Assembly: GCA_963732385.1 (NCBI GenBank)
Contig: CAVSZB010000001.1
Coordinates: forward strand, 64,001-128,000
DNA: 64,000 nucleotides
Direction of reading: 5' to 3'
Source of the DNA: an uncultured bacterium
GTDB taxonomy: Bacteria; Krumholzibacteriota; Krumholzibacteriia; LZORAL124-64-63
The notes beneath the pieces are model-generated. The model did not search any database. It saw only the letters and a list, made by a program, of their open reading frames with translations, and was not told the DNA's origin. This document shows positions 1 through 64,000 of this stretch, one piece after another. Position numbers and translations under genes: made by a program. The stretch's first letter is position 1, and every line of letters begins with the position of its first letter.

Positions 1-2
1 CG

Positions 3-899
3 TACCGCGAAGTGACCGCTCGGGATCTGCCGAGCGTGCGCGACACGGCGCAGCTTCTGCGCCGCGCCGCGTTGCAAACAGCCCACAATACCACCCGGGA
101 GGGTTTCTATATGAAGAGCCTGATTTCGGTGAAGGCGCACCCGTGGCTGGCGGCGACCGCCGCCGCCGTCGTGGTCGCCATGATCCTTGGCGTCGTGCCG
201 GTCAACTACACGGTGACGACGGGGCAGGACGTGACCCTGCAACTCGCCGCCCCGGCGCCGCAGGGCGAAGCGTTGCGCAAGGTCGCCACCGGTCTGCGCG
301 CGGCGCTCCACGCCGACGGCGTGCAGATCGCTCTCACCGACGACGGCGCCGGCCCCGCGGTGCGGCTCGAGGCCGCGGTGCCGTCGCGTCTCGGCGCCGA
401 GGTGCGCCACGCTGCGGCAGCCTACGCCCGCGGCCTGACGGAGCGGGGCATCCCGGCGCAGGCGAGCGTGCAGGCGCGCACCGAGCGGGTCTCCACGAAC
501 GTCTATGCCTTCGCCCGCAGCCGCGCGGTCGAGCTGCGCGTCACCAGCGCCGGGCGCACGCCGGCCGAGATCGAGGCCGACATCCGTGCCCAGCTCGAGG
601 CCGCCGGCCTGGAAAACCCGCAGGTCCAGGTGACGAAGGATGGCGGCCAGACGCAGGTGCAGATCCAGGCGGACGGCGCCCGGGGCGAGTGCGAACAGAA
701 GTTCGAAATCAAGCTGATCGGCCGCGATGACCAGCCGCTCGACGCTTCCCTCAACCGCTTCGAGGTCGAGCGCAGGCCCGGCATGACCGACGCCGACGTC
801 AAGGCCGACATCGAGCGCCAGATGCGCGAGGCCGGCGTCGAGGGCACGGTCACGGTGGTGGACGGCAAGGTCAACGTGAAGGTTGAGGAGCGGCGGTAA
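3..899 (+). CDS. Membrane-anchored hypothetical protein, possibly anti-sigma-like; 5' end may lie outside the window (alternative ATG at 111)
   Basis: Frame is open from base 3; one hydrophobic segment (WLAATAAAVVVAMILGVV); two similar C-terminal units (AEIEADIRAQLEAAG / ADVKADIERQMREAG). Confidence 0.6.
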   Translation, partial: YREVTARDLPSVRDTAQLLRRAALQTAHNTTREGFYMKSLISVKAHPWLAATAAAVVVAMILGVVPVNYTVTTGQDVTLQLAAPAPQGEALRKVATGLRAALHADGVQIALTDDGAGPAVRLEAAVPSRLGAEVRHAAAAYARGLTERGIPAQASVQARTERVSTNVYAFARSRAVELRVTSAGRTPAEIEADIRAQLEAAGLENPQVQVTKDGGQTQVQIQADGARGECEQKFEIKLIGRDDQPLDASLNRFEVERRPGMTDADVKADIERQMREAGVEGTVTVVDGKVNVKVEERR

Positions 900-946
900 G
901 GGCGGCGGACCGCGGTGCGCGCGCCCCGCAGACAAATGATCGCCGG

Positions 947-976
947 GCGAGAGGGCGGCGGGGGCCGTCCTCTCGC
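947..976. terminator. GC-rich hairpin between convergent genes
   Basis: GCGAGAGGGCGGC-gggg-GCCGTCCTCTCGC stem-loop (one G-U pair). Confidence 0.45.
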
Positions 977-1050
977 TTGCGACAGACCGGTGGTCAAGAC
1001 GACTGCGGGTGGCCTGACCGGCCCCAGGTCGCGGTGCGCGATCGCGGTGG

Positions 1051-1506
1051 TCACGGGACGAACGACTTCTCCCGGGGGGCCTCCGCGGCGCCACGCCGCA
1101 AGAAGCTCGCTTCGGCCCACGCCATGACCTCTCCGTCGCGCTTCAGTTCCGCGCGCAGACGGTAAAGGGGCGGCCGCGCCTTCATCAGGCGCGCGCGGAT
1201 CTCCAGTCCGGAGTCGCACGGGACGGGATGCACGTAGCGCACGCGCAACTCGCCCGTGAGCGCAGTTACGCCGCGGTGAAAGAGGCAGTGGGTCATGGCC
1301 GCATCGAGCAGCGCCGCGACCACGCCCCCGTGCAGGAGCCCCTTGTAGCCCTGCAGTCGTTGGTTGCAACGCAGGTCCGCCCAAACCCCGCCGTCGCCGT
1401 CGGGTTGGAAGGCGAGAACCGGCCAGAGCGGACTGCCGCTCCCGCACAGCAGGCAGTGTTCGTGGCCGTGGCGTGCCGCGAGGCCGGCCGCGTCGTCAGT
1501 GGTCAC
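1051..1506 (-). CDS. PaaI-family (hotdog) thioesterase
   Basis: CLLCG N-terminus; GYKGLLHGGVVAALLDAAM motif. Confidence 0.85.
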   Translation of the reverse strand: MTTDDAAGLAARHGHEHCLLCGSGSPLWPVLAFQPDGDGGVWADLRCNQRLQGYKGLLHGGVVAALLDAAMTHCLFHRGVTALTGELRVRYVHPVPCDSGLEIRARLMKARPPLYRLRAELKRDGEVMAWAEASFLRRGAAEAPREKSFVP

Positions 1507-1834
1507 AGGTGTTTCCTCCCACCTCCAGCGAGCCCGCCAGCCAGTCGGTCACGATCCGCTCCGGCGTGTCGGCCGGGGCGCCGACGACGACTTCGATGTT
1601 TTGTGCGGCGAAAAGATCGCGCGCGCGTCCTCCCATGCCGCCGGCGATGATCACGTTCGCGCCGCGCTCGGCCAGCCAGGGCGGCAAAAGACCCGGCTGG
1701 TGCGGCGGCGCCGCAACATCCTCACGACCCAGGATCCGCTTCTGCTGCGGTTCCACGTCGATAAGGGCGAAGCTCTCGCAATGGCCGAAGTGCGGGCACA
1801 GCCGGCCGGAGGCCAGGGGGATGGCGATCTTCAT
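1496..1834 (-). CDS. NifB/NifX-family metal-cluster-binding protein
   Basis: MKIAIP...HFGHC...GGMG...C-terminal NTCDH. Confidence 0.85.
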   Translation of the reverse strand: MKIAIPLASGRLCPHFGHCESFALIDVEPQQKRILGREDVAAPPHQPGLLPPWLAERGANVIIAGGMGGRARDLFAAQNIEVVVGAPADTPERIVTDWLAGSLEVGGNTCDH

Positions 1835-1837
1835 GAT

Positions 1838-2755
1838 TCAGACCTCGTCTTTCTGGAGATTGTGATGCCGCGTGGCGGTATCCGTGATGAGCCCGTCCCA
1901 CAGGCGGCGGATGTCGTCTCCCGCGGGCGCGCCGGTTTCGACCACCGCGCGCGCCGCGATCTGCGCGCGGGTGACTTCGCGATCGTAGCGGATGCGGCCC
2001 GCGATCGAGGCGCCCGCCACGCGCGCGACTGCTTCGATCCTTTCCGCCAGGCCGGGATTGAGATCCCACTTGTTGACGCAGACGGCCGCCGGCACGTTGA
2101 AGTGCCGTGCCAGCGACAGCACGCGCGCCAGATCGTGCTCGCCCGAGACGGTCGGTTCCGTGACCAGCAGCAGCTGTGAGGCACCGGTGACCGAAGCGAT
2201 GACCGGGCAGCCGATGCCCGGTGGCCCGTCCACGATGACCAGCGGCCGCGTGGTCGCCTCCGCAATGCGGCGGGCTTCGCCGCGCACGATGGAGACCAGC
2301 TTGCCCGAGTTCTCGGCCGCCGCAAAGAGCCGCGCGTGCACGAGCGGCCCGCAGCGGGTGTCCGATACCATCCACTCGCCGCAGAGGCGCTCGGGAAAGT
2401 CGATCGCCCCCTCCGGGCATATCCGCACGCAGACGCCACACCCCTCACATGCAACGGTATCGATGACGTATGGGGACCCCGGTGCTCCGGGGGTGAGGGA
2501 GAGCACTGCGCCGAAGCGACAGTGCGCGAGGCAGAGCCCGCAGCCGAGGCAGCTCTCCGCACGGATGACCGCCCCGCGGCCGGCCCGGAACTCGTGGCGC
2601 TCGCGCACGGTGGGCGCGAGCACCAGGTGCAGGTCCGCCGCGTCCACGTCGCAGTCGGCCAGGACCGCATTGCCCGCGAGCACGGCCAGCGAGGCGGCCA
2701 CGCTCGTCTTGCCGGTGCCGCCCTTGCCGCTGAGCACGACTATTTCGCGCGTCAT
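1838..2755 (-). CDS. MinD/ParA-superfamily P-loop ATPase with inserted 2x[4Fe-4S] ferredoxin domain
   Basis: SGKGGTGKT Walker A; DCDVDAADLHL; CxxCxxCxxxC twice; DGPPGIGCP; ATG overlaps upstream TGA. Confidence 0.88.
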   Translation of the reverse strand: MTREIVVLSGKGGTGKTSVAASLAVLAGNAVLADCDVDAADLHLVLAPTVRERHEFRAGRGAVIRAESCLGCGLCLAHCRFGAVLSLTPGAPGSPYVIDTVACEGCGVCVRICPEGAIDFPERLCGEWMVSDTRCGPLVHARLFAAAENSGKLVSIVRGEARRIAEATTRPLVIVDGPPGIGCPVIASVTGASQLLLVTEPTVSGEHDLARVLSLARHFNVPAAVCVNKWDLNPGLAERIEAVARVAGASIAGRIRYDREVTRAQIAARAVVETGAPAGDDIRRLWDGLITDTATRHHNLQKDEV

Positions 2756-3612
2756 CGCGTCCTGACCGCCCGCGCCGCGCGCGGCATCTCCGCCACCCGC
2801 GCGAGCAGCCCGGCCAGCAGCGGCCGGTATTCCGGCACGGCGTCTACCATCAATTCGCCGCGCGAGTAGGCCTCCGCCACGCGCCGGTCGTCCGGGATCT
2901 CGAGTAGCACCGGCAGGCCCTCGCGCGCGCACCAGTGCTGCACGCGGTCATCACCGCTGCCCATCCGGTTGACCACGACGCCGCACGGCAGGCCCAGTTC
3001 GCGCACCGTTCCGACCGCCAGTTCGAGGTCGTGCAGGCCGAACGGCGTGGGCTCGGTGACCAGCAACACCGCGTCCGCGTCGCGAATCGTTGCGACGACG
3101 GGGCACGACGTGCCGGGCGGCGCATCGAGGATCGTCGGAATGCCGTCGCGGCGCGCCGCCTTGACGGCGGCGATCAGCGGCGGTGCCGTGGCCACCCCCA
3201 CGTCGAGGCGGCCCGAGATCAGCGTGATCGGCCCGTCCTCGCGGATCTCGACCTCACCGATGCGCCGCTCGATTTCTCGGATCGCCCCGCGGGGGCAGAG
3301 CAGCGCACATCCGCCGCAACCGTGGCACATCTCCGGAAACACCAGCGGCGTCGTACCGAACGAGACGATGGCGTGCCAGGCGCAGAGCCGGCCGCACTCA
3401 CCGCAGGCGTTGCAGAGCTGCGCGTCCACCGTAGGCACGGGGATGCCGATGATGTGCCGTTCGTGCACCGCGCCGCCCAGGAACAGGTGCGCGTTGGGCT
3501 CCTCGACGTCGCAATCGAGCAGTTGGACGGGGCCGGCGATCACGCGCGCGAGGTTCACCGCGAGCGTGGTCTTGCCGGTCCCGCCCTTGCCCGAGGCGAT
3601 GGCGAGGATCAT
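2752..3612 (-). CDS. MinD/ParA-superfamily P-loop ATPase with ferredoxin insert (partner paralog)
   Basis: SGKGGTGKT; DCDVEEPN; CNACGEC and CHGCGGC; DAPPGTSCP; EPTPFGLHDL. Confidence 0.88.
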   Translation of the reverse strand: MILAIASGKGGTGKTTLAVNLARVIAGPVQLLDCDVEEPNAHLFLGGAVHERHIIGIPVPTVDAQLCNACGECGRLCAWHAIVSFGTTPLVFPEMCHGCGGCALLCPRGAIREIERRIGEVEIREDGPITLISGRLDVGVATAPPLIAAVKAARRDGIPTILDAPPGTSCPVVATIRDADAVLLVTEPTPFGLHDLELAVGTVRELGLPCGVVVNRMGSGDDRVQHWCAREGLPVLLEIPDDRRVAEAYSRGELMVDAVPEYRPLLAGLLARVAEMPRAARAVRTR

Positions 3613-3971
3613 ACCCAGTGTCCTTCCACGTCGGCGTCGTGCGCCGGGACGAGGCGCCCGGCGCGGAACTCCACGAGTGCCGTCGCGACCGTGGCGGCCT
3701 CGGTGTTGTAGACCGTGACCCCCGCCGCCGCGAGCACGCGGAACGCCTTGGGCCCGCAGTGGCCGGTGACCACCGCCCGTGCCCCCGCGCGCACGACCGC
3801 TTCGGCCGCCTGGATGCCGGCGCCCTGTGAAGCGGCGAGGTTCTGCGCGTTGTCGAGCAGTTCCCAGGCGTCGCCGTCGAGATCGTAGACCAGGAACTTC
3901 GGCGCGCGGCCGAACCGGCCGTCCAGGGGTGCGTCGGGCCCGTCGCCCGACGTCGTGAACACGATCTTCAT
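3609..3971 (-). CDS. NifB/NifX-family protein
   Basis: RFGRAPKF...GAGIQAA...TGHCGPKAF motifs. Confidence 0.85.
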   Translation of the reverse strand: MKIVFTTSGDGPDAPLDGRFGRAPKFLVYDLDGDAWELLDNAQNLAASQGAGIQAAEAVVRAGARAVVTGHCGPKAFRVLAAAGVTVYNTEAATVATALVEFRAGRLVPAHDADVEGHWV

Positions 3972-3984
3972 GGTCGTCTCCCGT

Positions 3985-4428
3985 TCAGTTATAGGCCTCC
4001 ATGACGTCACGCGGCTCCCGCATCAGTTCGCCTGCGACGTCATCCATGCTGCTTTCGGTCCAGAAGGGGAGTTGCCGGTGTGCCTCGAGGTACTTGAGCG
4101 GGATGGGGTGGGTGCCGATCACGACCGGCAGCCCATGCACCTTTTCGATGAACTCCCGGAAGCGGCGAATGTGCGGGCACGGCGGATACCCCACGACCAG
4201 GCCGGTCGCAAGGTGGACCACGTCTGCGCCGTTCTTCAGAAACTCCGCCGGGACGTCCTCCACGTTGCCGCCCGGGCAGCCGCCGCAAGTGGAGTACCCC
4301 ACGATCTCGACCGCCTCGTCGGGTGCGTAGCGGGCGAAGGCGCCTCTCCGCTCCCGCAGGGCCCGGAAGCACTTGCCGCCGCCGCAGTCACGGTAGCGGG
4401 CGCAGATGATGATGCCGATGCGCGTCAT
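3985..4428 (-). CDS. CGGC-domain protein
   Basis: CGGGKC, TCGGCPG, YPPCP and GTH motifs. Confidence 0.85.
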   Translation of the reverse strand: MTRIGIIICARYRDCGGGKCFRALRERRGAFARYAPDEAVEIVGYSTCGGCPGGNVEDVPAEFLKNGADVVHLATGLVVGYPPCPHIRRFREFIEKVHGLPVVIGTHPIPLKYLEAHRQLPFWTESSMDDVAGELMREPRDVMEAYN

Positions 4429-4435
4429 ATGGGGC

Positions 4436-4726
4436 TCACTCCGTCGGGGGGGTGGGGGTCAGTTCGTTCAACCGCCGGTGGACGGCATCCAGCCGCTCCT
4501 GCAGCGCCGTGGCCCGATCCTCCAGGCAGCCCCGTTCCTGCCGGAGGTTGGGCGTCACGGCGGGCCCGCCGCGTCTCCGGCCCCCGCCGAAGCCGCGCCC
4601 TTTGCCGAAGCCGCGCCCGGGCTGAGGGTTCATGGACCCGGGCACTCCCGCGCCCGCGCAGAGACCCGCTGCGCGGCCGGTCATGGGGCCCAGGCCCCTG
4701 GGCCCTGTCCTGTCTCCGCCTGGCAT
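4436..4726 (-). CDS. DUF5320-family protein
   Basis: MPGGDRTGPRGLGPMTGRAAGLCAG N-terminus, Gly/Arg-rich middle, coiled-coil C-terminus. Confidence 0.75.
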   Translation of the reverse strand: MPGGDRTGPRGLGPMTGRAAGLCAGAGVPGSMNPQPGRGFGKGRGFGGGRRRGGPAVTPNLRQERGCLEDRATALQERLDAVHRRLNELTPTPPTE

Positions 4727-4752
4727 GATGCGTCCCCTCTCTCTGTGGTTCC

Positions 4753-5385
4753 TTACTTCCGCAGCAGCGCGGTTCCGCACTTCGGGCACTTCTGTTGGGC
4801 GCAGGGCGAGCCTTGCGCGTGGGGCTCCTCGTGACCGCACCTGGGGCAGATGCAAGCGCCGCCCGGCCCGCCAGCCTGGGGGCCGCCCATGCGACCGAGT
4901 CCGCCGCTGCCACGACCGCTGCCACGGCCGCCACCGCCGCCGCCACTGCCACCGCCGATCATATTCATCGTCGCCTCCTCTGTTGTTCCGCCGGCGCTCC
5001 ATCGCGGTCCGCGGCCCCTGGGCCACCCGCAGCAGCCCGGCATCGCGAAGCGGTTTGTTGCCAGCCCGTTGCGCAACCAGGCGCTCACGATTCTGTCCAG
5101 CGGCCCGGCCACGAAGGGGATCAATCGGATTCCCTGCGCGGCCACCATGACGGTCAGGGGGCGCGAAATCGCTCCGCAAACCAGGACATCCACGCCAAGT
5201 TCCGCCAGGTGCAGAACGCGCCCCGTGGGCATGGCGTCAGCGAAATCCGTCCGCGTTTCGGCCGTGATTTCGCCCGCGATCGCGTCCACGAGCAGCAGTT
5301 GCTGCGCAACGTCGAAGACCGGGGCGACCCGGTCCTGCCAGGCCGCGAAGGCCGCTCTCTGAACGGTCGGGTCCATGGGTCGCAT
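4753..5385 (-). CDS. NifB/NifX-like domain in frame with a Gly-rich CxC..C..C..CxxC metal-binding module
   Basis: RVAPVFD...VLVCGAIS...MPGCCG, then GGG linker and CICPRCG...CAQQKCPKCG; internal RBS with ATG at 4968. Confidence 0.7.
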   Translation of the reverse strand: MRPMDPTVQRAAFAAWQDRVAPVFDVAQQLLLVDAIAGEITAETRTDFADAMPTGRVLHLAELGVDVLVCGAISRPLTVMVAAQGIRLIPFVAGPLDRIVSAWLRNGLATNRFAMPGCCGWPRGRGPRWSAGGTTEEATMNMIGGGSGGGGGGRGSGRGSGGLGRMGGPQAGGPGGACICPRCGHEEPHAQGSPCAQQKCPKCGTALLRK

Positions 5386-5397
5386 GACCCGGCCTAT

Positions 5398-5413
5398 TGC
5401 CGGATCCGTGCCA
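5398..5413 (-). promoter_or_regulatory. Sigma54 (-24/-12) promoter of the NifX/ATPase operon
   Basis: Minus strand TGGCAC-GGATC-CGGCA (GG-N10-GC), next to a sigma54 activator gene and an AT-rich patch at ~5440-5470. Confidence 0.6.
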
Positions 5414-5542
5414 GGATCGGCGGGCCCGCGACAGAGACATAACTCAATGCTATTACAATATTTATGGAATGATGCGTTCCGGGCGCGCGCACGTAGAGTC
5501 GCGTATCTGCGACTGAATTTAGATAGTTCGGTCGCGCTTTGG

Positions 5543-6931
5543 CTACTCTGTGGCGGGTTCCCGGGATCGCCCGTCGCGGGGCGGCAGGGCGATATGGAGC
5601 TTCTTCATCCGCCGGAACAGCGTGCTTTTGTGCACGCCCAGCGCGCGCGCTGCGGCGAGACGGTTGAAGCTGTTGCGTCGCAGGGCGGTCAGGATCGAAT
5701 GCCTGTCCAGCAGGTCGCGTGCCGTGCGCATGTCGGTCGTCGCGCCGGGGGCGATGCGCGCCGTGAGGTCGGCAGGCAGGTGCGCCAGCCCGATGTCACC
5801 GTCGTGGCAGAGGATGAAGGCACGCTCGATCACGTTCTCCAGTTCACGGACGTTGCCGGGCCAGTCATGCGCCATGAGCAGCGAAAGCGTTTCCGGCGCC
5901 AGCCCGGTCACTGCCCGTAGCTGCAGGCGGTTGAAACGCTCCACGAATTGCTCCGCGAGCAACGGAATGTCCTCGCGCCGCGATCGCAGTGGCGGCAGCT
6001 CCACCCGCACGACGTTGATGCGGTAGTACAGATCCTCGCGGAATGCCCCCTCGCGCATGCGTTGGGCCAGATCCCGGTGTGTTGCGGCAATCACGCGCAC
6101 GTCGGCGGTTTCGGAGCTATTGCTGCCGAGCGGCTCGTAGGTCCGTTCCTGCAGCACGCGCAGCAGCCGCACCTGCACGGCGGGGCTGAGCTCGCCGATC
6201 TCGTCGAGAAACAGCGTGCCGCCGGCGGCAGCGGCGAATCGCCCCGGCCGGTCGCGACCGGCGCCCGTGAAGGCGCCCGCGCGATAGCCGAACAGCTCCG
6301 ACTCGATCAGCGTCTCTGGCAGCGCGCCGCAGTTGACCGCGACGAAAGGCCCATCGCACCGCGGGCTCAGGTCATGGATGGTGCGCGCGACGAGCTCCTT
6401 GCCGGTGCCGGTATCGCCCACGATCAACACGGTGCTCGGGCTCGCGGCGATGGTCGGCAGGATCTCGAACACACGCTGCATGAGGGGGCTGCGACTGACC
6501 AGGTCGCCCGCGCGGAAACGACCCGCCAGTTCCTCGCGCAACGCCTCGACTTCGCTCAGGTCGCGGAAGGTCTCGGCCCCGCCGATCACGCGGCCGGACG
6601 CATCGCGCAGCACGGCGGTCGAAACGCTGATCGGGATGCGCGAGCCGTCACCGCGCACGATGTAGGCCGATTGTCCGATCACCGGACGCTTCGACTTGAG
6701 CGTGCGTCCCAGCGCGCAGTCCGTCTCGCACATGCTGGCGCGGAAGACGTCGCAGCAGCGCTGCCCCAGCGCCTCGCGGCGCGGCACGCCGGTTATCTGC
6801 ACGGCGGCGCGGTTGAACGAGGTGATGCGCCACTCGAGGTCCACGGTGAAAACGCCGTCGGAGATGCTCTCGAGGATCGCCTCGGTCGAAGCGGGGGCGG
6901 CGGGCTGCGGCTTCGCGCGGCGGGCAGTCAT
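5543..6931 (-). CDS. PAS-domain sigma54-dependent transcriptional activator (Fis-type HTH)
   Basis: PAS (ISDGVFTVD); [14 protein letters not shown]...[25 protein letters not shown]-terminal HTH. Confidence 0.92.
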
Positions 6932-7095
6932 GACATCATCCCCGGGGCGCGCCGGCATGACGCGCGTCAGAGGCTTCCGGACCCAGATTAGGCGATCCGC
7001 GCCGGCGGTCAAGGTCGCGGGCCATCCGGTTGCTGTTGTCACTGGCAATCAGCATGGCCGCGGGCGTGGGCCAGCAACGGCAAGTCGAGTCCGGC

Positions 7096-8862
7096 CTAGA
7101 TCACCTCGGACCAGCGCGGCGAGGCAGCGAAGGCCGCGTGGATCAAACCGACATGGGAGTAGGCCTGCGGAAAGTTGCCCCACATCCGCAGGCCCTCCAC
7201 ATCATAATCCTCGGAGAAGAGTCCCAGGGGCGAGGCCGCCGACATGGTGTGCTTGAGCAGCTCCCGCGCTTCAGCGGTGCGGCCCACCATGACGAGCGCT
7301 TCGACCAGCCAGAACGTGCACATGATGAAGGCGACCGTGGGCACTCCGAAGCCGTCGTCCACCTTGTAGCGCAGCAGCAGGCCGTTCCGTTCGAGTTCGC
7401 GCCAGACGACGTCGATGGTGGCGGCGAGACGCTGGTCGTCCGCCGGCAGCATGCGCAGGCTGGCCATCTGCAGGAGCGAGGCGTCGAGGCCGGCGCCGCC
7501 GTAGGTCGCCACGAAGGTTCCCCGGGTTTCGTTCCACGCCTTCGCGATGATCTCCTCGCGGATGCGCCCGGCCGCCTGCCGGAGCTCGGCCGCCTCGGCG
7601 GAGCGACCCCGCTCGAGCACCAGGGCCATGCGGTCGGCGGCCGCCCAGCACATCAGGCTGCTGAACGTCTGGGGTTGCGCGGCATGACGGAATTCCCAGA
7701 TGCCCGTGTCAGGCGTGCCGGCGACGGCGATCGCCTTGCGCGCCAGCCGGCGCAGCAGGTCGAGGGTCTCGCGCGAGCGCTCGGCGGTGAAGCGGTCGTC
7801 CAGGAAGACAGGACAGAGGGCGAGGACCATCTCCCCGAAGACGTCGTTCTGGCGCTGCTTCGCCGCCGCGTTGCCGATCCGCACCGGGCCTTCCCCGTTG
7901 AAGCCTGGCCAGGCCGGGAGCGTGCTCTCTTCGAGGTCCATCGTCGCGTCGATGCGGTAGAGGGGAGCCAGGTCGAGGTCCGGGCTCGCGCTCGCCACGT
8001 TGATGAGGTAGCGGACGAATCGCTCCCGCTCTCCGAAATGGCCGAGCAGCCGGAACGCCGACAGCGCGTAGTACGCGTCGCGCAGCCAGCAGTAGCGGTA
8101 GTCCCACGTCCGGCCACTGCCGGGCGACTCCGGGATCGACGTCGTCATGGATGCCACGATGGCGCCGGTGTCATCGAAACAGTGCAGTTTCAGGGCGAGC
8201 GCCGAGCGGATGACCTCCTGCTGGAATTCCGGCGGGACGTGGCACTCCTTCACCCAGCGCCGCCAGTAGCGGATGGTCTCGTGCAGGAAGCGCTCGCAGA
8301 GCGGCGCGAGCGGCTCCTCGATCGGTGAGCCCCAGGTCAGGATGAGGTAGCGCCGCTCCGTCAGCGCGAACGGCTGGCCGGAAAGGTACGAGATGGGGAT
8401 GTCGGTGGTGAGGCGGAGCTGAGCCGGAAAGCCGTCGAAACGGATGTGGTTCGAGCCGGGCATGCGGCGCGGGGATTCCTTGGACCACCCGAGACGCGGC
8501 TCGCACGCGACGCGGATGCGCGGCGTGCCGACGATCGGCTCGACGATGCGGATGAGCTGCATCGGGCGGAACGTCCGGTCATACTGGTGGAAGCGCGGCG
8601 CGAAGTCGATGAGGCGCACCCCGCCGTCAGGCGTGTCGAAGGTGGTTTCGAGCACGTTCGTGTTGTCGAGGTAGCGCTGGACGCCGGGTGAGCCGTCGGC
8701 CGGCCCAACCTGGAAATGGCCGCCCTCGCGCGCGTCGAGCAGGGTGGAGAACACCGGGTCGGAGTCGAACCGGGGCAGGCAGCACCACACCACCGAGCCG
8801 TTCCGCTCGACGAGGGCCGAGTACTGGCAGTTGCCGATGAGTCCCAGATCCTCCAGTCGCAT
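7096..8862 (-). CDS. Glycoside hydrolase family 15 (trehalase/glucoamylase-like)
   Basis: LIGNC...WCCLPRFDS; TTSIPE...WDYRYCWLRD; GNFPQAYSHVGLI. Confidence 0.9.
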   Translation of the reverse strand: MRLEDLGLIGNCQYSALVERNGSVVWCCLPRFDSDPVFSTLLDAREGGHFQVGPADGSPGVQRYLDNTNVLETTFDTPDGGVRLIDFAPRFHQYDRTFRPMQLIRIVEPIVGTPRIRVACEPRLGWSKESPRRMPGSNHIRFDGFPAQLRLTTDIPISYLSGQPFALTERRYLILTWGSPIEEPLAPLCERFLHETIRYWRRWVKECHVPPEFQQEVIRSALALKLHCFDDTGAIVASMTTSIPESPGSGRTWDYRYCWLRDAYYALSAFRLLGHFGERERFVRYLINVASASPDLDLAPLYRIDATMDLEESTLPAWPGFNGEGPVRIGNAAAKQRQNDVFGEMVLALCPVFLDDRFTAERSRETLDLLRRLARKAIAVAGTPDTGIWEFRHAAQPQTFSSLMCWAAADRMALVLERGRSAEAAELRQAAGRIREEIIAKAWNETRGTFVATYGGAGLDASLLQMASLRMLPADDQRLAATIDVVWRELERNGLLLRYKVDDGFGVPTVAFIMCTFWLVEALVMVGRTAEARELLKHTMSAASPLGLFSEDYDVEGLRMWGNFPQAYSHVGLIHAAFAASPRWSEVI

Positions 8863-8922
8863 GCACCCAAGATAGCGGATTTCATTTGCTATTCAAACTA
8901 CTTTGTGCTTTCGTGACCGCAT

Positions 8923-11178
8923 ATGGCTCGAACCCTGAGATTTGTCGCCGCTCTCGTGGTTGGCCTGGCGCTCGTGACCTGGGTCGCGTCGCTGGTGGCG
9001 ATCAGAACTACCGGCCACTGGTTCGAGAAGGACATCCGTCTGCGTTCCCAACTGGCGGTGAACGGCGCCCGCCAGGGGCTCGTCAGTCACTGGAGTCGGG
9101 AGCGGCCGGACGATCTGCGGGCGATCCTTCTCGAGATCACTCGCGACGAGCGCATCATGGCGGCCGCCGCGTACGCGCCGGACCTGACACTGCTGACGAC
9201 CACCCCCCGGTTCCCGGACGTCCTCGCGAGCGGCGGGCTCTTGGCGAAGAGCCGCCCGTTGACCGCGTCCGGCGACCGGGCGTGGCTGGCGTGGCAGGAC
9301 ATCGTGTCGCTGCCGGGGGGCAGCGTCCACGTGAGCGCCGTGCCGGTCGTCGAGGGAGGGCAGTCGCTGGGTTTCGTCGTGCTCCTGCACGATCTGAGCT
9401 TCGTCGAACGCCGTGACGCCATGGCGCGGCGGTTCCTGCTGGTCGTCTTCGGTTTCCTGGCGCTCGCCGCCTCGGCGGTGACCATCCTGGCGACGCGCTG
9501 GTCCCGGCACAACTGGAATCGCGGGCTGCAAAGACTGTTGCGCGGCGAGACGGAGCGGCCGGAATTCCTGCCCTTCCTGCGCGATGTGCGCGAACTCGTG
9601 GACCGCATCGTCGCCGAGAAAGAGGCCGAGGGGGAGGGAGGGGCCTGGACGCCGCAACGGCTCAAGAACTCGCTGAACCGCTACCTCCATGGCGAGAAGA
9701 TCGTCATCGTCGCCAACCGCGAACCGTACATCCACAATTACGCGAAGGATGGCATCATCGAGGTCGTTCACCCGGCCAGCGGCCTCGTGACGGCGCTGGA
9801 GCCGGTGATGCAGGCCTGTTCGGGCGTGTGGATCGGCCACGGCGTCGGTTCGGCCGACCGCGAGACGGTGGACAGGAACGATCGCCTGCATGTGCCGCCC
9901 GGCGACGAATCGTACGTGCTTCGCCGTGTCTGGCTCACGGCCGAGGAGGAGTCCGGCTACTACTACGGCTTCGCCAACGAGGGCCTGTGGGCGCTCTGCC
10001 ATCTGGCGCACGCGCGGCCGATCTTCCGCGGTGAGGACTGGAAACACTACCAGGCGGTGAACGCAAAATTCGCCGACGCCGTGTGCGCCGAGGTCGACGC
10101 CGAAGATCCCATCATCATGGTCCAGGACTACCACTTCACGCTCGCGCCGAAGTTCATCCGCGAGCGCCTGCCCCGCGCGACCATCATCATGTTCTGGCAC
10201 ATCCCGTGGCCGAGCTCGGAGCGTCTCGGCATCTGCCCCTGGCGCGAAGAGCTGCTCGAGGGGATGCTGGGAGCGAGTATCCTCGGCTTCCACACCCAGG
10301 TCGACTGCAACAACTTCGTGGAGTCCGTGGACCGCTATCTCGAGGCCCGGATAGACCGGGAGCAGAACGCGGTCGTGCGCAACGGGAAGACCACCCTGGT
10401 TCGCCCCTACCCGATCTCTTTGGAGTGGCCATCGCGCTGGCTCGGAACGGCGCCGCCGGTGGAGGAGTGTCGGAGCAGCGTCATCCGGGAGCTTGGCCTC
10501 GCGCCCGACGCGCTGATCGGCGTCGGCGTCGACCGACTCGACTACACGAAGGGGGTCGAGGAGCGGCTTCTGGCCGTGGAGCGCCTGCTGGAGTGCCATC
10601 CGGCCTTTCGCGGGCGGTTCACCTTCGTGCAGCTCGCCGCGCCCAGCCGGACGATCATCGACCGTTACCGCCAGCTCAACGAGGACGTGGAGCGGCTCGC
10701 CATCCGCATCAACGAGCGCTTCGGCGAGGCCGGCTATCGGCCCATCGTGCTGCTGCGCTCGCACCACGAGCCGCCCGCGGTCTTCCGCTACTACCGCGCC
10801 GCCGACTTATGCTACGTGAGCAGTCTGCACGACGGCATGAATCTCGTCGCCAAGGAGTACGTCGCCGCCCGGGACGACGAGCAGGGCGTCCTCGTGCTCA
10901 GCCAGTTCACGGGCGCTGCGCGCGAACTGACGGAGGCCCTGATCGTCAACCCCTACGATCTGGACGAGGCGAGCTCTGCGCTCGCCACGGCGCTGAGCAT
11001 GACCCCCGAAGAGCAGCGTGACCGCATGCGCGCGATGCGCGCCTTTCTCTCCGATTTCAACGTCTATCGCTGGGCCGGGAAAATGATCGTGGACGCGGCC
11101 CGTCTGCGCAGACGCGATCGCCTCACCGGACGCCTGACGGATCACGTCATGAGCGCCGCCGCGGGAGAGTCATCTTGA
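8923..11178 (+). CDS. otsA: Trehalose-6-phosphate synthase (GT20) with N-terminal two-TM extracytoplasmic domain
   Basis: [43 protein letters not shown] motifs; ~250-aa N-terminal extension with two hydrophobic helices. Confidence 0.9.
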
Positions 11179-11957
11179 AGAACATCCTTGCGCGCGCCAA
11201 TCGCGAAGTGCTCCGGCAGTTCGCGTGGTCGAAGGTGCTGCTTGCATTCGACTTCGACGGCACCCTGGCCCCCATCGTGACGCGACCGGATCGCGCGACC
11301 ATGCGGCCGACGACCCGGCGGCTGCTCGGGAAGCTGACGGAGCTGTACCCCTGCATCGTGATTTCCGGCAGGGCCCAGCGGGACGTGAGCAGGCGTTTGC
11401 AGGGGGTCGGCCTGCACGAAATCGTCGGCAACCACGGCGTGGAGCCGTGGCATTCCACGGAGAAGCTGTCGGAAGAGGTCGAGCGCTGGCACCCCGTGCT
11501 GCAGGAGCGCCTGGCGGGGTTGCGGGGGGTGAAGATCGAGGATAAGGGTTTCTCGGTCGCCGTCCACTATCGGCAGTCCCGGCAGAAGAAGGCCGCGCGC
11601 GGCGCCATCCTCGACGCGGCGCGCGCGCTGGGCGAGGTGCGGCTGATCGGGGGAAAGCAGGTGGTGAACATCCTGCCCGACGGCGTGCCGCACAAAGGAG
11701 GCGCCCTCGAACGGGAACGGGCGCGCCTCCGGTGCGACACCGCGATCTATGTGGGAGACGACGATACGGACGAAGATGTCTTCGCCCTCGATCAGCCGGG
11801 CCAGCTGCTGGGCATCCGGGTCGGACGCCACCGCGCCTCGGCTGCACCGTATTTCCTCGGCAGCCAGCGGGACATGGATGAGTTTCTGCGGGTCCTCCTC
11901 GGTCTCCGGCAGGACGAGGCCGATGCGCGGTCCTCTTCAAAGCGGTCGGTGGCGTGA
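11175..11957 (+). CDS. otsB: Trehalose-6-phosphate phosphatase
   Basis: HAD motifs DFDGTLAP, ISGR, GDDDTDEDVF; overlaps the otsA stop. Confidence 0.9.
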   Translation: MKNILARANREVLRQFAWSKVLLAFDFDGTLAPIVTRPDRATMRPTTRRLLGKLTELYPCIVISGRAQRDVSRRLQGVGLHEIVGNHGVEPWHSTEKLSEEVERWHPVLQERLAGLRGVKIEDKGFSVAVHYRQSRQKKAARGAILDAARALGEVRLIGGKQVVNILPDGVPHKGGALERERARLRCDTAIYVGDDDTDEDVFALDQPGQLLGIRVGRHRASAAPYFLGSQRDMDEFLRVLLGLRQDEADARSSSKRSVA

Positions 11958-12445
11958 GACCGGCTCGGGGAAGCGCCCCGGGAGCCTCCCCGGTTCCGGC
12001 CCTGGGGCCGGAGCTCGAGTTTCTGCGCGTGGTGTGGGCTCTCGATCATTCGCTGCAGAGGGTGTCGAAGCGCATGGAGGGGACGCTCGGGATCACGGCC
12101 CGGCAGCGCCTCGTCATCCTCATCCTGGGTCGCTTCCCCGGCCTGAACGCCGGGCAGCTCGCCAACATTCTCCACCTCCATCCCAGCACGCTCACCGGTA
12201 TCCTCAAACGGCTGCACCGGAGCGGGCTGATCACTCGGCGCGCCGATCCCTGCGATCGCCGGCGGGTCGTTCTGGGGCTCACGGTGAAAGGCCGGGCGTT
12301 CGACATCGCCACCGAGGGCACCGTGGAGGCGGCGGTGCAGGCCGTCATCGCGGCGCTGCCGGGCGCGAAGCTCAGGCATACGTCTGAGGTGCTCGGGGCG
12401 CTGGTCGAACTTCTCGGGCGCAAGATGGCGACGCGAACGCCGTAG
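11954..12445 (+). CDS. MarR-family transcriptional regulator
   Basis: wHTH STLTGILKRL...DRR...LTVKG. Confidence 0.85.
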   Translation: MRPARGSAPGASPVPALGPELEFLRVVWALDHSLQRVSKRMEGTLGITARQRLVILILGRFPGLNAGQLANILHLHPSTLTGILKRLHRSGLITRRADPCDRRRVVLGLTVKGRAFDIATEGTVEAAVQAVIAALPGAKLRHTSEVLGALVELLGRKMATRTP

Positions 12446-12551
12446 CCGGGCCCCGGACGGCAGTATCCCGCCGGTTCCCTGCCCCGCTCGCTCCCGGATG
12501 GATTCTCTCCTATATTGACAAGCATCATCATTATCCGTCAGGGAGGTCGCC

Positions 12552-13796
12552 ATGCGACGGCGTGTTGTGCGGGCGTTTATCGTGCTGCTGTGGATCGTGC
12601 CGGGGTCGCTCGTGGGGCTGGCGCCACGCGCCTCGGCCCAGATCGCGGTGAACCGGGTGGCGGGGGGGCTGGCCTGGCCGGTCTGGGTGACGGCGCCGCC
12701 GGCGGATGCGCAGCGGCTGTTCATCGTGCAACAGGGGGGTCTGGTCCGGATCCTGAAAGGCGGCGCGTTGGTGGCGGCGCCGTTTCTCGACATCACCACC
12801 CTGGTCAGCCAAGGGTCGGAGCGGGGGCTGCTGGGACTGGCGTTCGATCCGCAGTACGCGACCAACGGGCGCTTCTTCATCGACTACACGGACGTGGCGG
12901 GGAACACGGTGATCGCGCGGTACACCGTCTCGGCGGGCGATCCGGACCTGGCCGACCCCGGCAGCGCCGTGCTGCTGCTCGCTATCGACCAGCCGTTCGC
13001 GAATCACAATGGCGGCACGGTCGCCTTCAGTCCGCGGGACGGCTATCTGTACATCGGCATGGGGGACGGTGGCTCGGCCGGCGATCCCGGCGACCGGGCG
13101 CAGGATACCGGCACCCTGCTTGGCAAGCTGCTGCGGCTGGACGTGAGCGGCGCCACCTATACCATCCCGCCCGACAATCCGTTTGCGGCGCCCGGAGGGG
13201 CGCGCGAAGAGATCTGGGCGACCGGGCTGCGCAATCCCTACCGCTTCGGCTTCGACCCGCTCAACGGCGACATCTACATCGGCGATGTCGGTCAGAACGA
13301 GTGGGAGGAGATCGACTGGCAGCCGGGCGATGCGCCGGGCGGACGCAACTTCGGCTGGCGCCGGATGGAGGGGTCCCACTGCTACGACCCGGTCAATGGC
13401 TGCAACGACGGCTCGCTCATCCTGCCGGTGCACGAGTACAGTCACGCGGGAGGCTGCTCGGTGACGGGTGGCGCGGTATACCGCGGCAGCGCCATGCCGG
13501 CCCTGCAGGGGACCTATTTCTTTGCTGACTATTGCACTGCCCGCCTCCGGTCGTTCAAGATGCTCGGCGGAGCGGTGGCGGAGTTCCGCGAGTGGCCGCT
13601 GTCGGTCGTGCCGGGCGCGGGGATCGCCACGGTCGGGGCCATCGTCGCCATCGCGGCCGACGGCGTCGGCGAACTGTACCTCGTCGATCGCACCGGGACG
13701 CAGGAGGGCGAGATCTGGAAAATCGTACCGGAGGGGACCCAGGCGACGGAGCAGCGCACTCTGGGCGGTGTGAAAGGGCTCTACCGCGGCCGCTGA
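12552..13796 (+). CDS. Secreted PQQ-dependent sugar dehydrogenase (GSDH beta-propeller)
   Basis: Signal peptide; ERGLLGLAFDP, NHNGG, GDGGSAGDP, GLRNP, DVGQ motifs; C-terminal TLGGVKGLYR tail. Confidence 0.85.
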   Translation: MRRRVVRAFIVLLWIVPGSLVGLAPRASAQIAVNRVAGGLAWPVWVTAPPADAQRLFIVQQGGLVRILKGGALVAAPFLDITTLVSQGSERGLLGLAFDPQYATNGRFFIDYTDVAGNTVIARYTVSAGDPDLADPGSAVLLLAIDQPFANHNGGTVAFSPRDGYLYIGMGDGGSAGDPGDRAQDTGTLLGKLLRLDVSGATYTIPPDNPFAAPGGAREEIWATGLRNPYRFGFDPLNGDIYIGDVGQNEWEEIDWQPGDAPGGRNFGWRRMEGSHCYDPVNGCNDGSLILPVHEYSHAGGCSVTGGAVYRGSAMPALQGTYFFADYCTARLRSFKMLGGAVAEFREWPLSVVPGAGIATVGAIVAIAADGVGELYLVDRTGTQEGEIWKIVPEGTQATEQRTLGGVKGLYRGR

Positions 13797-15079
13797 GCGG
13801 GGCCGACCACTGGCCGGTCGTCGTCGTGGGGGCAGGGGCCGCCGGCCTGACCGCGGCGATTTTCGCCGCCCGGGCGGGGGCGCGAGTCCTCCTGCTCGAA
13901 ACGCGACCCGCGCCGGGGGCCAAGATCCGCGCCAGCGGCGGCGGTCGTTGCAACGTGCTCCCCTCGGCGGTGACGCTCGCGGATTTCCACACCAGCGGGT
14001 CGCGCACCGCGCTGCGCAACATCCTCTTCTCCTGGCCGCTCGACGACGTGCGCGCCTTCTTCGAGAACGATCTGGGCGTGCCGCTCAAACGCGAAGCGAC
14101 CGGCAAGCTGTTCCCCGCGGACGACGACCCGCGGCGCGTGGTGGCGGCGTTGCTCGGCGCCTGTCGGGCCGCCGGCGTCACGCTGTACGGGGACTTCCGG
14201 GTGACGAAGGCGAAACGGCCGGATGCGCCGGGCGCGGGCGGGGCTGGCGCGGCGGCGGAGGGGGCGGCGAGCTTCGCGCTGACGGCGGCGGGGGGAGTGC
14301 AGGTGACCTGCGACCGCCTGGTGCTCGCAACCGGCGGATTCTCCCTGCCCAAGACCGGCTCCGACGGCCACGGCCTTGCGCTGGCCCGCGCCTGGGGGCA
14401 TGCGCTGGTGCCGCCGTATCCCGCGCTGGTGCCGCTGCTGTGCGACGATCCCCGCTGGCGCGCGCTGGCCGGCGTGTCGCTGCCGGCGCGGGTGCGGGCG
14501 GTGCGGGACGGGCATGTGGTGGTGGAAGAGCGGATCGACAGCTTCCTGTTTACGCACCGGGGCTTCAGCGGCCCGGTGGTGCTCGACATGAGCCGTCACC
14601 TCGCCGGGCCGGAGGGGAAGACCACGCAACTACGGGTCCGCTGGGGGGGGGATGACGCACCCGACTGGGACGATCTGTTCCGGCGCGGCGGCGCGCGGCC
14701 CCTGGCCGGTCTCCTGGCCGAGCGGTTGCCGCGTCGTCTGGCGGAGCTTTTGATCGAGGAGACGGGGCTTCAGCCGGCGGTCCGGGCTGCCGATCTTACC
14801 CGGGAGACGCGGCGCTCCCTGGTGGCGGCTCTGGTGGACTTTCCGCTGCCGGTCGGCGGCAACGAGGGGTACCGCATGGCCGAGGTGACCGGTGGCGGCG
14901 TGCCCCTGGGGGAAGTGTCGCCGCGTACCCTGGAGAGCCGGATCGTCCCGGCCCTGCACTTCGCCGGCGAAATTCTCGACGGCACGGGACGTATCGGCGG
15001 CTTCAATTTCCTCTGGGCCTGGGTGACCGGGCGCAAAGCGGGGCTGGCGGTGGGTGCGGGGCGGCCGCAAGGCGGCTGA
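13793..15079 (+). CDS. HI0933/BaiN-family flavoprotein
   Basis: GAGAAG; KIRASGGGRCN; ATGG.S.P.TGSDG; LFTHRGFSGP; VTGGGV; GRIGGFN; start probably CTG overlapping the upstream TGA. Confidence 0.85.
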   Translation: MSGADHWPVVVVGAGAAGLTAAIFAARAGARVLLLETRPAPGAKIRASGGGRCNVLPSAVTLADFHTSGSRTALRNILFSWPLDDVRAFFENDLGVPLKREATGKLFPADDDPRRVVAALLGACRAAGVTLYGDFRVTKAKRPDAPGAGGAGAAAEGAASFALTAAGGVQVTCDRLVLATGGFSLPKTGSDGHGLALARAWGHALVPPYPALVPLLCDDPRWRALAGVSLPARVRAVRDGHVVVEERIDSFLFTHRGFSGPVVLDMSRHLAGPEGKTTQLRVRWGGDDAPDWDDLFRRGGARPLAGLLAERLPRRLAELLIEETGLQPAVRAADLTRETRRSLVAALVDFPLPVGGNEGYRMAEVTGGGVPLGEVSPRTLESRIVPALHFAGEILDGTGRIGGFNFLWAWVTGRKAGLAVGAGRPQGG

Positions 15080-15135
15080 CAGTCGCTTTCGCGGGGAGCA
15101 CAATCGGCGCGGGTGGTCCGCAGCCGGGAGGGATC

Positions 15136-16008
15136 ATGGACAAGAGCCAGGAAGTTCTGCGTCGGCTGGAGTCGCTGAAGAACCTGCCGACGCTGCCGGT
15201 CGTCATCGACAAGCTGCGCGCGGCGGTGCGCGATCCCAATTCGAACGCCACGAAGGTGGCGCGGATCATCGAGGACGATCCGTCGATGATGGCGCGCATT
15301 CTCAAGATCGTGAACTCCGCGCTCTACGCGAGCTGGGAGCCGATCATTTCGGTCGAGCTCGCGGTGGCGCGGCTCGGTTTCAACGCGGTGACGAACATCG
15401 CCACCTCCACGGCCGTCTTCCAGACCTACGACCGGACCGGTCAGCGCGATTTCGACCGGGAGGAGTTCTGGCGCCACTGCGTGTCGGTCGGAATCGCGGT
15501 GAATGTTCTCTACGATCGCTGCAAGCCGAACCTGCAGCGGCGGTACGGCAAGGACCTGATGCACCTGTCCGGCCTGCTGCACGACGTGGGCAAGATCGTG
15601 CTCGAGCCGCACTTCCACGAAGCGTTCATCGCCGCCGTGCGCACCTCCGTCGAGAAGCACATACCGCTGCCGCAGGCCGAGGTCGAACTGCTCGGCATCG
15701 ACCACGCCGAAGCGGGCGCCTGGCTCGCCATGCGCTGGAACCAGCCCCCGGATGTGTTGCAGGCGATCCGTTGGCATCACCATCCCGGTCTGGCCGATGT
15801 GGAGAACCAGGAACTGGCCATGCTCGTGCACAGCGCCAATTACATCTGCAACCTCGAGAAGATCGGCGACGGCGGCGACACCGCAGCCCCCGCTTTCCAG
15901 CAGGCCGTCTGGACCCGGCTCGGCCTGACGGTGAAGGACATCCCGGTGGTTGTGGACGAGGTCGTCGAGCGGTCGCGGGAGTCGGAAGTGCTGATGGCGC
16001 TGTTGTAG
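15136..16008 (+). CDS. HDOD-domain protein
   Basis: LPTLP, DPSMMARILKIVNS, FWRH, GLLHDVGK, DHAEAG...W, AIRWHH. Confidence 0.88.
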   Translation: MDKSQEVLRRLESLKNLPTLPVVIDKLRAAVRDPNSNATKVARIIEDDPSMMARILKIVNSALYASWEPIISVELAVARLGFNAVTNIATSTAVFQTYDRTGQRDFDREEFWRHCVSVGIAVNVLYDRCKPNLQRRYGKDLMHLSGLLHDVGKIVLEPHFHEAFIAAVRTSVEKHIPLPQAEVELLGIDHAEAGAWLAMRWNQPPDVLQAIRWHHHPGLADVENQELAMLVHSANYICNLEKIGDGGDTAAPAFQQAVWTRLGLTVKDIPVVVDEVVERSRESEVLMALL

Positions 16009-16275
16009 GCGCGGCTTCTCCGCCACGGGGCGGAGACGTGTCGGGGGCGGAGCGGCGCATCTTCCGGAGCACAACCGCCAGAAGACGGATCTGGCTCCCC
16101 CCAAACGGGCAGCGGGGCGCCCCCTTCCTCATCGATGCCGCCTCCACGAAAATCCCCCCGTCGGTCGTCGGGCCTTCCGGGTTTTCCTCCACTTGACTGG
16201 TGGCATCGCCGAGAGATAAGCTCAAGGTCTCCGTCAGAACGCCTGTCTCGATTCTCTCGCCTCGAGGAGGGCAAC

Positions 16276-17397
16276 ATGTTCCGGACACATTCCCGTATTG
16301 TCATGCTACTGCTCGTGCTCCTGTCCCTGGGCCTGGTGTGGGCGGGCTGCAGCCGCGACGACCAGCCGGTCACGCCGGAGACTCCCGGCGCCGCCGTGCC
16401 GATCGGCGATGCCTCGTCCGCGGCGTTCCGTGCGGCGGTCAACGTGCAGAAGATGCACACGCCGGCTCTGATGGCGATGCCGAACGTGATCGGCACCGCG
16501 ATCACCCTGCTCGATGACGGCACCCCTGCGCTGATGATCCTCACCATCGAGCCGATGGCGAAGGGCGCCCTGCCCGTCGATCTCGAGGGTCTGCCGATCG
16601 TGGAAGAGGTCAGCGGCATCATCCGGCCGATGATCGATCTGCCCATGGCTTCCGACAAGGCCGGCAACACCGCCAAGCAGACGCCGCCGATCCAGATGGG
16701 CACCTCGGGCGGCTGGCGCTACGACCTGGCCAACGGCTACTGCTGCGGCGGCACGCTCGGCTCGCTGGTGACCAACGGCACGACGCAGTACATCCTGAGC
16801 AACTACCATGTGTTCGAGGCGGACATCGTGGCGGGCGGCAACAACCTCGTCGCCACCACCGGCGACTACGTCATCCAGCCCGGCCTCATCGACGTCGCCT
16901 GCAGCGCCGCCAATGCCCAGAACGTCGGCACGCTGGTGGTCCGGCACAGCCTGCCGGGCAGCAACGTCGACTGCTCGATCGCCCAGGTCATCAGCGGCAT
17001 GGTCCGCACAGACGGCGCGATCCTCGGCATCGGCACCATCTCGAAGACGCCGATCGCCGCCGCGGTCAAGATGGGGGTCAAGAAGGCCGGTCGCACGACC
17101 GGGCTGACCACCAGCACGATCTCCGGCCTGAACGCCACGATCAGCGTGGCGTACGAGAACGAGTGCGCCGGCGGCGCGGCGTTCACGAAGACCTTCACCG
17201 GTCAGATCGTGGTCGCGAACAAGCGCAGCAAGTTCCTCGCCGGCGGCGACTCCGGTTCGCTCATGGTGCAGAACGTCACGACGAACCCGAAGCCGGTCGG
17301 CCTGCTGTTCGCCGGCAGCACGACGACGGCGATCGCCAATCCGATCAGCTCGGTGCTCTCGTTCCTGGGCAGCGGCTGGACGATGGTGGGCATCTGA
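16276..17397 (+). CDS. Lipoprotein trypsin-like (S1/Nal1-like) serine protease with N-terminal pro-domain
   Basis: RBS GAGGAGG; lipobox WAGC; GTLG, SNYHV (His), VDC (Asp), GRTTG, GDSGS (Ser), GLLFAG. Confidence 0.8.
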   Translation: MFRTHSRIVMLLLVLLSLGLVWAGCSRDDQPVTPETPGAAVPIGDASSAAFRAAVNVQKMHTPALMAMPNVIGTAITLLDDGTPALMILTIEPMAKGALPVDLEGLPIVEEVSGIIRPMIDLPMASDKAGNTAKQTPPIQMGTSGGWRYDLANGYCCGGTLGSLVTNGTTQYILSNYHVFEADIVAGGNNLVATTGDYVIQPGLIDVACSAANAQNVGTLVVRHSLPGSNVDCSIAQVISGMVRTDGAILGIGTISKTPIAAAVKMGVKKAGRTTGLTTSTISGLNATISVAYENECAGGAAFTKTFTGQIVVANKRSKFLAGGDSGSLMVQNVTTNPKPVGLLFAGSTTTAIANPISSVLSFLGSGWTMVGI

Positions 17398-17436
17398 GCC
17401 GCACCGTTTTCCGGCTGAGGTTGTGAATTCGCAAGT

Positions 17437-17472
17437 GGACACCCGCCCTCCCCCGGGGGGGGGCGGGTGTCC
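17437..17472 (+). terminator. Stem-loop between the protease and small lipoprotein genes
   Basis: GGACACCCGCCC...GGGCGGGTGTCC 12-bp stem followed by TGTT. Confidence 0.5.
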
Positions 17473-17494
17473 TGTTACGAAGGGGGACGCGACC

Positions 17495-17827
17495 ATGGCG
17501 ATCCTGCGCGCGGCGACCCTCGCGCTGGCGGCGATGTTCCTGATGGGCGGCTGCCGTTCCGGCGCGCGCCACGAACCGGGGGGAGAAACAGCAGTGGCAC
17601 AACGACCCATCGAGATGGTGCTGGCCGATCACACGCCGCGCCTGATGGCGTTGGCGGGTGTTGCGGGGACCTATCAGGGGGCTCTCGACGATGGCTCGCC
17701 CTGCATCGCGATCATGGTCGTGACGCTGACTCCGGCCCTGCGCGACAGTCTGCCAGAGACGCTGGAGGGGTGGCCGGTGCGGGTCGAAGAGACGGGCGAG
17801 ATCCGGCCGCTGGACACGGAACGCTGA
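17495..17827 (+). CDS. Small lipoprotein homologous to the pro-domain of the upstream protease
   Basis: Lipobox MGGC; HTPRLMAL.GV.GT, LDDGSP and LP..LEG.P...E..G.IRP shared with the upstream protein. Confidence 0.75.
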   Translation: MAILRAATLALAAMFLMGGCRSGARHEPGGETAVAQRPIEMVLADHTPRLMALAGVAGTYQGALDDGSPCIAIMVVTLTPALRDSLPETLEGWPVRVEETGEIRPLDTER

Positions 17828-17848
17828 GTCGCCGCGCGGCGGCGTGGT

Positions 17849-18724
17849 TCACGGAGTCCAGCGGGCGTAGACGCCGGCCGGCAGGGGCGGCGCGCCGGCG
17901 GCGCCGCACAGCAGCATCTCTCCCGCCTCGACGCTTCCGCCCAACGGCGCCAGCAGCGTGCGCAGCACGGCGGCGGTGACCCCGGGCGAATGCGCCGTCA
18001 GCAGCACGCCGAGCGGCACCTTGGCCAGCACATCCCGACAGGCGATCAGCAGCGGGTGGAGGTCGCGTTCGATTTTCCACACCTCGCCGCGCGCGCCGCG
18101 CCCGAAAGACGGCGGATCCAGAATGATGATGTCGTAGCGCCGGGAGCGCCGGGTTTCGCGGCGGACGAACCCGAGGGCGTCGTCGGTGAGGCAACGGAGG
18201 CGGTTTTCCGGGATACCGGACCGTTCGGCGTTGAGGGCGGCCCAGGTGTTGACGGCGCGCGCGCCGTCGAGGTGGGTCACTTGGGCGCCCGCCCGCGCCG
18301 CCGCGAGCGAGGCGCCGCCGGTGTAGGCGAAGAGATTGAGCACCTCCAGAGGCGCGCTGCCGGGACCGTTGGCCGCCGTCTGCCGCCCGATCGTCTCCTC
18401 CAGCCAGGCCCAGTGCGCGGCGTGTTCCGGGAAAAGTCCCACGTTCCCGAAACCGGTCAGACGCAGTTCGAAGCTCAGGCCCCGCCAGAGCGCGTTCCAG
18501 GTGGACGGCGCCACGCCTGGGCCGGTCTGCCAGTCGCCGGTTCCCCCCTCGCCGCGCTGGAAGGCGGCATTCGCCTCGGCCCAGGGGGCTGAGGGGTCGG
18601 CCGGCCAGATCGCCTGGGCGGCCGGCCGGTCGAGGAGAACGCCGCCGAAACGCTCCAGCTTGCGGCCATCGCCGCAGGAGACGAGCTCCCAACCTTCCGG
18701 CCAGCCGTGCACTTCGAGGTCCAT
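17849..18724 (-). CDS. Class I SAM-dependent methyltransferase (RlmI/YwbD-like)
   Basis: GDGRKLERFG; VLNLFAYTG; ILDPPSFGRG. Confidence 0.85.
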   Translation of the reverse strand: MDLEVHGWPEGWELVSCGDGRKLERFGGVLLDRPAAQAIWPADPSAPWAEANAAFQRGEGGTGDWQTGPGVAPSTWNALWRGLSFELRLTGFGNVGLFPEHAAHWAWLEETIGRQTAANGPGSAPLEVLNLFAYTGGASLAAARAGAQVTHLDGARAVNTWAALNAERSGIPENRLRCLTDDALGFVRRETRRSRRYDIIILDPPSFGRGARGEVWKIERDLHPLLIACRDVLAKVPLGVLLTAHSPGVTAAVLRTLLAPLGGSVEAGEMLLCGAAGAPPLPAGVYARWTP

Positions 18725-18815
18725 GGACGGAAGTATAGGGGCTGCGGGGCTGGCGCGACAACGGTCGGTCGCCGACGGCGTTCCCGGAGGTGCCTGACGC
18801 CGGCGGCCGCGACCG

Positions 18816-19766
18816 TCAACGGGCGGCAGCCAGCAGTGCGGTCCAGCTCGTGGGGAGGTTCTGATCGATGATGCCGTCGCCATCCTCGTCGAGCCGCAGG
18901 CGCGCGCGGTCGGGCCCGGTGAACAACACTGCCACCGAGCCGCCGCCTGCCTGCCGCACCACGAGGCGGCCCGCCTCGGCCGGGCCGAGCGCGCCGTTGG
19001 GAAGCAGAGCGCCGCTCAGCCGCGAGGTCGTCTGCAGGGTGAGGGCGCCGAACCGGGCGTGGGCCAGCGAGGCCCGCACCCGCAGGGTCCAGGCATGGGA
19101 ATAGGGCTGAAGTTCGAGTGTCAGGTCGAGGCTGTCGAGCACGGCGTCGCCGGACGGGGCGGTGCAATGGAAACCGGCGGCTCCGCAGCCAACGGTGAGT
19201 CGCTCGCCGATCGGCCCACGGACGTAGGCCATGGCGAGGGTGCCGGAGAGGGCTGTGGCGGTGGAGTCGGTCACGGCGGCGGCAAGGTCGGCATAGAGGG
19301 CGGGGGTGGTGAAAGCGCCGGCGCCGAACGTCATGTCCGGCACGTGCAGCCCGGCCGGCCGGGCGCTGGACTGCGTGCCCGGAGGCGCAACCGGGCGCGG
19401 GGCGGTGTCGAGGCGCAGACCGTCGCCGCTCGAGAGCGCGCCGTCGCGATTGGCGTCGAACCACCTCAGGAAGAAACGGTCGCTGCGGCCAGGCAGGGCG
19501 ATGAGCGAATCGCTCTGATCGACTCCCTCTTCGAGCAGTCGCGGCGCCTCCAGGACGGCGAAACGGCCGGTGTCGAGGGCGAGCTGCAGCGCGTCGCGCA
19601 CGGGGGCCAGGGCGGCGGTGGCCAAGTGGCCAGGGTCGGACGAGGGTGGCAGCGCGTCGGCGTCGCCGGCGCTGACTCCTCCACCCCCGCAGCCGGCGGC
19701 GGCCAGGATCGCGAAGAACGCGCCCGCGGCGGACGCGCGCAAGTGTGGCAGGGGCGTGAACATCAT
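18816..19766 (-). CDS. Hypothetical lipoprotein
   Basis: Lipobox AAGC followed by GGGG; DANRDG and DEDGDG Ca-binding-like loops. Confidence 0.6.
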   Translation of the reverse strand: MMFTPLPHLRASAAGAFFAILAAAGCGGGGVSAGDADALPPSSDPGHLATAALAPVRDALQLALDTGRFAVLEAPRLLEEGVDQSDSLIALPGRSDRFFLRWFDANRDGALSSGDGLRLDTAPRPVAPPGTQSSARPAGLHVPDMTFGAGAFTTPALYADLAAAVTDSTATALSGTLAMAYVRGPIGERLTVGCGAAGFHCTAPSGDAVLDSLDLTLELQPYSHAWTLRVRASLAHARFGALTLQTTSRLSGALLPNGALGPAEAGRLVVRQAGGGSVAVLFTGPDRARLRLDEDGDGIIDQNLPTSWTALLAAAR

Positions 19767-19974
19767 TTTCCCCCCCTCCACACATAATCATACCACTTCG
19801 TCGCGGCCACAGCCGACCCGATTTGGCTGGGCGCAGGATCCGCTCCCGCCACGCGTTAAGGATGGGGCTATCTTGACGGGGCCGGGGGGCGGCCATAGTA
19901 TGGAAAAATCTGTTAGTTGCGAAGACTTTGAACAACCGGCGCAGCCTCGTCTCGCCGGGGGAGGCCTGACGCCG

Positions 19975-21305
19975 ATGGGTCGCAGGGGCATGGCAATAGT
20001 GATCTTGGTGGTGCTGGTCGCGGCGGGCGGATTTTATGCCTGGCGCAGCGCGAAGGCCCGCCACGCGAAGCCGAGGTACCGCACCGAAGCGGTCCAGCGC
20101 GGAGACATCCAGGTGCAGGTCACGGCCACTGGCAATCTGCAGGCGGTGACCACCGTGCTCGTCGGCAGCCAGGTGAGCGGCACGATCTCGGCGCTCTACG
20201 CTGATTTCAACGACCGCGTGCGCAGCGGACAGGTGCTGGCGCAGCTCGACCCGACGTTTCTCAAGGCGCAGACAGCGCAAAGCCGCGCCGACCTCCAGCG
20301 TACCGATGTGCAGGTGCGTCAGTCGGAGCGGGACAGCGCGCGCGTCTACCCGCTGCTGGGCGAGGGGCTGGTTTCCGTCGCCGACATCGACATGTCGCGC
20401 ACCGCGCTTGACCAGGCACGCGCCTCGCGGGCGTCGGCGCAGGCGGCGCTCGACCGCGCCGAAACGAACCTGCGCTATGCGACCATCCACTCGCCCATCG
20501 ACGGCGTGGTGATCTCGCGCGACGTGGACATGGGCCAGACGGTGGCCGCATCGCTGTCGGCGCCGACTCTCTTCACGATCGCCAACGATCTCCAGAAGAT
20601 GCAGCTCGAGGTGGCGGTCGACGAGGCCGACATAGGCATGGTCAAGGGGGGCAGCGGGCCACCTTCACCGTGGACGCCTACCCGTCACAGCTCTTCCAGG
20701 GCGTCGTGCATCAGATCCGCCTGGCGCCCGAGACCGTCCAGAACGTGGTGACCTACACCGTCGTCATCCTCGTGGAGAATCCCGGCGAGAAGCTGCTGCC
20801 CGGCATGACCGCCAACGTCTCGATCCTGGTGGACGAGGCGACGGGCGTGTTGAAGGTGCCGGCCCTGGCGCTGCGCTTCCGGCCCCCGACGGGCGCGGTG
20901 GCGGCGGGGCCCGGTGGCGCCGCGGCTGGACGGAGCGGGATGCGGCAGGCCGCGGGCGGCGAGGGCGCGCGCGAAGGGGGACGCCGCGGCGGCGCCCGGC
21001 CCGACGGTGCCCGTCCGGGCGGCCTGCCCGGCGCTCCGGCCGGCAGCGGGCCTGCCGGCGAAGCCCCGGGCGAAAGCGCCTGGCAGCCCGGCAAGCTCTA
21101 CGTGCTCGACAAGGGGACGGAACTGCACCAGCTGGACGTGATGACGGGGCAGACCGACGGCACCTTCGTGGCGGTGCGGGGCGCGGCGCTGAGCGAAGGG
21201 GCGAGGATCGTCGTCGGGCTGGAAGTGGCCGGCCAGGGCGGCGCCAACAGCCAGGGGGCGGTCAATCCGTTCACGCCGCGGATGCCCTCCGGCGGGCGGC
21301 GATAG
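19975..21305 (+). pseudogene. MacA-like efflux periplasmic adaptor, frameshifted at ~20646-20651 (real lesion or assembly error)
   Basis: VGSQVSG, SPIDGVVI, GQTVAASL in one frame; GQRATFTVDAYP...LLPGMTANV continues in another frame after a G6 run. Confidence 0.75.
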
Positions 21306-21307
21306 AC

Positions 21308-22045
<738 letters not shown>

Positions 22046-23263
22046 ATGCGCATCGCCCTGCTGCTCAAGGCCGCGCTGCGGGCCATCGCGCGCAACAAGA
22101 TGCGCTCCACGCTCACTGTGCTCGGCATCATCATCGGCGTGGGCGCGGTCATCGCCATGGTCGGCATCGGCGAGGGCGCCTCGAGCATGGTGCAGTCGCA
22201 GATCGCCAGCCTCGGCGACAATCTCATCAACATCTTTCCCGGTTCTCGCATGGCGGGCGGCGTGCACGGCGGCGCCGGCACCTACTCCATGCTGACGGAG
22301 GACGACGTCGTCGCGATTCGCACGCAGGTCCCGTGGGTGACCGCAGTCAGTCCGGTCGCTCGCACCGGCGCGCAGGTCGTTTATGGCAACCAGAACTGGG
22401 GCACGCAGATTTACGGCGGGAGCGAGAGCATCTTCGCCATCCGCCGCTGGGCGATCGTCAGCGGCACCGGCTTCAACGATTCGGCCGTGCGCGGCGTGGC
22501 CAAGGTGGCGGTCATCGGGCAGACCGTGGCCGAACAGCTGTTCCAGGGGTCCGACCCGGTCGGGCAGTCGATCCGCATCAAGAAGATCCCGTTCACGGTG
22601 ATCGGCGTGCTTGACAAGAAAGGGCAGAATTCCTGGGGTCAGGACCAGGATGATGTCATCTTCGCGCCGTATACCACCGTGCTGAAGAAGATCTCCGGCG
22701 AGGACCACCTGAACATGATCCTCGCCTCGGCGACGTCGATGCAGGCGCTGCCACAGGCGGTCGAGGCGATCTCGCAGCTGCTGCGCGCCCGCCACCGCAT
22801 CGCGGCCGGCAAGGATGACGACTTCACGGTCCGCACCCAGCAGGACATCGCGAACATCGCGGGCTCGACCTCGCAGGTCATGCGCACGCTGCTGGCCGTG
22901 ATCGCGTCGATCTCGCTGTTCGTCGGCGGCATCGGCATCATGAACATCATGCTGGTGTCGGTCACGGAGCGGACTCGCGAGATCGGCATTCGCATGGCCG
23001 TGGGGGCCAAGGGCTGGCACGTGATGCTGCAGTTCCTGGCCGAGGCGGTCGTGCTGGCGTGTTTCGGCGGGCTGCTCGGCATCGGCGTGGGGGTGGGGGC
23101 GGCCAACATCGTGCGCAAGACGGCGAACTGGCCGGTCCTGATCCAGCCCCAGGCGATCCTGGTGGCGTTCCTGTTCGCCGCCGCGATCGGCATCTTCTTC
23201 GGCTTCTGGCCGGCCCGCAAGGCGTCGCGTCTCGACCCGATCGAAGCGCTGCGCTATGAGTGA
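22046..23263 (+). CDS. ABC permease, MacB/FtsX family
   Basis: RSTLTVLGIIIG; GGIGIMNIMLVSVTERTREIG; PARKASRLDPIEALRYE. Confidence 0.92.
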   Translation: MRIALLLKAALRAIARNKMRSTLTVLGIIIGVGAVIAMVGIGEGASSMVQSQIASLGDNLINIFPGSRMAGGVHGGAGTYSMLTEDDVVAIRTQVPWVTAVSPVARTGAQVVYGNQNWGTQIYGGSESIFAIRRWAIVSGTGFNDSAVRGVAKVAVIGQTVAEQLFQGSDPVGQSIRIKKIPFTVIGVLDKKGQNSWGQDQDDVIFAPYTTVLKKISGEDHLNMILASATSMQALPQAVEAISQLLRARHRIAAGKDDDFTVRTQQDIANIAGSTSQVMRTLLAVIASISLFVGGIGIMNIMLVSVTERTREIGIRMAVGAKGWHVMLQFLAEAVVLACFGGLLGIGVGVGAANIVRKTANWPVLIQPQAILVAFLFAAAIGIFFGFWPARKASRLDPIEALRYE

Positions 23264-24062
23264 CGCCCTGCGCGGCGCGGCCGATCAGGCGCTTCCGCTG
23301 TGCGGTCGCCGCGTCATCGTCACCCGCGCGGCCGACCAGGCTGAAGACATCGTCGGCGCGCTGGCCATGCGTGGAGCCGAAGTGATCGCCTGCCCCGTCC
23401 TGCGCGTCGAGCCGCTCTCCGCCGCCCACCTCGTGCCGCTGCGCGATCGGCTGGCTGACTACGCTTGGGTTGTTTTCACCAGCGGCAACGGGGTGCGCGG
23501 CCTGCTGACGCAACTCGCCGGACGGAGTCTCGACGCGCGCGCGCTCGGCGCGGCGAGAATCGTCTGCGTCGGCTCGACCACCGCCGCGGCGCTTGCCACC
23601 GGCGGCCTGCGCGTCGATTTCGTGCCGACTGATTTCCGGGCTGAGGCGATGCTGCGGGAATTTCTCACCGCCCATGACGTGAATGGCGCGCGCCTGTTGC
23701 GTGTGCGCGGCGGCAGGGCCTCGACGGAGGTGGAAGACGCCCTGCGCGAAGCCGGCGCCGAAGTCGATGTCCTCGACACCTACCGCACCGTGCCGGCCGA
23801 ACCGTCGCCCGAAGTGCGCGCCGACATTCTCGCCCGCGGCGCCGCAGCCGTCACCTTCGCCAGCGGCTCCGCCGTGGACGGCTTCGACCGCGCGGTGCCG
23901 GAGCACGGTCTGCACGCGAAGGCGCTGGCCGCCTGCATCGGACCGGTCACGGCGCTGGCGGCGGAGCGGGCGGGCTGGGGGCAAATCGTGGCGCCCCCGG
24001 AGAGCACGGCCGGCGCGCTGGTGGACGCGCTGGTGGACGCGATCGTGCGGCATCCGCTCTGA
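23256..24062 (+). CDS. hemD: Uroporphyrinogen-III synthase
   Basis: VIVTRAADQA; FTSGNGV; VGSTTA; YRT; FASGSAV; IGPVTA. Confidence 0.8.
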   Translation: MSDALRGAADQALPLCGRRVIVTRAADQAEDIVGALAMRGAEVIACPVLRVEPLSAAHLVPLRDRLADYAWVVFTSGNGVRGLLTQLAGRSLDARALGAARIVCVGSTTAAALATGGLRVDFVPTDFRAEAMLREFLTAHDVNGARLLRVRGGRASTEVEDALREAGAEVDVLDTYRTVPAEPSPEVRADILARGAAAVTFASGSAVDGFDRAVPEHGLHAKALAACIGPVTALAAERAGWGQIVAPPESTAGALVDALVDAIVRHPL

Positions 24063-24086
24063 GCTTCGCTCCTCCGGGCAGCTTCG

Positions 24087-24995
24087 TCACTCCTGCGGCT
24101 CCAGAAACGTCCCCCGGTCTAGCTCCGCGAACGCCTGCTCCAGCTGTTCCTGGGTGTTCATGACGATCGGGCCGCGCCAGGCGACCGGCTCCCGCAACGG
24201 CCTGCCCGAGACCAGGAGGAAGCGGATCCCTTCGTCTCTCGCCTGCACCGTGATCTCGTCGCCGCGATCGAACAGCACGAGCGTACGATTGTCGGCCGCG
24301 GTCGGCGGCGACGTGTCGACCCGGCCCACCACCTCGGTCGGTACAGCGAGAGGCTTGGACGCGTGGGCGAAATTCCCGGACCCCGCGAAGACATACGCGA
24401 AGGCGTGGCGCGCGGTCTCGATCGGGAGAGTCCGCCGCACGCCCGGGGGCACTGAAACGTCGAGGTAGAGCGGATCGGCCGCGATGCCGTCGACCGGCCC
24501 CGTACGGCCCCAGAAGTGGCCGCACACGATCCGCACCCCGGTCCCGTCGTCGTCGGTGATCAGCGGGATGTCAGGCGCTTTGATCTCCTGGTAACGGGGC
24601 GCCGTCATCTTGAGCGCCGCCGGGAGGTTCGCCCAGAGCTGGAACCCGTGCATCCGGCCGGCGTCGTCGCCCCGGGGCATCTCCTGGTGGATGATGCCGC
24701 GGCCGGCCGTCATCCACTGGACATCGCCCGCGGAGATGACGCCGCGGTTCCCCATGCTGTCGCCGTGCTCGACGTCCCCCGCGAGGACATACGTGATCGT
24801 CTCGATCCCGCGGTGGGGATGCCAGGGGAAGCCGGCCAGGTAATCATCCGGACGTTCGCTGCGGAAGTCGTCGAAGAGCAGGAACGGATCGAATTCGGTG
24901 GTATTCCCGAAGCCGAAGGCCCGGCGCAGATTCACGCCGGCCCCCTCGCGGGTCGGCCGGGGCTTCGCGAGGCGCTTCACGGGTCGGATCGACAT
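24087..24995 (-). CDS. Pirin-family protein
   Basis: DPFLLFDDF; GFPWHPHRGIETITY; QWMTAGRGIIHQE; GPIVMNT. Confidence 0.92.
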   Translation of the reverse strand: MSIRPVKRLAKPRPTREGAGVNLRRAFGFGNTTEFDPFLLFDDFRSERPDDYLAGFPWHPHRGIETITYVLAGDVEHGDSMGNRGVISAGDVQWMTAGRGIIHQEMPRGDDAGRMHGFQLWANLPAALKMTAPRYQEIKAPDIPLITDDDGTGVRIVCGHFWGRTGPVDGIAADPLYLDVSVPPGVRRTLPIETARHAFAYVFAGSGNFAHASKPLAVPTEVVGRVDTSPPTAADNRTLVLFDRGDEITVQARDEGIRFLLVSGRPLREPVAWRGPIVMNTQEQLEQAFAELDRGTFLEPQE

Positions 24996-25110
24996 TGGTG
25001 CACTCCTTTCTCCGGGGGGCAGCCCCCGGGAGAACGGGTCCCAGGCTAGTGCGAACCGCGTCGGACCGCCCGTGGCGTGGCGTCCGGGACGCCGACAACC
25101 CGGTCGCATT

Positions 25111-25160
25111 CTTGACCACTTCTTGACGCAATTACCCTTCTCCTGAAGCCCGGATTGACG
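25111..25160 (+). promoter_or_regulatory. Putative KdpE (OmpR-family) binding direct repeats
   Basis: TTGAC at 25112, 25123 (11-bp spacing) and 25155, upstream of the kdp operon. Confidence 0.45.
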
Positions 25161-25224
25161 CGGCGACCCTTACTCTGTGATCACGGCGCGCGATTCGCGC
25201 CGGGTCGGTCGTGAGGAAGGCGTT

Positions 25225-25317
25225 ATGGACAGCCCCCATGCCATCGCGGTGCTCGTGACCTGCTTCATGCTGATGGCCCTGGCCTGGAGCATCGTTCGCC
25301 CTCAGGGACGCCGCTGA
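25225..25317 (+). CDS. 30-aa hydrophobic peptide in the kdp leader
   Basis: RBS GAGGAAGG; MDSPHAIAVLVTCFMLMALAWSIVRPQGRR. Confidence 0.5.
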   Translation: MDSPHAIAVLVTCFMLMALAWSIVRPQGRR

Positions 25318-25343
25318 CCCTGGCTGTCATCGGGGAGGGAACC

Positions 25344-25439
25344 GTGCGGGACCTGCTGTTCGTCGGGATCACGCTGGCTTTCTTCGCGCTGGGTGCGCTG
25401 TACGCGCGGGTCTGCGCCAGGCTGCCGGGGGCGTCATGA
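25344..25439 (+). CDS. 31-aa kdp-associated membrane peptide
   Basis: RBS GGAGG, GTG start; MRDLLFVGITLAFFALGALYARVCARLPGAS; TGA overlaps the kdpF ATG. Confidence 0.65.
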   Translation: MRDLLFVGITLAFFALGALYARVCARLPGAS

Positions 25440-25525
25440 CGGTCGAATACGCGGCGGGCGGCGTGCTGGCAGTGCTCCTGCTGGGGTACCTCGTTTACGC
25501 GCTGTTGCGGCCGGAGCGATTCTAG
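25436..25525 (+). CDS. kdpF: K+-transporting ATPase subunit F
   Basis: MTVEYAAGGVLAVLLLGYLVYALLRPERF, directly before kdpA. Confidence 0.9.
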   Translation: MTVEYAAGGVLAVLLLGYLVYALLRPERF

Positions 25526-25535
25526 GAGGCGCGGG

Positions 25536-27254
25536 ATGACGACCATCGGCTGGATGCAGATCGCGGTGTTTTTCGCCGCGGTGCTGGCGGTGGCCAGGCC
25601 GCTCGGGTTGTTCATGCACCGGGTGCTCGAGGGAGAGCCGCACCCGTTCACGCGGCCGCTAGGGTGGATGGAGCGGGGGGTGCTGCGTGCGTGCCGGGTG
25701 GACGGCCACGAGCAGCGGTGGACGGAGTACGCGTTCGGACTGCTGGCGTTCAGCGGGCTGACGATGCTCGTCACGTACGCCCTGCAACGGCTGCAACACC
25801 TGCTGCCGCTCAATCCGCAGGGTCTGCCGGCGGTGGGGGCGGCGTCGGCGTTCAACACGGCGGCCAGCTTCACCTCCAACACCAACTGGCAGGGCTACGC
25901 GGGCGAGACGACCATGAGCTACCTCACGCAGATGGCGGGGCTGGGGTGGCACAACTTCATCTCGGCGGCGGCGGGAATCGCGGTGGCGGCGGCGTTGGCG
26001 CGCGGGCTGACGCGGCAGGGCGCCGGCAGGGGTCCGGGCACGGTGGGCAACGTCTGGCTGGACCTGACCCGGACGATCGTGCACATCCTGCTACCGCTGA
26101 GCGTGTTGCTGGCGCTGGTGTTCGTCTCGCGCGGCGTGATCCAGAATTTCGCTCCGTACCGGGAGGTGAAGACGATCGAGGGCGACCGCCAGGTTATGGC
26201 CATGGGACCGGTGGCGTCGCAGGAGGCGATCAAGCAGCTCGGCACGAACGGCGGCGGCTTCTTCAACGCGAACTCGGCGCACCCGTTCGAGAACCCGACC
26301 CCGCTCACGAATTTCCTCTCGCTGCTGGCGATCTTCGCCATCCCGGCGGGCCTCACCTTCACGTTCGGGCGGATGGCGCGCGACCAGCGGCAGGGGTGGG
26401 TCCTGCTGGCGGCGATGAGCCTGTTCTTCCTCGCCGGTGTAACTGCGGCCTACCGGGCGGAGTCGGCGGACAACCCGGCGCTGCGGCAGGCGGGCGCGGC
26501 GCCGGGCGGCGGCAACCTGGAAGGGAAGGAGACCCGGTTCGGCGTGGCGGCCTCGTCGCTCTACGCCGTCGTCACCACCGATGCCTCCTGCGGCGCCGTC
26601 AACGCGATGCACGACAGTTTCACGCCGCTCGGCGGGCTGGTGCCGCTCTTCAACATCCAGCTGGGCGAAGTGGTGTTCGGCGGGGTGGGTGCGGGACTGT
26701 ACGGAATGCTGGTGATGGCGCTGCTGTCGGTGTTCATCGCCGGGCTGATGGTGGGACGCACGCCGGAGTACCTCGGCAAGAAGATCGGGGCGCGCGAGGT
26801 CAAGCTGGCCATGCTCTACGTGCTGATCTTCCCGCTGCTCGTCCTCGCGCCGACGGCGGTGTCGGCGGTGCGGCCCGCGTCGCTGGCGTCGCTGAACAAC
26901 GCCGGACCGCACGGACTGACGGAGATCCTCTACGCCTGCACCAGCGCGGCGGGAAACAACGGGTCCGCGTTCGCGGGGCTCAACGCCAACACGCTCTGGT
27001 ACAACCTCACGCTCGGCCTGGTGATGCTGGCCGGGCGCTTCCTGATGATCGTGCCGGTGCTGGCGATCGCCGGGTCGCTGGCCGGAAAGACCCGCGCCCC
27101 GGCCGGTCCCGGCACTCTGCCCACGACCGGACCGCTGTTCGCCGTGCTGCTCGTGTCGGTGATCATGATCGTGGGGGCGCTGACCTTCTTTCCGGCCCTG
27201 AGCCTCGGCCCGGTCGTGGAGCATTTCCTGGCGCAGGCCGGAAAGGCGTACTGA
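25536..27254 (+). CDS. kdpA: K+-transporting ATPase subunit A
   Basis: SNTNWQ, LGTNGGG, SCGAV, NNGSAFAG selectivity-filter motifs. Confidence 0.97.
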   Translation: MTTIGWMQIAVFFAAVLAVARPLGLFMHRVLEGEPHPFTRPLGWMERGVLRACRVDGHEQRWTEYAFGLLAFSGLTMLVTYALQRLQHLLPLNPQGLPAVGAASAFNTAASFTSNTNWQGYAGETTMSYLTQMAGLGWHNFISAAAGIAVAAALARGLTRQGAGRGPGTVGNVWLDLTRTIVHILLPLSVLLALVFVSRGVIQNFAPYREVKTIEGDRQVMAMGPVASQEAIKQLGTNGGGFFNANSAHPFENPTPLTNFLSLLAIFAIPAGLTFTFGRMARDQRQGWVLLAAMSLFFLAGVTAAYRAESADNPALRQAGAAPGGGNLEGKETRFGVAASSLYAVVTTDASCGAVNAMHDSFTPLGGLVPLFNIQLGEVVFGGVGAGLYGMLVMALLSVFIAGLMVGRTPEYLGKKIGAREVKLAMLYVLIFPLLVLAPTAVSAVRPASLASLNNAGPHGLTEILYACTSAAGNNGSAFAGLNANTLWYNLTLGLVMLAGRFLMIVPVLAIAGSLAGKTRAPAGPGTLPTTGPLFAVLLVSVIMIVGALTFFPALSLGPVVEHFLAQAGKAY

Positions 27255-27257
27255 GTC

Positions 27258-29309
<2,052 letters not shown>

Positions 29310-29317
29310 GAGAAGCC

Positions 29318-29911
29318 ATGTTTCGCCAGTTCGGCATCGCCGCGCGGATGACTCTCGTGACGTTCGTGCTCACGGGGCTGCTGTACCCGCTGCTCGTGAC
29401 GGGGCTGGCGGGGGCGCTGTTCCCGCGCGCGGCGGCCGGAAGCCTCGTCGCGGTGAACGGCCGGACGGTCGGTTCCGCGTTGATCGGGCAGCGGTTCGAC
29501 GGTCCGGCCCGGTTCCAGGGACGGCCGTCGGCTGCCGGGGTCGACGGGTATGACGCCGCCGCCTCCGGGGGCTCAAACCTCGGCCCGACCTCCGCGAAGC
29601 TGCGCGACCGGGCGGCCGTCGAACTGACGCGGCTGGTGGCGGAGAATCCGGAGGCTGACGGGCCCCCACCGGTGGAGTTGCTGGCGGCCTCGGCCAGCGG
29701 CCTCGACCCGCACCTTAGCCCTGCCGCGGCCCTTTGGCAGGCTCCGCGCGTGGCGGCGGCGCGAGGGGTCGCGCTGCGGGAAGTGCAGGCGCTCGTGGCG
29801 GCGCGGACGGAGCCCCGGACGCTCGGATTCCTCGGCGAACCGCGGGTGAACGTGCTGTTGCTGAACCTCGACCTCGACCGACGGTTCGGCCAGTCTGGCC
29901 TTTCGCCGTAG
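29318..29911 (+). CDS. kdpC: K+-transporting ATPase subunit C
   Basis: GSALIGQ, SGGSNLGP, SASGLDPH, GEPRVNVLLLNLDLD. Confidence 0.95.
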   Translation: MFRQFGIAARMTLVTFVLTGLLYPLLVTGLAGALFPRAAAGSLVAVNGRTVGSALIGQRFDGPARFQGRPSAAGVDGYDAAASGGSNLGPTSAKLRDRAAVELTRLVAENPEADGPPPVELLAASASGLDPHLSPAAALWQAPRVAAARGVALREVQALVAARTEPRTLGFLGEPRVNVLLLNLDLDRRFGQSGLSP

Positions 29912-30009
29912 AGGTTGCGCCGCTGGTGCGCCGCGGGCGGACCTTGCCCTGTTCCTAAGGACGGGGATACCATGACCGCGGCAGGACGGTCCGTGACGGG
30001 GAGTTGCCA

Positions 30010-32730
30010 ATGCCCATTGATGACGGATCCGCCGGCGGCCGCGATGAACGGCCCGACCCCGACACCTTGCTCTCGCGGGTCGCTGCAGAGGAAGAACGGG
30101 CGCGGCACGGGCGCCTGCGGGTTTTTCTCGGCTATGCCGCCGGCGTCGGCAAGACCTACGCGATGCTCCAGGCGGCGCAAGCCCGCCGCGCGGAGGGTGC
30201 AGATGTCGTTGTTGCGTACGTCGAAACGCACGCCAGGCCCGAGACGATGGCCCTGCTTGAAGGCCTCGAGGTCATCCCGCGACGGAGCCTGGAGTACCGT
30301 GGCGCCAGGCTGAGCGAGCTCGATTCCGACGCGGTTCTGGCGCGGCGGCCGGCGCTCGCGCTCGTGGATGAGTTTGCCCACACCAACGCGCCCGGCTCGC
30401 GTCACCCCAAACGCCACCTCGATGTCGCGGAGCTGCTGCAGGCCGGCATCGATGTCTACACGACGCTCAACATCCAGCACGTGGAGAGCCTGGCCGACGT
30501 GGTGGCCGGCATTACCGGCGTGGAGATGCGGGAACGGGTGCCCGACGGCGTGCTCGACGCGGTCGCCGAGATTTCGCTCATCGACCTGCCGCCCGACGAG
30601 CTGCGCCGCCGGCTGCGGGACGGGAAGGTCTACGTTCCCGAGCAGGTCGCGCTGGCGACCGAGCGGTTCTTCCGGACCGGCAACCTGATGGCGCTGCGTG
30701 AACTGGCCACGCGCTGGGCCGCGCGGCGCGCCGACGACGACATGCAGGCGTTCATGCAGGCGAACGCCATCAAGGGACCGTGGGCGGCCAGCGAGCGGCT
30801 GCTGGTCTGTGTCAGTGGAAGTCCGCAGAGCGAGCGCCTGATCCGCGCGACGCGGCGCCTGGCCGACGAACTGCGCGCCGAGTGGCACGCCGTCCACGTG
30901 GAGACGACGGCGGTCGACCGGATCAGCCGGCAGAACCGCGAGCGCATCTGGAGCGATCTGGCTCTGGCGGAGCGTCTCGGAGCGCGGACGGCCACCATCG
31001 CCGGGGATTCGGTCAACGAGGCGCTCATCCGGTTCGCGCGCGACCACAACATCACGAAGATACTGGTCGGGCGATCGAGCCGGGGCAGGGGCGGCTGGTT
31101 CCGGAGTCCCGCACCCGCCGAGGCGCTCATCCGGGCTCGGATCCCCATCGATCTGATCCTCGTCGGCGACGATGGCGTCCCGCATCCACCCGAGCCGTCG
31201 CGCGAGTGGCGAAGGCACGCCTCGGCCGGCGACTACCTGAAGAGCGCCGCGTACGTGGCGCTCGCCACGCTGTTCGGCGAGCTGCTGCGCCGCCAGGTCT
31301 CGCCGACCAACCTGGTCATGCCGTACCTGGTCGCCGTAGTGCTGGCCGCGCTCCGTCTCGGGCGGGGCCCGGCCATCGCGGCGGCCGGCCTGAGCGTTTT
31401 CGGTTTCGATCTGTTCTTCGTGCCGCCCCGCCTCTCCATCGCCGTGAACGACACCGAGTACCTGCTGACCTTCCTCGGGCTCTTCCTGGTCGGCGTGGTG
31501 GTCAGCGCGCTCGTGGCGCGGGCGCGTGACCGCACCGAGGCGGCGCGCGACCGGGAGGCGCAGACCGCCACCCTTTTCGGGCTCAGCCGCGACCTGGCGG
31601 TGGCCGGCGACGCCGACGCCATCGCCGACGCCACCGTGCGGCACATCGGCGCCTTCCTGCATGAGGAAGCGGTGGTATTGGTGGTGCGCGGCGCCCTGCT
31701 GGAGCCGCTCGGCGCCACGCCGCCCCCGGCGTTCGGTCACGAGGAACTGGCAGTGGCCGGCTGGGTGGTGAAGAACGGCCTGCCGGCGGGGCGGGGCACC
31801 GATACGGTCGGTTCCCTCGAGCGGACCTTCTTTCCTCTGAAGACATCCTCCGCCGTGGCGGGGATCATAGGCGTGCGTCTGCGCCAGCCGGTGACCGACC
31901 TGCTCGATCCCGGCACACGGCACATGCTGGAGGCGTTCGCGAGCCAGGTGGGGCTCGCCCTGGAACGCGTGGTGTTCGCCGGTCAGGCGCAGCAGACGAA
32001 AGTGCTTGAAGAAGCCGACCGTCTGCACCGGGCCATCCTGAATTCCCTTTCGCACGACCTGCGCACGCCGCTGGCCACCATCACCGGCGCGCTCAGCAGT
32101 CTGTCTGGGGACGGCGTGTCGATACCCGACTCCACACGGCGCGAATTGCTGGCCAATGCCCGCGAGGAGGCGGCCCGGCTGAACCGTTTCGTGGGCAATC
32201 TGCTGGACATGTCACGCCTGGAGGCGGGGGCGTTGACGGTGCAGGCCGACTGGCACGATGTCGACGACCTGATCGGGGCCGCATTGTCAGCGGTTGGCCC
32301 GCGGGCCGGCAGCCGTCCGCTGCACGTGCGGGTTCCACCGGACCTGCCGCTGATCCGCGTGGACTTCGTGCTGCTCGTCCAGGCGCTTGTGAACGTTCTG
32401 GACAACGCGCTCAGGTATGCGCCGCCGGACAGCCCGATCGACGTCAGCGCTGGCGTGGTCGCGGATGCGGCCGGCGACGTGGTCGAGATCATAGTCATGG
32501 ACCGGGGGCCGGGCATTCCGGCTGACGACTTGGAAAAAGTGTTTGAGAAGTTCTATCGCGTGGAGCGTGGTGATCGCGGTAGTGGCACCGGCTTGGGACT
32601 GGCTATATGCCGCGGCATCGTGGAAGCTCACAGGGGAAGCGTGCGGGCGGAGACCGCCGTGCAGGGGGGCGCCCGCATCGTGCTGAGGCTGCCGGCCGGA
32701 GTGGCGCCGGCCCTGGAAACGGAACCATGA
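30010..32730 (+). CDS. kdpD: Sensor histidine kinase KdpD
   Basis: GYAAGVGKTYAML, VDEFAHTN, Usp domain, TM helices, GAF, SHDLRTPL, GTGLGL. Confidence 0.95.
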   Translation: MPIDDGSAGGRDERPDPDTLLSRVAAEEERARHGRLRVFLGYAAGVGKTYAMLQAAQARRAEGADVVVAYVETHARPETMALLEGLEVIPRRSLEYRGARLSELDSDAVLARRPALALVDEFAHTNAPGSRHPKRHLDVAELLQAGIDVYTTLNIQHVESLADVVAGITGVEMRERVPDGVLDAVAEISLIDLPPDELRRRLRDGKVYVPEQVALATERFFRTGNLMALRELATRWAARRADDDMQAFMQANAIKGPWAASERLLVCVSGSPQSERLIRATRRLADELRAEWHAVHVETTAVDRISRQNRERIWSDLALAERLGARTATIAGDSVNEALIRFARDHNITKILVGRSSRGRGGWFRSPAPAEALIRARIPIDLILVGDDGVPHPPEPSREWRRHASAGDYLKSAAYVALATLFGELLRRQVSPTNLVMPYLVAVVLAALRLGRGPAIAAAGLSVFGFDLFFVPPRLSIAVNDTEYLLTFLGLFLVGVVVSALVARARDRTEAARDREAQTATLFGLSRDLAVAGDADAIADATVRHIGAFLHEEAVVLVVRGALLEPLGATPPPAFGHEELAVAGWVVKNGLPAGRGTDTVGSLERTFFPLKTSSAVAGIIGVRLRQPVTDLLDPGTRHMLEAFASQVGLALERVVFAGQAQQTKVLEEADRLHRAILNSLSHDLRTPLATITGALSSLSGDGVSIPDSTRRELLANAREEAARLNRFVGNLLDMSRLEAGALTVQADWHDVDDLIGAALSAVGPRAGSRPLHVRVPPDLPLIRVDFVLLVQALVNVLDNALRYAPPDSPIDVSAGVVADAAGDVVEIIVMDRGPGIPADDLEKVFEKFYRVERGDRGSGTGLGLAICRGIVEAHRGSVRAETAVQGGARIVLRLPAGVAPALETEP

Positions 32731-33413
32731 GTCGGTTGTGCGTTCTGGTCATCGACGACGAGCGACCGATCAGGCGGCTCCTGCAGAGCGCGTTGACGGT
32801 GCATGACTACGACGTGCACGAGGCCGCCGACGGCCTTGCCGGCATCGCCGCGGCCGCGAACCTGCGGCCCGATCTGGCGCTCGTCGATCTCGGGCTGCCC
32901 GATCTGGACGGGGTGGAGGTGATCCGCCGCCTGCGCGAGTGGGCGACGTTCCCCATCATCGTCCTGTCGGTGCGTGAGCGGGAGGCCGACAAGGTGGCGG
33001 CGCTCGACGCGGGTGCCGACGACTTCGTCACCAAGCCGTTCGGCATGAGCGAGCTGCTCGCGCGCATGCGCGCGGCGCTGCGGCGCGTGCTGCAGGAGGC
33101 TCCATCGCCGATGTTCCGGGCCGGTGGGCTCGAGGTGGATCTCTCGCGTCGACACGTTGCCGTCGAGGGGCGCGAAATCCTGCTCACGCCCACGGAGTAT
33201 GAACTGCTGCGGTTTTTCGTGATGCACGCGGGGAGGGTCGTTACGCACCGCCAGGCGCTGAAGCAGGTGTGGGGAGCGGCTTTCGCCGGACAGGCGCACC
33301 TGCTGCGCGTCAACGTGAGCAATCTGCGACGCAAACTCGAGCCGGAGCCGGCGCGTCCACGATATTTGCTGACGGAGCCAGGGGTGGGGTATCGTCTGCT
33401 GGGCGATGATTGA
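32727..33413 (+). CDS. kdpE: Response regulator KdpE
   Basis: VIDDE, DLGLPDLDG, KPF, TEPGVGYR; follows kdpD. Confidence 0.93.
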   Translation: MSRLCVLVIDDERPIRRLLQSALTVHDYDVHEAADGLAGIAAAANLRPDLALVDLGLPDLDGVEVIRRLREWATFPIIVLSVREREADKVAALDAGADDFVTKPFGMSELLARMRAALRRVLQEAPSPMFRAGGLEVDLSRRHVAVEGREILLTPTEYELLRFFVMHAGRVVTHRQALKQVWGAAFAGQAHLLRVNVSNLRRKLEPEPARPRYLLTEPGVGYRLLGDD

Positions 33414-33478
33414 CGGCGCGGAGGGGTGCGTCGAGATGGTGGCCTGAGGGGCTATCCGTATGGAGACAACTGCCGCAA

Positions 33479-33580
33479 CAATGAGTTTGTGGCCTGTTGC
33501 TATCTCATCCCATCCACTGACCCGTTCATATCCGTACTTATTGCAATTCTGAACTCATCAGGAATTCCGCAAACTCATTG
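33479..33580. repeat. 14-bp inverted repeat around a lower-GC spacer
   Basis: CAATGAGTTTGTGG (33479-33492) and CCGCAAACTCATTG (33567-33580), 13/14 complementary. Confidence 0.55.
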
Positions 33581-33637
33581 CCGCGATAAGCAGCCTCTGT
33601 CCGGAAGCGCTTCGCAACCCCCAGCCCCCCGCGGGGG

Positions 33638-35542
33638 TCAGGCGATGGTCCCGGGCGACTCCGCGGCTGCCGTCGCCGATCCCGCACGCAGCGTGAACCA
33701 GAAGGTGGCGCCACGCTCCGGTGCGCTCTCGGCCCAGACGCGGCCGCCGTGGCGTTCCACGACCCGGCGCACGATGGCCAGGCCGACGCCGGAGCCTTCG
33801 AATTCAGCGTGTGGATGCAGGCGCTGGAAGACACCGAAAAGCCGATCGGCCAGGGCGGGGTCGAAGCCGATGCCGTTGTCGCGCACGCCATAGGCGGGCG
33901 TCCCGCTGTCCGGATCGGGCGCGGAAACGACCTCGATAACGGCCTCGTCGCGGGGGCGGCTGAATTTGAGCGCGTTTGCCAGCAGGTTCGCCAGCACGAG
34001 GCGCACCATGGCGGAGTCGCCGTGCGCGGGCGGCAGTTCGACGACCTCCAGGCGTGTCCGACGGTCCGGCTCGTGGCGGCTCACGCGCGCGAACTCTTCC
34101 CGCGCGAGCGCGGCGAGGTCAAGATCGACCGGCGCCATCGCCTCGTGGCTGAGCCGGTAGAAGACGAGCAGGTCGTCGAGCAGGTGGCGCAGGGCGCGGG
34201 CGTTGCCGCGCACGATCTCCAGCAGACGATGGCCGTCCTGCCCCAGACGGTTGCCGCATTCCTCGTCGAGCGCGGTGGCGAAACCGTCGATGGCGCGCAG
34301 CGGACCCCGCAGGTCATGGGAGACCGTGTAGGTGAACGCCTGCAGGTCGGCCGTACTCTCGACGGCGCGGCGCTCCATCTCCCGGGCTTCGCGCACGACC
34401 TGGGCGTGGAGTCGGGAGTGGTAAATCGCCAGGGCGAGCGGCGAGGCGACCTCGCGCGCGACCTCGACCGCCTCCGCGCCGAAGGCCCGCGGCGTGCGCG
34501 CGGCCAGGTTGAGGGCGCCCAGCAGTTCGCCCCGGGCGACGAGCGGAACGATGACGACGGTGCGCATCCCCTCTTCCCGCAACTTTCCGAGCACGGGGCC
34601 GGAGTCGGACAGTTCGTCGAGATCGGGGAACTCGCCCACCCTGCCGGCGCGCAGGCGGTCGAGGTCGCTGCGCAGGTCCGCCAGCGGAAAGCGGCGGTTC
34701 GCGGTGATTTCCGTGTTTCCGTCCTGCCAGGCGGCGAGCAGCAATGCGTCGCGGGCCGCGAGATCGTACAGCGTCACACTGGCCCGCTGGCACGGCGTGA
34801 GTAGCGCCATGCGCTCGACCGCGGCCTGCGCGATCGCCGCCGGCGAGCGCGCGGCGAGGATGCCGGTGTCGATATCCCTCAGCACCTTCAGCCGCTGGGC
34901 GTAGCCGCGCAGCGATTGCTCCGCGCGCCGCTGCTTCGTGACGTCGGCAATGAAGCCCTCGAGCGCGAGCAGCGCGCCGTCCGGAGCGAACACGCCGCGC
35001 CCCCGTTCCCAGACGTGGCGCTCGTCGCCGCCGGAGCGGACCAGGCGGTAGGTCAGTTCGAACGGCTGCTGCGCGGCCACCGCGGTCTGCACAATCCGCC
35101 AGACCGACTCGCGGTCATCGGGATGGATGAGGTCGTTAAAGGCCACCCGCGTGTTTCCAACCAGGTCGGCGGGGGGGTGCCCGGTCAGCTCGGCGCAGCC
35201 GTCGCTCACGAACTCCATCGTCCAGTCGCGGTCGTTGCGACAGCGGTAGGCCATGCCTGGCAGGTTGCTCAGCAGGGTGACCAGCACCCGCTCGCTCTCG
35301 CGCCTGGCCGAATCGGCGCGCTGGTGGCGGGCCGAGACCCAGGCGAGGGCGAAACCGAATGCCAGGATGGAGAGGAACGCCGCCGCCCGGATCGAGAGGT
35401 CGTGGGGCTGCACGTGGAGGAGCAGGGCATCGAGGAAGGAGCGCTGGTGGAGCACAAAGGCCTCCAGCGCCGCGTCGGCCGTCCAGAAGAGGGCGCCGGA
35501 CACGAATGCGAGGCCTGTGGCTCTGCGATCCATGGCGGGCAT
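33638..35542 (-). CDS. Membrane PAS/GAF sensor histidine kinase
   Basis: Two TMs; PAS (NLPGMAYRC...IHPDD); GAF; SHDLRGPL; NALKF; DNGIG; GSGVGL. Confidence 0.88.
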   Translation of the reverse strand: MPAMDRRATGLAFVSGALFWTADAALEAFVLHQRSFLDALLLHVQPHDLSIRAAAFLSILAFGFALAWVSARHQRADSARRESERVLVTLLSNLPGMAYRCRNDRDWTMEFVSDGCAELTGHPPADLVGNTRVAFNDLIHPDDRESVWRIVQTAVAAQQPFELTYRLVRSGGDERHVWERGRGVFAPDGALLALEGFIADVTKQRRAEQSLRGYAQRLKVLRDIDTGILAARSPAAIAQAAVERMALLTPCQRASVTLYDLAARDALLLAAWQDGNTEITANRRFPLADLRSDLDRLRAGRVGEFPDLDELSDSGPVLGKLREEGMRTVVIVPLVARGELLGALNLAARTPRAFGAEAVEVAREVASPLALAIYHSRLHAQVVREAREMERRAVESTADLQAFTYTVSHDLRGPLRAIDGFATALDEECGNRLGQDGHRLLEIVRGNARALRHLLDDLLVFYRLSHEAMAPVDLDLAALAREEFARVSRHEPDRRTRLEVVELPPAHGDSAMVRLVLANLLANALKFSRPRDEAVIEVVSAPDPDSGTPAYGVRDNGIGFDPALADRLFGVFQRLHPHAEFEGSGVGLAIVRRVVERHGGRVWAESAPERGATFWFTLRAGSATAAAESPGTIA

Positions 35543-35742
35543 TGACGCCACCGCGGAGAATAATCCGTCGCACGCCGGGCGGGGCGACATCACGGCTCGC
35601 GGCAAAATGGGAAATCCGGAACCCCCGCCATCCTGCCGCCGATTGCCAGCGTCAGGCCGATCACCAAGGCTTAGTGTAGAGCGGACGCAAAGCGCCGTCA
35701 ATGGCGGGGCGGGGATTCCCGCGCAACGGCGCCGTCAGGGCC

Positions 35743-37359
35743 TCAGAAGGCGGCGTTCCACTCCAGGAACGGTCGCGGCAGGTCGGCGAGCGCGTTGGCC
35801 ACCAGCTCCACGAGGCCGCCGTAATGGATGCCCGAGCGCTCGGTGGCATGATAGAACGCGAGCAGGTCGCGCAGCTGCCCCTTGCAGTTGGAGCAGGGGG
35901 CGCACAGGTATTTGCGCACGGACGGATCCGGCCGGTCGGCGAACGCGTCGAGCACCTGCTTCAGCTTCATGCGCCCCGCCACGCTCAGTCGCCAGTCGGC
36001 GAAATTGTGCGGTGACATGATCGCGAAGCCGCTGCCGCCGCCGCAGCAGTAGTTGTGCACCCCGTGCGGTGTCATTTCGCGGAAATCGGGGCAGACCGCC
36101 CGCACGACCCGCCGCTGCGGCTCGACGATGCCCATCAGCCGCACGATGTTACAGGGGTCGTGCAGCGTGACCGGGAAGTTGTTGCGCGACGGGTCGAGGT
36201 TCAGCCGCCCGCGGTCGCAGACGAGATCGGCCAGCAGCGTCAGGATGCTCTCGCGCGGGACGTCGTACTCGACGCCGAAGATCCGGTCCGCCACGACGGT
36301 GAGCGCCTTGTGCGCGTGCCCGCACTCCGCGATGACTATCTTCTTCACGCCGAGCTTCTTCGCGACCTGCGCATGCCGCAGCGCTACGCGCGCGAACTGC
36401 GCGTCGTCGTACCAGAGGCCGTAGTTCACGGCGTCGTAGCCGACCAGTTCGCTCGACAGGGTCCAGCTCACGCCGGCGGCGTTGAGCACGACGGCGGTGG
36501 CGCCGGGGTTCTCCGGCCAGGCCACGAACTCGCCCGCGTTGTGCACGACCAGGATGTCGGCGCCCGCCTTGTCGATCGGCGTGGCGACCGGCCAGCCGGT
36601 CTTCTCCGTCATCTCGTCGTCGATGAACTCCACCGCGTCGCGCAGGGCGGCCGGCCCCATGCCGGTCGTGGAGCCGACCCTAAGCTGGAGCGCCGAGCCG
36701 TCGCGGTGCAGCTCGGCGGGCGCGAGGCCGAACTCCTGGCTGAACAGTTTGCGGATCTCGTGCGTGATCAGCCCGTTGTCCACCCCGACCGGGCAGGCCT
36801 GCGCGCAGCGCCGACAGAGCGTACAGCGGTACGCCAGTTCCGCCAGCCGGCCGATCGACTGCCAGTTGACCGGCACGTCGTGCCCCGCCAGGCGGCGCAG
36901 CACCGCCGGGCCGCGCCGCCGCGAGGCGGCCACGAAGGCGCGCAGCGCCTCGCCGCGGAAACCTGGCCGATAGATCTCCTCGCCACCGCTCGCAGTGTAG
37001 ATGGGACAGGCGTCAGAGCAGGTGAGACAGCGGGCGCAGTGCTCGAGCGACAGCTGCAGCGGCTGCAGGAACGCCCAGTTGTCGTCGGCGGAGAGGAGCT
37101 TGCGCAGGCCGGTGAGGAACCGCTCCACGAGCGCCTCTTCCTCGGCCGGGCTCGCCGGCTTCGGGAAGCCGAGCGCCAGCACGCCGTCGATCTGCGCGAA
37201 GCGCTCGCTCGCGTCGGCCGACAGCGGCGGCCAGCCCGGCACGCCGTTGAAGTCCTCGTACGGTGGTGGCAGGCGCATCAGCTGCTGCAGGTCGCGCGTG
37301 GTGAGCAGGTCCGTATCGCGCCGGCCGAGATCGCGCGGGGTGACGGGACGCCGCGTCAC
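35743..37359 (-). CDS. (Fe-S)-binding CCG-domain protein, DsrK/HdrD-like
   Basis: CARCLTCSDACP, CTLCRRCAQACP, ECGH, HDPC, NYCCGGGSG, CSNCKGQ; GTG start overlaps the upstream TGA. Confidence 0.85.
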   Translation of the reverse strand: MTRRPVTPRDLGRRDTDLLTTRDLQQLMRLPPPYEDFNGVPGWPPLSADASERFAQIDGVLALGFPKPASPAEEEALVERFLTGLRKLLSADDNWAFLQPLQLSLEHCARCLTCSDACPIYTASGGEEIYRPGFRGEALRAFVAASRRRGPAVLRRLAGHDVPVNWQSIGRLAELAYRCTLCRRCAQACPVGVDNGLITHEIRKLFSQEFGLAPAELHRDGSALQLRVGSTTGMGPAALRDAVEFIDDEMTEKTGWPVATPIDKAGADILVVHNAGEFVAWPENPGATAVVLNAAGVSWTLSSELVGYDAVNYGLWYDDAQFARVALRHAQVAKKLGVKKIVIAECGHAHKALTVVADRIFGVEYDVPRESILTLLADLVCDRGRLNLDPSRNNFPVTLHDPCNIVRLMGIVEPQRRVVRAVCPDFREMTPHGVHNYCCGGGSGFAIMSPHNFADWRLSVAGRMKLKQVLDAFADRPDPSVRKYLCAPCSNCKGQLRDLLAFYHATERSGIHYGGLVELVANALADLPRPFLEWNAAF

Positions 37360-38312
37360 GACGGCGTCTCCCGGTTGCGCGGCGTCTGGCCGTCGTCGTC
37401 GCCCACCACGTCGCCCCAGGTGCGGCCGCCGCCGCCGCCCACGTGCGGCGCCCGCCAGTTGACCGGACGCCGTAGTGCCGCGTCGAGACGCGGGTCGGTA
37501 GGCTCGCCTGGCCGGCGTGGCCGGTCGTCCCAGCGCACCGAGTGCCAGGTGAAGAACTTCATATAGGCGTGCGACATGAACGTGAATGGCAGGTAGCCGA
37601 CGAACAGGCCGAACAGGCAGAGCTCCAGGTTGACCAGCGTCGGCGCGGGCGCCCCGGCGCGCAGCGTGAGGATCTCCCCGACGCGCGCCCGCAGCAGCGC
37701 CGCGGTGGGATCGGCGTACCGGCGCGCCGCCAGCCCGACTCCCAGCACGCCGATCAGGAACACCAGGTTCAGTAGCGCCGCCGGCGACGTGTACGCCCGC
37801 AGCGCGCGGTCGCCCAGGCGCCGCGCCAGCAGCCCCACCGTGCCGATCAGCGCCAGCAGCGGTCCCTCCCACTCGAGGCTGCGGGTCGTCCAGTGCAGCG
37901 CGACGCCGAAGCTGCCGCTCTGCGCCAGCCGGAATCCGCCGAGAGTTTCCGCGATGCCGCCCGCCGCCAGCAGCAGCGAACCGGCCGCCATCAGGTAGAA
38001 TCCGAGGTGGAACGGCAGCGACCAGAACCAGAGTTGCGGGTTGTGCTCGCGCACGCCCCGCAGCAGCAGGATCTCCCCGGCCATCGCACGCAGCATCGCC
38101 CGGCGATCGTGCGGCAGCGGCCGCGTCCACCAGTCGAGCTGCTCGAGGTACGAGCCGCCGTGCGCCGCCCGCGCCCCCTCGTGCGGGATCGGGTACAGCT
38201 CCCACCGCAAGTGCATCGGCATGCGGGCGTAGCGGACGATTTTGGCCGCCGCCCCCCCCAGCAGCAGGAGCAGGCCGAGCCACAGCAGAACGGGCGCGAT
38301 CGCTTGCAGCAT
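37356..38312 (-). CDS. NarI/DsrM-like membrane cytochrome b
   Basis: About five TMs; RWELYPIPHE...GGSYLE..DWW; FHLG; YLPFTFMSH. Confidence 0.8.
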   Translation of the reverse strand: MLQAIAPVLLWLGLLLLLGGAAAKIVRYARMPMHLRWELYPIPHEGARAAHGGSYLEQLDWWTRPLPHDRRAMLRAMAGEILLLRGVREHNPQLWFWSLPFHLGFYLMAAGSLLLAAGGIAETLGGFRLAQSGSFGVALHWTTRSLEWEGPLLALIGTVGLLARRLGDRALRAYTSPAALLNLVFLIGVLGVGLAARRYADPTAALLRARVGEILTLRAGAPAPTLVNLELCLFGLFVGYLPFTFMSHAYMKFFTWHSVRWDDRPRRPGEPTDPRLDAALRRPVNWRAPHVGGGGGRTWGDVVGDDDGQTPRNRETPS

Positions 38313-38315
38313 CCG

Positions 38316-39557
38316 TCAGCGCTCCTCGCGCTCCCGCAGCCCCGTCGTCAGGGCGCAGCCGGCCAGCAGCAGGCAGCCGGCGCAGATGAACGACGACCGG
38401 TAGGAATGGCTCGCGGCGTAGAGCGTTTGCGACAGCCGGCTCATCACGAAGCCGCCCACGCCCCAGGCCGTGAAGATGATGCCATAGTTCATGCCGAAAT
38501 GCTTCAGGCCGAAGCGGTCCTTGGTGAACGAGGGGAAGAGCGACAGGTTGCCGCCGTAGTTGAAGCCGATGGCGGCCGCCAGCAGCAGCAGGACCGCCAC
38601 GCCAGCCGTTCGTCCCGCCGTCAGCCAGGCGCCCAGGAACATCAGCCCGGCCTGCGTCGCCAGCAGCAGCATGAGGGTCCGTGGACGGCCGAGCCGGTCC
38701 GACGCCACCCCGGCGGCGATGCGGCCGCCGGCGTTGCCGATCGCCATCACCGCCACCGCCACGAACGCCGCGCTGCCCAGCGCCTTCTTGGCCATCTCGC
38801 CGATCGACCCGATCACCATCAGGCCGGCCCCGGCTCCGGCGAAGAAGGCGCCCCACAGCAGCCACGCCGTGCGGGTGCGCACCATGCGCGACGGCGACAT
38901 GTCGGCCGCGGCCGTCGGCGAGGGCCCCGCGCCGCCGGGCGGCGCCCCGCGCGCCGCCACGCTGTCAGCGGAGGGATTGACCAGCCGCAGCGACAGCAGC
39001 GAAACGGCCACCATGAAACCGGCCCCCAGTACCAGCATCGCCTGCTGCAGCCCGGAGCGGTCGATCAGGTAGCGCGACAGCGGCGCGATGTAGACCGACG
39101 CCAGCCCGAACCCCGACACCACCAGCCCCGCCACCAGGCCGGTGCGCGCCGGCGGGAACCACTTCAGCGCCGGGGGGGTGGCCGCCGAGTACCCGAAGCC
39201 GAACCCCAGGCCGGCCAGCACGCCGAAGCCGATCACCCAGGCCCAGTAGCCCGACGACTGCGACACGATCAGGAAGCCGAGTCCGACCAGCAGGCCGCCG
39301 GCGAACGCGGTCACCCGCGGCCCGAAACGGTCCTGGATCCGCCCGGCCAGGATCATCGAGAAGGCGAACACAAGGCACGCCACCGAGTACGGATCGTTGA
39401 GCTGCTCGATCCGCCAGCGGAACGCACCGCCCCCCTCGATCGACTCCTTGATGGCGACTTTGAAAATGCTCCAGGAGTAGAGCACTCCGAGCGCGAGATT
39501 GATGCCGATGGCCGCCGCCGCCACGACGTAGCCCTGGTGCCGCGAACTCTTGGTCAT
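38316..39557 (-). CDS. OFA-family MFS transporter (oxalate/formate antiporter-like)
   Basis: LGVLYSWSIF; GRIQDRFGPR; KWFP..TGL..G; FG.K.FG.NYG. Confidence 0.85.
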   Translation of the reverse strand: MTKSSRHQGYVVAAAAIGINLALGVLYSWSIFKVAIKESIEGGGAFRWRIEQLNDPYSVACLVFAFSMILAGRIQDRFGPRVTAFAGGLLVGLGFLIVSQSSGYWAWVIGFGVLAGLGFGFGYSAATPPALKWFPPARTGLVAGLVVSGFGLASVYIAPLSRYLIDRSGLQQAMLVLGAGFMVAVSLLSLRLVNPSADSVAARGAPPGGAGPSPTAAADMSPSRMVRTRTAWLLWGAFFAGAGAGLMVIGSIGEMAKKALGSAAFVAVAVMAIGNAGGRIAAGVASDRLGRPRTLMLLLATQAGLMFLGAWLTAGRTAGVAVLLLLAAAIGFNYGGNLSLFPSFTKDRFGLKHFGMNYGIIFTAWGVGGFVMSRLSQTLYAASHSYRSSFICAGCLLLAGCALTTGLREREER

Positions 39558-39782
39558 GCCGAAAATGTCCCCCCGGACCGGGAATGCCCATCCGCGCGAA
39601 CGGCAACGATCGCACCCGGAGGCGCCGTCGCGCAAACGCCGTGCGGTTGGGATGGCGAGGGGCACTATCGGCGATCCGCGGCGAGGCAGAATAGTGATTG
39701 CATCCGGTTTCCTGCCTGTGGTCGAATGATCTGTCCGCGCCGGAACGGGGTTTCAGCGAGCCGGATTGCGAGGCGGTGCGAC

Positions 39783-40298
39783 ATGGCGAGGGCAGAAGTG
39801 TCCGGGGTGGTCCGCCGCGGCGGGTTCACCCTGATCGAGCTGGTCGTAGTGATCTGCATCCTCGGCATCCTGGCCGCCGTCGGCCTGCCGAAGTATGTCG
39901 CCATGACCAAGGCCGCGGAAAAAGCGAGCGTCGAGAGCGTCATCGCCGCCGCCGGGACGGCTGTCAACATCTCTTCCATGAAGCAGGTGGTCGACGGCCT
40001 GCCGATCACCGCCCACAACCCGTTCGACGACATGTCGGTTCGCCCCGACAATTATGTCGGGGTCTTTCCCGACGTGACTCTGACCAACTGCCCCCCGGGG
40101 CACTGGGCCTATCAGAGCGGGAACGCGGATAACGCCTTCTGGCCGGTCGTCGCCTACCGCGCGCAAGCGACCCTGGCGACCGCGTTCGGCTGGGGCAGCG
40201 TGCAATGGATCATCTTCACGATCCAGCCGATCACCAACAGCGCCGGCACGGTCGTGGGGCTGTCCATGGTCGAGTACCCGCCGCTCCATCTCTGGTAG
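39783..40298 (+). CDS. Type IV pilin/pseudopilin-like protein
   Basis: Class III signal RRGG/FTLIELVVVICILGILAAVGLP. Confidence 0.85.
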   Translation: MARAEVSGVVRRGGFTLIELVVVICILGILAAVGLPKYVAMTKAAEKASVESVIAAAGTAVNISSMKQVVDGLPITAHNPFDDMSVRPDNYVGVFPDVTLTNCPPGHWAYQSGNADNAFWPVVAYRAQATLATAFGWGSVQWIIFTIQPITNSAGTVVGLSMVEYPPLHLW

Positions 40299-40303
40299 CG
40301 GAG

Positions 40304-40513
40304 CTACCGCTTCCGGCCCGTCCGGTACCACCAGACGACTGTGCCCACAACGAGCGCCACGAGCAGGCCTGCCAGGCCGAGCGCGCTCGGGGGCGGACCG
40401 GTGTGCGGCGCGACCGCGGGGGCGTCGCCCGGCGCCGGCTTCGCAATGGCCAGAGCCTCCGCCGCTCGCATCAGGAAGCAGAACACGGTCGCCAGGATGC
40501 GCGCGTTTTTCAC
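40304..40513 (-). CDS. Small membrane protein (signal-like N-terminus, Pro linker, TM, basic tail)
   Basis: GTG start with GGAGAGG upstream; ...GPPPSALGLAGLLVALVVGTVVWWYRTGRKR. Confidence 0.45.
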   Translation of the reverse strand: MKNARILATVFCFLMRAAEALAIAKPAPGDAPAVAPHTGPPPSALGLAGLLVALVVGTVVWWYRTGRKR

Positions 40514-40557
40514 TTGTAGCCATCCTCTCCCGGGCCCGGCCCGGTCGCGTCGCCGGC

Positions 40558-41286
40558 TCAACTCAGGCCGAACTGCAGCCGCACCGTGACGAGGCCGGTC
40601 TTGCGCTTGGACGAGGTGTTGAAGGCGCCGGCCCACGACATCTCCTCATCGGAGTTGGGGGCGGTGATCTGGAAGACACCGAGGCTGGCCGACTTCAGCT
40701 TCGCCAGCCGCGAGCCGGCGCTGGCGGCGATGCGCTCGGCGCGCTGCTTGCCGTCCTCGGTGGCGGCGGTGATCATCTGGATCTTCAGCTCGGCGAGCTT
40801 CGTGTAATAGTAGCGGGGGTCGCCGGACATGAATTCGATGCCGCTCTTGATCAACTCGGTGACCTCGCGCGAAACGCTCTCCACGCGATCCACGTCCTGC
40901 GATTCGATGGTAACGCTCTGGCTCAGGACGTAGCCGGTGAACCGGTTGCGGACGCGGCGGCCGTTCTCGAACTCCTCGTCGTACTCCTTGCGGATGTCGA
41001 TCGACGAGAAGACCTGCAGCTCAGGCTGGATCCCCTTGGCGGCCAGGTAGTCGTGGATCGCGGTGCGGTCCTTGTCGAGCTGGGCGAACGCCGCCTGGAT
41101 CTCCGGGGCGCGGCGGGTGAACGAGCCGCTCCAGACGATGAGGTCGGAATCGAACTCCACGCGGGTGGAGCCGGTGACGGCGATGCTGCGCGCGCCGTCG
41201 TTACGTTGCAGGAACGCGCGGGTGCCGATGACCATGCTCAGCACGATCGCGGCGCAGACCGCGAGGACTCCGCCCAGGCTCTTCAT
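40558..41286 (-). CDS. SIMPL (DUF541) domain protein
   Basis: IAVTGS...SDLIVW; YYYTKLAELK; GVFQITA...FNTSS. Confidence 0.8.
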   Translation of the reverse strand: MKSLGGVLAVCAAIVLSMVIGTRAFLQRNDGARSIAVTGSTRVEFDSDLIVWSGSFTRRAPEIQAAFAQLDKDRTAIHDYLAAKGIQPELQVFSSIDIRKEYDEEFENGRRVRNRFTGYVLSQSVTIESQDVDRVESVSREVTELIKSGIEFMSGDPRYYYTKLAELKIQMITAATEDGKQRAERIAASAGSRLAKLKSASLGVFQITAPNSDEEMSWAGAFNTSSKRKTGLVTVRLQFGLS

Positions 41287-41428
41287 GGTTCCCTCCCGTG
41301 TGCCGGTGGGTGGGCGCGCCGTGTCGGCACGGCGCCGCCGTCGGGGGTCAGCATAGGCGGCCGCGGAGCGGGGGGTCAATGGGGATGGAGGGGGGCCGGG
41401 GCCTTGCGGCCCCGGCCCGGCGTTGCCG

Positions 41429-41848
41429 TTACACCTTGATGTTCAGGATCGAGGTGTTGCGGCTTCCGTCGTCGGACAGGTAGGCCAGGAGGCCGGCATT
41501 GACGACGTCGGAGGCCGAAGTCGCCTGCACGGTCCCCTGGGCGGCGTTCGGCGGAGGTCCCGGCGGGGGGCCCTGCGGTCCGCCCTCGGGACGTCCCGCC
41601 TCGAGCTCGGCGGTGCTCAGCTCTCCGTCGCCGTCGGTGTCGAGCTTGTCCATCATCTCCTCGGCGGACGGGACCGAGCCGCCCATCTTCTCGGCCAGCT
41701 GGTCGAGCATCGCCTGCAGCTCGTCGAGGTTCAGCGTGCCGCTCTGGTCGCTGTCGACCTTGGAGAACACCTCCTTCGGCGGGGGCGGTGGCCCCGCCCT
41801 CTGCATGGTCGACATGGCGACGCCGGAAGTCCCTACGGCCTGGATCAT
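41429..41848 (-). CDS. EF-hand domain protein
   Basis: DSDQSGTLNLDE and DTDGDGELSTAE loops; Pro-rich linkers. Confidence 0.8.
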   Translation of the reverse strand: MIQAVGTSGVAMSTMQRAGPPPPPKEVFSKVDSDQSGTLNLDELQAMLDQLAEKMGGSVPSAEEMMDKLDTDGDGELSTAELEAGRPEGGPQGPPPGPPPNAAQGTVQATSASDVVNAGLLAYLSDDGSRNTSILNIKV

Positions 41849-41997
41849 GTCACCCTCCTGCGCTGTGATCCGGCCCGCGGCGGACCGGATCGGTAACGGT
41901 GCCCCGGGCCGCTCCCGGGCGCGTGCGGACGGCGCCGCCCCTCGACGGCGCGGGGGGGGGGCGCAAGGTCCGGTCCACCGTCCGTACAGGTCTCGTA

Positions 41998-42684
41998 TCA
42001 GCGGGTGGACGGCAGGAAAAGGTACCCCTCGCCCCGCACCGACTTGATGAAGCGGGGCGACCGCGCGCCATCACCCAGCTTCCGGCGGATTCGCGCCACC
42101 CGCAGGTCGATGCTCCGGTCGCGCCCGTCGTGCGGCAGCTCGCGCAGCTCGCGCGAGATGAGGTCGCGCGTCACGACATGCCCGGCATGGCGCGCCAGCA
42201 GCAGCAGCAGGTCGAATTCTGCGTCGGTGAGGTCGACCGGCCGCCCGTCCCGCACCGCCCGCCGCGCCCCCGGATCCACCTCGAGCGCCCCGAAATCGAG
42301 CCGATCATCCGCCGCCGGCCACGCCCGCCCCAACGCCCGCAACTGCGCCACCAGCAGATCCATCCCGACCGGTCGCGCCATCGCAATGTCCGCCCCCATC
42401 TCCAGTGCCGCCGCCAGCTCCGGCACCGCGCCGTTGGGCAGCAGTACGCAGACCCGGCAATCCCGCCGCGCCGCCCGAAACTCCCGGCACCAGGCAAGCC
42501 CGGCCCCGACCGGCGCCTCGATGTCGATCAGCACGACCCCCCCCATCCGCGGCTGCAGCGCAGCCGCCTGCGTGCCCTCGCGAAAATGAACTCTGACCTC
42601 GCAGCCGGCATCGGCCAGAGCACGCCCGAACGAGTCGGCGCGCGGCCCGGGATCGCACACGAGTCGCAACGGCAGGGTTGGCAT
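41998..42684 (-). CDS. OmpR-family transcription factor with degenerate receiver domain
   Basis: LTDAEFDLL...DRSIDLRVARIRRKLGD...IKSVRGEGY. Confidence 0.8.
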   Translation of the reverse strand: MPTLPLRLVCDPGPRADSFGRALADAGCEVRVHFREGTQAAALQPRMGGVVLIDIEAPVGAGLAWCREFRAARRDCRVCVLLPNGAVPELAAALEMGADIAMARPVGMDLLVAQLRALGRAWPAADDRLDFGALEVDPGARRAVRDGRPVDLTDAEFDLLLLLARHAGHVVTRDLISRELRELPHDGRDRSIDLRVARIRRKLGDGARSPRFIKSVRGEGYLFLPSTR

Positions 42685-42873
42685 GGCGCAACGCCTCCGG
42701 GGTCGGGAGTGGAATCCCAGGCCGATTGCAATGGGCGGGCCATGACGCAACTCGTTGCAGTGTAGCGGATTGTGTGATGCTCGACTCGTGCATCCGCTGC
42801 GGAGTCCGCAGTCCCGGTGCGGATCTCGCACCGCAGGCCGCCGGGACCCCCGAGGGCACGCGGTACCCCGACC

Positions 42874-44202
42874 TCAGTCGATGCCGTAGCGCCGGAGTTT
42901 CTCGTAAAGGGTGCGCAGTCCGATGCCCAGGCGCGTGGCGGTCTGGCGGCGGTTGCCGCCCGCTTCGGCCAGGGCGGCCTGGATCGCCTCGCGCTCGATC
43001 TCGGCCATCGTGCGGGCGGTGGGGGCGCCGGCGGTCGGCGCCGTTGGCTCGAGCGCCAGTTCGTGCTGACGGATCAGATCGGCGTCGGTCAGGATGGCGG
43101 CGCGCTCGAGGGTGTTGGCGAGCTGGCGGATATTGCCGGGCCAGGGCTGCGTTTCGATCCAGCGCTTGGCGGAATCGTCCAGGCGCAGGGGTGGGCGGCC
43201 GAGTTCCACGGCTATCCGGGCGAGCAGGGTGGTGGCCAGGGGGAGGATGTCGCGCGGTCGGTCGCGCAGCGGCGGCAGGCGGAGCGGGAAGACCGCCAGG
43301 CGGTGATAGAGATCCTCGCGGAACGTGCCGGCGCGCACCATGGTGTCGATGTCGCGGTTGGTGGCGGCGATCCAGCGGACGTCGACCTGGATGGTGCGGC
43401 TGCTGCCGAGGCGTTCGAAGCAGCGCTCCTGCAGGACGCGAAGCAGCTTGGCCTGGAGTTCAGGCTTCAGTTCGCCGATCTCGTCCAGGAACAGCGTGCC
43501 GCCGTCGGCCAGTTCGAGGCGGCCGCGGCGCTGGGCGGTGGCGCCGGTGAAGGCCCCCTTCTCGTGGCCGAAGATCTCGCTCTCCATCAGGGTGTCGGTG
43601 ATGGCGGCGCAGTTCACCGGGACGAACGGGCCGTCGGCGCGGGGGCTGCGCTGGTGCACGGCGCGGGCTGCGAGCTCCTTGCCGGTGCCGCTCTCGCCGA
43701 GCAGCAGCACCGTGGCGGCGGTGGGGGCCACCCGGTCGAGCGCATCGACGACGGCGGCCATGGTCGGATCGCCGTAGCTGAGCGGGGGGGAGGCCTGTGC
43801 CTCCTGGGTTGAGCGGTCCTTGAGGGTGCGCAACTGCCGGCGCTCGAGCGCGCGGGCCGCCAGCAGACGCAACTCGCCGGGGCCCGACAGCGGCTTCTGC
43901 AAATAGTCGAAAGCCCCCAGCTTCATCGCCTCGACGGCGGTATTGACCGAGCCGTGCGCAGTCAGGACCACGACCTCGAGATTGGGCAGGTCGGCGCGGG
44001 CGCGGCGCAGCAGCTCCATGCCGTCGGGAGAGCCCGGCATGCGCAGGTCGGTGATCATCAGGTCATACGCGCGGGCGCGCAGCAGGGCCAGCGCCTCCGG
44101 GCCGTCGGCGGCACAGACCACCGTGTGGCCGGCGTCGGTAAGGGCCTCGGCCAGGAACTCGCGGATCCCCTTTTCGTCGTCGACCACGAGGATGAGCGAC
44201 AT
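42874..44202 (-). CDS. Sigma54-dependent response regulator (NtrC family)
   Basis: [32 protein letters not shown], Fis HTH. Confidence 0.93.
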
Positions 44203-44208
44203 GGCTGG

Positions 44209-45534
44209 CTACTCCCGTGCCGGCGGCAGCGCGAGGCGGAATTCCGCTCCGCCCTGCGGATGGTTGTCGGCGGTCAGGCTGCCGCCGTGCAGTTCGGCCA
44301 CGCGGCGCGCCACGGCCAAACCGAGTCCGGTGCCGCTGGTGCGTTTCGTGAAGAACGGCTCGAAGATGCGGTCTTCGTCGCCGCGGGGCAGGCCGTCGCC
44401 GTGGTCGCGGATCCGGAACACGAGCCGGCCCACCTCCACGGCCACGCCCGCGGTCGGCGGCACGCCCGACGGCGACGCCTGCTGTGCGTTGCGCAGCAGA
44501 TTGGTCAACGCCTGGTGCAGGCGACCGCTGTCGAGCCGCCAGCGGCGGGGCGCCCCCGCCGTGTCGACGGCGAAGCCGCCCGGCGCGACCTCCTCCGCGG
44601 CTGCCTGCAGCAGCGCCGCCGGGTCGATCGACAGCAGCTCGAGCGGCCCGGTGCGGACGAAGTCGAGCAGGTCGGTGGTGAGGTTCTCGAGCCGCTGGGT
44701 CTCGTGGATCACCCGTTCCGCCTTGTGCCGCTCCGCGGAGTCGGGCGGCAGCTTCTCGGCGAGCAGTTGCGCATGCCCCTTGAGCGAGGCGAGCGGGTTG
44801 CGGATCTCGTGCGCAAGCACCGCCGACATCTCGCCGAGCGAGCTGAGCCGCCGCTCGTGCTCGAGGCGCCGGCGGGTCTCTTCGTGCCGCAGCGTCAGCC
44901 GCCAGAGGATGAACGCCGCCAGGGTCATCACGACGGCGGCGGCCAGGCCGAAGCCGAGCGACCGCCCCGCCCGCTCGCTCAGCCGGGTGGCGATCAGCGG
45001 CTCGAATTCGAAGATCAGTCCCCGGAACTCGCGCCCTTCCGGTGGCGGCGGTGGTGGCTGTGGCCCTCCCTGCCGTGACGCGGCGGGGCGGAACGGGAAG
45101 GCGAGAACGCGGATCCGTCCGCCCACCGGCACCAGCACCGGGCCGTGCCCCCCGCCTTCGCGGCGCGGGTCGACCAGCGGCTCGGGCATCGGTTCGCCGA
45201 TGCTGCTGGCCACGCGACCGTCGCTGCCGACGAGGCCGATGTAGCGCAGACCGTCGGCCCGGTGGGTCTCGAGCAGCTGTGCCAGCTCTTCCCGGCCGGG
45301 ATCGGCCGGGCCGGCGAACAGCGCGGCGAGGATCGCCCGCTCGAGCAGGTCGGCCTGGCCCTGGTGCAGGGTGGAAAGGGCGTCGCGCGCGCTGCGGTAG
45401 TTGGACCATGACGTGAGGGCGAGCGCCAGGCCGAGGGCGACCGTGCTGGCGAGCCAGCCCCGGCGTACCCAAGCTCCGGGGGAACCGAATCGTCCGGTCA
45501 CCGTGGCACTCCTCCTCTTCGTCGTGCGCGTCAT
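44209..45534 (-). CDS. Membrane sensor histidine kinase
   Basis: Two TMs; [30 protein letters not shown]. Confidence 0.9.
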
Positions 45535-46748
45535 TCGAAGCGCAGCGCCTCGATCGGCACCAGCCGTGCCGCCCGCCGCGCTGGATAATACCCGAAGAAA
45601 ACCCCCACCGCCGCCGCGAACAGCAGCGCCACGGTCACCGTCGGGGCGGAGATCGACACCCCCCAGCCGGTGGCGACGTGCAGCAGCCGGCTGCCGGCGC
45701 CGCCGAGCGCCACGCCGATCAGCCCGCCGGCGATGCTCATCACCAGGCTCTCGATCAGGAACTGGGTCAGGATGTCTGTGGCACGGGCTCCGAGCGCGCG
45801 GCGCAGGCCTATCTCGCGCGTCCGTTCGGTCACCGACACCAGCATGATGTTCATGATGCCGATCCCGCCGACCAGCAGCGACACGCTGGCGATCGCCGAC
45901 AGGAGCAGTGTCATCACCCGCGTGGTCTCCCCGGCCGTGGCGGCCAGGTCGGCCTGGTCGCGCACCGTGAAGTCGTCCGGCTCGCCGGCCGTCAGGCCGT
46001 GCGACACGCGCATGATCGCGCGGATGTCCGCCTGCACCGCATCGAGCTCCCCGGGGCTGCCCGCGCCGGCCAGGATCTGGGAGATGAACGTACGGCCGGC
46101 GAGCCGTGTCTGCACCGTTGTGTACGGGGCGAGCACGACGTCGTCCTGGTCGCCGCCGAGCGCCGCCTGCCCCTTGGCCGCCAGCACGCCGACGATCCTG
46201 AACGGCACGCTGCCGAGCCGGATCTCGCGCCCGGTGGCGTCCTCGCCGGCGAACAGGTTCGCCGCCACCGTGTGGCCGATGACCACCACCTTGCGCATCG
46301 CCTTCAGGTCGGCGGCGGTGAAGAAGGCGCCGCTCTCGAGCGTCCAGTCGCGGATGGCCTGGTAATCGGTGCTGACGCCGTGCACGGGGGCCCGCCAGTT
46401 GCCGCTGCCGCCGACGATCTGGGCGAACGTGTTGACGACGGGTGAAACCCCCGACAGCAGGAAGCTCTGTGCTTTAAGCGCTTCGGCGTCGGCGATGGTG
46501 AGGCGGTTGAAGCTCTGCGCCCCCTGGCTGACGCCGCTCAGGCTGGTCGAGCCGGGCGTCACCACGATCAGGTTGGTGCCCAGCCTGCCGATGCGGTCCT
46601 GCACCTGGTGACGCGCGCCGGTGCCGAGCGCCACGACCATGATCACGGCGGCCACGCCGATGATGATGCCCAGCATGGTCAGCGCCGAGCGCATCTTGTT
46701 CCGCAGGATGCTCTCGAGCGCCACCCCGATCAGTGTCGAGCCTTTCAT
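45531..46748 (-). CDS. ABC permease, MacB/FtsX family
   Basis: [41 protein letters not shown]. Confidence 0.92.
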   Translation of the reverse strand: MKGSTLIGVALESILRNKMRSALTMLGIIIGVAAVIMVVALGTGARHQVQDRIGRLGTNLIVVTPGSTSLSGVSQGAQSFNRLTIADAEALKAQSFLLSGVSPVVNTFAQIVGGSGNWRAPVHGVSTDYQAIRDWTLESGAFFTAADLKAMRKVVVIGHTVAANLFAGEDATGREIRLGSVPFRIVGVLAAKGQAALGGDQDDVVLAPYTTVQTRLAGRTFISQILAGAGSPGELDAVQADIRAIMRVSHGLTAGEPDDFTVRDQADLAATAGETTRVMTLLLSAIASVSLLVGGIGIMNIMLVSVTERTREIGLRRALGARATDILTQFLIESLVMSIAGGLIGVALGGAGSRLLHVATGWGVSISAPTVTVALLFAAAVGVFFGYYPARRAARLVPIEALRFE

Positions 46749-46761
46749 GTCGTGCCTCTTC

Positions 46762-47925
46762 TCACATGCCCGGAGGGGGCGGGCCGGCCGGCTGCTGCGT
46801 CTGGAACGGGCTGGTGCCGGTCGCGGTGACGGTAGTGGTGGCGGCGGCGATAACCCGCAGACCCTCGCGCAGTCCCGCGCCAGCGACCACGGTGTTCTGC
46901 CCGTCGCTCAGGCCGGTAGTTACCGGAATAGCGCCGGGCCGGCCGTCGGCGCCGAGCGACCAGAGCAGGATCGGCGCGGCGGACGCGTCGGCTTCCGACG
47001 CGGCCGGCGGGGCCGGCTGCGTCGCGGGGCGGAAGCGGAGCGCCGAATTGGGCACGAGCAGCACGTCGGCCGCGCGGTCGAGCACGAAGTCCACGGTGGC
47101 GGTCATGCCGGGCAGCAGCGCTCCATCGGGGTTGGAGGTGGCGATGACGACGGAGTAGTTGACGACGTTCTCCTTCACGGTCGACTGCAGACGCACCTGC
47201 GTCACTTCGCCGGCGAAAATCCGGTCCGCGAATGCCTGCACCGTGAAGTGGACCGCCTGTCCCTGCACGATCCGTCCGATGTCGCTCTCGTCAACCGAGG
47301 CGAGGATCTCGAGCCGCGACAGATCCTCGGCGATCAGGAACAGCTGCGGCGCGGCGAGACTGGCCGCCACGGTCTGGCCGACATCGACGTTGCGGTCGAT
47401 GACGATGCCGTCGATCGGGGCGCGGATCTCCGTGTAGGCTAGATTGCGCTCGGCCCGCTCGAGCGCGATGGCCGCCGACTTGCGCGATGCGTCGGCCACG
47501 GCGAGCTGGTAGCGCGCGTCGGAGTCCTCCTTCTCCATGACGACCCCGCTGGCGTACAGCCCGCCGATCCGCGTCTGCTCGCGCCACGCCTGTTCGTACT
47601 CCGCCACGCTCCGTTCGACCGCTGCTGCGGCTGAGCGCACCTCCTGCTCGAGCAGCGTGGGATCGATCCTGGCCACGAGCTGGCCCTGGGCGACGCGGTC
47701 GTTGAAGTCCACATAGATGTTCGAGACCTGCCCGCTGACCTGGGTGCCGACCTTCACGGTCCTGATGGCCTGCAGGATGCCGGTGCTCGACACCGTCGAC
47801 TCGACGGTCCCCCGGCGGACCGCCACGAAACGGTAGGAGTCGGCGCCGGGGCTGCCGCTTGTTGTCAGCCGCCAGGCGAGCAGTCCGGCTGCGAGCAGCA
47901 GCGCGATGATGATGATCCTCTTCAT
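46762..47925 (-). CDS. MacA-like efflux periplasmic adaptor
   Basis: VGTQVSG; APIDGIVI; GQTVAASL; VDESDIG; LLPGMTA. Confidence 0.9.
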   Translation of the reverse strand: MKRIIIIALLLAAGLLAWRLTTSGSPGADSYRFVAVRRGTVESTVSSTGILQAIRTVKVGTQVSGQVSNIYVDFNDRVAQGQLVARIDPTLLEQEVRSAAAAVERSVAEYEQAWREQTRIGGLYASGVVMEKEDSDARYQLAVADASRKSAAIALERAERNLAYTEIRAPIDGIVIDRNVDVGQTVAASLAAPQLFLIAEDLSRLEILASVDESDIGRIVQGQAVHFTVQAFADRIFAGEVTQVRLQSTVKENVVNYSVVIATSNPDGALLPGMTATVDFVLDRAADVLLVPNSALRFRPATQPAPPAASEADASAAPILLWSLGADGRPGAIPVTTGLSDGQNTVVAGAGLREGLRVIAAATTTVTATGTSPFQTQQPAGPPPPGM

Positions 47926-48249
47926 GCTGACGCTCCGTTCGCGCCGCGCCGGACGCGCCCCATGCGCACCGGCGCTTCCCGGCGCCAGGGGACGCCAAGG
48001 GCAGGGAACGGGCCACTGCACAACTCACTGTCATGATTGAAATTACGAAACGAAAAGCGGCCCGCGGCGCTGCGGTGTCCGCAGTCGGAGTGCGAATACC
48101 GCACCGCGCCGTCAACGAGCGCAAGCGTGTCGAGGGCGACGAACGAGGCAGGTCCCGCGGTTCTCAGGGAGGCAGGCGGAAATATGTCTGTTATCATGGG
48201 CGGGTGGCCGGCCCCGCGGCGCGCGGCCCCATCAATTGAAGGAGACGAC

Positions 48250-48588
48250 ATGCCGGGCAGACGCCCCCCCCTGCGGCGGCCGCAACCGCCGAAGGTGAAG
48301 AGCCCCGAGGAGATCGCGAAGCTCGTCAAGGAGCTCAAGAAGATGTCCGCGCCGGGGCACAACTACCGTGAGCGTTCACTCGCCATCCACGGCATGATCT
48401 GCGCGAAGTGCGCCCGCGAATTCACCGACGAGGATCGACACCTCCTCACAGTCCACCACAAGGACGGCAACGATGCCCATAACCCCCCCGACGGCTCCAA
48501 CTGGGAAAACCTCTGCGTCTACTGCCACGAAGCGGAGCACAGTCGCGGGCTGCTGGGCGACTACTGGACCGGGAAGAGGAAGCCGTAG
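48250..48588 (+). CDS. YajD-family HNH nuclease
   Basis: CAKCAREF...LTVHHKDGN..HNPPDGSNWENLCVYCHEAEHSR. Confidence 0.85.
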   Translation: MPGRRPPLRRPQPPKVKSPEEIAKLVKELKKMSAPGHNYRERSLAIHGMICAKCAREFTDEDRHLLTVHHKDGNDAHNPPDGSNWENLCVYCHEAEHSRGLLGDYWTGKRKP

Positions 48589-48633
48589 TACTTTGGAATC
48601 TGACCACCGCATTTTGGGCTTATGTGATATAAT

Positions 48634-50541
48634 GTGAGTTATTGGCGTGCGAGAGGCCGCGCAGGGCGGCGTGATCGAGCCAGCTTCGATCGGGCGAGGG
48701 GAGTTGCAGACATCTTGAGGGCCTGCAATAGTTTACGCGCCAAGTCCACATTCCCTGGCCGCCGGCTGTTCGCGGTGGCCGCCCTTGTGCTCGGACTCGC
48801 CGGCCCCGGGACGGCCAGGGCCCTGCTGCACATCGACTTTGAGCAGGCCATCTTTGCGCCGGCCGGTCTGGCGGTGATGGATTTCTGCGTGCTGCGTGAG
48901 GATGGTTTGTACCACATCTTCTATCACGCCATCCCCGAGGAGCTGCTGGGTCCGCCGGCAGTGAAGACCATCTACCACGCCACGTCGCCGGATCTTGTGC
49001 ACTGGGACCAGTGCCTTCCCGCCATCGAGCGCGGGCCGGAGATCTGGGAGGGGCTGGGTGTCTGGGCGCCCGACGTGGTTTGGGACGCGCCGCGCGGACA
49101 ATGGCGGATGTTCTACACGGCGGCCGATTCCCTGTGGGTCCAGCGCCCCTGCGCCGCGTGGTCCGATGATCTCTATTCGTGGACGAAGGTCCCTGCGAAC
49201 CCCTTGTTCCTCCCGGACACGCTGCAGTACTACTGGTCTCCGACATTGGCGTGGAGTTCGTTCCGCGATCCTTTCCTGTTCTTCGCCGACGGCGTCTGGC
49301 AGATGCTCTCCACGGCCGGCCTGCGCGTGGGAGGATATCCCGGCACCAAACAAGGCATCGTGCACCGCGCGGTGTCCACCGACCTGGAAACATGGGCCGA
49401 CGCGGGGCCGTTCTGGGCCCACGACGGGGCGACTCTGGCCTGGCATGATCTCGAGAGCGCGCAGTATCTGGTGCGGGGGGGCTGGCATCACCTGTTCGTG
49501 ACCGAGCAGGATGTCGCCGGCGTCAGCCACATGGTCGCCGACACGGCAGGTGCCTGGACAATCGCGACCCGCACCCGGATCGACTACGGCTACGCGGCCG
49601 AGATCGACGAGTTCGATCCCGGTGTGGACATCTTTTCACGCTATGTCATAAGTCAGCACCTCGATACAGGGAAACTGTTCTATGTCGCGCGCTTCGACAC
49701 GCTGCGCTGGCTCGACGGCGGAAAGGTCCCCCAGGTCTGGAAGCCCCACCCCCTCAACCGGGATTTTGCGAATCTAACCGGACTCGCAACGTATGGGCAG
49801 CCGACCTGGGGCGACAACCCGGTAGAACGCGGCGAACCTTCGAGCGGCCTGGTAGGAAAAGGCTGGTTCGGCAGCCAGGAGTTCTATCAGGGCCCCGGGT
49901 CGGGCCGCGGCTCGCCGGGCTCTCGCCTGGGAGACGCGGTTACAGGAAGCTGTGACAGCCGTCCTTTCGTCATCGAGGGCGACTTCATCAAACTCCGGGT
50001 CGGCGGCGGGTACTATCCCGAGACCTGCTACGTCGCCCTCGTTGCCACCGACCCAGACACGATACTGGCCCGTGAGACCGGCACGGGCGTCGATTTCATG
50101 ACCGAGCGCATCTGGAACGTGCGCCCCTGGCGCGGGCGGTCTGCCTGCATCCGGATCGTCGACGAGGAGGTCGGCCCGTTCGGGCATATCAACGTGGACG
50201 AGATCGAAGAAATTCTCGACCCGGTGACGGACGTCGGGCAGGGCCAGGGGGGGCCGGCCACGGGCCTGACGCTTCACGCGGCCAGCCCCAATCCATTCAA
50301 CGCCAGCACGGCCATCCGCTTCACCCTGCACGAGCCTGGACCGGTCGAAATGGTCGTCTACAACACCCGCGGGCGCGTCGTGCGGCGCCTGCCTCCCCAG
50401 CAATTCGACGCGGGCGATCACGCGATCTCCTGGCGCGGCCAGGACGAGCGCGGGCGGCCGGTGAGCACCGGGGTCTACATCTATCGCTTGCGGGTCGCCT
50501 CCGGCGCCTGGACTGTTGGGCGTCTCACGCTCGTGAAATGA
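48634..50541 (+). CDS. Secreted GH32/43-like beta-propeller glycosidase with C-terminal FlgD-Ig tail (start uncertain)
   Basis: MDF...YHIFY, SPDLVHW, VWAPDV, FRDP, LES; tail PNPFN.ST.IRF...YNTRGR.VR...WRGQD..G.PVSTGVY.YRL...LTLVK. Confidence 0.8.
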   Translation: MSYWRARGRAGRRDRASFDRARGVADILRACNSLRAKSTFPGRRLFAVAALVLGLAGPGTARALLHIDFEQAIFAPAGLAVMDFCVLREDGLYHIFYHAIPEELLGPPAVKTIYHATSPDLVHWDQCLPAIERGPEIWEGLGVWAPDVVWDAPRGQWRMFYTAADSLWVQRPCAAWSDDLYSWTKVPANPLFLPDTLQYYWSPTLAWSSFRDPFLFFADGVWQMLSTAGLRVGGYPGTKQGIVHRAVSTDLETWADAGPFWAHDGATLAWHDLESAQYLVRGGWHHLFVTEQDVAGVSHMVADTAGAWTIATRTRIDYGYAAEIDEFDPGVDIFSRYVISQHLDTGKLFYVARFDTLRWLDGGKVPQVWKPHPLNRDFANLTGLATYGQPTWGDNPVERGEPSSGLVGKGWFGSQEFYQGPGSGRGSPGSRLGDAVTGSCDSRPFVIEGDFIKLRVGGGYYPETCYVALVATDPDTILARETGTGVDFMTERIWNVRPWRGRSACIRIVDEEVGPFGHINVDEIEEILDPVTDVGQGQGGPATGLTLHAASPNPFNASTAIRFTLHEPGPVEMVVYNTRGRVVRRLPPQQFDAGDHAISWRGQDERGRPVSTGVYIYRLRVASGAWTVGRLTLVK

Positions 50542-50582
50542 TATGGAACGGCTAGTCAAACGTTGATTAGTGCGCTCCTCGG

Positions 50583-50606
50583 GGGCCCCGGCGACAGCCG
50601 GGGCCC
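50583..50606 (-). terminator. Hairpin at the 3' end of the IS non-coding region
   Basis: GGGCCCCGGC-gaca-GCCGGGGCCC perfect 10-bp stem. Confidence 0.5.
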
Positions 50607-50625
50607 TTCTTACGCCTGGTTGTTG

Positions 50626-50786
50626 GGAGCAGGGACTGCAACGACGGTTGATCAGACTGATATCCGCGGGTTGGTTACCGCACACAATTCTGTCCGTCTC
50701 GGGGTGACCTCCGTCTAACACCGCGGGTCCAGCTCATGGCCTGCCGCATACTTCAAACGAGGATTCCCCTGACCGGTCCCTGCTCC
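50626..50786 (-). ncRNA. Putative bridge/seek RNA of the IS110/IS1111 element
   Basis: Closed by an 11-bp stem GGAGCAGGGAC/GTCCCTGCTCC; two repeated TGCGG...CCCGCGG units flanked by TGAAGTA (target-like) and ATATCAG (circle-junction match). Confidence 0.7.
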
Positions 50787-50796
50787 ACTCAGCGTC

Positions 50797-51912
50797 CTAG
50801 TGTTGCTTCGTGGCTGCGACCCACATCGCGGCCCACACGAATCCACTCAGTTCACGGGCCACCGCGACGGCGACCTTGTTGCGATGCTTCGTCTTCTCCA
50901 GGTGATGGAATCGCCTGCCGAGTCGATGCTGGGCCTTCACGGCGATCGCGACCATTTCAGGATCCTGACCCATCCGGCGGCGATCGAGGATCAAGGTCGA
51001 GCCTACCCTGTACTGGTAGTGCCAAGCGGCTTCGACTAGGATCCGTCTTAGGAATGTGTTGCCCGCCTTGGTGATCGAACCACGATGTTGTTGCTCGCCG
51101 CTGGAGTGCTCCTTTGACACCAACCCCGTGTACCCCATCAGCCGGTCCGGGTGACTGAAGCGACGGATGTCTCCGATCTCGGTGACCAACGTCATCGCCG
51201 TCAGGGTCTTGATGCCGCGGAAGCACTGCAGCGCCTCGACGGTCGCCCGCCAGGGCTCGCGACAGGACCACTGCTCGATCTCGGCGTCGAGCGACCGCTG
51301 CTGAGACTCGAGGTACTCCAGGTGGTCGAGGTCGTAGGCCAGGACCGTCTGCAGCGGGCCCGTCATCTCGCGGCGCAACGTGGCCAGCCAGGCGCGATGC
51401 TGCTTCGTCCAATTGCTTTTGGTCCCGGTGAAACGATGTCCGTGGGTAGCCAGCACCCGGACGATCCGATGCTTGCTGCGCACGATCTGACGCTGCAGCG
51501 ACAGTCGGCATCGCACGAGCTGGCGTACCGCCTCTTGCTCCTCATCTGGTATCGTCACCGCCCGCAGATGGCCGCTGCGATACATGCGCGCCAAGCGCAC
51601 GGCATCCAGGCGATCGGTCTTGCGGTGATCGCCCGGGCAGCGGGGGATCAGACTCGGGGCGATCACCTCGCACTGGAACCCATCGTGGTCCAGGGCCCGC
51701 TGCAGGACGTAGCCTGCACCCGAGGCCTCGTAGCATGCCCGCGGGGAGCCCTGCTTGGTCAAGCGGCGGAAGAGCCGGCGAACCGCGTTGAGGTCCCCTG
51801 GCAACCGGACAATCTCCGGGATGTCCTTGTCTCCAAAGAGGATCGCCGCGGTGATGGACTCCTGGTGAACATCCATGCCCACCCAAACGGTCGCTGTGCT
51901 ATCGTGTGTCAT
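50797..51912 (-). CDS. IS110-family DEDD recombinase/transposase
   Basis: VGMDVH, CYEASG, KTDRLDA, GIKTLTA, SSG...GSITKAGN..LR..LVEAAW, AVAREL. Confidence 0.95.
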   Translation of the reverse strand: MTHDSTATVWVGMDVHQESITAAILFGDKDIPEIVRLPGDLNAVRRLFRRLTKQGSPRACYEASGAGYVLQRALDHDGFQCEVIAPSLIPRCPGDHRKTDRLDAVRLARMYRSGHLRAVTIPDEEQEAVRQLVRCRLSLQRQIVRSKHRIVRVLATHGHRFTGTKSNWTKQHRAWLATLRREMTGPLQTVLAYDLDHLEYLESQQRSLDAEIEQWSCREPWRATVEALQCFRGIKTLTAMTLVTEIGDIRRFSHPDRLMGYTGLVSKEHSSGEQQHRGSITKAGNTFLRRILVEAAWHYQYRVGSTLILDRRRMGQDPEMVAIAVKAQHRLGRRFHHLEKTKHRNKVAVAVARELSGFVWAAMWVAATKQH

Positions 51913-52195
51913 GGCTGGGTCCTTTCGTGAGCGGGAGTTTCGGCTCCCTAGTGTCCCTGGTCCGTGCGGACTAACACACGATACCCGAGGGGCCCAGCCG
52001 TTCCATTATGTCTAGCCCTGGGGGATCGTCGCCACAGCCCCATCAGGGGTCTCGGATTGACGATTCCCGCCGCAGGTCGCACATCCCGTCCTTGGCTCCA
52101 CGCCGGCCATCCGCTACGTTTGTCTCCGCCCCCGGCGCTGCCGCTTCCCTTCGCGCCGCGCCGCGCCTGTACCGTCACCATCCAGGAGTATGCGC

Positions 52196-52690
52196 ATGGA
52201 CGCCTGTCCCTGCGGTTCCGACCGCGCCTACGCCGATTGCTGCGAGCCGTGTATCCTCGGCGCCCGCCCCGCCGCCACCGCCGAACAGCTCATGCGCTCA
52301 CGCTACACCGCCTATGTGAAGCACGAGATCCCCTACCTGGTCGCCACCAGTCACCCGGATCACCGGGACGATCAGGACGAGGCGGGGATCCGCGAGTGGT
52401 CCGAGGGCAGCGAGTGGCACGGCCTGGAAATCCTGAACGTGGAGCAGGGCGGACCGGACGACGACGAAGGCGCCGTCGAGTTCGCCGCGGAATACAGCCA
52501 CGACGGCGACCGCACCCGCCACCACGAGCGCGCCACCTTCGCGAAGCGGGACGGCCTCTGGTACCTGGTGAAGGGTGAGCGCGTCAAACTGAAGCCGTTC
52601 GTGCGCGAAGAGGCGAAAACCGGCCGCAATGACCCCTGCCCGTGCGGCAGCGGGAAGAAGTTCAAGAAGTGTTGCGGCGTGGCGGGATGA
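52196..52690 (+). CDS. YchJ-family protein with SEC-C motif
   Basis: CPCGS...[36 protein letters not shown]. Confidence 0.9.
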
Positions 52691-52709
52691 GCCGGCCCGG
52701 GCGCGACGC

Positions 52710-52898
52710 CTAATCCTCCCGCGCCCCGCCTCCCCCGGAGGCGAGCACCCACCCCATGAGCGCGCCGAGCCCGGCGCTCAGGAGCGGGCTCGAGGTGATG
52801 CCTCAGGTGCCGCCCGAGCAGCGGGCGGCCCACGACACCAGCCAGCCGATGCCGGCGCCGAGCAGCGGGGCCGCGAGGGTGATGATCCGCCTGCGCAT
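52710..52898 (-). CDS. DUF6132-like two-TM protein with in-frame TGA (candidate selenocysteine at residue 32)
   Basis: RBS GAAGGAGAGAGG; MRRRIITLAAPLLGAGIGWLVSWAARCSGGT-[TGA 52803-52805]-GITSSPLLSAGLGALMGWVLASGGGGARED-TAG. Confidence 0.72.
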
Positions 52899-53031
52899 TT
52901 CGCCTCTCTCCTTCCTCAGGTCCGACCCAGTATAGCCGCCCTTCCGCCTGGACGCCGCCCGTCCCGGCGGCCATCATTATGGGAGCCCGCGCGCGATCAC
53001 CGTGCGCGCCGCCGCTCTTGAGGAGGTTCCC

Positions 53032-54237
53032 ATGGACAGCCGCCGCACCGCCATCAAGCCCGCCTCGCGTACCGACAACATTTTGTACGCCGTGCGCGAC
53101 ATCGTCATGCTTGCCGACCAGGTCGCGAAGACGGGCAAGGAGATGCTGTACCTGAACATTGGCGACCCCAACAAGTTCGATTTCGTCACGCCGCCGCACA
53201 TGATCGAAGCGGTGCATCGGGCGATGCTGGCGAACGAGTGCGGCTACACGCCTTCTTCAGGGATCAGGGAGGCGCGGGAGGCGATCGAGCGGCGGGCCGC
53301 GAGTCAGGGCATCCGCAACATCCAGGACCTCTTCGTCACCCATGGCGCGAGCGAGGCGATCGAGGTCGCGCTGACCTCGCTGGCCGAGGAGGGCGACAAC
53401 GTCCTCACGCCGGCGCCCGGCTACCCTCTCTATACGGCGGTGTTGTCGAAACTGAAGGTGCGCGAGAATCCGTATTACCTCGACGAGGCGAACGGGTGGC
53501 AGCCCGACCCGGCCGACATCGCGTCCCGGATCGACGACCGCACCCGCGCCATCGTCCTGATCAATCCGAACAACCCCACCGGATCGGTGTGCAGCCGCGA
53601 AACGCTGCTCGGGGTGCTCAAGGTGGCGCGGGAGCGCGGCCTGGTGGTGTTCGCCGACGAGATCTACGACCGGCTGCTCTACGCGGGCGAGCAGCACATC
53701 TCGATCGCCTCGCTCGATTCGGACGCCCCGGTCATCACCTTCAACGGACTGTCGAAATCGTATGTGGCGCCCGGCTGGCGCATCGGCTGGGGCATCGTCA
53801 GCGGCGACAGGGCCGTGCTCGCGCCCTGGATGGAGGCGATGAACAAGATCCTGCGCGCCCGACTCTGCGCGAACGCCCCGATGCAGGCGGCGATCCGGCC
53901 GGCCCTCGAAGGCCCGCAGGATCATCTGCGGGAGGTGCTCGGCAAGCTCGAGCGCCGTGGCGACCTGACCTGTCGCATGCTCAACGCCATTCCCGGCGTC
54001 TCCTGCGTGAAGCCGCGCTCCGCGTTCTACGCCTTCCCGAAAATCGACATCCCGGGCGGCGATCTGCCTTTCGTGCAGGAGCTGCTCAAGGAGACCGGCG
54101 TGGTGGTCGTGCACGGCAGCGGCTTCGGTCAGGTGCCCGGCACGCAGCACTTCCGCGTCGTGTACCTGCCGCCGGAGGATGTGCTGACGAAGGCGTACGA
54201 GAAGATGGGGGCCTTCGTGCGGGCGTACCGGGGCTAG
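53032..54237 (+). CDS. Class I/II PLP-dependent aminotransferase (AlaA-like)
   Basis: LNIGDP; INPNNPTG; ADEIYD; NGLSKSY..PGWRIGW. Confidence 0.9.
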   Translation: MDSRRTAIKPASRTDNILYAVRDIVMLADQVAKTGKEMLYLNIGDPNKFDFVTPPHMIEAVHRAMLANECGYTPSSGIREAREAIERRAASQGIRNIQDLFVTHGASEAIEVALTSLAEEGDNVLTPAPGYPLYTAVLSKLKVRENPYYLDEANGWQPDPADIASRIDDRTRAIVLINPNNPTGSVCSRETLLGVLKVARERGLVVFADEIYDRLLYAGEQHISIASLDSDAPVITFNGLSKSYVAPGWRIGWGIVSGDRAVLAPWMEAMNKILRARLCANAPMQAAIRPALEGPQDHLREVLGKLERRGDLTCRMLNAIPGVSCVKPRSAFYAFPKIDIPGGDLPFVQELLKETGVVVVHGSGFGQVPGTQHFRVVYLPPEDVLTKAYEKMGAFVRAYRG

Positions 54238-54272
54238 GGTCGCCGCGCGCGCCGCGCGCCAGGCGCCGGGGA

Positions 54273-55049
54273 TCAGGCGGTCTCGCGCCAGCCGACGATC
54301 GACGCGAACCGCTCCGCCCGCTCCCCCTCGCGCCGCCAGCTCGGGAAGAGATCGTTGCGGCAGAGGGTGCAGACCCCGGCCACGGTGATGTGTGCGGGGG
54401 GGACCCCCGCGCGCCGGAGCTGGTCGACGTTGGCGGCCCAGAGATCGAACACGAAGCGGCCGTCGTCGCGGGCCGCGAAGAATCGGTCGGCGTGCGGCCC
54501 GATGCCCGACAGTGCCGTGGCCCGCACCTCGGCGCCGACCTCGTAGCAACACGGTCCCGCCGACGGGGCGATCGCGCAGACCAGGCGCGCCGGATCGGCG
54601 CCACCGTGCGCGACCATCGTTGCGATCAGCCGTCCGGTGATGCCCTGGACCGTGGAGCGCCACGAGGCGTGCGCCATGCCGGCCACCCTGGACACGGGGT
54701 CCGCCGCGAGCACGATCGGACAGTCGGCGCTGCGCCCGATCACCCCGAGTCCGTCCGCGTGCGTGACGAGACCGTCGGCCTCGCCGGCGAGACCGCCCCG
54801 CCCGGCGACCAGCACGGTGGCTCCGTGCACCTGCCGACACCACGCCGCGTCGCGCAGCCCGACGGTTGCGGCCAGAGTTGCGCAGGCCGTGGCGGTGGCG
54901 GGGGATGCGGCGTGTGGCCCGAAAATCGGTCCGCGGCGCGTCGTGACGGCGTGTGCCAGGCCGGCCAGCCCGGTCAGCGCGGGGAACTCCCCGACGCTCC
55001 AGCCGCCCGGCAGATCGCGCAACGGCAAGGTGTGGGGGAGCGATGTCAT
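54273..55049 (-). CDS. YfiH/PgeF (polyphenol oxidase/purine nucleoside phosphorylase-like) family protein
   Basis: QVHG; ADGLVT; SADCPI; HASWR; CCYEVG; CT.C...FPSWRR. Confidence 0.85.
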   Translation of the reverse strand: MTSLPHTLPLRDLPGGWSVGEFPALTGLAGLAHAVTTRRGPIFGPHAASPATATACATLAATVGLRDAAWCRQVHGATVLVAGRGGLAGEADGLVTHADGLGVIGRSADCPIVLAADPVSRVAGMAHASWRSTVQGITGRLIATMVAHGGADPARLVCAIAPSAGPCCYEVGAEVRATALSGIGPHADRFFAARDDGRFVFDLWAANVDQLRRAGVPPAHITVAGVCTLCRNDLFPSWRREGERAERFASIVGWRETA

Positions 55050-55263
55050 GCCGCCCGAGCCTCCAGACGGCGAACCATAGCGGCTGGCCGGGATCCGTGC
55101 CAGCGCTGCGGCGTCCGGAAACGTCGAGCCGGGTGTTGGCGATTGCGCATCTTCTCTCCCGGTGTTGAGATGGGCGCGCGGCACGATCACAAGGACGGCG
55201 CGACATCGCTCCGGCCAGTCACGCCGCGGCGCTGGACACGCCTGCCGGCGGGGAAGGGATCCC

Positions 55264-56175
55264 TTGACTCACGACCGCCCTGAAGGCCGACTCGATCGCG
55301 CGGGGCTGCTCTATCTAGGCATCGTCTACGTTGTCTGGGGCAGCACTTATTTGGCGATCCGGCTCGCGGTGCGCCCGGGCGCCGGCTTTCCCCCCTTCAC
55401 GCTCGGTGCGTTGCGCGTGCTCGTGGCGGCCGGCATCCTGTTCGCGGCGGCGGCGCTGACCCGTCAGCGCCTGTGGCCACGAAAGGCCGAGTTGCCGGTC
55501 CTGATCGGCGGCGGGCTGCTGCTCTGGCCGCTCGCCAACGGGCTGGTCGTGCTGGGCGAGACCCGCGCCGACTCCGGTTTTGCCGCGCTGCTCGTCGGTT
55601 CGATGCCGATCTGGGTGGCGATAATGGAAGCGCACCTCGACCGCCGGCTGCCGACCTTGAGGTTCATGGGGTCGCTGCTGATCGGGTTTGCCGGCGTGGC
55701 GCTGCTCGCCTGGCCGGTGCTGCGTTCTGGCGCGCGGGCCGACGTGCTGGCCGTCGTGGCGCTGCTGGCCGCTCCGATCACCTGGGGCGCCGGATCGCTC
55801 TGGCAGCGGCGGCGGCCGGTGGCGCTGGCGCCGCTGGCGTCGGCGGCGTGGCAGCAGTTCTTCGGCGGGCTCGGGTTCATCGTGGCCGTGCTGGTGCTGC
55901 GCGAACCGCGGCCGGCCCCCACGCCGGCCGCCTGGGGCGCCTGGGCCTACCTGACGCTGTTCGGCTCGGTGATCGCCTTCACTTCCTATGTGCAGACGCT
56001 GCGCCGTCTGCCGATGCGGATCGTCTCCACCTACGCCTACGTCAACCCGGTCGTGGCGGTGGGGCTCGGCTGGGTCGTCCTGCGGGAACAGGTGACCGGG
56101 TGGACGCTCGCCGGCGCCTCGCTGGTGCTGCTCGGTGTGGCGGGGGTGTTCCACGAGCGGGGGCGGCGGACCTGA
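55264..56175 (+). CDS. EamA/DMT-family transporter
   Basis: VYVVWGSTYLAIR; FGSVIAF; YAYVNPVVAV; about ten TMs. Confidence 0.88.
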   Translation: MTHDRPEGRLDRAGLLYLGIVYVVWGSTYLAIRLAVRPGAGFPPFTLGALRVLVAAGILFAAAALTRQRLWPRKAELPVLIGGGLLLWPLANGLVVLGETRADSGFAALLVGSMPIWVAIMEAHLDRRLPTLRFMGSLLIGFAGVALLAWPVLRSGARADVLAVVALLAAPITWGAGSLWQRRRPVALAPLASAAWQQFFGGLGFIVAVLVLREPRPAPTPAAWGAWAYLTLFGSVIAFTSYVQTLRRLPMRIVSTYAYVNPVVAVGLGWVVLREQVTGWTLAGASLVLLGVAGVFHERGRRT

Positions 56176-56354
56176 CCCGCGTCGCCGCCCGGCTTTGGCA
56201 CGACTCTCGCATGGGTCGCGGCGCGCGGCGTTCCCCGGACGGCGCGCCAGGGCGCGCGCGGGCTCGCGCGGCACGATTGGGGACCGACGGGCGGCCCGAT
56301 ACTGTCCGGCAAGACCCCGGAACAGACGTTTCCCGCCCTTCAGGAGGACTGGTT

Positions 56355-57350
56355 ATGTTCCACTCACGCTCATTTTCGGCCGCTCTGGCACTGGCTCTCG
56401 GGCTGTCTTTCGCGATGACGGGCGTCGCGGCTCCGGCGGCGGCCCAGACCGACACCAGTGATCAGGAACTTCAAAATCTGCTCGAGGATGTCGGCATCGA
56501 GTATGCCCAGGGCTATCTCGCACCGCTGATCCAGACGCTCGGCGTGAACCAGAACAGTGGCCTCTACACCACCGCGTCGGTTCCGCGCGGGAAGCTGACC
56601 TTCTCCTTCGGCCTGAAGGCGATGGGCAGCCGCCTCGCGGACGCCGACTCGGCCTTCAGCCGCGTGCTCGACGTCACGCTCGACGAGACCTACGGCGTGA
56701 ATCCGGGCGATCCCGGCTACGGCGAGCAGGGCGTGGTGGAGATGACCGGCCCCACGGTGTTCGGCAACGAAAGCCGCAGGGGCGCAATCCGCGCTTACTA
56801 TCTCGGCGCTCTGGTGGCCGAGGAGGAGGGGATCGAGGGGCTGATCGACACCCACTGGTCGCCGCTCGTCATGCCCGAGGTGTCGGTTGGCGGTATTGCC
56901 GGCATGCGCGTGACGGTGCGCTGGCTGCCCGAGATCGACGCCGGCGACGCCGGCAAGATCAAGCTGTGGGGCTGGGGCCTGCAGTACGGCCTCACCTCGG
57001 CCATGCCCAACCTGCCGGTCGACGTGATGGTCGGCTTCTTCAAGCAGAACCTCGACATTGGCAACGTCATCGAGACCGACGCCACGAGCTGGTTCCTGGC
57101 CGCGAGCAAGAGTTTCAGTGTCCTCACCCTCTACGGCGGCGCCGCGAAGGAGAGTTCCAATTTCAAGGCCCACTACACCTGGAACCGCAGCGACGGCTCC
57201 GAGGTCCCGGTGGCGCTCGAGGTCGAAGGCACGCAGAAGAGCCGCTTCACGCTGGGCGCCTCCCTCGCCATCGGAGTGCGGCTGAACGCCGACGTGAACA
57301 TCGGCAGCGAACTCACAACCTACACGGCGGGGCTCGGCTTCGGGTTCTGA
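56355..57350 (+). CDS. Secreted/outer-membrane beta-barrel-like protein (DUF6588-like)
   Basis: RBS AGGAGG; signal peptide; GYLAPL, PTVFG, VRWLP, WGLQY; ends in GLGFGF. Confidence 0.65.
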   Translation: MFHSRSFSAALALALGLSFAMTGVAAPAAAQTDTSDQELQNLLEDVGIEYAQGYLAPLIQTLGVNQNSGLYTTASVPRGKLTFSFGLKAMGSRLADADSAFSRVLDVTLDETYGVNPGDPGYGEQGVVEMTGPTVFGNESRRGAIRAYYLGALVAEEEGIEGLIDTHWSPLVMPEVSVGGIAGMRVTVRWLPEIDAGDAGKIKLWGWGLQYGLTSAMPNLPVDVMVGFFKQNLDIGNVIETDATSWFLAASKSFSVLTLYGGAAKESSNFKAHYTWNRSDGSEVPVALEVEGTQKSRFTLGASLAIGVRLNADVNIGSELTTYTAGLGFGF

Positions 57351-57900
57351 CCACGGGCGGAGCGCCCGCCAAGAGCGGACGTTCCGCAGTAACAGCAGGG
57401 GCGACCCGGGTCGGGTGATCCGGGTCGCTGTCGTCTGTTTCCGGCCTCGTCGGGTCGCCACGGTCGGGCTGGCTATCAACGACCTGCGCGGAAAGCTGGT
57501 GCGGGCACCGGAAGCGGGTCCCCGGTAAGTAGATCGCCACCAGGCAGACCGGGACGGCGACGAGACACGAAGATCAGATGGGGGCCCAGGCCGGCGTTAT
57601 TGCCGGGATTCGGCCAGCAGGGCGCTGTTATTCCGGTAACAGCACCGCGACCGTTCGCATAAAGCCGGGGCGGTCGTTCCTCTGTGGATGACGAGAGGTT
57701 GATTCGCTGCCCGCCATGCTATACTATCACCCAGTCGCCCCCTGGCGTCACTCACGGGATGCCGCATCAGGCGGTTCGCTCCTCGCTGGCCATCCCGTTT
57801 CGCCCATCGCCCATCACTTGTTCGCCTGCCTGCCCCGCGTACTGCTCGGGTCGGCAGCGCGACCGCTTGTGGGTCGGGATGGCAGCGAAAGGGAGTGGCG

Positions 57901-58506
57901 ATGGCCGAGAAGCTCGAAGCGGGCGGCGCGCAGGTCTTGCACGGACACACATCTGCAGGCACCGGTTCGTGGGTCTCGTCCAGATCCCATCCGCCGCGGG
58001 TCATCGTCAAGCCGCTCGAGGCACCGCTGCAGCACCCGCTCTCCAAGCGCGACGTCCAGTTCATCCTGTCGGTGCTGCCGTCGCACTCGACGGCGGGACT
58101 GCGCTCGGTGAGCCTGCTCGACGTCCGCACGCGGCCCGACGGGGCGCCGGTTTTCGCCAGCTACCGGCACGCCGGATTTCTCCGACTGCATGCGGTGTCG
58201 ACGTTGCCCTGGTTGATTCCTGCCCTGCCGACGGACGCGGCCGTGGAATTCCGCCAGTACGGAGCGCTTGTCGAGATGCTGTCTGACGGCAGGTCGCGGG
58301 TGGCGTGGCCCGGCGACGCCCTGCGTCTGTACTACGCGCTCGGCGTGATGCTGCCCGGGGTGGCGTGGCACCGGCGGGAGCGGGATGACGGCGTCGAGCG
58401 GGAGGGGGACGTACGCTGGCTCGGCGCGCACGCCGAGCCGTGGTGGGTCTCCGACGCGGCGCTGCGCCAGTGGTCGGACCTGCTGCGGGGGCGTGCCGCT
58501 TTCTGA
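57901..58506 (+). CDS. Hypothetical protein
   Basis: GC3-biased ORF with GGAG upstream; no family recognised. Confidence 0.55.
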   Translation: MAEKLEAGGAQVLHGHTSAGTGSWVSSRSHPPRVIVKPLEAPLQHPLSKRDVQFILSVLPSHSTAGLRSVSLLDVRTRPDGAPVFASYRHAGFLRLHAVSTLPWLIPALPTDAAVEFRQYGALVEMLSDGRSRVAWPGDALRLYYALGVMLPGVAWHRRERDDGVEREGDVRWLGAHAEPWWVSDAALRQWSDLLRGRAAF

Positions 58507-58574
58507 CGGATCCGCCTCGCCGGCCTCGCGCCGCAGCGCGAGCGCCGGACGTTCCGCCCGCCCGCCGGGCGCGG

Positions 58575-59954
58575 TCAGTCGCGCAGGTTCTCGTCGCTGC
58601 CGCCGTCGTCGTAGAGGCCGACGAGCTTCGCCACCAGGCCGCGCGCGTCGCGGGCGAATTCTGCCTGGAAAGTATCGACCCCTTCGAGCAGGAACAGGTC
58701 GTCGCCCGCCGGGATCAGCCGGCGGCGCGGTCCGTTCTCCCGCTGGTACATCAGGACGCCGTTCTCAAGCGTGATCCGCCGTGGGCCGTAGCTCCCGACG
58801 TACGCCCGCAACGCCTTCGTTTCGAGCCGGACAGGCATGGCCAGCGCCCGGACCCGCGTGCGGGCCCAGGCGATCCGCTGCGCCGTCTCCACGCCATTGT
58901 CGCGGCCAGCCGCGCGCGCGGCGAGGGAGTCGAGCGCCGCCAGGTGTGCCGTGGCCAGAGCCTGATCGGACGCGACCTTCACGTCCGGTTCCACGCCGGT
59001 CCCCTCCCAGTTCGTGCCGGTGATCGGGTTGATCGCGCGGCCGAACGGGATCATGGCGCCGATGTTCAGGCCGGCGAACGCCACCCGGCTGACCGGATGG
59101 GCGCCGCCCCCGGTTGTCTCGCCGACGATCGTGGCGCGCTTCAGGTTCTTCAGGTTGTAGGTGAACTCCTCCGCCGCGGAGAAGGTGCGGGAGCTGGTGA
59201 GGACGAAGACCGGCACGCCGTCGAGCCGGGGACCGGCCACGTTCGCCTGGGTCCAGAACTGCATGGTGGAGCCGTCGCGCCGGACAAAGAAGTCGTTCAG
59301 GTGCGTCGGCTCGGCGAACAGGTAGCTGCACAGCAGCTGGATCATCGACGGCGAGCCGCCGCCGTTCTGGCGCAGGTCGATGATGAGCGCGTCGCTGTGG
59401 GCGAGGAAGTTCATGGCGGCTACAGCCGTGGCCCCGGCCGCCCCGGCGTCGGCGAACTGCCGCAGGTCGAGATAACCGATGTTGCCGTTCAGCCGCTCCA
59501 GCTTCTCGAAGCCGAAGTTGCGACGGGCCGCCTCGGCGATCCGGATACGCGCGCGCTCCGCGTCGGTGATCCCGGGGCGGTTCTCGGGCGCCTCGGGCGG
59601 CGCGGGGAAGACCCGCAGGTGGAGATCGTGGCTGACCGAATGCAGGTCTGCCGTGAGCCGCCGCGTGAAGTCGGGGACCGCGGTCAGGGCGTTGTAGCTC
59701 CCCTCCGCCAGCCGGGCTCGCAGCAGTTCGCCCATCCGGCGGGCGATGTCGGGAAAGACGTAGGTGGAGTCGAGCGCGGCGCAGAGGCTGTCTACGGTCG
59801 CGGCCCGGGACGCGGTGTCGAGAGGAGGCAGTTCGCGCGCTCCGGGCGGACCCGACGACTGCGCCGACGCGGGAGCGCCGATCAGGCAGGGCAGAAGCGA
59901 CAGGAGGAATACGGCCGCGGCGGCGCGGCGCGCGCAGAGCCTACGAGCAGTCAT
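58575..59954 (-). CDS. S41-family peptidase (secreted)
   Basis: Signal peptide; NIGYL; IIDLRQNGGG; TFSAAEEF; GETTGGGAHP; WEGTGVEPD. Confidence 0.92.
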   Translation of the reverse strand: MTARRLCARRAAAAVFLLSLLPCLIGAPASAQSSGPPGARELPPLDTASRAATVDSLCAALDSTYVFPDIARRMGELLRARLAEGSYNALTAVPDFTRRLTADLHSVSHDLHLRVFPAPPEAPENRPGITDAERARIRIAEAARRNFGFEKLERLNGNIGYLDLRQFADAGAAGATAVAAMNFLAHSDALIIDLRQNGGGSPSMIQLLCSYLFAEPTHLNDFFVRRDGSTMQFWTQANVAGPRLDGVPVFVLTSSRTFSAAEEFTYNLKNLKRATIVGETTGGGAHPVSRVAFAGLNIGAMIPFGRAINPITGTNWEGTGVEPDVKVASDQALATAHLAALDSLAARAAGRDNGVETAQRIAWARTRVRALAMPVRLETKALRAYVGSYGPRRITLENGVLMYQRENGPRRRLIPAGDDLFLLEGVDTFQAEFARDARGLVAKLVGLYDDGGSDENLRD

Positions 59955-60955
59955 GGGAGTGGTCCTTTCGGGCAGGGCGCCGGAGCGCCGTCCAGGTCGA
60001 GGATCATCGCGATGGAGCAGCGGCGGTACTTCGCCGGCCCGAGCGGCCCGGCCGGCACGCGCCGGAAGCCGAGGCTCTCGTACAGCCCGATCGCGGCCTT
60101 CAAACGGGGACTCGTCTCGAGGAACAGCGAGCCGGCCCGCCGCGAGCGCGCCGCCACGATGGCGGCCTCCGCCAGGCGGCGCCCGATGCCGCGTCCGCGC
60201 GCCCCCGGCGCCACCGCCATCTTGGCGAGCTCGCAAACTGCGGAATCGTGGCGGATCACGGCGCAGGTGCCGACCACCCGGCCGTCAAGCCGGGCGAACA
60301 GCACCTCGCCCCCCGGTTTGACGATCCGGCCGTGGGGATCGGCCAGCAGGGCCGCGTCGGCCGGCTCCACCGTGAAGAGGTTTTCCAGCCATTCCCGGTT
60401 GAGCGCCTCGAAGTGGCGCCGCCAGGCGGGGCGGTAGGGCAGGATCTCGATGCGGTCCCCCTCGCACGCCCGCAGCCGTTCCGTCACCCGCGCGTGCATG
60501 CCGCGCACAGTCAGCGCCGTCTCGGTGGCTGCGAGGGCGGCGAGCAGATCGTGGCCGCTGGTCGTCCGCGCCTCCGCCAGCAGCTCGTGGTTCGCCCCCC
60601 GGATCTCCTTCCAAACCGGCGCCAGACGCGCCGCCACGTCGCGCCCCTTCTTCGACAGCCGCAGCAGACGCCGCCGCTCGTCGCGACGGTCCCGTGCCGT
60701 CAGCACGAGCCCGGCCCGCGCCATCTCGCCGGCGAGCTGATTCACGGCAGGATGCGTCAGGCCGAGGGCTCGGGCCAGCTGGGTCACCGCCTGGGGCGAC
60801 TCCGCCAGCAGGGCCCGCAGCAGCGGGAACCACCGTGCCTCGAAAGGCGCGTCCAACTCCCGGTACACGCGCGACACGTCGCGTAACAGTCGCTCGCTCA
60901 GGCGTTTGAGGCGGCTGGCCAGGGCCAGTTCGCCCAGATCGGTGATGAGATCCAA
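59951..60955 (-). CDS. Bifunctional MarR-HTH / GNAT acetyltransferase
   Basis: LASRLKRLSE...THPAVNQ...DERRR; ELAKMAV...RGRGIG...LYESLGF. Confidence 0.88.
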   Translation of the reverse strand: MDLITDLGELALASRLKRLSERLLRDVSRVYRELDAPFEARWFPLLRALLAESPQAVTQLARALGLTHPAVNQLAGEMARAGLVLTARDRRDERRRLLRLSKKGRDVAARLAPVWKEIRGANHELLAEARTTSGHDLLAALAATETALTVRGMHARVTERLRACEGDRIEILPYRPAWRRHFEALNREWLENLFTVEPADAALLADPHGRIVKPGGEVLFARLDGRVVGTCAVIRHDSAVCELAKMAVAPGARGRGIGRRLAEAAIVAARSRRAGSLFLETSPRLKAAIGLYESLGFRRVPAGPLGPAKYRRCSIAMILDLDGAPAPCPKGPLP

Positions 60956-61053
60956 GGGTCCTCCCGTCGTGCGGGGGCATGACGCAGGAAAAGCGTAAGT
61001 GGTTTCCTAAATTCTGGCAAGGCGCTTGATTGCACGGTTGTGGATCCCGACGA

Positions 61054-61081
61054 TGCAACCTTTCGCCGCCGGCCCGCGTTA
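61054..61081 (+). promoter_or_regulatory. Possible ECF-sigma promoter
   Basis: TGCAAC-N17-CGTTA upstream of two exported paralogs. Confidence 0.3.
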
Positions 61082-61165
61082 CCTGTCCATGTTGCCATAT
61101 TCGGCACCCGCGGTACGATCCACCGGCGGGCGTCCAGCCGAACCTCAACACGCGGGAGTTGTGTC

Positions 61166-61729
61166 ATGAAGAAAGCCCACCTGATGCTCGCTGTGGCAGC
61201 GGTCGCGATGCTGGCCCCCGCGGCGGTCCTGGCGGAGAAGAAAACCGATACCCAGAACGGTCCCTTCATCCACGTCGAAGTGCGCGAGGCGGGCGGGGAA
61301 GAGGGCTCGGTCAACATCAACCTGCCCCTGGCCCTGGCCCAGGTGGCGCTGGCCACGATGCAGGAGACCGTCGATCAGCACGCCAGAATGACGTTCGACA
61401 AGGGCGAGCTGAAGGTGAGCGACCTGCGCCGGATGTGGACGGCGATGCGCAATGCGGGCGACACCGAATTCGTCACCGTGCAGGATGCCGGCGAGACGGT
61501 GCGCATCTACCGCGAAGGCGAGATGGTCTTCGTGAAGGTCAACGAGGGCGACGCGAAGGACAAGGTGCGCATCCAGGTGCCGGTCGGCGTGATGGACGCG
61601 CTGCTGTCCGGCGAGGGCGAGGAGCTCGACCTGGCTGCCGCCATCGATAAGTTGGGCAGCATGGGGAAGGGCGATCTGGTGCGGATCGAGGAAGAAGCGG
61701 GCGATAGCGTGCGGATCTGGATCGACTGA
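61166..61729 (+). CDS. Exported hypothetical protein
   Basis: Signal peptide ending AVLA; VNINLPLALA and VRIQVPV repeats; ends VRIWID. Confidence 0.7.
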   Translation: MKKAHLMLAVAAVAMLAPAAVLAEKKTDTQNGPFIHVEVREAGGEEGSVNINLPLALAQVALATMQETVDQHARMTFDKGELKVSDLRRMWTAMRNAGDTEFVTVQDAGETVRIYREGEMVFVKVNEGDAKDKVRIQVPVGVMDALLSGEGEELDLAAAIDKLGSMGKGDLVRIEEEAGDSVRIWID

Positions 61730-61796
61730 CGTGTGAGCGGACGGGCGGTCGGCGCAACGCGGCGCCGGCCGCCTTCTCATTTCAGGGAGGACGGCC

Positions 61797-62312
61797 ATGA
61801 CCAGGTTGGCGTTGATCGTCGTGCTGCCGCTCGCGTTGCTCGCTTTGCCGGGGATCCTGCTCGTCGACGTGCAGGAGGGCGGGGCCGACGGCTGCCGCAT
61901 CGTCGTGCCGGTGCCGCTCGCGCTGGCCCGGATCGCCACCGTCTTCGTGCCCGACCAGGTGCGGCACGTGAACTGCCCGACCGAGCTGCGGCGCTGGGCC
62001 CCCGTGGCCGACCAGTTCGTGGCCGGACTGCGCAACCAGCCCGATTTCACCCTCGCCGAAGTGAGTGAGCACGACGAGCATGTGACCGTCCGCAAGTCGG
62101 GCCGCCACCTGCTGGTCGACGTGTCGAGCGCCTGCGGCGACGAAGTCCACTGCCGCCTGCCGCTGCGCACCGCAGCCCGCATCCTCGAGGCCACTTCGCA
62201 CGGGCGCCTGGACACCGATGAGGCGGTGCGCGCCGCGTGCTGGATGCCCTCCGGACGGCTGGTCGACGTCACGAGCGCCGATGGGGACCGGGTGCGCATC
62301 ACCAAGCTCTGA
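61797..62312 (+). CDS. Membrane-anchored hypothetical protein, paralogous to the upstream gene
   Basis: RBS GGAGG; N-terminal TM; VPVPLALA; ends GDRVRI. Confidence 0.65.
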   Translation: MTRLALIVVLPLALLALPGILLVDVQEGGADGCRIVVPVPLALARIATVFVPDQVRHVNCPTELRRWAPVADQFVAGLRNQPDFTLAEVSEHDEHVTVRKSGRHLLVDVSSACGDEVHCRLPLRTAARILEATSHGRLDTDEAVRAACWMPSGRLVDVTSADGDRVRITKL

Positions 62313-62330
62313 GGCGGGGGGGCGGCACGC

Positions 62331-62407
62331 CCGTTCGCTCGCGCTGGTGACACAAAAACATCGGGCCTCCGGTCCGATGTTTTTGTGTCAGACGAGCTCG
62401 CTCGCGG
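62331..62407 (+). repeat. ~77-bp palindromic (REP-like) element, copy A
   Basis: TGACACAAAAACATCGG...CCGATGTTTTTGTGTCA core; inverted copy at 63235-63312. Confidence 0.8.
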
Positions 62408-62550
62408 ACGTGTCGCCCCCCGGGCCGTAGGGCGCGGTGATGCGAACTCGGGTGCCCCTGGCGAGCGCGAAGGTGATGCCGGCCGGGCAGGCTGGGCGGG
62501 GGGCTGCGCGGAGGTAGGGCAACCTTCGCGTTTGACGGGATTTGGGAGGG

Positions 62551-62591
62551 TTGACGCGGCGCGGCCGTATGGTTATAATATAGTTATAACC
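62551..62591 (+). promoter_or_regulatory. Sigma70 promoter with overlapping palindromic operator of the TA operon
   Basis: TTGACG(62551)-N17-TATAAT(62574); GGTTATAA-tatag-TTATAACC palindrome 62571-62591. Confidence 0.8.
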
Positions 62592-62602
62592 CGGAGGTTG
62601 AG

Positions 62603-62833
62603 ATGATCAAGCAACTCCGTAAGGTTGGTAACAGCAATGCGTTGATTCTTGATAAGCCGATTCTGGAGCTCCTCGGCCTGGAGGAGGAAGGTCAGGTGCA
62701 ACTCACAATTCAGGACGGCAACCTGATTATCACACCTGCCCGGCCGCAGCTCGTCCGCACCGAAGAGATGGGCGAAAAACTCGACTATGTCATAAAGAAG
62801 CGTGCCGGCGTGTTGCGGCGGTTGGCCAGGTGA
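62603..62833 (+). CDS. AbrB/MazE/SpoVT-family antitoxin
   Basis: LRKVGNSNALIL...LIITP...VLRRLA; directly upstream of and overlapping doc. Confidence 0.88.
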   Translation: MIKQLRKVGNSNALILDKPILELLGLEEEGQVQLTIQDGNLIITPARPQLVRTEEMGEKLDYVIKKRAGVLRRLAR

Positions 62834-63225
62834 AGCAGCCGGTCGTTTTCCTTTCGGTGGACGTCGTACTGCAGATCCATCGCCGGGTCATTGAGGAATT
62901 CGGCGGGGACCCGGGCCTGCGTGAACGCGGGCTGCTGGAGTCTGCCGTCGCCATGCCACAGTCGACATTTGGCGGGGAGGAACTTCATGTCGGGTTACCG
63001 GAGAAAGCGGCGGCATATCACTTCCATCTATGCGCGAATCACCCCTTCGTAGACGGCAACAAACGTGTCGCTGTCGCTGCGGCTGAAGTGTTCCTGCTAA
63101 TCAATGGGCAGGAATTGTCGGCGAGTGACAATGAAGTCGAAGTTTTAACGCTGGGTGTCGCTGCCGGGCGGTTGTCCAAAGATCAAGTGATCGAGTTCTT
63201 CGCAAAGTTCGTCAAGGAGTCGTGA
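62830..63225 (+). CDS. doc: Death-on-curing (Doc/Fic) toxin
   Basis: FGG..GLRERGLLESA; HPFVDGNKR; FL.ING. Confidence 0.9.
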   Translation: MKQPVVFLSVDVVLQIHRRVIEEFGGDPGLRERGLLESAVAMPQSTFGGEELHVGLPEKAAAYHFHLCANHPFVDGNKRVAVAAAEVFLLINGQELSASDNEVEVLTLGVAAGRLSKDQVIEFFAKFVKES

Positions 63226-63234
63226 GTGGGATGG

Positions 63235-63312
63235 CCGCGAGTGAGCGCGTCTGACAGCGAAACATCGGGCCTCATGGCCCGATGTTTTGCTGTCACCAGC
63301 GCGAACGAACGG
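63235..63312 (-). repeat. ~78-bp palindromic (REP-like) element, copy B
   Basis: Reverse complement aligns with copy A along its whole length. Confidence 0.8.
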
Positions 63313-63326
63313 CCACCCTGCCCCCG

Positions 63327-64000
63327 CTAGCGCGAGAACAGGTCCTTCACCGCCTGAACCGAAGTCTGCCCGCCCAGTTTCGCGATCGCGTCCGTCAGCT
63401 TGATCTCCTTGGGGCAGGCGCGCACACAGTTCTGGGCGTTGCCGCAGTCGGTGATGCCGCCGGGCCCCATGATCGCGTGGAGGCGGTCTTCAGCGTTGTT
63501 GCGGCCGGTCGGGTGGTTGTTGAACAGCCAGGTCTGGCCGAGCGGCGAGGGGCCGATGAACTTCGAGGCGGGGTGGAACTGGGGGCAGGCCTCCATGCAG
63601 CAGCCGCAGGTCATGCAGCGGGAGAAGTCGTAGTTGAGCTCCCACTGCTGCGGGCTGATGCGCGGGGCGTGCTCGTGGATGTCCCAGGCGCCGTCGATCG
63701 GCACCCAGGCGCGGACCTGACGCAGGGCGTCGAACATGCGCTGGCGGTCGACGAGCAGGTCGCGCACGACCGGGAACTTGCTCATCGGCTCGAGGGTGAT
63801 CGGCTGGGTGAGCGGATCGACGAGCGTGGAGCAGGCCTGTCGCACCTTGCCGTTGATGAGCATGGTGCAGGAGCCGCAGACCTCCTCCATGCAGTTCGCC
63901 TCGAAGACGACCGGGGCCACGCGCTGCCCCTGGGCGTTGACGGGATTCTCGCGCAGGGCCATCAGCAGCGACACGATGTTGTGGCGCGGCTTCCAGGGCA
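63327..64000 (-). CDS. sdhB: Succinate dehydrogenase/fumarate reductase Fe-S subunit (5'-truncated by the window)
   Basis: CMEEVCGSC...RQAC; FPVVRDL; CMTCGCCMEACP; CGNAQNCVRACPK. Confidence 0.93.
   Translation of the reverse strand, partial: PWKPRHNIVSLLMALRENPVNAQGQRVAPVVFEANCMEEVCGSCTMLINGKVRQACSTLVDPLTQPITLEPMSKFPVVRDLLVDRQRMFDALRQVRAWVPIDGAWDIHEHAPRISPQQWELNYDFSRCMTCGCCMEACPQFHPASKFIGPSPLGQTWLFNNHPTGRNNAEDRLHAIMGPGGITDCGNAQNCVRACPKEIKLTDAIAKLGGQTSVQAVKDLFSR

Follow-up and report, generated by a model that had tools for sequence, protein, structure and literature searches.

Our analyses indicate that an RNA-guided insertion sequence of the IS1111 type very probably inserts into the [L/V/M/I]-K-stop ends of genes that carry a C-terminal domain of the FlgD_ig/Por_Secre_tail type (CTD), and that its own end rebuilds the stop codon. 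In the window, by which we mean the whole 64,000-nucleotide stretch of DNA analysed, the host gene (48634..50541, plus strand; open reading frame and Pfam matches) encodes a GH32-like glycoside hydrolase whose C-terminal tail is of the FlgD_ig type and ends L-V-K. This frame terminates CTC GTG AAA TGA, with the T of the stop codon (50539-50541) contributed by the host (50539) and the GA by the element (50540-50541). The coordinates thus bear out the sequence-only reading, which had placed the element in the stop codon of a FlgD-tail gene and proposed that the stop is regenerated.

The insertion sequence itself spans 1474 bp (50540..52013, minus strand), as delimited by three identical copies and by orthologous and paralogous empty sites. 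A search for the unoccupied site in relatives, suggested earlier, succeeded in a genome of the same genus (G015), where the orthologous empty allele GTGAAATAGCCCC, in the context ...ctcacgctcgtgaaaTAGccccgga..., runs on into the window sequence from 52014 onward. Its boundaries are those predicted: excision of 50540-52013 restores an upstream gene ending L-V-K-TAG, and the displaced AG of that original stop now lies at 52014..52015 (plus strand). Because of a one-base (T) ambiguity at the boundary, a placement at 50539-52012 is equivalent. For the third copy, paralogous empty sites reading CTGGTGAAG TAA TCCGGTTGCTTC were found at C3(-)310056 and C7(+)175704, and a further paralogue at C4(+)90457 (TAA CCCGG) differs by one base. 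Together, these orthologous and paralogous empty sites show that no target duplication is generated.

All three copies in this genome are 100% identical over the 1474 bp, share one orientation, retain an intact 371-aa frame and occupy three different host genes on two contigs. Inspection of their flanks, also proposed earlier, placed every copy inside the K-stop codon of a different L-V-K gene with a FlgD_ig/Por_Secre_tail CTD. The gene-side flank is GTGAA[A/G]T in 3/3 copies, and the far side begins with AG or AA (AGCCC, AGCGC and AATCC), so that only the first base after the junction is common to all. Searches with nhmmer using end profiles matched only the three full copies and detected no solo ends or miniature derivatives. 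Three 'relic-like' sites were also noted in the genome, a weak observation since the end profiles matched full copies only. In the assembled (Logan) contigs of sequencing runs we saw no circle junction or empty allele, a result uninformative on activity or expression, and metagenome contigs break at the edges of the element as a repeat would predict. The only RNA run found contained 0.05 of the sampled words. We propose that this IS1111-type insertion sequence is active or was so until recently.

The element encodes a recombinase of 371 aa (50797..51912, minus strand) with Pfam matches to DEDD_Tnp_IS110 (9.6e-20) and Transposase_20 (1.1e-19); PF01548 and PF02371 score 71.4 and 71.0 bits, both above cut-offs. 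A DEDD (RuvC-like) N-terminal domain followed by a PF02371 C-terminal domain is characteristic of IS1111, as is having more non-coding sequence downstream of the recombinase gene than upstream, here 257 nt (50540-50796) vs 101 nt (51913-52013). IS1111 elements carry 11-13 bp subterminal repeats with extensions of 7 (or 6) bp and 3 bp (PMC11187229), and the present repeat is a perfect 11-bp one, reading ATGGAACGGCT at the right end (50543..50553) and AGCCGTTCCAT at the left end (51996..52006), both on the plus strand. With the placement at 50540-52013 the outward extensions are 3 bp (50540-50542) and 7 bp (52007-52013), the boundaries being set by the empty allele. The lack of a target-site duplication, the specific site and the fixed orientation also agree with IS1111, the three genomic copies and 26 related insertions all lying antisense to the host gene. 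Against the IS1111 C-terminal motif GL-P----S(t)G, the window protein (GLVSKEHSSG) has S where the motif has P; an alignment of 13 sequences, with the consensus GLVPSERSSG, shows no variation at G263, L264, S271 or G272. Relatives of the recombinase share 56-95% identity with it, and the closest annotated plasmid-borne 'IS110 family transposase' entries, one of them named ISSfr2 family, are about 43% identical.

The non-coding region 3' of the recombinase gene is predicted to encode a two-loop bridge/seek RNA, which would be expressed and bound by the recombinase. Its structured core (50626..50786, minus strand), supported by folding and covariation, consists of an outer stem and two internal loops, a target-binding and a donor-binding one. 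The region folds with a z-score of -4.3, and an RNAalifold consensus of 25 non-coding regions contains 28 pairs, 11 of them with compensatory changes. In this consensus 96.3% of cells are paired, as compared with 36-54% when the pairing is slid as a control, and the covariation score was reached by 0/500 shuffles. No bridge/seek RNA family was matched in Rfam; the sole match there, to BjrC68, is sub-threshold (18.2 bits vs a gathering score of 39) and lies on the GC hairpin described below. At the sequence level, the target loop has guides to both target strands and the 3' strand of the donor loop matches the right end, as expected of a bridge/seek RNA.

Within this fold, the word TGAAGTA (50755..50749, minus strand), earlier noted to lie in a guide-like position, falls on the 5' strand of the first internal loop. 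This target guide, g1 (5'-UGAAGUA-3'; 50749..50755, minus strand), is identical to the gene-sense final codons plus the TA of the stop, and its role as a guide to [LV]-K-stop words is upheld by guide-target covariation in 27 related insertions. Across these, 182/211 positions are identical and 6 more form wobbles, a count over related elements rather than independent samples; permuted guides gave a mean of 156.9 (sd 3.4), and none of 10,000 permutations did as well as the real guides. Plain mismatches occur at guide position 3 (U or A opposite a target G, 7/27 pairs), and position 6 shows an A-C mismatch in two further pairs. Guides change along with their targets: L034, whose recombinase is 95% identical, pairs the guide UCAAGUA with the flank CAAG|T, L049 has the guide UGCGCUG for the target GTG CGC TGA, and L053 has AGG for AGA. 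In L046, where the left flank CCTC points to a TGA stop, the guide ends in GUG. Near-identical recombinases (L039/L043, L046 and L047) carry different guides and occupy correspondingly different target words. Even among outgroup elements (43-49% identity) with quite different targets, the target word appears at the same loop position, with 7/7 matches at 5 of 16 loci and at least 6/7 at 14, against shuffled means of 0.25 and 3.8.

The earlier proposal of a guide holds for TGAAGTA and is refined by a second guide, which reads the other strand of the stop codon, and by the presence in the clade of R-stop and TGA-stop variants besides K-stop. This guide, g2 (5'-UUAGAC-3'; 50713..50718, minus strand), sits opposite g1 in the first loop, on its 3' strand, and is supported by comparison with the left flanks, junction bases and left ends of relatives. 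Its UUA is the stop codon in antisense, and its GAC corresponds to the three bases after the first base of the element (52013, the shared junction base), a match to the element end that looks handshake-like. In the tabulated relatives g2 agrees with left flank, junction base and left end (9/9 in L036). The second loop holds the donor guide (5'-GAUAUCAG-3'; 50657..50664, minus strand) on its 3' strand. This guide matches ...ATATC of the right end, followed by the A and G that would adjoin this end in the predicted circle. It tracks the type of right end in every tabulated row, with AUAUCAG in all ATATC-ended and AUACUAG in all ATACT-ended elements. For the 5' strand of the donor loop and the left end, clear complementary 6-mers are seen in L051 and L052 and a pairing with one wobble in the window element, and by eye the comparison is inconsistent in the L036, L042 and L064 group. 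A longer target recognition was considered and rejected: CTSGTGAAR is common to the three genomic copies, yet the RNA bases 5' of the guide mismatch.

A quick tree (SH-aLRT support only, midpoint root) groups the transposases of the related elements in a single clade, and their hosts are metagenome-assembled genomes labelled with several phyla. Flanks of 90 nt or more were available for 29 insertions, of which 26 have an open frame with a CTD-like tail that ends exactly at the junction, that is, in the stop codon. FlgD_ig and/or Por_Secre_tail were matched by 24 of these 26 host tails (E <= 0.01); in the two unmatched cases a contig end leaves a tail of only 63 or 30 aa. The exceptions are L050, inserted at a guide-matching M-I-K-TAG word outside a CTD gene, L056, which is without the target loop and inserted elsewhere, and L059, the right flank of which fails to fit. 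Across the clade, guides and targets covary over AAG, AAA, CGC and AGA last codons and over TAR vs TGA stops, and both right-end variants rebuild the stop, as TGA or TAG. The present genome has 87 FlgD_ig matches and an SprA_N match (38.8 bits, above cut-off) in a 2254-aa frame. The host tails have the properties of type IX secretion C-terminal sorting domains, and their proteins are predicted to be secreted.

The earlier suggestion that the element is programmed against the K-stop ends of FlgD-tail genes gains support from the location of 3/3 copies and 26/29 related insertions in CTD-type stops; simple arithmetic from word counts puts the chance of 3/3 copies in CTD stops at (11/167)^3, about 3e-4. 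The RNA might nevertheless specify no more than a generic 8-9-nt word (TGAARTAR), with the restriction to CTD stops due entirely to purifying selection, in that insertions at other matching words disrupt genes and disappear. We regard this account as possible, if clearly the less likely one. In its favour, only 8 of 164 unoccupied TGAARTAR words are at CTD gene ends, and L050 is a guide-matched insertion outside such a gene. Indeed, because 138 of the 164 words are not at the ends of ORFs of at least 150 codons, the guide alone fails to explain the exclusivity for CTD genes, and selection probably contributes, given that the guided word is only about 8-9 nt long. However, the guide variants of the clade are exactly the CTD-tail endings (AAG, AAA, CGC and AGA; TAR or TGA), both right-end variants rebuild the stop, and the orientation of the hairpin discussed below suits the host gene, all of which is hard to explain without long residence of the lineage in such sites. 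Programmed guides and selection are in any case compatible, not exclusive.

Two other explanations deserve much less weight. Site choice could instead rest with the recombinase protein or with a downstream DNA structure such as a terminator or REP-like palindrome, the match to the RNA being incidental, and REP-like palindromes are indeed described as targets of many IS1111/IS110 members (PMC11208160), while a preprint attributes a structural layer to ISPpu10 recognition. We give this hardly any credence, since the far-side flanks AGCCC, AGCGC and AATCC agree only in their first base, guides and targets covary at several positions, and near-identical recombinases with different guides (L039/L043, L046, L047) match different words. 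Nor does it seem at all likely that the elements are fossils, with copies made identical not by recent transposition but by gene conversion or assembly collapse. Such a history would sit well with assembled contigs in which neither a circle junction nor a polymorphic empty site appears; it sits poorly with identity over all 1474 bp in three host genes on two contigs with intact frames, with the empty site in a genome of the same genus, and with the repeat-like breaking of metagenome contigs at the element edges.

Under RNA-guided insertion, the first internal loop would carry both short target guides. UGAAGUA would pair with the antisense strand across the last one and a half codons and two stop bases, (x)TG-AAG-TA, and the UUA of UUAGAC with the sense-strand stop, TAA exactly and TAG through a G-U wobble. 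Jointly, the two guides would specify about 8-9 nt, [L/V/M/I]-K-stop, making GTGAAGTAA/TAG-type sequences the expected insertion targets; this word recurs at the ends of FlgD_ig/Por_Secre_tail genes because their tails end in a conserved hydrophobic-hydrophobic-K/R. A circular element would then recombine with the site and come to lie just behind the stop-codon T, in every case in antisense orientation relative to the host gene. Its right end (...ATATC or ...ATACT in element orientation) contributes GA or AG, and TGA or TAG is therefore rebuilt at the same position with the protein unchanged. In many members, a hairpin near the right end may also terminate the host transcript. By analogy with characterised systems (PMC11187229, PMC11208160, PMC11208158), we would expect the RNA to be produced and bound by the recombinase, a circular intermediate to form and be cleaved at the positions given here, the hairpin to end transcription and the insertion to be neutral.

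The window hairpin is GC-rich, with a 10-bp stem and the tail TTCTTACG on the host-gene strand (50583..50606, plus strand), and resembles a terminator that would serve the interrupted gene. A simple promoter/terminator scan left it unflagged, since T makes up 4 of the 8 tail bases. The host strand carries the T-richer tail in 17/17 hairpins, and at least 5 T in the 8-nt tail are found on the host strand in 12/17 and on the element strand in 0/17; many relatives have a hairpin that is terminator-like on the host-gene strand only, and 13 of 30 distinct element tails are without a perfect-stem hairpin of at least 7 bp. The sole terminator-like match of the scan (51989-52004) is the left inverted repeat region, and no promoter was detected by it within the integrated element. 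If the ends abut in a circle, a -35-like TTGACT read from the sequence (50554..50559, minus strand), a 17 nt spacer and CATAAT (the reverse complement of 52005-52010) would form a promoter.

Bridge/seek-RNA recombinases are under development as programmable genome-writing tools, and most of the natural targets known to date are intergenic repeats. In the present case, evolution appears to have directed the guides to a word that protein function keeps from changing and to have shaped the donor end for protein-silent insertion. It seems reasonably probable that the clade, found under several phylum labels, co-evolved with type-IX-style CTD genes, which would offer renewable, multi-copy and harmless sites, through natural reprogramming of guides between K and R and between TAR and TGA, and by bringing its own stop bases and often a terminator. 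A mobile element would thus follow one family of secretion-substrate genes through several candidate phyla, and may have repeatedly remodelled their 3' ends. If true, this is a natural case of scarless RNA-guided insertion at a gene stop codon, which suggests a design in which cargo is placed exactly at the stop; for comparative work, the clade also provides a data set of guides reprogrammed in nature, mismatches that are tolerated and donor ends of two types. In open-access and bioRxiv full text we found neither a description of IS110/IS1111 elements targeting stop codons or secretion-tail genes, of which the supplementary logos of PMC11187229 and PMC11208160 could contain a case, nor a non-destructive, stop-rebuilding insertion design. 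The recombination mechanism of the family is already established; the target class and the stop-rebuilding design, which we did not find in print, are apparently new.

The use of a conserved gene end as a safe landing site that keeps gene function is familiar from Tn7, which inserts downstream of glmS, and from integrases, which restore the 3' end of the tRNA or protein gene that they enter. These systems rely on protein-DNA recognition (TnsD, tyrosine integrases) of a single-copy site, whereas RNA guides and multi-copy sites are proposed here. Closer are the IS1111 seekRNA elements ISEc11, ISKpn4, ISPa11 and ISPst6 as described by Siddiquee et al. 2024 (PMC11187229), which share the DEDD recombinase, the longer non-coding region 3' of the gene, the 11-13-bp subterminal inverted repeats with 7-/3-bp extensions and the lack of target duplication. 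Their seekRNAs likewise have a top-strand-complementary segment 5' of the bottom-strand one, with matches that overlap in the target. Their described targets are a REP element, an attC site and a transposon end (PMC11187229), in contrast to the final codons and stop of a protein-gene family, and unlike them the present element has an end that rebuilds the stop; its recombinase, at 371 aa, is also longer than the 330-350 aa given there for the IS1111 family. As in IS621/IS110 (Durrant et al. 2024, PMC11208160; Hiraizumi et al. 2024, PMC11208158), target and donor loops would each read both strands, target-loop bases match the donor after strand exchange in the manner of handshake guides, and a promoter is expected across the circle junction. 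In IS621, however, the RNA lies at the left rather than the right end, the order of the strand-specific guides is reversed relative to ours, and the crossover has a CT dinucleotide core (PMC11208160, PMC11208158), whereas only one base (A/T) is demonstrably common to donor and target in ATATC-type elements. Finally, ISEc21, which targets the DDE codons of IS3-family transposase genes, also aims its guide at a protein-constrained word of a multi-copy gene family, but it interrupts and inactivates the target gene (PMC11187229), whereas insertion at the stop codon leaves the product unchanged.

The element occupies 50540-52013 on the minus strand, and the sequence agrees with the sequence-only reading, which had described an IS1111-type element at the end of a host gene closing CTC GTG AAA TGA. 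This host ORF (48634-50541, plus strand; 635 aa) carries an N-terminal GH32 domain and a C-terminal FlgD_ig domain (Pfam), and the recombinase ORF (50797-51912, minus strand; 371 aa) matches Pfam DEDD_Tnp_IS110 (9.6e-20) and Transposase_20 (1.1e-19). The genome contains three copies of 50540-52013, with 100% identity across the full 1474 bp. All three share the gene-side flank GTGAA[A/G]T, with a far flank beginning AG or AA, and the genes upstream encode three different proteins, each ending L-V-K; the flanks of the other copies, proposed earlier as a check, thus place 3/3 copies at L-V-K stop codons of genes with a FlgD_ig/Por_Secre_tail C-terminal domain (CTD). The same genome also holds a second IS110-family recombinase gene (contig C6, 54036-55073), 42% identical to that of the window.

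Empty sites, both paralogous and orthologous, indicate that the original stop was TAG and that the element entered after its T without duplication. Two paralogues of the third host gene, C3(-)310056 and C7(+)175704, read CTGGTGAAG TAA TCCGGTTGCTTC, which is the two flanks of the filled copy-3 site joined, and a third, C4(+)90457, has a single-base difference following the stop. The orthologous locus of a same-genus genome, G015, is empty and reads ...ctcacgctcgtgaaaTAGccccgga..., continuing into window position 52014 at 94% identity, so that the predicted empty allele is present there with the expected boundaries. Because a single T is common to both junctions, the element can be drawn as 50540-52013 or 50539-52012; under the former, 50543-50553 and 51996-52006 form a subterminal inverted repeat of 11 bp without a mismatch, and the terminal extensions measure 7 bp and 3 bp, matching the IS1111 extension rule stated in excerpts of PMC11187229. 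Of the two non-coding regions, the one that follows the recombinase gene is the longer (257 nt), which is also the IS1111 layout in excerpts of PMC11187229 and PMC11208160. In its recombinase domains, layout, ends, fixed orientation and lack of target duplication the element agrees with the IS1111 group. Locus L115 of another same-genus genome, G016, keeps the YchJ-like gene on the downstream side of the insertion (88% identity); a different gene is the neighbour on the upstream side, and this locus therefore lacks the GH32/CTD host gene.

The 3' non-coding region is more stable than its shuffles (z = -4.3). From an alignment of 25 distinct homologous regions of relatives, RNAalifold obtained six helices with 28 pairs, 11 of them with compensatory changes. 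Standard pairs filled 96.3% of cells, compared with 36-54% when partners were slid; pairs changed on both sides numbered 11, against 4-6 in the slid versions; and 0/500 shuffles reached the observed covariation score. The fold consists of an outer stem around two internal loops, each with a hairpin cap, the same plan as that of bridge RNA. TGAAGTA (50755..50749), which had been assigned a guide-like position from the sequence, falls on the 5' strand of the first loop of this covariation-supported fold.

Two target guides can be read from the first loop. The one on its 5' strand, g1 (UGAAGUA, 50755..50749, minus strand), is identical to gene-sense TGAAGTA at copies 2 and 3 and shows one G-T wobble against TGAAATA at the window copy, and would therefore pair with the antisense strand. 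On the 3' strand, the UUA of g2 (UUAGAC, 50718..50713, minus strand) is the antisense of TAA, exact at copy 3 and in G-U wobble with TAG at copies 1 and 2, and its GAC equals the three bases that come after the first base of the element, which is the base common to both junctions. In this respect GAC appears to resemble the IS621 handshake guides, whose pairing with the non-cognate DNA follows strand exchange (PMC11208158, in excerpt). Both guides cover the TA of the stop codon, with the top-strand match 5' of the bottom-strand match, the order also given for IS1111 seekRNAs in excerpts of PMC11187229. In the second loop, the donor guide GAUAUCAG matches the right end ...ATATC plus an A and a G that would adjoin it in the circle. 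The circle junction is predicted as ...CCATATC-A-GACATAATGG..., and the target words GTGAAGTAA and GTGAAATAG would be expected to match the guides. Abutting of the ends in the circle would also create a promoter-like pair, TTGACT (50559..50554) and CATAAT (reverse complement of 52005-52010) with a 17-nt spacer; promoters of this junction type have been described for the IS1111/IS110 family (PMC11208160 and PMC11187229, in excerpt). The proposed mechanism assumes RNA expression, circle formation, exact cleavage points, terminator function and insertion neutrality.

A recombinase match at E <= 1e-40 occurs in 24/91 genomes of the same taxonomic family. Species-representative genomes were then scanned with a recombinase alignment, which confirmed 590 relatives among 601 pattern-matched stretches, and the best 80 of the 590 were used. 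Relatives at 56-95% identity form one clade (quick tree, 31 rows, midpoint root; SH-aLRT 100) under the MAG labels Krumholzibacteriota, Eisenbacteria, Fibrobacteraceae, Bacteroidota, Ignavibacteriota, Acidobacteria, Armatimonadota, Polyangiales and Gemmatimonadota, of which those on short-contig bins may be unreliable. Among the 29 insertions with at least 90 nt of right flank, 26 have an open frame that stops precisely at the junction and whose tail resembles ...SGVYFY...K.LLK; FlgD_ig and/or Por_Secre_tail matched 24 of these tails, and the other two are truncated to 63 and 30 aa because the contigs end there. The exceptions are L050, at a guide-matching ATG ATA AAA TAG with no CTD gene, L056, whose target loop is lost, and L059, whose right flank does not fit. 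Right ends of type ...CCATATC read T/GATATGG on the gene strand (slash, junction), giving TGA, and those of type ...CCATACT read T/AGTATGG, giving TAG; since both supply a stop, 26/26 CTD insertions keep it at its original position. The regeneration of the stop by the element end, claimed for the window copy (TGA), thereby extends to these 26. The donor guide switches with the right end (AUAUCAG versus AUACUAG). In addition, 17/30 distinct element tails contain a GC-rich hairpin with a perfect stem of 7 bp or more; in 17/17 of these the 8-nt tail has more T on the strand of the host gene, with at least 5 T in 12/17 on that strand versus 0/17 on the element's own. The window hairpin (50583-50606) has 4 T in this tail and was left unflagged by a simple terminator scan, so its terminator role is one that we infer.

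Across 27 guide-target pairs, guide and target were the same at 182/211 positions, with 6 further wobbles, compared with 156.9 +/- 3.4 when guides were permuted among targets; 0/10,000 permutations reached 182. This covariation among insertions of relatives bears out the guide role proposed for TGAAGTA. Guide UCAAGUA accompanies target CAAG/T at L034 (recombinase 95% identical to the window's) and ATCAAG at L025, UCAAAUA accompanies ATCAAA at L017, UGCGCUG accompanies GTG CGC TGA (V-R-stop) at L049, and AGG accompanies AGA at L053; at L046 a guide ending GUG and a second guide, UCAGAG, are found with a TGA stop. The second guide of relatives matches the left flank, junction base and left end (9/9 in L036). 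Guides differ even among near-identical recombinases that lie 0-0.017 apart in branch length (CUGAAAUA at L039 and L043, CUUAAGUA at L047, CUAAAGUG at L046), and two variants coexist in the one genome that holds L039, L043 and L047, a coexistence that suggests rapid reprogramming in nature. Some results do not fit a simple scheme: position 1 of the 8-mer mostly stays unpaired, 7/27 pairs have a guide U or A facing a target G at position 3 as a plain mismatch, and an A-C mismatch falls on position 6 in two more of the 27. Outgroup elements at 43-49% identity, mostly from Solirubrobacterales with a few from Myxococcota and others, have unrelated targets and carry the target word at the same loop position, with 7/7 matches in 5/16 loci and at least 6/7 in 14/16 (means for shuffled targets, 0.25 and 3.8). 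At the outgroup loci L113, L085 and L097 (MAG labels Myxococcota, Caulobacteraceae), guides CUGCGCU or CCGUUCU match the flanks; the opposite strand of the L113 flank reads CTG CGC T/AG, so R-stop-like targeting may reach beyond the main clade.

The genome has 87 FlgD_ig matches, 82 of them over the cut-off, and a SprA_N match, on which basis the CTD tails make up a large family whose members are probably type-IX-style secretion substrates. Unoccupied TGAARTAR words number 164: 8 lie at CTD gene ends (as recognised by a crude motif), 18 close other frames of 150 codons or more, and the remaining 138 are elsewhere. Arithmetic from these counts puts the chance of 3/3 copies falling in CTD ends at ~3e-4. 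The claim that the element is programmed against the [LV]-K-stop ends of CTD genes stands in that the guide spells this word. By itself, however, the guide cannot account for the restriction to CTD genes, to which either the loss of harmful insertions at other sites or an extra determinant must contribute.

Three more CTD genes ending L-V-K with a TGA stop lie outside the window, on C3(+) (ORF end 169064), C7(-) (283781) and C8(+) (445416). Each has right-end-like bases directly after the TGA, then a GC hairpin, without a recombinase gene, and TGATATGGAACG at the C3 site matches the right end at 12/12; these sites, which nhmmer with end profiles did not reach, may be relics or miniature derivatives. 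Of three tandem paralogues on C3 (FlgD_ig matches at 187307-187495, 192634-192822 and 196604-196792), one has an empty TAA site, one has the element and in the third the sequence is AAG TGA TCCGG. This last stop has ceased to fit the guides, and it may represent a footprint, a resistant allele or a mutation that arose by chance. A single metagenome contig (run X2) links 50791 to 51986 with 10 other letters between and a 32-nt side, a faint hint of a derivative that kept the RNA region and left end without the recombinase gene. Many sediment-metagenome contigs, with flanks that are unlike, cover window positions 50642-50683 alone (donor-loop core CGG..CCCGCGGATATCAGTCTGAT..CCGTCG), which suggests that many related elements in sediment communities share this core motif.

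We consider it very probable, in agreement with the sequence-only reading, that this IS1111-type element is guided by RNA to the stop codons of CTD genes. Searches of the main texts of open-access papers and preprints turned up no account of stop-codon or secretion-tail targeting. A partial precedent is ISEc21, which likewise aims at conserved codons, those of IS3-family transposase genes, but interrupts its target gene (PMC11187229, in excerpt). The mechanism of the window element is that of the IS1111 family, and recombination of this kind is already known. What differs from known members is the target class and the surrounding design: the target is a protein-constrained word that closes the genes of a multi-copy family, the insertion lies inside the stop codon, the donor end restores that stop, and a putative terminator oriented with the host gene is often present in the element and its relatives.

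Follow-up and report, generated by a model that had tools for sequence, protein, structure and literature searches.

Positions 50626 to 50786 (minus strand) of the window, by which we mean the whole 64,000-nucleotide stretch of DNA that was analyzed, very probably encode the guide RNA of a presumably active insertion sequence of the IS110 family with IS1111-type organization. The predicted product is a long seekRNA, or bridge RNA, of 161 nt in which one internal loop (unit 1) would read the target and a second (unit 2) would read the donor. A preliminary description of this DNA, made from its letters, had proposed a two-loop guide RNA with the same assignment of the loops, and this main reading is supported by the comparisons with related elements that are reported here.

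The insertion sequence and its transposase

The whole genome contains three copies of the element, 100% identical to each other, and its ends were set by comparing their flanks. The insertion sequence extends from about 50540 to 52012 on the minus strand, a length of approximately 1,474 bp when a single shared A, present at 50539 at the right junction and at 52013 at the left junction, is counted. Read in the orientation of the transposase, the left junction is flank-(T/C)-A-GACATAATGGAACGGCT and the right junction is AGCCGTTCCATATC-A-flank; the right end is ...CCATATC followed by the shared A, and the left end begins with GACATAATGG. The circle junction that had been predicted from the sequence, ATATC|AGAC, agrees with the ends derived from the three copies and their flanks. 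Donor and target overlap by this one A, and there is no target duplication, as judged from the flanks of the three copies and from an empty paralogous gene end in the same genome (ACGCTGGTGAAG-T-AATCCGGTTGC) that equals the joined flanks of one copy. The ends carry subterminal inverted repeats of 11 bp, ATGGAACGGCT on the left (51996 to 52006, minus strand) and AGCCGTTCCAT on the right (50543 to 50553, minus strand; read directly and complementary to 52006-51996), inset by 6 to 7 and 4 nt, respectively; subterminal repeats of 7 to 17 bp are characteristic of the IS1111 subgroup. The noncoding ends measure 100 nt on the left and 257 nt on the right, and the longer of the two lies 3' of the transposase gene, which is the arrangement expected of IS1111 elements.

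The gene within the element (50797 to 51912, minus strand) is predicted to encode a 371-amino-acid transposase/recombinase of the IS110 family, with DEDD RuvC-like and Transposase_20 domains identified by Pfam (PF01548, E = 9.6e-20 and 71.4 bits against a cut-off of 29; PF02371, E = 1.1e-19 and 71 bits against a cut-off of 21.3). Among solved structures, the protein matched only the distant IS621 (8wt6; marginal similarity, E = 3.2e-07) and ISCro4 (9t56) recombinases, with which its E, D, D, and SG residues are aligned. Where IS1111-group transposases carry the motif GL-P----S(T)G, the sequence here is GLVSKEHSSG, in which S replaces P. On the basis of its domains, its insertion without duplication, and a promoter that is predicted to form at the circle junction (see below), the element is assigned to the IS110 family. 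By organization it is of the IS1111 type, an assignment to be read together with the limited similarity of the protein, which is only approximately 26% identical to the IS4321/IS5075 transposases, over residues 62 to 296 (about two-thirds of its length).

Structure and distribution of the guide RNA

The RNA structure, which was delimited by its fold, by covariance model R1, and by pair counts, begins 10 nt past the transposase stop codon. An 11-bp closing stem (P1), in which GGAGCAGGGAC (50786-50776) pairs with GTCCCTGCTCC (50636-50626) on the minus strand, encloses two parallel units. Every string that the preliminary description had quoted for this arrangement was found where it had been placed: TGAAGTA-TGCGG...CCCGCGG-TGTTAG in unit 1, with arms at 50755-50749 and 50720-50715, and ATTGTG-TGCGG...CCCGCGG-ATATCAG in unit 2, with ATATCAG at 50663-50657. 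Unit 1, the putative target-binding loop (50701 to 50769, minus strand), consists of stems GGGG/CCCC and CCUC/GAGG, an internal loop, and a distal stem UGCGG/CCGCG, as judged by RNAalifold and compensatory pairs. Unit 2, the putative donor-binding loop (50644 to 50697, minus strand), was parsed by RNAalifold and pair counts into a base stem ACGG/CCGU, an internal loop, a distal stem UGCGG/CCGCG, and a loop UAACCAA.

Relatives were collected in several ways. A protein-based scan of species-representative genomes yielded 15 loci, and a search with a 25-nt unit 2 pattern yielded 50 metagenome loci, among which this 25-nt stretch is invariant because it served as the search pattern. A scan of 151 sampled genomes of the phylum with covariance model R1 detected the RNA in 40 of them (27 of 69 genera). 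The model also detected a second, divergent element in the same genome as the window (contig 6, approximately 53880-55410, with the RNA at C6:55128-55304 and a score of 49.3 bits). Run without filters, it also picked up the RNA downstream of transposase genes carried by plasmids of Cupriavidus, Sinorhizobium meliloti, and Pseudosulfitobacter. The transposases of these plasmid relatives are 38 to 44% identical, and their targets are not stop codons. Because it occurs on proteobacterial plasmids, the RNA scaffold is not limited to the source phylum. The plasmid loci are those of Cupriavidus sp. KK10 plasmid p1 (L114), S. meliloti BL225C pSINMEB01 (L116), and Pseudosulfitobacter plasmid P4 (L117).

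The guide RNA structure is beyond chance. Folded at minimum free energy, the segment 50800-50560 forms the closing stem and both units at -105 kcal/mol, compared with -89.08 ± 4.9 kcal/mol for 200 shuffled sequences (z = -3.25), none of which folded at as low an energy. For comparative evidence, we used a covariance-model alignment of 59 distinct relatives, which leans towards structure because it was fitted to the model. In this alignment, 92.1% of pairing cells are paired, compared with 83.8 ± 0.4% after shuffling, and compensatory changes are present in 18 of 32 pairs, compared with 11.5 ± 1.5. The covariation score of 0.218 exceeds the shuffled value of 0.094, was reached by none of 500 shuffles, and falls to between 0.044 and 0.070 when the 3' partners are slid out of register. 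The closing stem shows compensatory changes in 10 of its 11 pairs. A MAFFT alignment misplaced the 5' strand of this stem, which was judged instead by the model-based alignment and by a plain helix search. In that search, 45 of 48 unique sequences had an unbroken closing helix of 9 bp or more, and parsing errors account for two of the three apparent failures.

No Rfam family reached its gathering score in the interval 49500-52800 (E ≤ 1), where the only match was a subthreshold one to a terminator-like part of BjrC68 (18.2 versus 39 bits) on a hairpin at 50582-50607 that is discussed below. Across public metagenome contigs, the core of unit 2 (50641-50683) is the most conserved stretch. Many of these contigs match just this 40-nt core and diverge beyond it, and such matches point to a large, diverse family with a common core.

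Several relatives are transposase-less derivatives that keep the ends and the whole or part of the guide RNA (L018:1407-1804, L080, L023/L024, and L027/L036), and a contig from DNA run X2 joins window position 50791 to 51986 and is likewise a transposase-less derivative. In L018, units 1 and 2 are fused, apparently via a deletion between the repeated UGCGG stems, and the 5' arm that remains, UUGCGAUA, still matches the flank TCGTAC.

Unit 1 varies with the target

The 5' arm of unit 1 carries a putative guide for the top strand of the target, UUGAAGUA (50749 to 50756, minus strand), which can pair with T-A-(C/T)TTCA. Unit 1 was parsed in 55 of 66 loci, the other 11 being cut, deleted, or too divergent, and the six 5'-arm bases beside the terminal UA were compared with flank positions +1 to +6. 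In a first set of 45 unique arm/flank pairs, 208 of 270 positions paired, compared with 176.2 ± 4.7 when the flanks were permuted. A second set of 35 unique pairs, obtained from other genomes via the covariance model, gave 181 of 210 compared with 110.5 ± 8.3. None of 10,000 permutations reached the observed count in either set, although these permutation counts overstate significance because related sequences are not independent. The second set omits L069 to L077 and L085, which are near-duplicates of the first set or have no clear right end, and the right ends of L093, L095, and L112 were corrected by hand from the sequence. The guide fits poorly in four of the 45 first-set pairs (L026, L057, L059, and L062) and in one of the 35 second-set pairs (L082). 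This covariation with the right flank in two separately collected sets argues that unit 1 is the target-binding loop.

More than 15 distinct guide/target classes were present among the relatives, which amounts to natural retargeting. Examples include CAAUAUUG with ATATTG, AGGUGUUG with ACACCT, AAUUCCUA with GGAATT, GUGAACUA with GTTCAC, and UUGCGGUA with CCGTAC; in the S. meliloti plasmid element, the guide AGGCUCUA is found with the target GAGCCT.

The 3' arm of unit 1 has the same sequence as the top strand to the left of the insertion point and contains a putative bottom-strand guide, GUGUUAG (50715 to 50721, minus strand), in which only the U-A and the preceding base, the complement of the host stop codon, match the flanks above chance; its final G equals the base that opens the left end. 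Two loci, L006 and L066, had mis-anchored left ends and were dropped; in the 34 unique pairs used, the arm agreed with positions -1 and -2, which belong to the host stop codon, in 65 of 68 comparisons; the permuted value was 59.3 ± 1.5, and 5 of 10,000 permutations reached the observed count. At positions -3 to -5, agreement was no better than chance (48 of 102 compared with 44.0; reached by 1,957 of 10,000 permutations). The arm follows the stop codon, in that arms with ..GUG plus ..UCAG had TGA-type flanks in three of four cases. The weak match of the left-target guide that had been remarked upon in the window is real and general: only positions -1 and -2 rise above chance, and the test that the preliminary description had suggested, covariation of the guides with target flanks, was positive for the top-strand guide in both sets and for the bottom-strand guide only at these two positions. 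In the RNA, the segment that matches the top strand is placed 5' of the one for the bottom strand, and both matches include the shared A, where they overlap.

Another candidate was a handshake-type match between the first bases of the left end and the string UA-GAC/GAG that follows the bottom-strand guide. In the first set, GAC/GAG varies with the left end in most elements (L012 and L037 are exceptions), but the second set does not bear this out, as no base other than the G is constant there.

Unit 2 varies with the right end

The 3' arm of unit 2 contains a putative donor guide, AUAUCAG (50657 to 50663, minus strand), which repeats, in order, the five terminal bases of the right end, the shared A, and the base that opens the left end. 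Its identity to the segment of the predicted circle junction had been noticed beforehand, and both the string and the independently derived ends bear this out. In 27 of the 35 second-set elements, the right end has the same six bases as the arm up to and including the A; 25 of these have ATATCA and two (L089 and L091) have ATACTA. Arm and end differ in the remaining eight at one to three or more positions (in L093, for instance, the RNA has ACUA and the end ATCA), and several of these copies look decayed. Two plasmid relatives whose junctions were independently confirmed by their unit 1 guides add further variants: the S. meliloti element has AUAAGAG in the RNA and ...ATAAGA at its right end, and the Pseudosulfitobacter element has AUCGGAG and ...ATCGGA. 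Donor arm and right end thus change together in four states (ATATCA, ATACTA, ATAAGA, and ATCGGA), which argues that unit 2 is the donor-binding loop.

The neighboring GTCTGAT (50657-50651) had been pointed out as the reverse complement of ATCAGAC. This complementarity is present in the window, but a role of GUCUGAU as a guide for the circle junction was rejected, since the segment does not change as the ends change. L089 retains UCUGAU despite its ATACTA right end, AGUGAC accompanies an ATATCA end in the second element of the same genome and in its relatives, and the plasmid relatives carry UAUGCC and UUUGAG instead. In the minimum-free-energy fold, moreover, its UCUG pairs with CAGA on the 5' side.

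For the left end, our search came to the same outcome as the preliminary description, which had been unable to assign the right-donor guide unambiguously. Complementarity and identity were tried in several registers and in both senses, and none gave a segment of the RNA with a consistent match across the subgroups. The 5' side of unit 2 offers partial matches only, such as AUUGUG with CATAAT here and UAUCUU with GAGATA in L005, and none of their registers holds across subgroups. Another subgroup has AAAAUGGA, which repeats the left end. As for the hexamer that varies in the left end, the -10 box of the junction promoter accounts for it. In the second element of the same genome, the 5' loop side of unit 2 is almost absent.

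A predicted junction promoter and a proposed mechanism

When the ends were joined in silico, a -35 box in the right end (TTGACT, 50554 to 50559, minus strand) and a -10 box in the left end (CATAAT, 52005 to 52010, minus strand) came to lie 17 nt apart across the circle junction, so that this promoter arises only with the ends joined. Of 29 distinct end pairs from relatives, 25 gave a junction promoter scoring at least 9 of 12, and no sigma-70-like promoter was found in the linear element. Two metatranscriptome runs contain contigs approximately 90% alike to the window over 50533-50763 and parts of the transposase gene; being contigs only, they allow neither transcript, ends, nor strand to be read and could reflect DNA carry-over.

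By analogy with the work on ISEc11 and IS621, the element would excise as a circle, and its joined ends would form the promoter TTGACT-17-CATAAT, from which the transposase gene and then the approximately 161-nt RNA would be transcribed. The RNA might be processed to a long form (approximately 161 nt) and perhaps also to a short form (unit 1). As the comparison of relatives shows, the 5' arm of unit 1, UUGAAGUA, can pair with T-A-YTTCA on the top strand, and the ..UUAG of the 3' arm matches the top-strand complement of the stop codon (Y-T/C-A), so that pairing with the bottom strand would be possible. Recombinase subunits would bind each loop and bring the circle junction and the target together, and strands would be exchanged at the shared A without duplication.

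Insertion at the ends of sorting-domain genes

The gene interrupted in the window (48634 to 50541, plus strand) encodes a 635-amino-acid protein with a GH32-like N-terminal domain and a C-terminal FlgD_ig/T9SS type A sorting domain (Pfam and TIGR04183; E = 5.8e-08 for TIGR04183 in its last 89 amino acids). Read across the junction, the gene takes its stop codon, TGA (50539-50541), from the element. We tested the 90 residues encoded up to the insertion point at 40 loci, comprising 42 translated loci minus L015 and L059 (stop codons) and L030 (a duplicate), plus the window's own tail. The sorting domain (TIGR04183, E ≤ 0.01) ends the host gene in 33 of these 40 loci, and 32 scored above the curated cut-off. 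The element is always oriented opposite to the host gene and inserted directly after the last sense codon, and the target consists of the last codons and the stop of sorting-domain genes (...L-V/L/M-K-stop). After insertion, the host stop codon (TAG, TAA, or TGA) is left at the left junction, and the terminal TCA of the element (CTA in ATACTA elements) provides the gene with a new stop at the same position.

The terminal triplet of the right end was TCA or CTA, giving TGA or TAG on the host strand, in all sorting-domain-targeting relatives seen, and AGA or GGA in plasmid relatives with other targets. This triplet pattern fits selection that keeps the host reading frame closed. In the genome, the 8-mer recognized by the guides is present 164 times, compared with 190 occurrences of a control, and is therefore not enriched; 26 occurrences are at the ends of long open frames. 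Since the 8-mer is common and unenriched, guide pairing cannot by itself account for the location of all three copies at the ends of sorting-domain genes, and selection against disruptive insertions likely adds to the restriction to tails.

Between the guide RNA and the right inverted repeat lies a GC-rich hairpin with a T-rich tail on the strand of the host gene (50582 to 50607, plus strand). The hairpin is conserved in relatives at 9 to 12 bp. Read in the transposase sense, at least four of the 8 nt that precede it are A in 34 of 37 relatives, and at least four T follow it in none of the 37. It looks like a terminator against transcription incoming from the interrupted host gene.

The guides of the second element in the same genome (relatives L099 to L110) point to another tail, ...SWGxVKxLYR plus stop. 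Eight long open frames of the genome end with ...SWGxVKxLYR, and two of these then meet the end of the second element. Pfam identified no family in any of seven such tails, which may be an undescribed C-terminal sorting signal.

These features can tentatively be joined into one broader reading, which we consider possible but less probable than not. The lineage of the element would have become specialized in gene ends, using genes for secreted proteins as a multicopy safe harbor. Its guide would read the last two codons and the stop, its right-end triplet would be held to the complement of a stop codon, and its terminator would replace the host-gene terminator displaced by the insertion. With the stop restored and the terminator replaced, insertion would be translationally silent. 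Sister lineages would have been retargeted to the undescribed tail ...SWGxVKxLYR, and donor recognition would be one-sided, in that the RNA may read the right end only and the subterminal repeats may do the rest.

Alternative explanations

Other readings of the structure differ in how much of it they allow to guide. One is that only unit 1 guides, like the short ISEc11 seekRNA, and that unit 2 is a scaffold for protein binding or processing; the protein would then recognize the ends via the subterminal inverted repeats, and the identity of AUAUCAG to the right end would be a by-product. According to the text of Siddiquee 2024 (PMC11187229), the short ISEc11 seekRNA, at 82 nt, is enough for transposition. 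The highly conserved core of unit 2 could also be a protein site, no left-end guide was found, and the second element of the same genome nearly lacks the 5' loop side of unit 2. Against this stands the covariation of the unit 2 arm with the right end in four states, two of them reached by multibase changes in distant plasmid elements, which is hard to account for without base pairing, and we regard a unit 2 without guiding function as improbable.

A role in cis, in which the structure would serve the transposase mRNA in stability, attenuation, or antisense protection and would guide no DNA, is suggested by its position directly past the stop codon and beside a terminator-like hairpin. It is the loop arms and not the stems, however, that vary with the flanking host DNA, over more than 15 target classes, and a purely cis-regulatory element would have no reason to track the insertion site; we therefore hold this explanation to be very unlikely. 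Least credible of all is that the matches arose by chance or by copying of target sequence into the element, as remnants of nested insertions. Single matches are indeed short (6 to 8 nt), and the 8-mer is common in the genome, but the observed pairing was not reached in any permutation of either set, and the places of the matches in the structure are fixed. The two arms also differ, one being the complement of the target and the other a repeat of it, a combination that a copied target would not give, and the structural covariation of the 59 sequences likewise contradicts such an origin. The reading that we favor remains a two-loop guide RNA belonging to an IS1111-organized element.

Relation to known systems

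Judged from its sequence, the element is an IS1111-type seekRNA/bridge RNA system of a known kind and not a new system. The text of Siddiquee 2024 (PMC11187229) places the IS1111-type seekRNA in the 3' noncoding region, gives long forms of 145 to 170 nt, and describes a top-strand match that lies 5' of, and overlaps with, the bottom-strand match; that of Durrant 2024 (PMC11208160) reports that 93% of IS1111 elements have a predicted bridge RNA in the right end. As in the ISEc11, ISPa11, ISKpn4, and ISPst6 elements described in the former text, the guide RNA here lies in a long noncoding region 3' of the transposase gene. Subterminal inverted repeats, a promoter only at the circle junction, natural retargeting, the top-then-bottom order of guides with overlapping target matches, and the size of the long form (161 nt here, compared with 145 to 170 nt) are also shared with the IS1111-type elements of that text (PMC11187229). 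The differences from them are that the target is the end of a coding sequence and not a REP sequence, an attC site, or a transposon inverted repeat; that the bottom-strand match is just 2 to 3 nt; and that the transposase has 371 amino acids rather than 330 to 350 (PMC11187229).

With IS621, as described in the texts of PMC11208160 and PMC11208158, the element shares a single RNA with target- and donor-binding internal loops, a DEDD RuvC-like domain with a Tnp domain that carries the catalytic SG, and guides that cover the core common to donor and target. In IS621, however, it is the left end that encodes the RNA, which precedes the gene and has a reversed order of guides, whereas the RNA here is downstream. 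In the same texts, the IS621 core is a 2-nt CT identical in donor and target, whereas here it is a single A, and at position -1 the donor has C and most targets have T. The IS621 RNA is also described as reading both halves of the donor (PMC11208160; PMC11208158), and only the right-end half could be assigned here. ISPpu9 of Pseudomonas putida, as reported in PMC12288879, is likewise an IS110-family element with a small RNA gene (Ssr9) 3' of the transposase gene and with extra copies of the RNA gene that lack a transposase, but it targets REP sequences, unlike the element here. A literature search of full texts found no paper that ties IS110 or IS1111 elements to type IX secretion sorting domains or to this phylum.

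Significance

The element adds nothing in principle to RNA-guided recombination. What it offers is a natural series in which one compact recombinase/RNA scaffold is combined with more than 15 guide/target pairs in an uncultured high-GC phylum and on proteobacterial plasmids. From this series it can be seen where in the guide a mismatch or a G-U pair is tolerated, and that a left half-site can be as small as a stop codon. One-sided donor recognition, if true, would be a mechanism unlike the four-guide IS621 system. For annotation, the element accounts for the approximately 1.5-kb insertions found directly after sorting-domain genes in these genomes. It is a clear case of a predicted RNA-guided mobile element whose repeated and harmless landing site is a conserved protein-coding motif, namely the end of the T9SS sorting domain.

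Follow-up and report, generated by a model that had tools for sequence, protein, structure and literature searches.

The minus strand of the window, which is the whole stretch of 64,000 nucleotides that was analyzed, most probably carries a gene that is unannotated and monocistronic and encodes a membrane selenoprotein of 62 residues, a selenocysteine (Sec) form of the DUF6132 family (probability roughly 0.88). The genome decodes Sec, a conserved UGA falls on the second invariant cysteine of the family, and structured RNA follows this UGA inside the open reading frame.

The Gene, Its Reading Frame and Its Surroundings

The features of the gene and their coordinates are collected in Table 1. 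The initial annotation had described a hidden reading frame with a ribosome binding site, two hydrophobic stretches, the motif C-S-G-G-T-[TGA]-G-I-T-S-S-P and a TAG stop, 62 amino acids in all. Every one of these elements was found on the minus strand. The product starts with M-R-R-R and a hydrophobic stretch, continues through R-C-S-G-G-T-[TGA]-G-I-T-S-S-P into a second hydrophobic segment and closes with S-G-G-G-G-A-R-E-D before the TAG; the frame has 62 codons when the TGA is read through. The Shine-Dalgarno-like AGGAG is located at 52912-52908, 9 nt upstream of the ATG. Under translation table 11 the front half alone is given, as an open reading frame of 31 amino acids (52803..52898). The plus-strand reading of 52710..52898 was discarded, since its translation gives no plausible protein.

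Table 1. Features of the selenoprotein gene and of its immediate neighbors, in window coordinates.
Feature	Position	Strand	Basis or remark
Whole selenoprotein CDS, 62 codons with TGA read through	52710..52898	minus	Frame read directly, and architecture of orthologues
Start codon ATG	52898-52896	minus	Read from the sequence
Shine-Dalgarno-like AAGGAGAG	52906..52913	minus	7-9 nt upstream of the ATG
In-frame TGA, codon 32, proposed Sec codon	52803..52805	minus	Conserved; shares its column with an invariant Cys in the Cys forms
TGC, Cys27, proposed resolving cysteine, five residues ahead of Sec	52818..52820	minus	Conserved in Sec forms, nearly invariant in the joint alignment
Stop codon TAG	52712-52710	minus	Read from the sequence
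Helix 1, residues 2-28, hydrophobic, G14-x-x-x-G18	52815..52895	minus	AlphaFold2 model
Helix 2, residues 38-54, hydrophobic, P38 and G45-x-x-x-G49	52737..52787	minus	AlphaFold2 model
H1, long imperfect hairpin, apical loop GGCU at 52771-52768, candidate SECIS	52747..52789	minus	MFE fold; positions 17-59 after the U of UGA
H2, 6-bp stem (GCCUCC/GGAGGC), GGG triloop, covers codons 53-57	52728..52742	minus	Positions 64-78 after the U of UGA
Inverted repeat of the initial annotation, CGAGCCCG...CGGGCTCG (arm also given as CGGGCUCG)	52766..52792	minus	Alternative fold overlapping H1
Convergent YchJ/SEC-C gene	52190-52690	plus	Own stop is a TGA at 52688-52690
Divergent class I/II aminotransferase gene	53002-54237	plus	

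The gene is flanked by two plus-strand genes, and no partner gene adjoins it on the minus strand. A promoter and terminator scan at the gene found no element, and Rfam had no family matching 52600-53000 at E<=1. Two metatranscriptome libraries yielded contigs that span the gene (X19, 52725-52993; X20, 52701-52902), which is no proof of transcription.

Just past the YchJ gene, about 0.8 kb from the selenoprotein gene, an IS110-family transposase (DEDD_Tnp_IS110 and Transposase_20) is encoded on the minus strand at 50797-51912. It is absent at the equivalent place of a congener (L023), where a XhoI-type restriction-modification pair is found instead. Further plus-strand genes of the window encode a GH32-like protein with a C-terminal FlgD-Ig domain (48634-50541) and a DUF6588 protein (55473-57350).

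Homology to DUF6132 and the Sec/Cys Pair

The assignment to DUF6132, as well as the placement of the TGA on the second cysteine of the C-x-x-G-x-C motif, had been proposed in the initial annotation, and both were borne out by profile searches and alignment. With U read as C, the window protein matched the DUF6132 profile PF19628 over profile positions 5-55 of 60 with an E-value of 1.7e-4 and 21.6 bits, slightly under the gathering threshold of 23.2 bits. Matches to PF19628 were obtained for 13 of 25 Sec forms at E<=0.01 and, at E<=0.001, for 49 of the 67 Sec and Cys forms that were aligned. The Sec forms stand at the margin of the PF19628 model as a divergent subfamily.

A profile built from the alignment of 25 Sec forms (profile A1) was searched against 1.84 billion representative proteins and gave 987 matches at E<=1e-3, 32 of them at E<=1e-10 (best E 2.8e-14). 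A cysteine stands at the TGA column in all 47 relatives read, which were taken from the best 150 of the 987; these proteins of 58-99 amino acids carry the motif G-C-x-x-G-x-C-x-I-T-S-x-P. PF19628 is present in 74-97% of the members of the Atlas clusters nearest to the best A1 match. When 20 Sec forms and the 47 Cys forms were aligned jointly, the TGA column was invariant as Cys or Sec and Cys27 nearly invariant, while G14, G18, P38 and G45 were invariant and G49 nearly so. The window protein shares with the family two helices and the loop C-x-x-G-x-C-x-[ILV]-T-S-x-P, with the second C as U.

Members of DUF6132 were detected in 89 of 301 sampled Bacteroidota genomes. In the 30 best of these loci cysteine occupies both positions without exception (30/30), and the stop codons are the genes' own terminators. 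Searches that used the single read-through protein returned only one locus, of the Cys form, from genome contigs; no relative of near-equal length was found at E<=0.001 in a collection of 5.8 billion proteins, and no family of NCBIfam release 20 matched the window protein at E<=10.

The Cys-form DUF6132 proteins resemble the Sec forms in being small (56-100 amino acids), in their two hydrophobic helices with G-x-x-x-G and in the loop C-x-x-G-x-C-x-I-T-S-x-P. They differ in that the second cysteine is encoded by TGA in the Sec forms, most of which also have the motif glycine at C+2 (C-x-G-x-x-U). The residue after Sec is G, S, N, R, H or A, whereas P or A follows in most Cys forms. A conserved S-G-G tail, coincident with the hairpin H2 described below, is found in the Sec forms and is absent from the Cys forms, and the rhodanese and thioredoxin neighbors typical of the Cys forms are missing from the genomic context of the Sec forms.

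Sec Decoding in the Genome and in the Phylum

The genes selA (443.7 bits), selB (316.7 bits) and selD (340.3 bits), together with a tRNA-Sec with anticodon TCA (66.7 bits), were all found in the genome of the window above their curated cut-offs. Among the 58 genomes that carry the selenoprotein gene, selA was found in 56, the two misses being genomes of 83% and 88% completeness. Since 200 of the phylum's 208 genomes have selA, including all 125 of high quality, this phyletic profile is consistent with Sec insertion but does not discriminate. The phylum is small, mostly uncultured and of high GC content, and its use of Sec appears to be universal.

Two classic selenoprotein genes of the same genome carry SECIS elements. 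The selD gene (contig C3:319568-320491 of genome G000, minus strand, locus L010) has its own in-frame TGA within S-S-G-U-A-A-K, followed 12 nt past the UGA by an 8-bp stem with a GGA triloop. Additionally, a screen of the genome for in-frame TGAs with coding-like flanks, which returned 98 candidates, found a Sec peroxiredoxin (prx) with the motif F-T-F-V-U-P-T-E, whose TGA is located at about 1448240 on the plus strand of contig C7; its textbook SECIS is a 7-bp stem with a GGUC loop, the stem lying 10 nt past the UGA.

Conservation of the In-Frame TGA

When 61 relatives were searched in all six frames for the read-through protein, 27 matches were obtained, 25 of which contain exactly one in-frame TGA; the two TGA-less matches are weak (E 2e-3 and 4e-3) and their translations are unlike the family. 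Profile A1 was then searched over 208 genomes of the phylum. The matches came from 58 genomes, all of one taxonomic family (57 of its 90 genomes besides the window's own), and from none of the 117 genomes of the other eight families. Exactly one in-frame TGA was present in 59 of the 60 matches, distributed over 58 genomes and 20 genera, and the remaining match is weak and partial (E 6e-4). The TGA is therefore neither unique to this assembly nor an error.

Pooling and removal of duplicates, with a spurious motif hit (L045) left out and a motif variant (L025) added, left 59 distinct Sec-form genes. The TGA column is identical in all of them, and 58 have a cysteine five residues upstream. The exception, L035 (genome G011), has a serine in place of Cys27 and a cysteine four residues past Sec (U-x-x-x-C), and lacks both the S-G-G tail and H2. 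Coding conservation extends to both sides of the UGA, with identity to the window product going down to 37-55% outside the genus. A start codon is located 31-33 codons (37 in two) ahead of the TGA in 24 of 25 loci, the other locus being cut by a contig end, and a GGAG-like motif precedes the start in most orthologues. One genome holds a second copy of the gene (L098, G173:C7:8725-9453), possibly a duplicate in decay, which keeps the TGA and is wholly divergent in sequence from about residue 47 onwards.

RNA Structure After the UGA

The SECIS of E. coli fdhF is the prototype of the bacterial element. In the accessible text of a recent review, the bacterial consensus is given as a small apical loop, located 16-37 nt from the UGA, with a G among the first two loop positions (PMC13188914). 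Every Sec-form sequence folds a long hairpin, H1, at about positions 17 to 59. Its apical loop begins between positions 31 and 42 in 51 of the 53 relatives and lies at a median of 32 nt from the UGA. When the 66 nt from the TGA were compared with synonymous recodings of the 21 codons that follow it under local codon usage, 24 of 24 sequences fell below the mean (mean z -2.68; p<=0.05 in 19 of 24). With pooled codon usage the z value was -1.75 over 57 sequences, 22 of them at p<=0.05; a locus cut by a contig end (L041) and the diverged second copy (L098) were left out of this test. The same test gave z +0.23 for the 66 nt upstream (3/57) and z -0.15 for random windows of neighboring ORFs (7/60), and the Cys-form genes showed no stability excess (z -0.30, 3/30).

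The pairing of H1 in a fixed register was 72.0% vs 68.5% in controls, and a slide of +3 gave an equal covariation score. RNAalifold predicted no pairs and no consensus structure on the codon-register alignment; run by subgroup, it found no structure for group A or group B, and group C consists of a single sequence type. A G was found in the first two loop positions in 35 of 53 sequences, against a rough chance estimate of about 31. H1 resembles the bacterial SECIS in its place inside the ORF directly past the UGA, in the distance of its loop and, in the window, in the loop GGCU. It differs in that its upper stem begins about 25 nt past the UGA, compared with 10-12 nt in prx and selD, in being far longer than the elements of those two genes, and in a loop sequence that is not conserved.

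An inverted repeat starting 11 nt after the TGA had been put forward as a possible SECIS in the initial annotation. The repeat does exist, but it starts 10 nt past the TGA and is not conserved, so that the proposal was wrong in detail. With one mismatch in congener L023 and more in congener L024, it was rejected as a functional element.

The best-conserved hairpin, H2, agrees with the consensus in its GGN loop and lies about 66 nt from the UGA, beyond the 16-37 nt range given in the accessible text of PMC13188914. Of its cells 94.3% are paired, where shuffles (0 of 500) reach 82.4% and slid controls 57-73%, and compensatory changes occur at three of the six pairs, one of which is CG in 25 sequences, GC in 11, AU in 7 and UA in 4. 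At least five of the six pairs are kept in 50 of 53 relatives, and the GGN loop and the codon TCC for Ser54 in 52 of 53 each. Codons 53 and 57 covary as CTC/GAG, ACC/GGT, GCC/GGC and CTT/AAG (L/E, T/G, A/G and L/K), and the RNA pairing of H2 constrains the protein here. In one genus the TGA is kept and H2 is not intact: L035 is without it, and L087 (G129) has a shifted hairpin in its place. The core motif of H2 occurs 33 times in the genome, close to the approximately 35 estimated by chance, and H2 is therefore not a repeated element.

SelB and Sec-tRNA(Sec) would be recruited by this downstream RNA. On account of its loop distance, its near-universal presence and its retention where H2 is lost, H1 is provisionally favored as the likelier SelB site, with H2 as an accessory or alternative element that would have shaped codons 53-57. 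A bipartite Sec-decoding signal is a speculative and rather unlikely arrangement, in which H2, the covarying hairpin with the GGN loop some 60 nt downstream, would be the conserved SelB contact, the folding of H1 would bring H2 to the ribosome, and the pairing of H2 would dictate the C-terminal x-S-G-G-x motif.

Alternative Readings of the UGA

The UGA might be read through as Cys, Trp or another standard residue, by near-cognate suppression or by a Cys-tRNA(Sec), instead of as Sec. Such read-through would sit well with the ambiguity of the SECIS assignment, in which the covariation of H1 is weak and the distance of H2 non-canonical. It is improbable, however, in a genome with a complete Sec machinery and two classic selenoprotein genes, for a codon that falls on a redox cysteine, as is usual in Sec/Cys exchange. 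The excess of RNA structure past the UGA, found in the Sec forms only, argues in the same direction. Moreover, TGC would be the simpler codon for cysteine, yet the TGA was kept in all but one of the phylum-sample matches.

True termination at the TGA would leave the 31-residue, single-helix peptide of table 11, and the conservation downstream would belong to a 3' RNA element or to a separate unit. TGA is an ordinary stop in the genome of the window, since the neighboring YchJ/SEC-C gene and most orthologues of the selenoprotein gene end in it, and a conserved RNA structure does exist downstream. Against this, the frame after the TGA is open for at least 20 codons in all 53 distinct relatives, where the +1 frame is closed in 48, an openness far beyond chance, and all 53 keep the 30 downstream codons in frame. 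The TGA is not followed by any start codon, and the second half of the product aligns residue for residue with that of full-length Cys forms, including invariant P38 and G45 and the nearly invariant G49. Termination would not be expected to put a stop exactly on the invariant cysteine column in 59 matches, and this reading is very improbable.

A decaying DUF6132 gene with a nonsense change from TGC to TGA, or an assembly error, to which the divergence of L098 after about residue 47 and the IS110 transposase some 0.8 kb away might point, is refuted for practical purposes by the conservation of the TGA in 59 matches from 58 genomes and 20 genera at identities down to about 37%, and related-strain contigs from four public runs cover the gene with no difference at 52803-52805 among the differences listed.

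Protein and Likely Role

For the 62-residue product, AlphaFold2 run on the 67-row alignment gave two helices with residue 32 in the loop between them, at low confidence (mean pLDDT 63.6). Because the N-terminal MRRR is basic and the C-terminal tail charged, both ends are predicted to be cytoplasmic, which would place the C-x4-U loop R-C27-S-G-G-T-U32-G-I-T-S-S-P at the outer face of the membrane. There Cys27 and Sec32 could form a reversible selenenylsulfide, with Sec as the attacking and Cys27 as the resolving residue.

A membrane-anchored selenenylsulfide/selenol-thiol relay (for thiol, disulfide or persulfide redox) in thiol or sulfur-compound chemistry is proposed, at about even odds, because rhodanese, thioredoxin, TlpA-like, OsmC and sulfur-transporter genes surround the Cys forms. 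In 27 of 30 Bacteroidota Cys-form loci, a gene for a rhodanese, a thioredoxin-fold protein, a TlpA/AhpC-type redoxin, OsmC, DUF302, YeeE or TauE lies within 1.5 kb. The gene order at one Bacteroidia locus is TauE, MBL-rhodanese, rhodanese, DUF6132, Crp and YgaP-like. Recurring cassettes were observed among the Bacteroidota loci (L100-L129): (a) rhodanese(s), thioredoxin and a TPMT-like methyltransferase; (b) OsmC, DUF302 and rhodanese; and (c) a methyltransferase, a TlpA-like redoxin and a Tll0287-like protein.

The functional proposal draws on these distant Cys forms, since the contexts of the Sec forms vary and no conserved redox neighbor was found in them. YchJ and aminotransferase genes accompany the Sec form in the window's genus and in one other genus, S9 peptidases in several, and multihaem cytochromes in the C-[RQT]-[GS]-G-G-U subclade. 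In five loci of that subclade (L031, L032, L034, L038 and L040), a family-less ORF of 130-170 amino acids and a gene for a multihaem (cytochrome c7-like) protein lie downstream of the Sec gene in the same orientation, and the three genes may form an operon.

Transmembrane thiol-disulfide carriers of the CcdA/DsbD type have six to eight helices. The likeness to them lies in a membrane-embedded redox cysteine pair and, for the Cys forms, in thioredoxin and TlpA-like neighbors, and is one of analogy only: DUF6132 has two helices, and no sequence relation was found in Pfam.

Discussion

DUF6132 was found as a selenoprotein family in no selenoprotein paper and in no NCBIfam model, although supplementary files and some cited lists may include it. 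The name 'DUF6132' occurred in one, unrelated, paper of the literature searched. A review of prokaryotic selenoproteomes from 2026 has a table of 119 families and subfamilies, and its accessible text contains neither 'PF19628' nor 'CxxxxU' nor 'transmembrane', and 'membrane' twice, for other proteins (PMC13188914). A DUF6132 selenoprotein is likewise not described in the accessible parts of the deep-Sep paper (PMC12013277) or of Haft's 2022 preprint (10.1101/2022.07.06.499078).

A further comparison is with another selenoprotein family, to which DUF6132 is unrelated: the window protein gave no PF02411 match at E<=10, the spacing is C-x4-U vs C-x2-U, and no mercury-resistance context is present. 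PF02411 (MerT) is a family of small membrane proteins. A putative mercuric transport protein of this family, with the motif C/SxxU, stands in the table of the review as far as it is accessible, and the likeness is that Sec is paired with a nearby Cys or Ser (PMC13188914).

The two conserved hairpins provide a test of the distance between SECIS and UGA that SECIS models should allow. If the bipartite signal were true, it would mean a SECIS architecture beyond the current bacterial consensus and an RNA structure that writes protein sequence.

On the selenoprotein reading, the bacterial selenoproteins would gain a widespread family of very small membrane proteins. Since the gene is invisible to gene callers, Sec-using lineages would carry an unannotated redox component. 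Sec at the position of the second cysteine would mark the reactive residue, and may serve as an entry to what DUF6132 does in the metabolism of sulfur and thiols.
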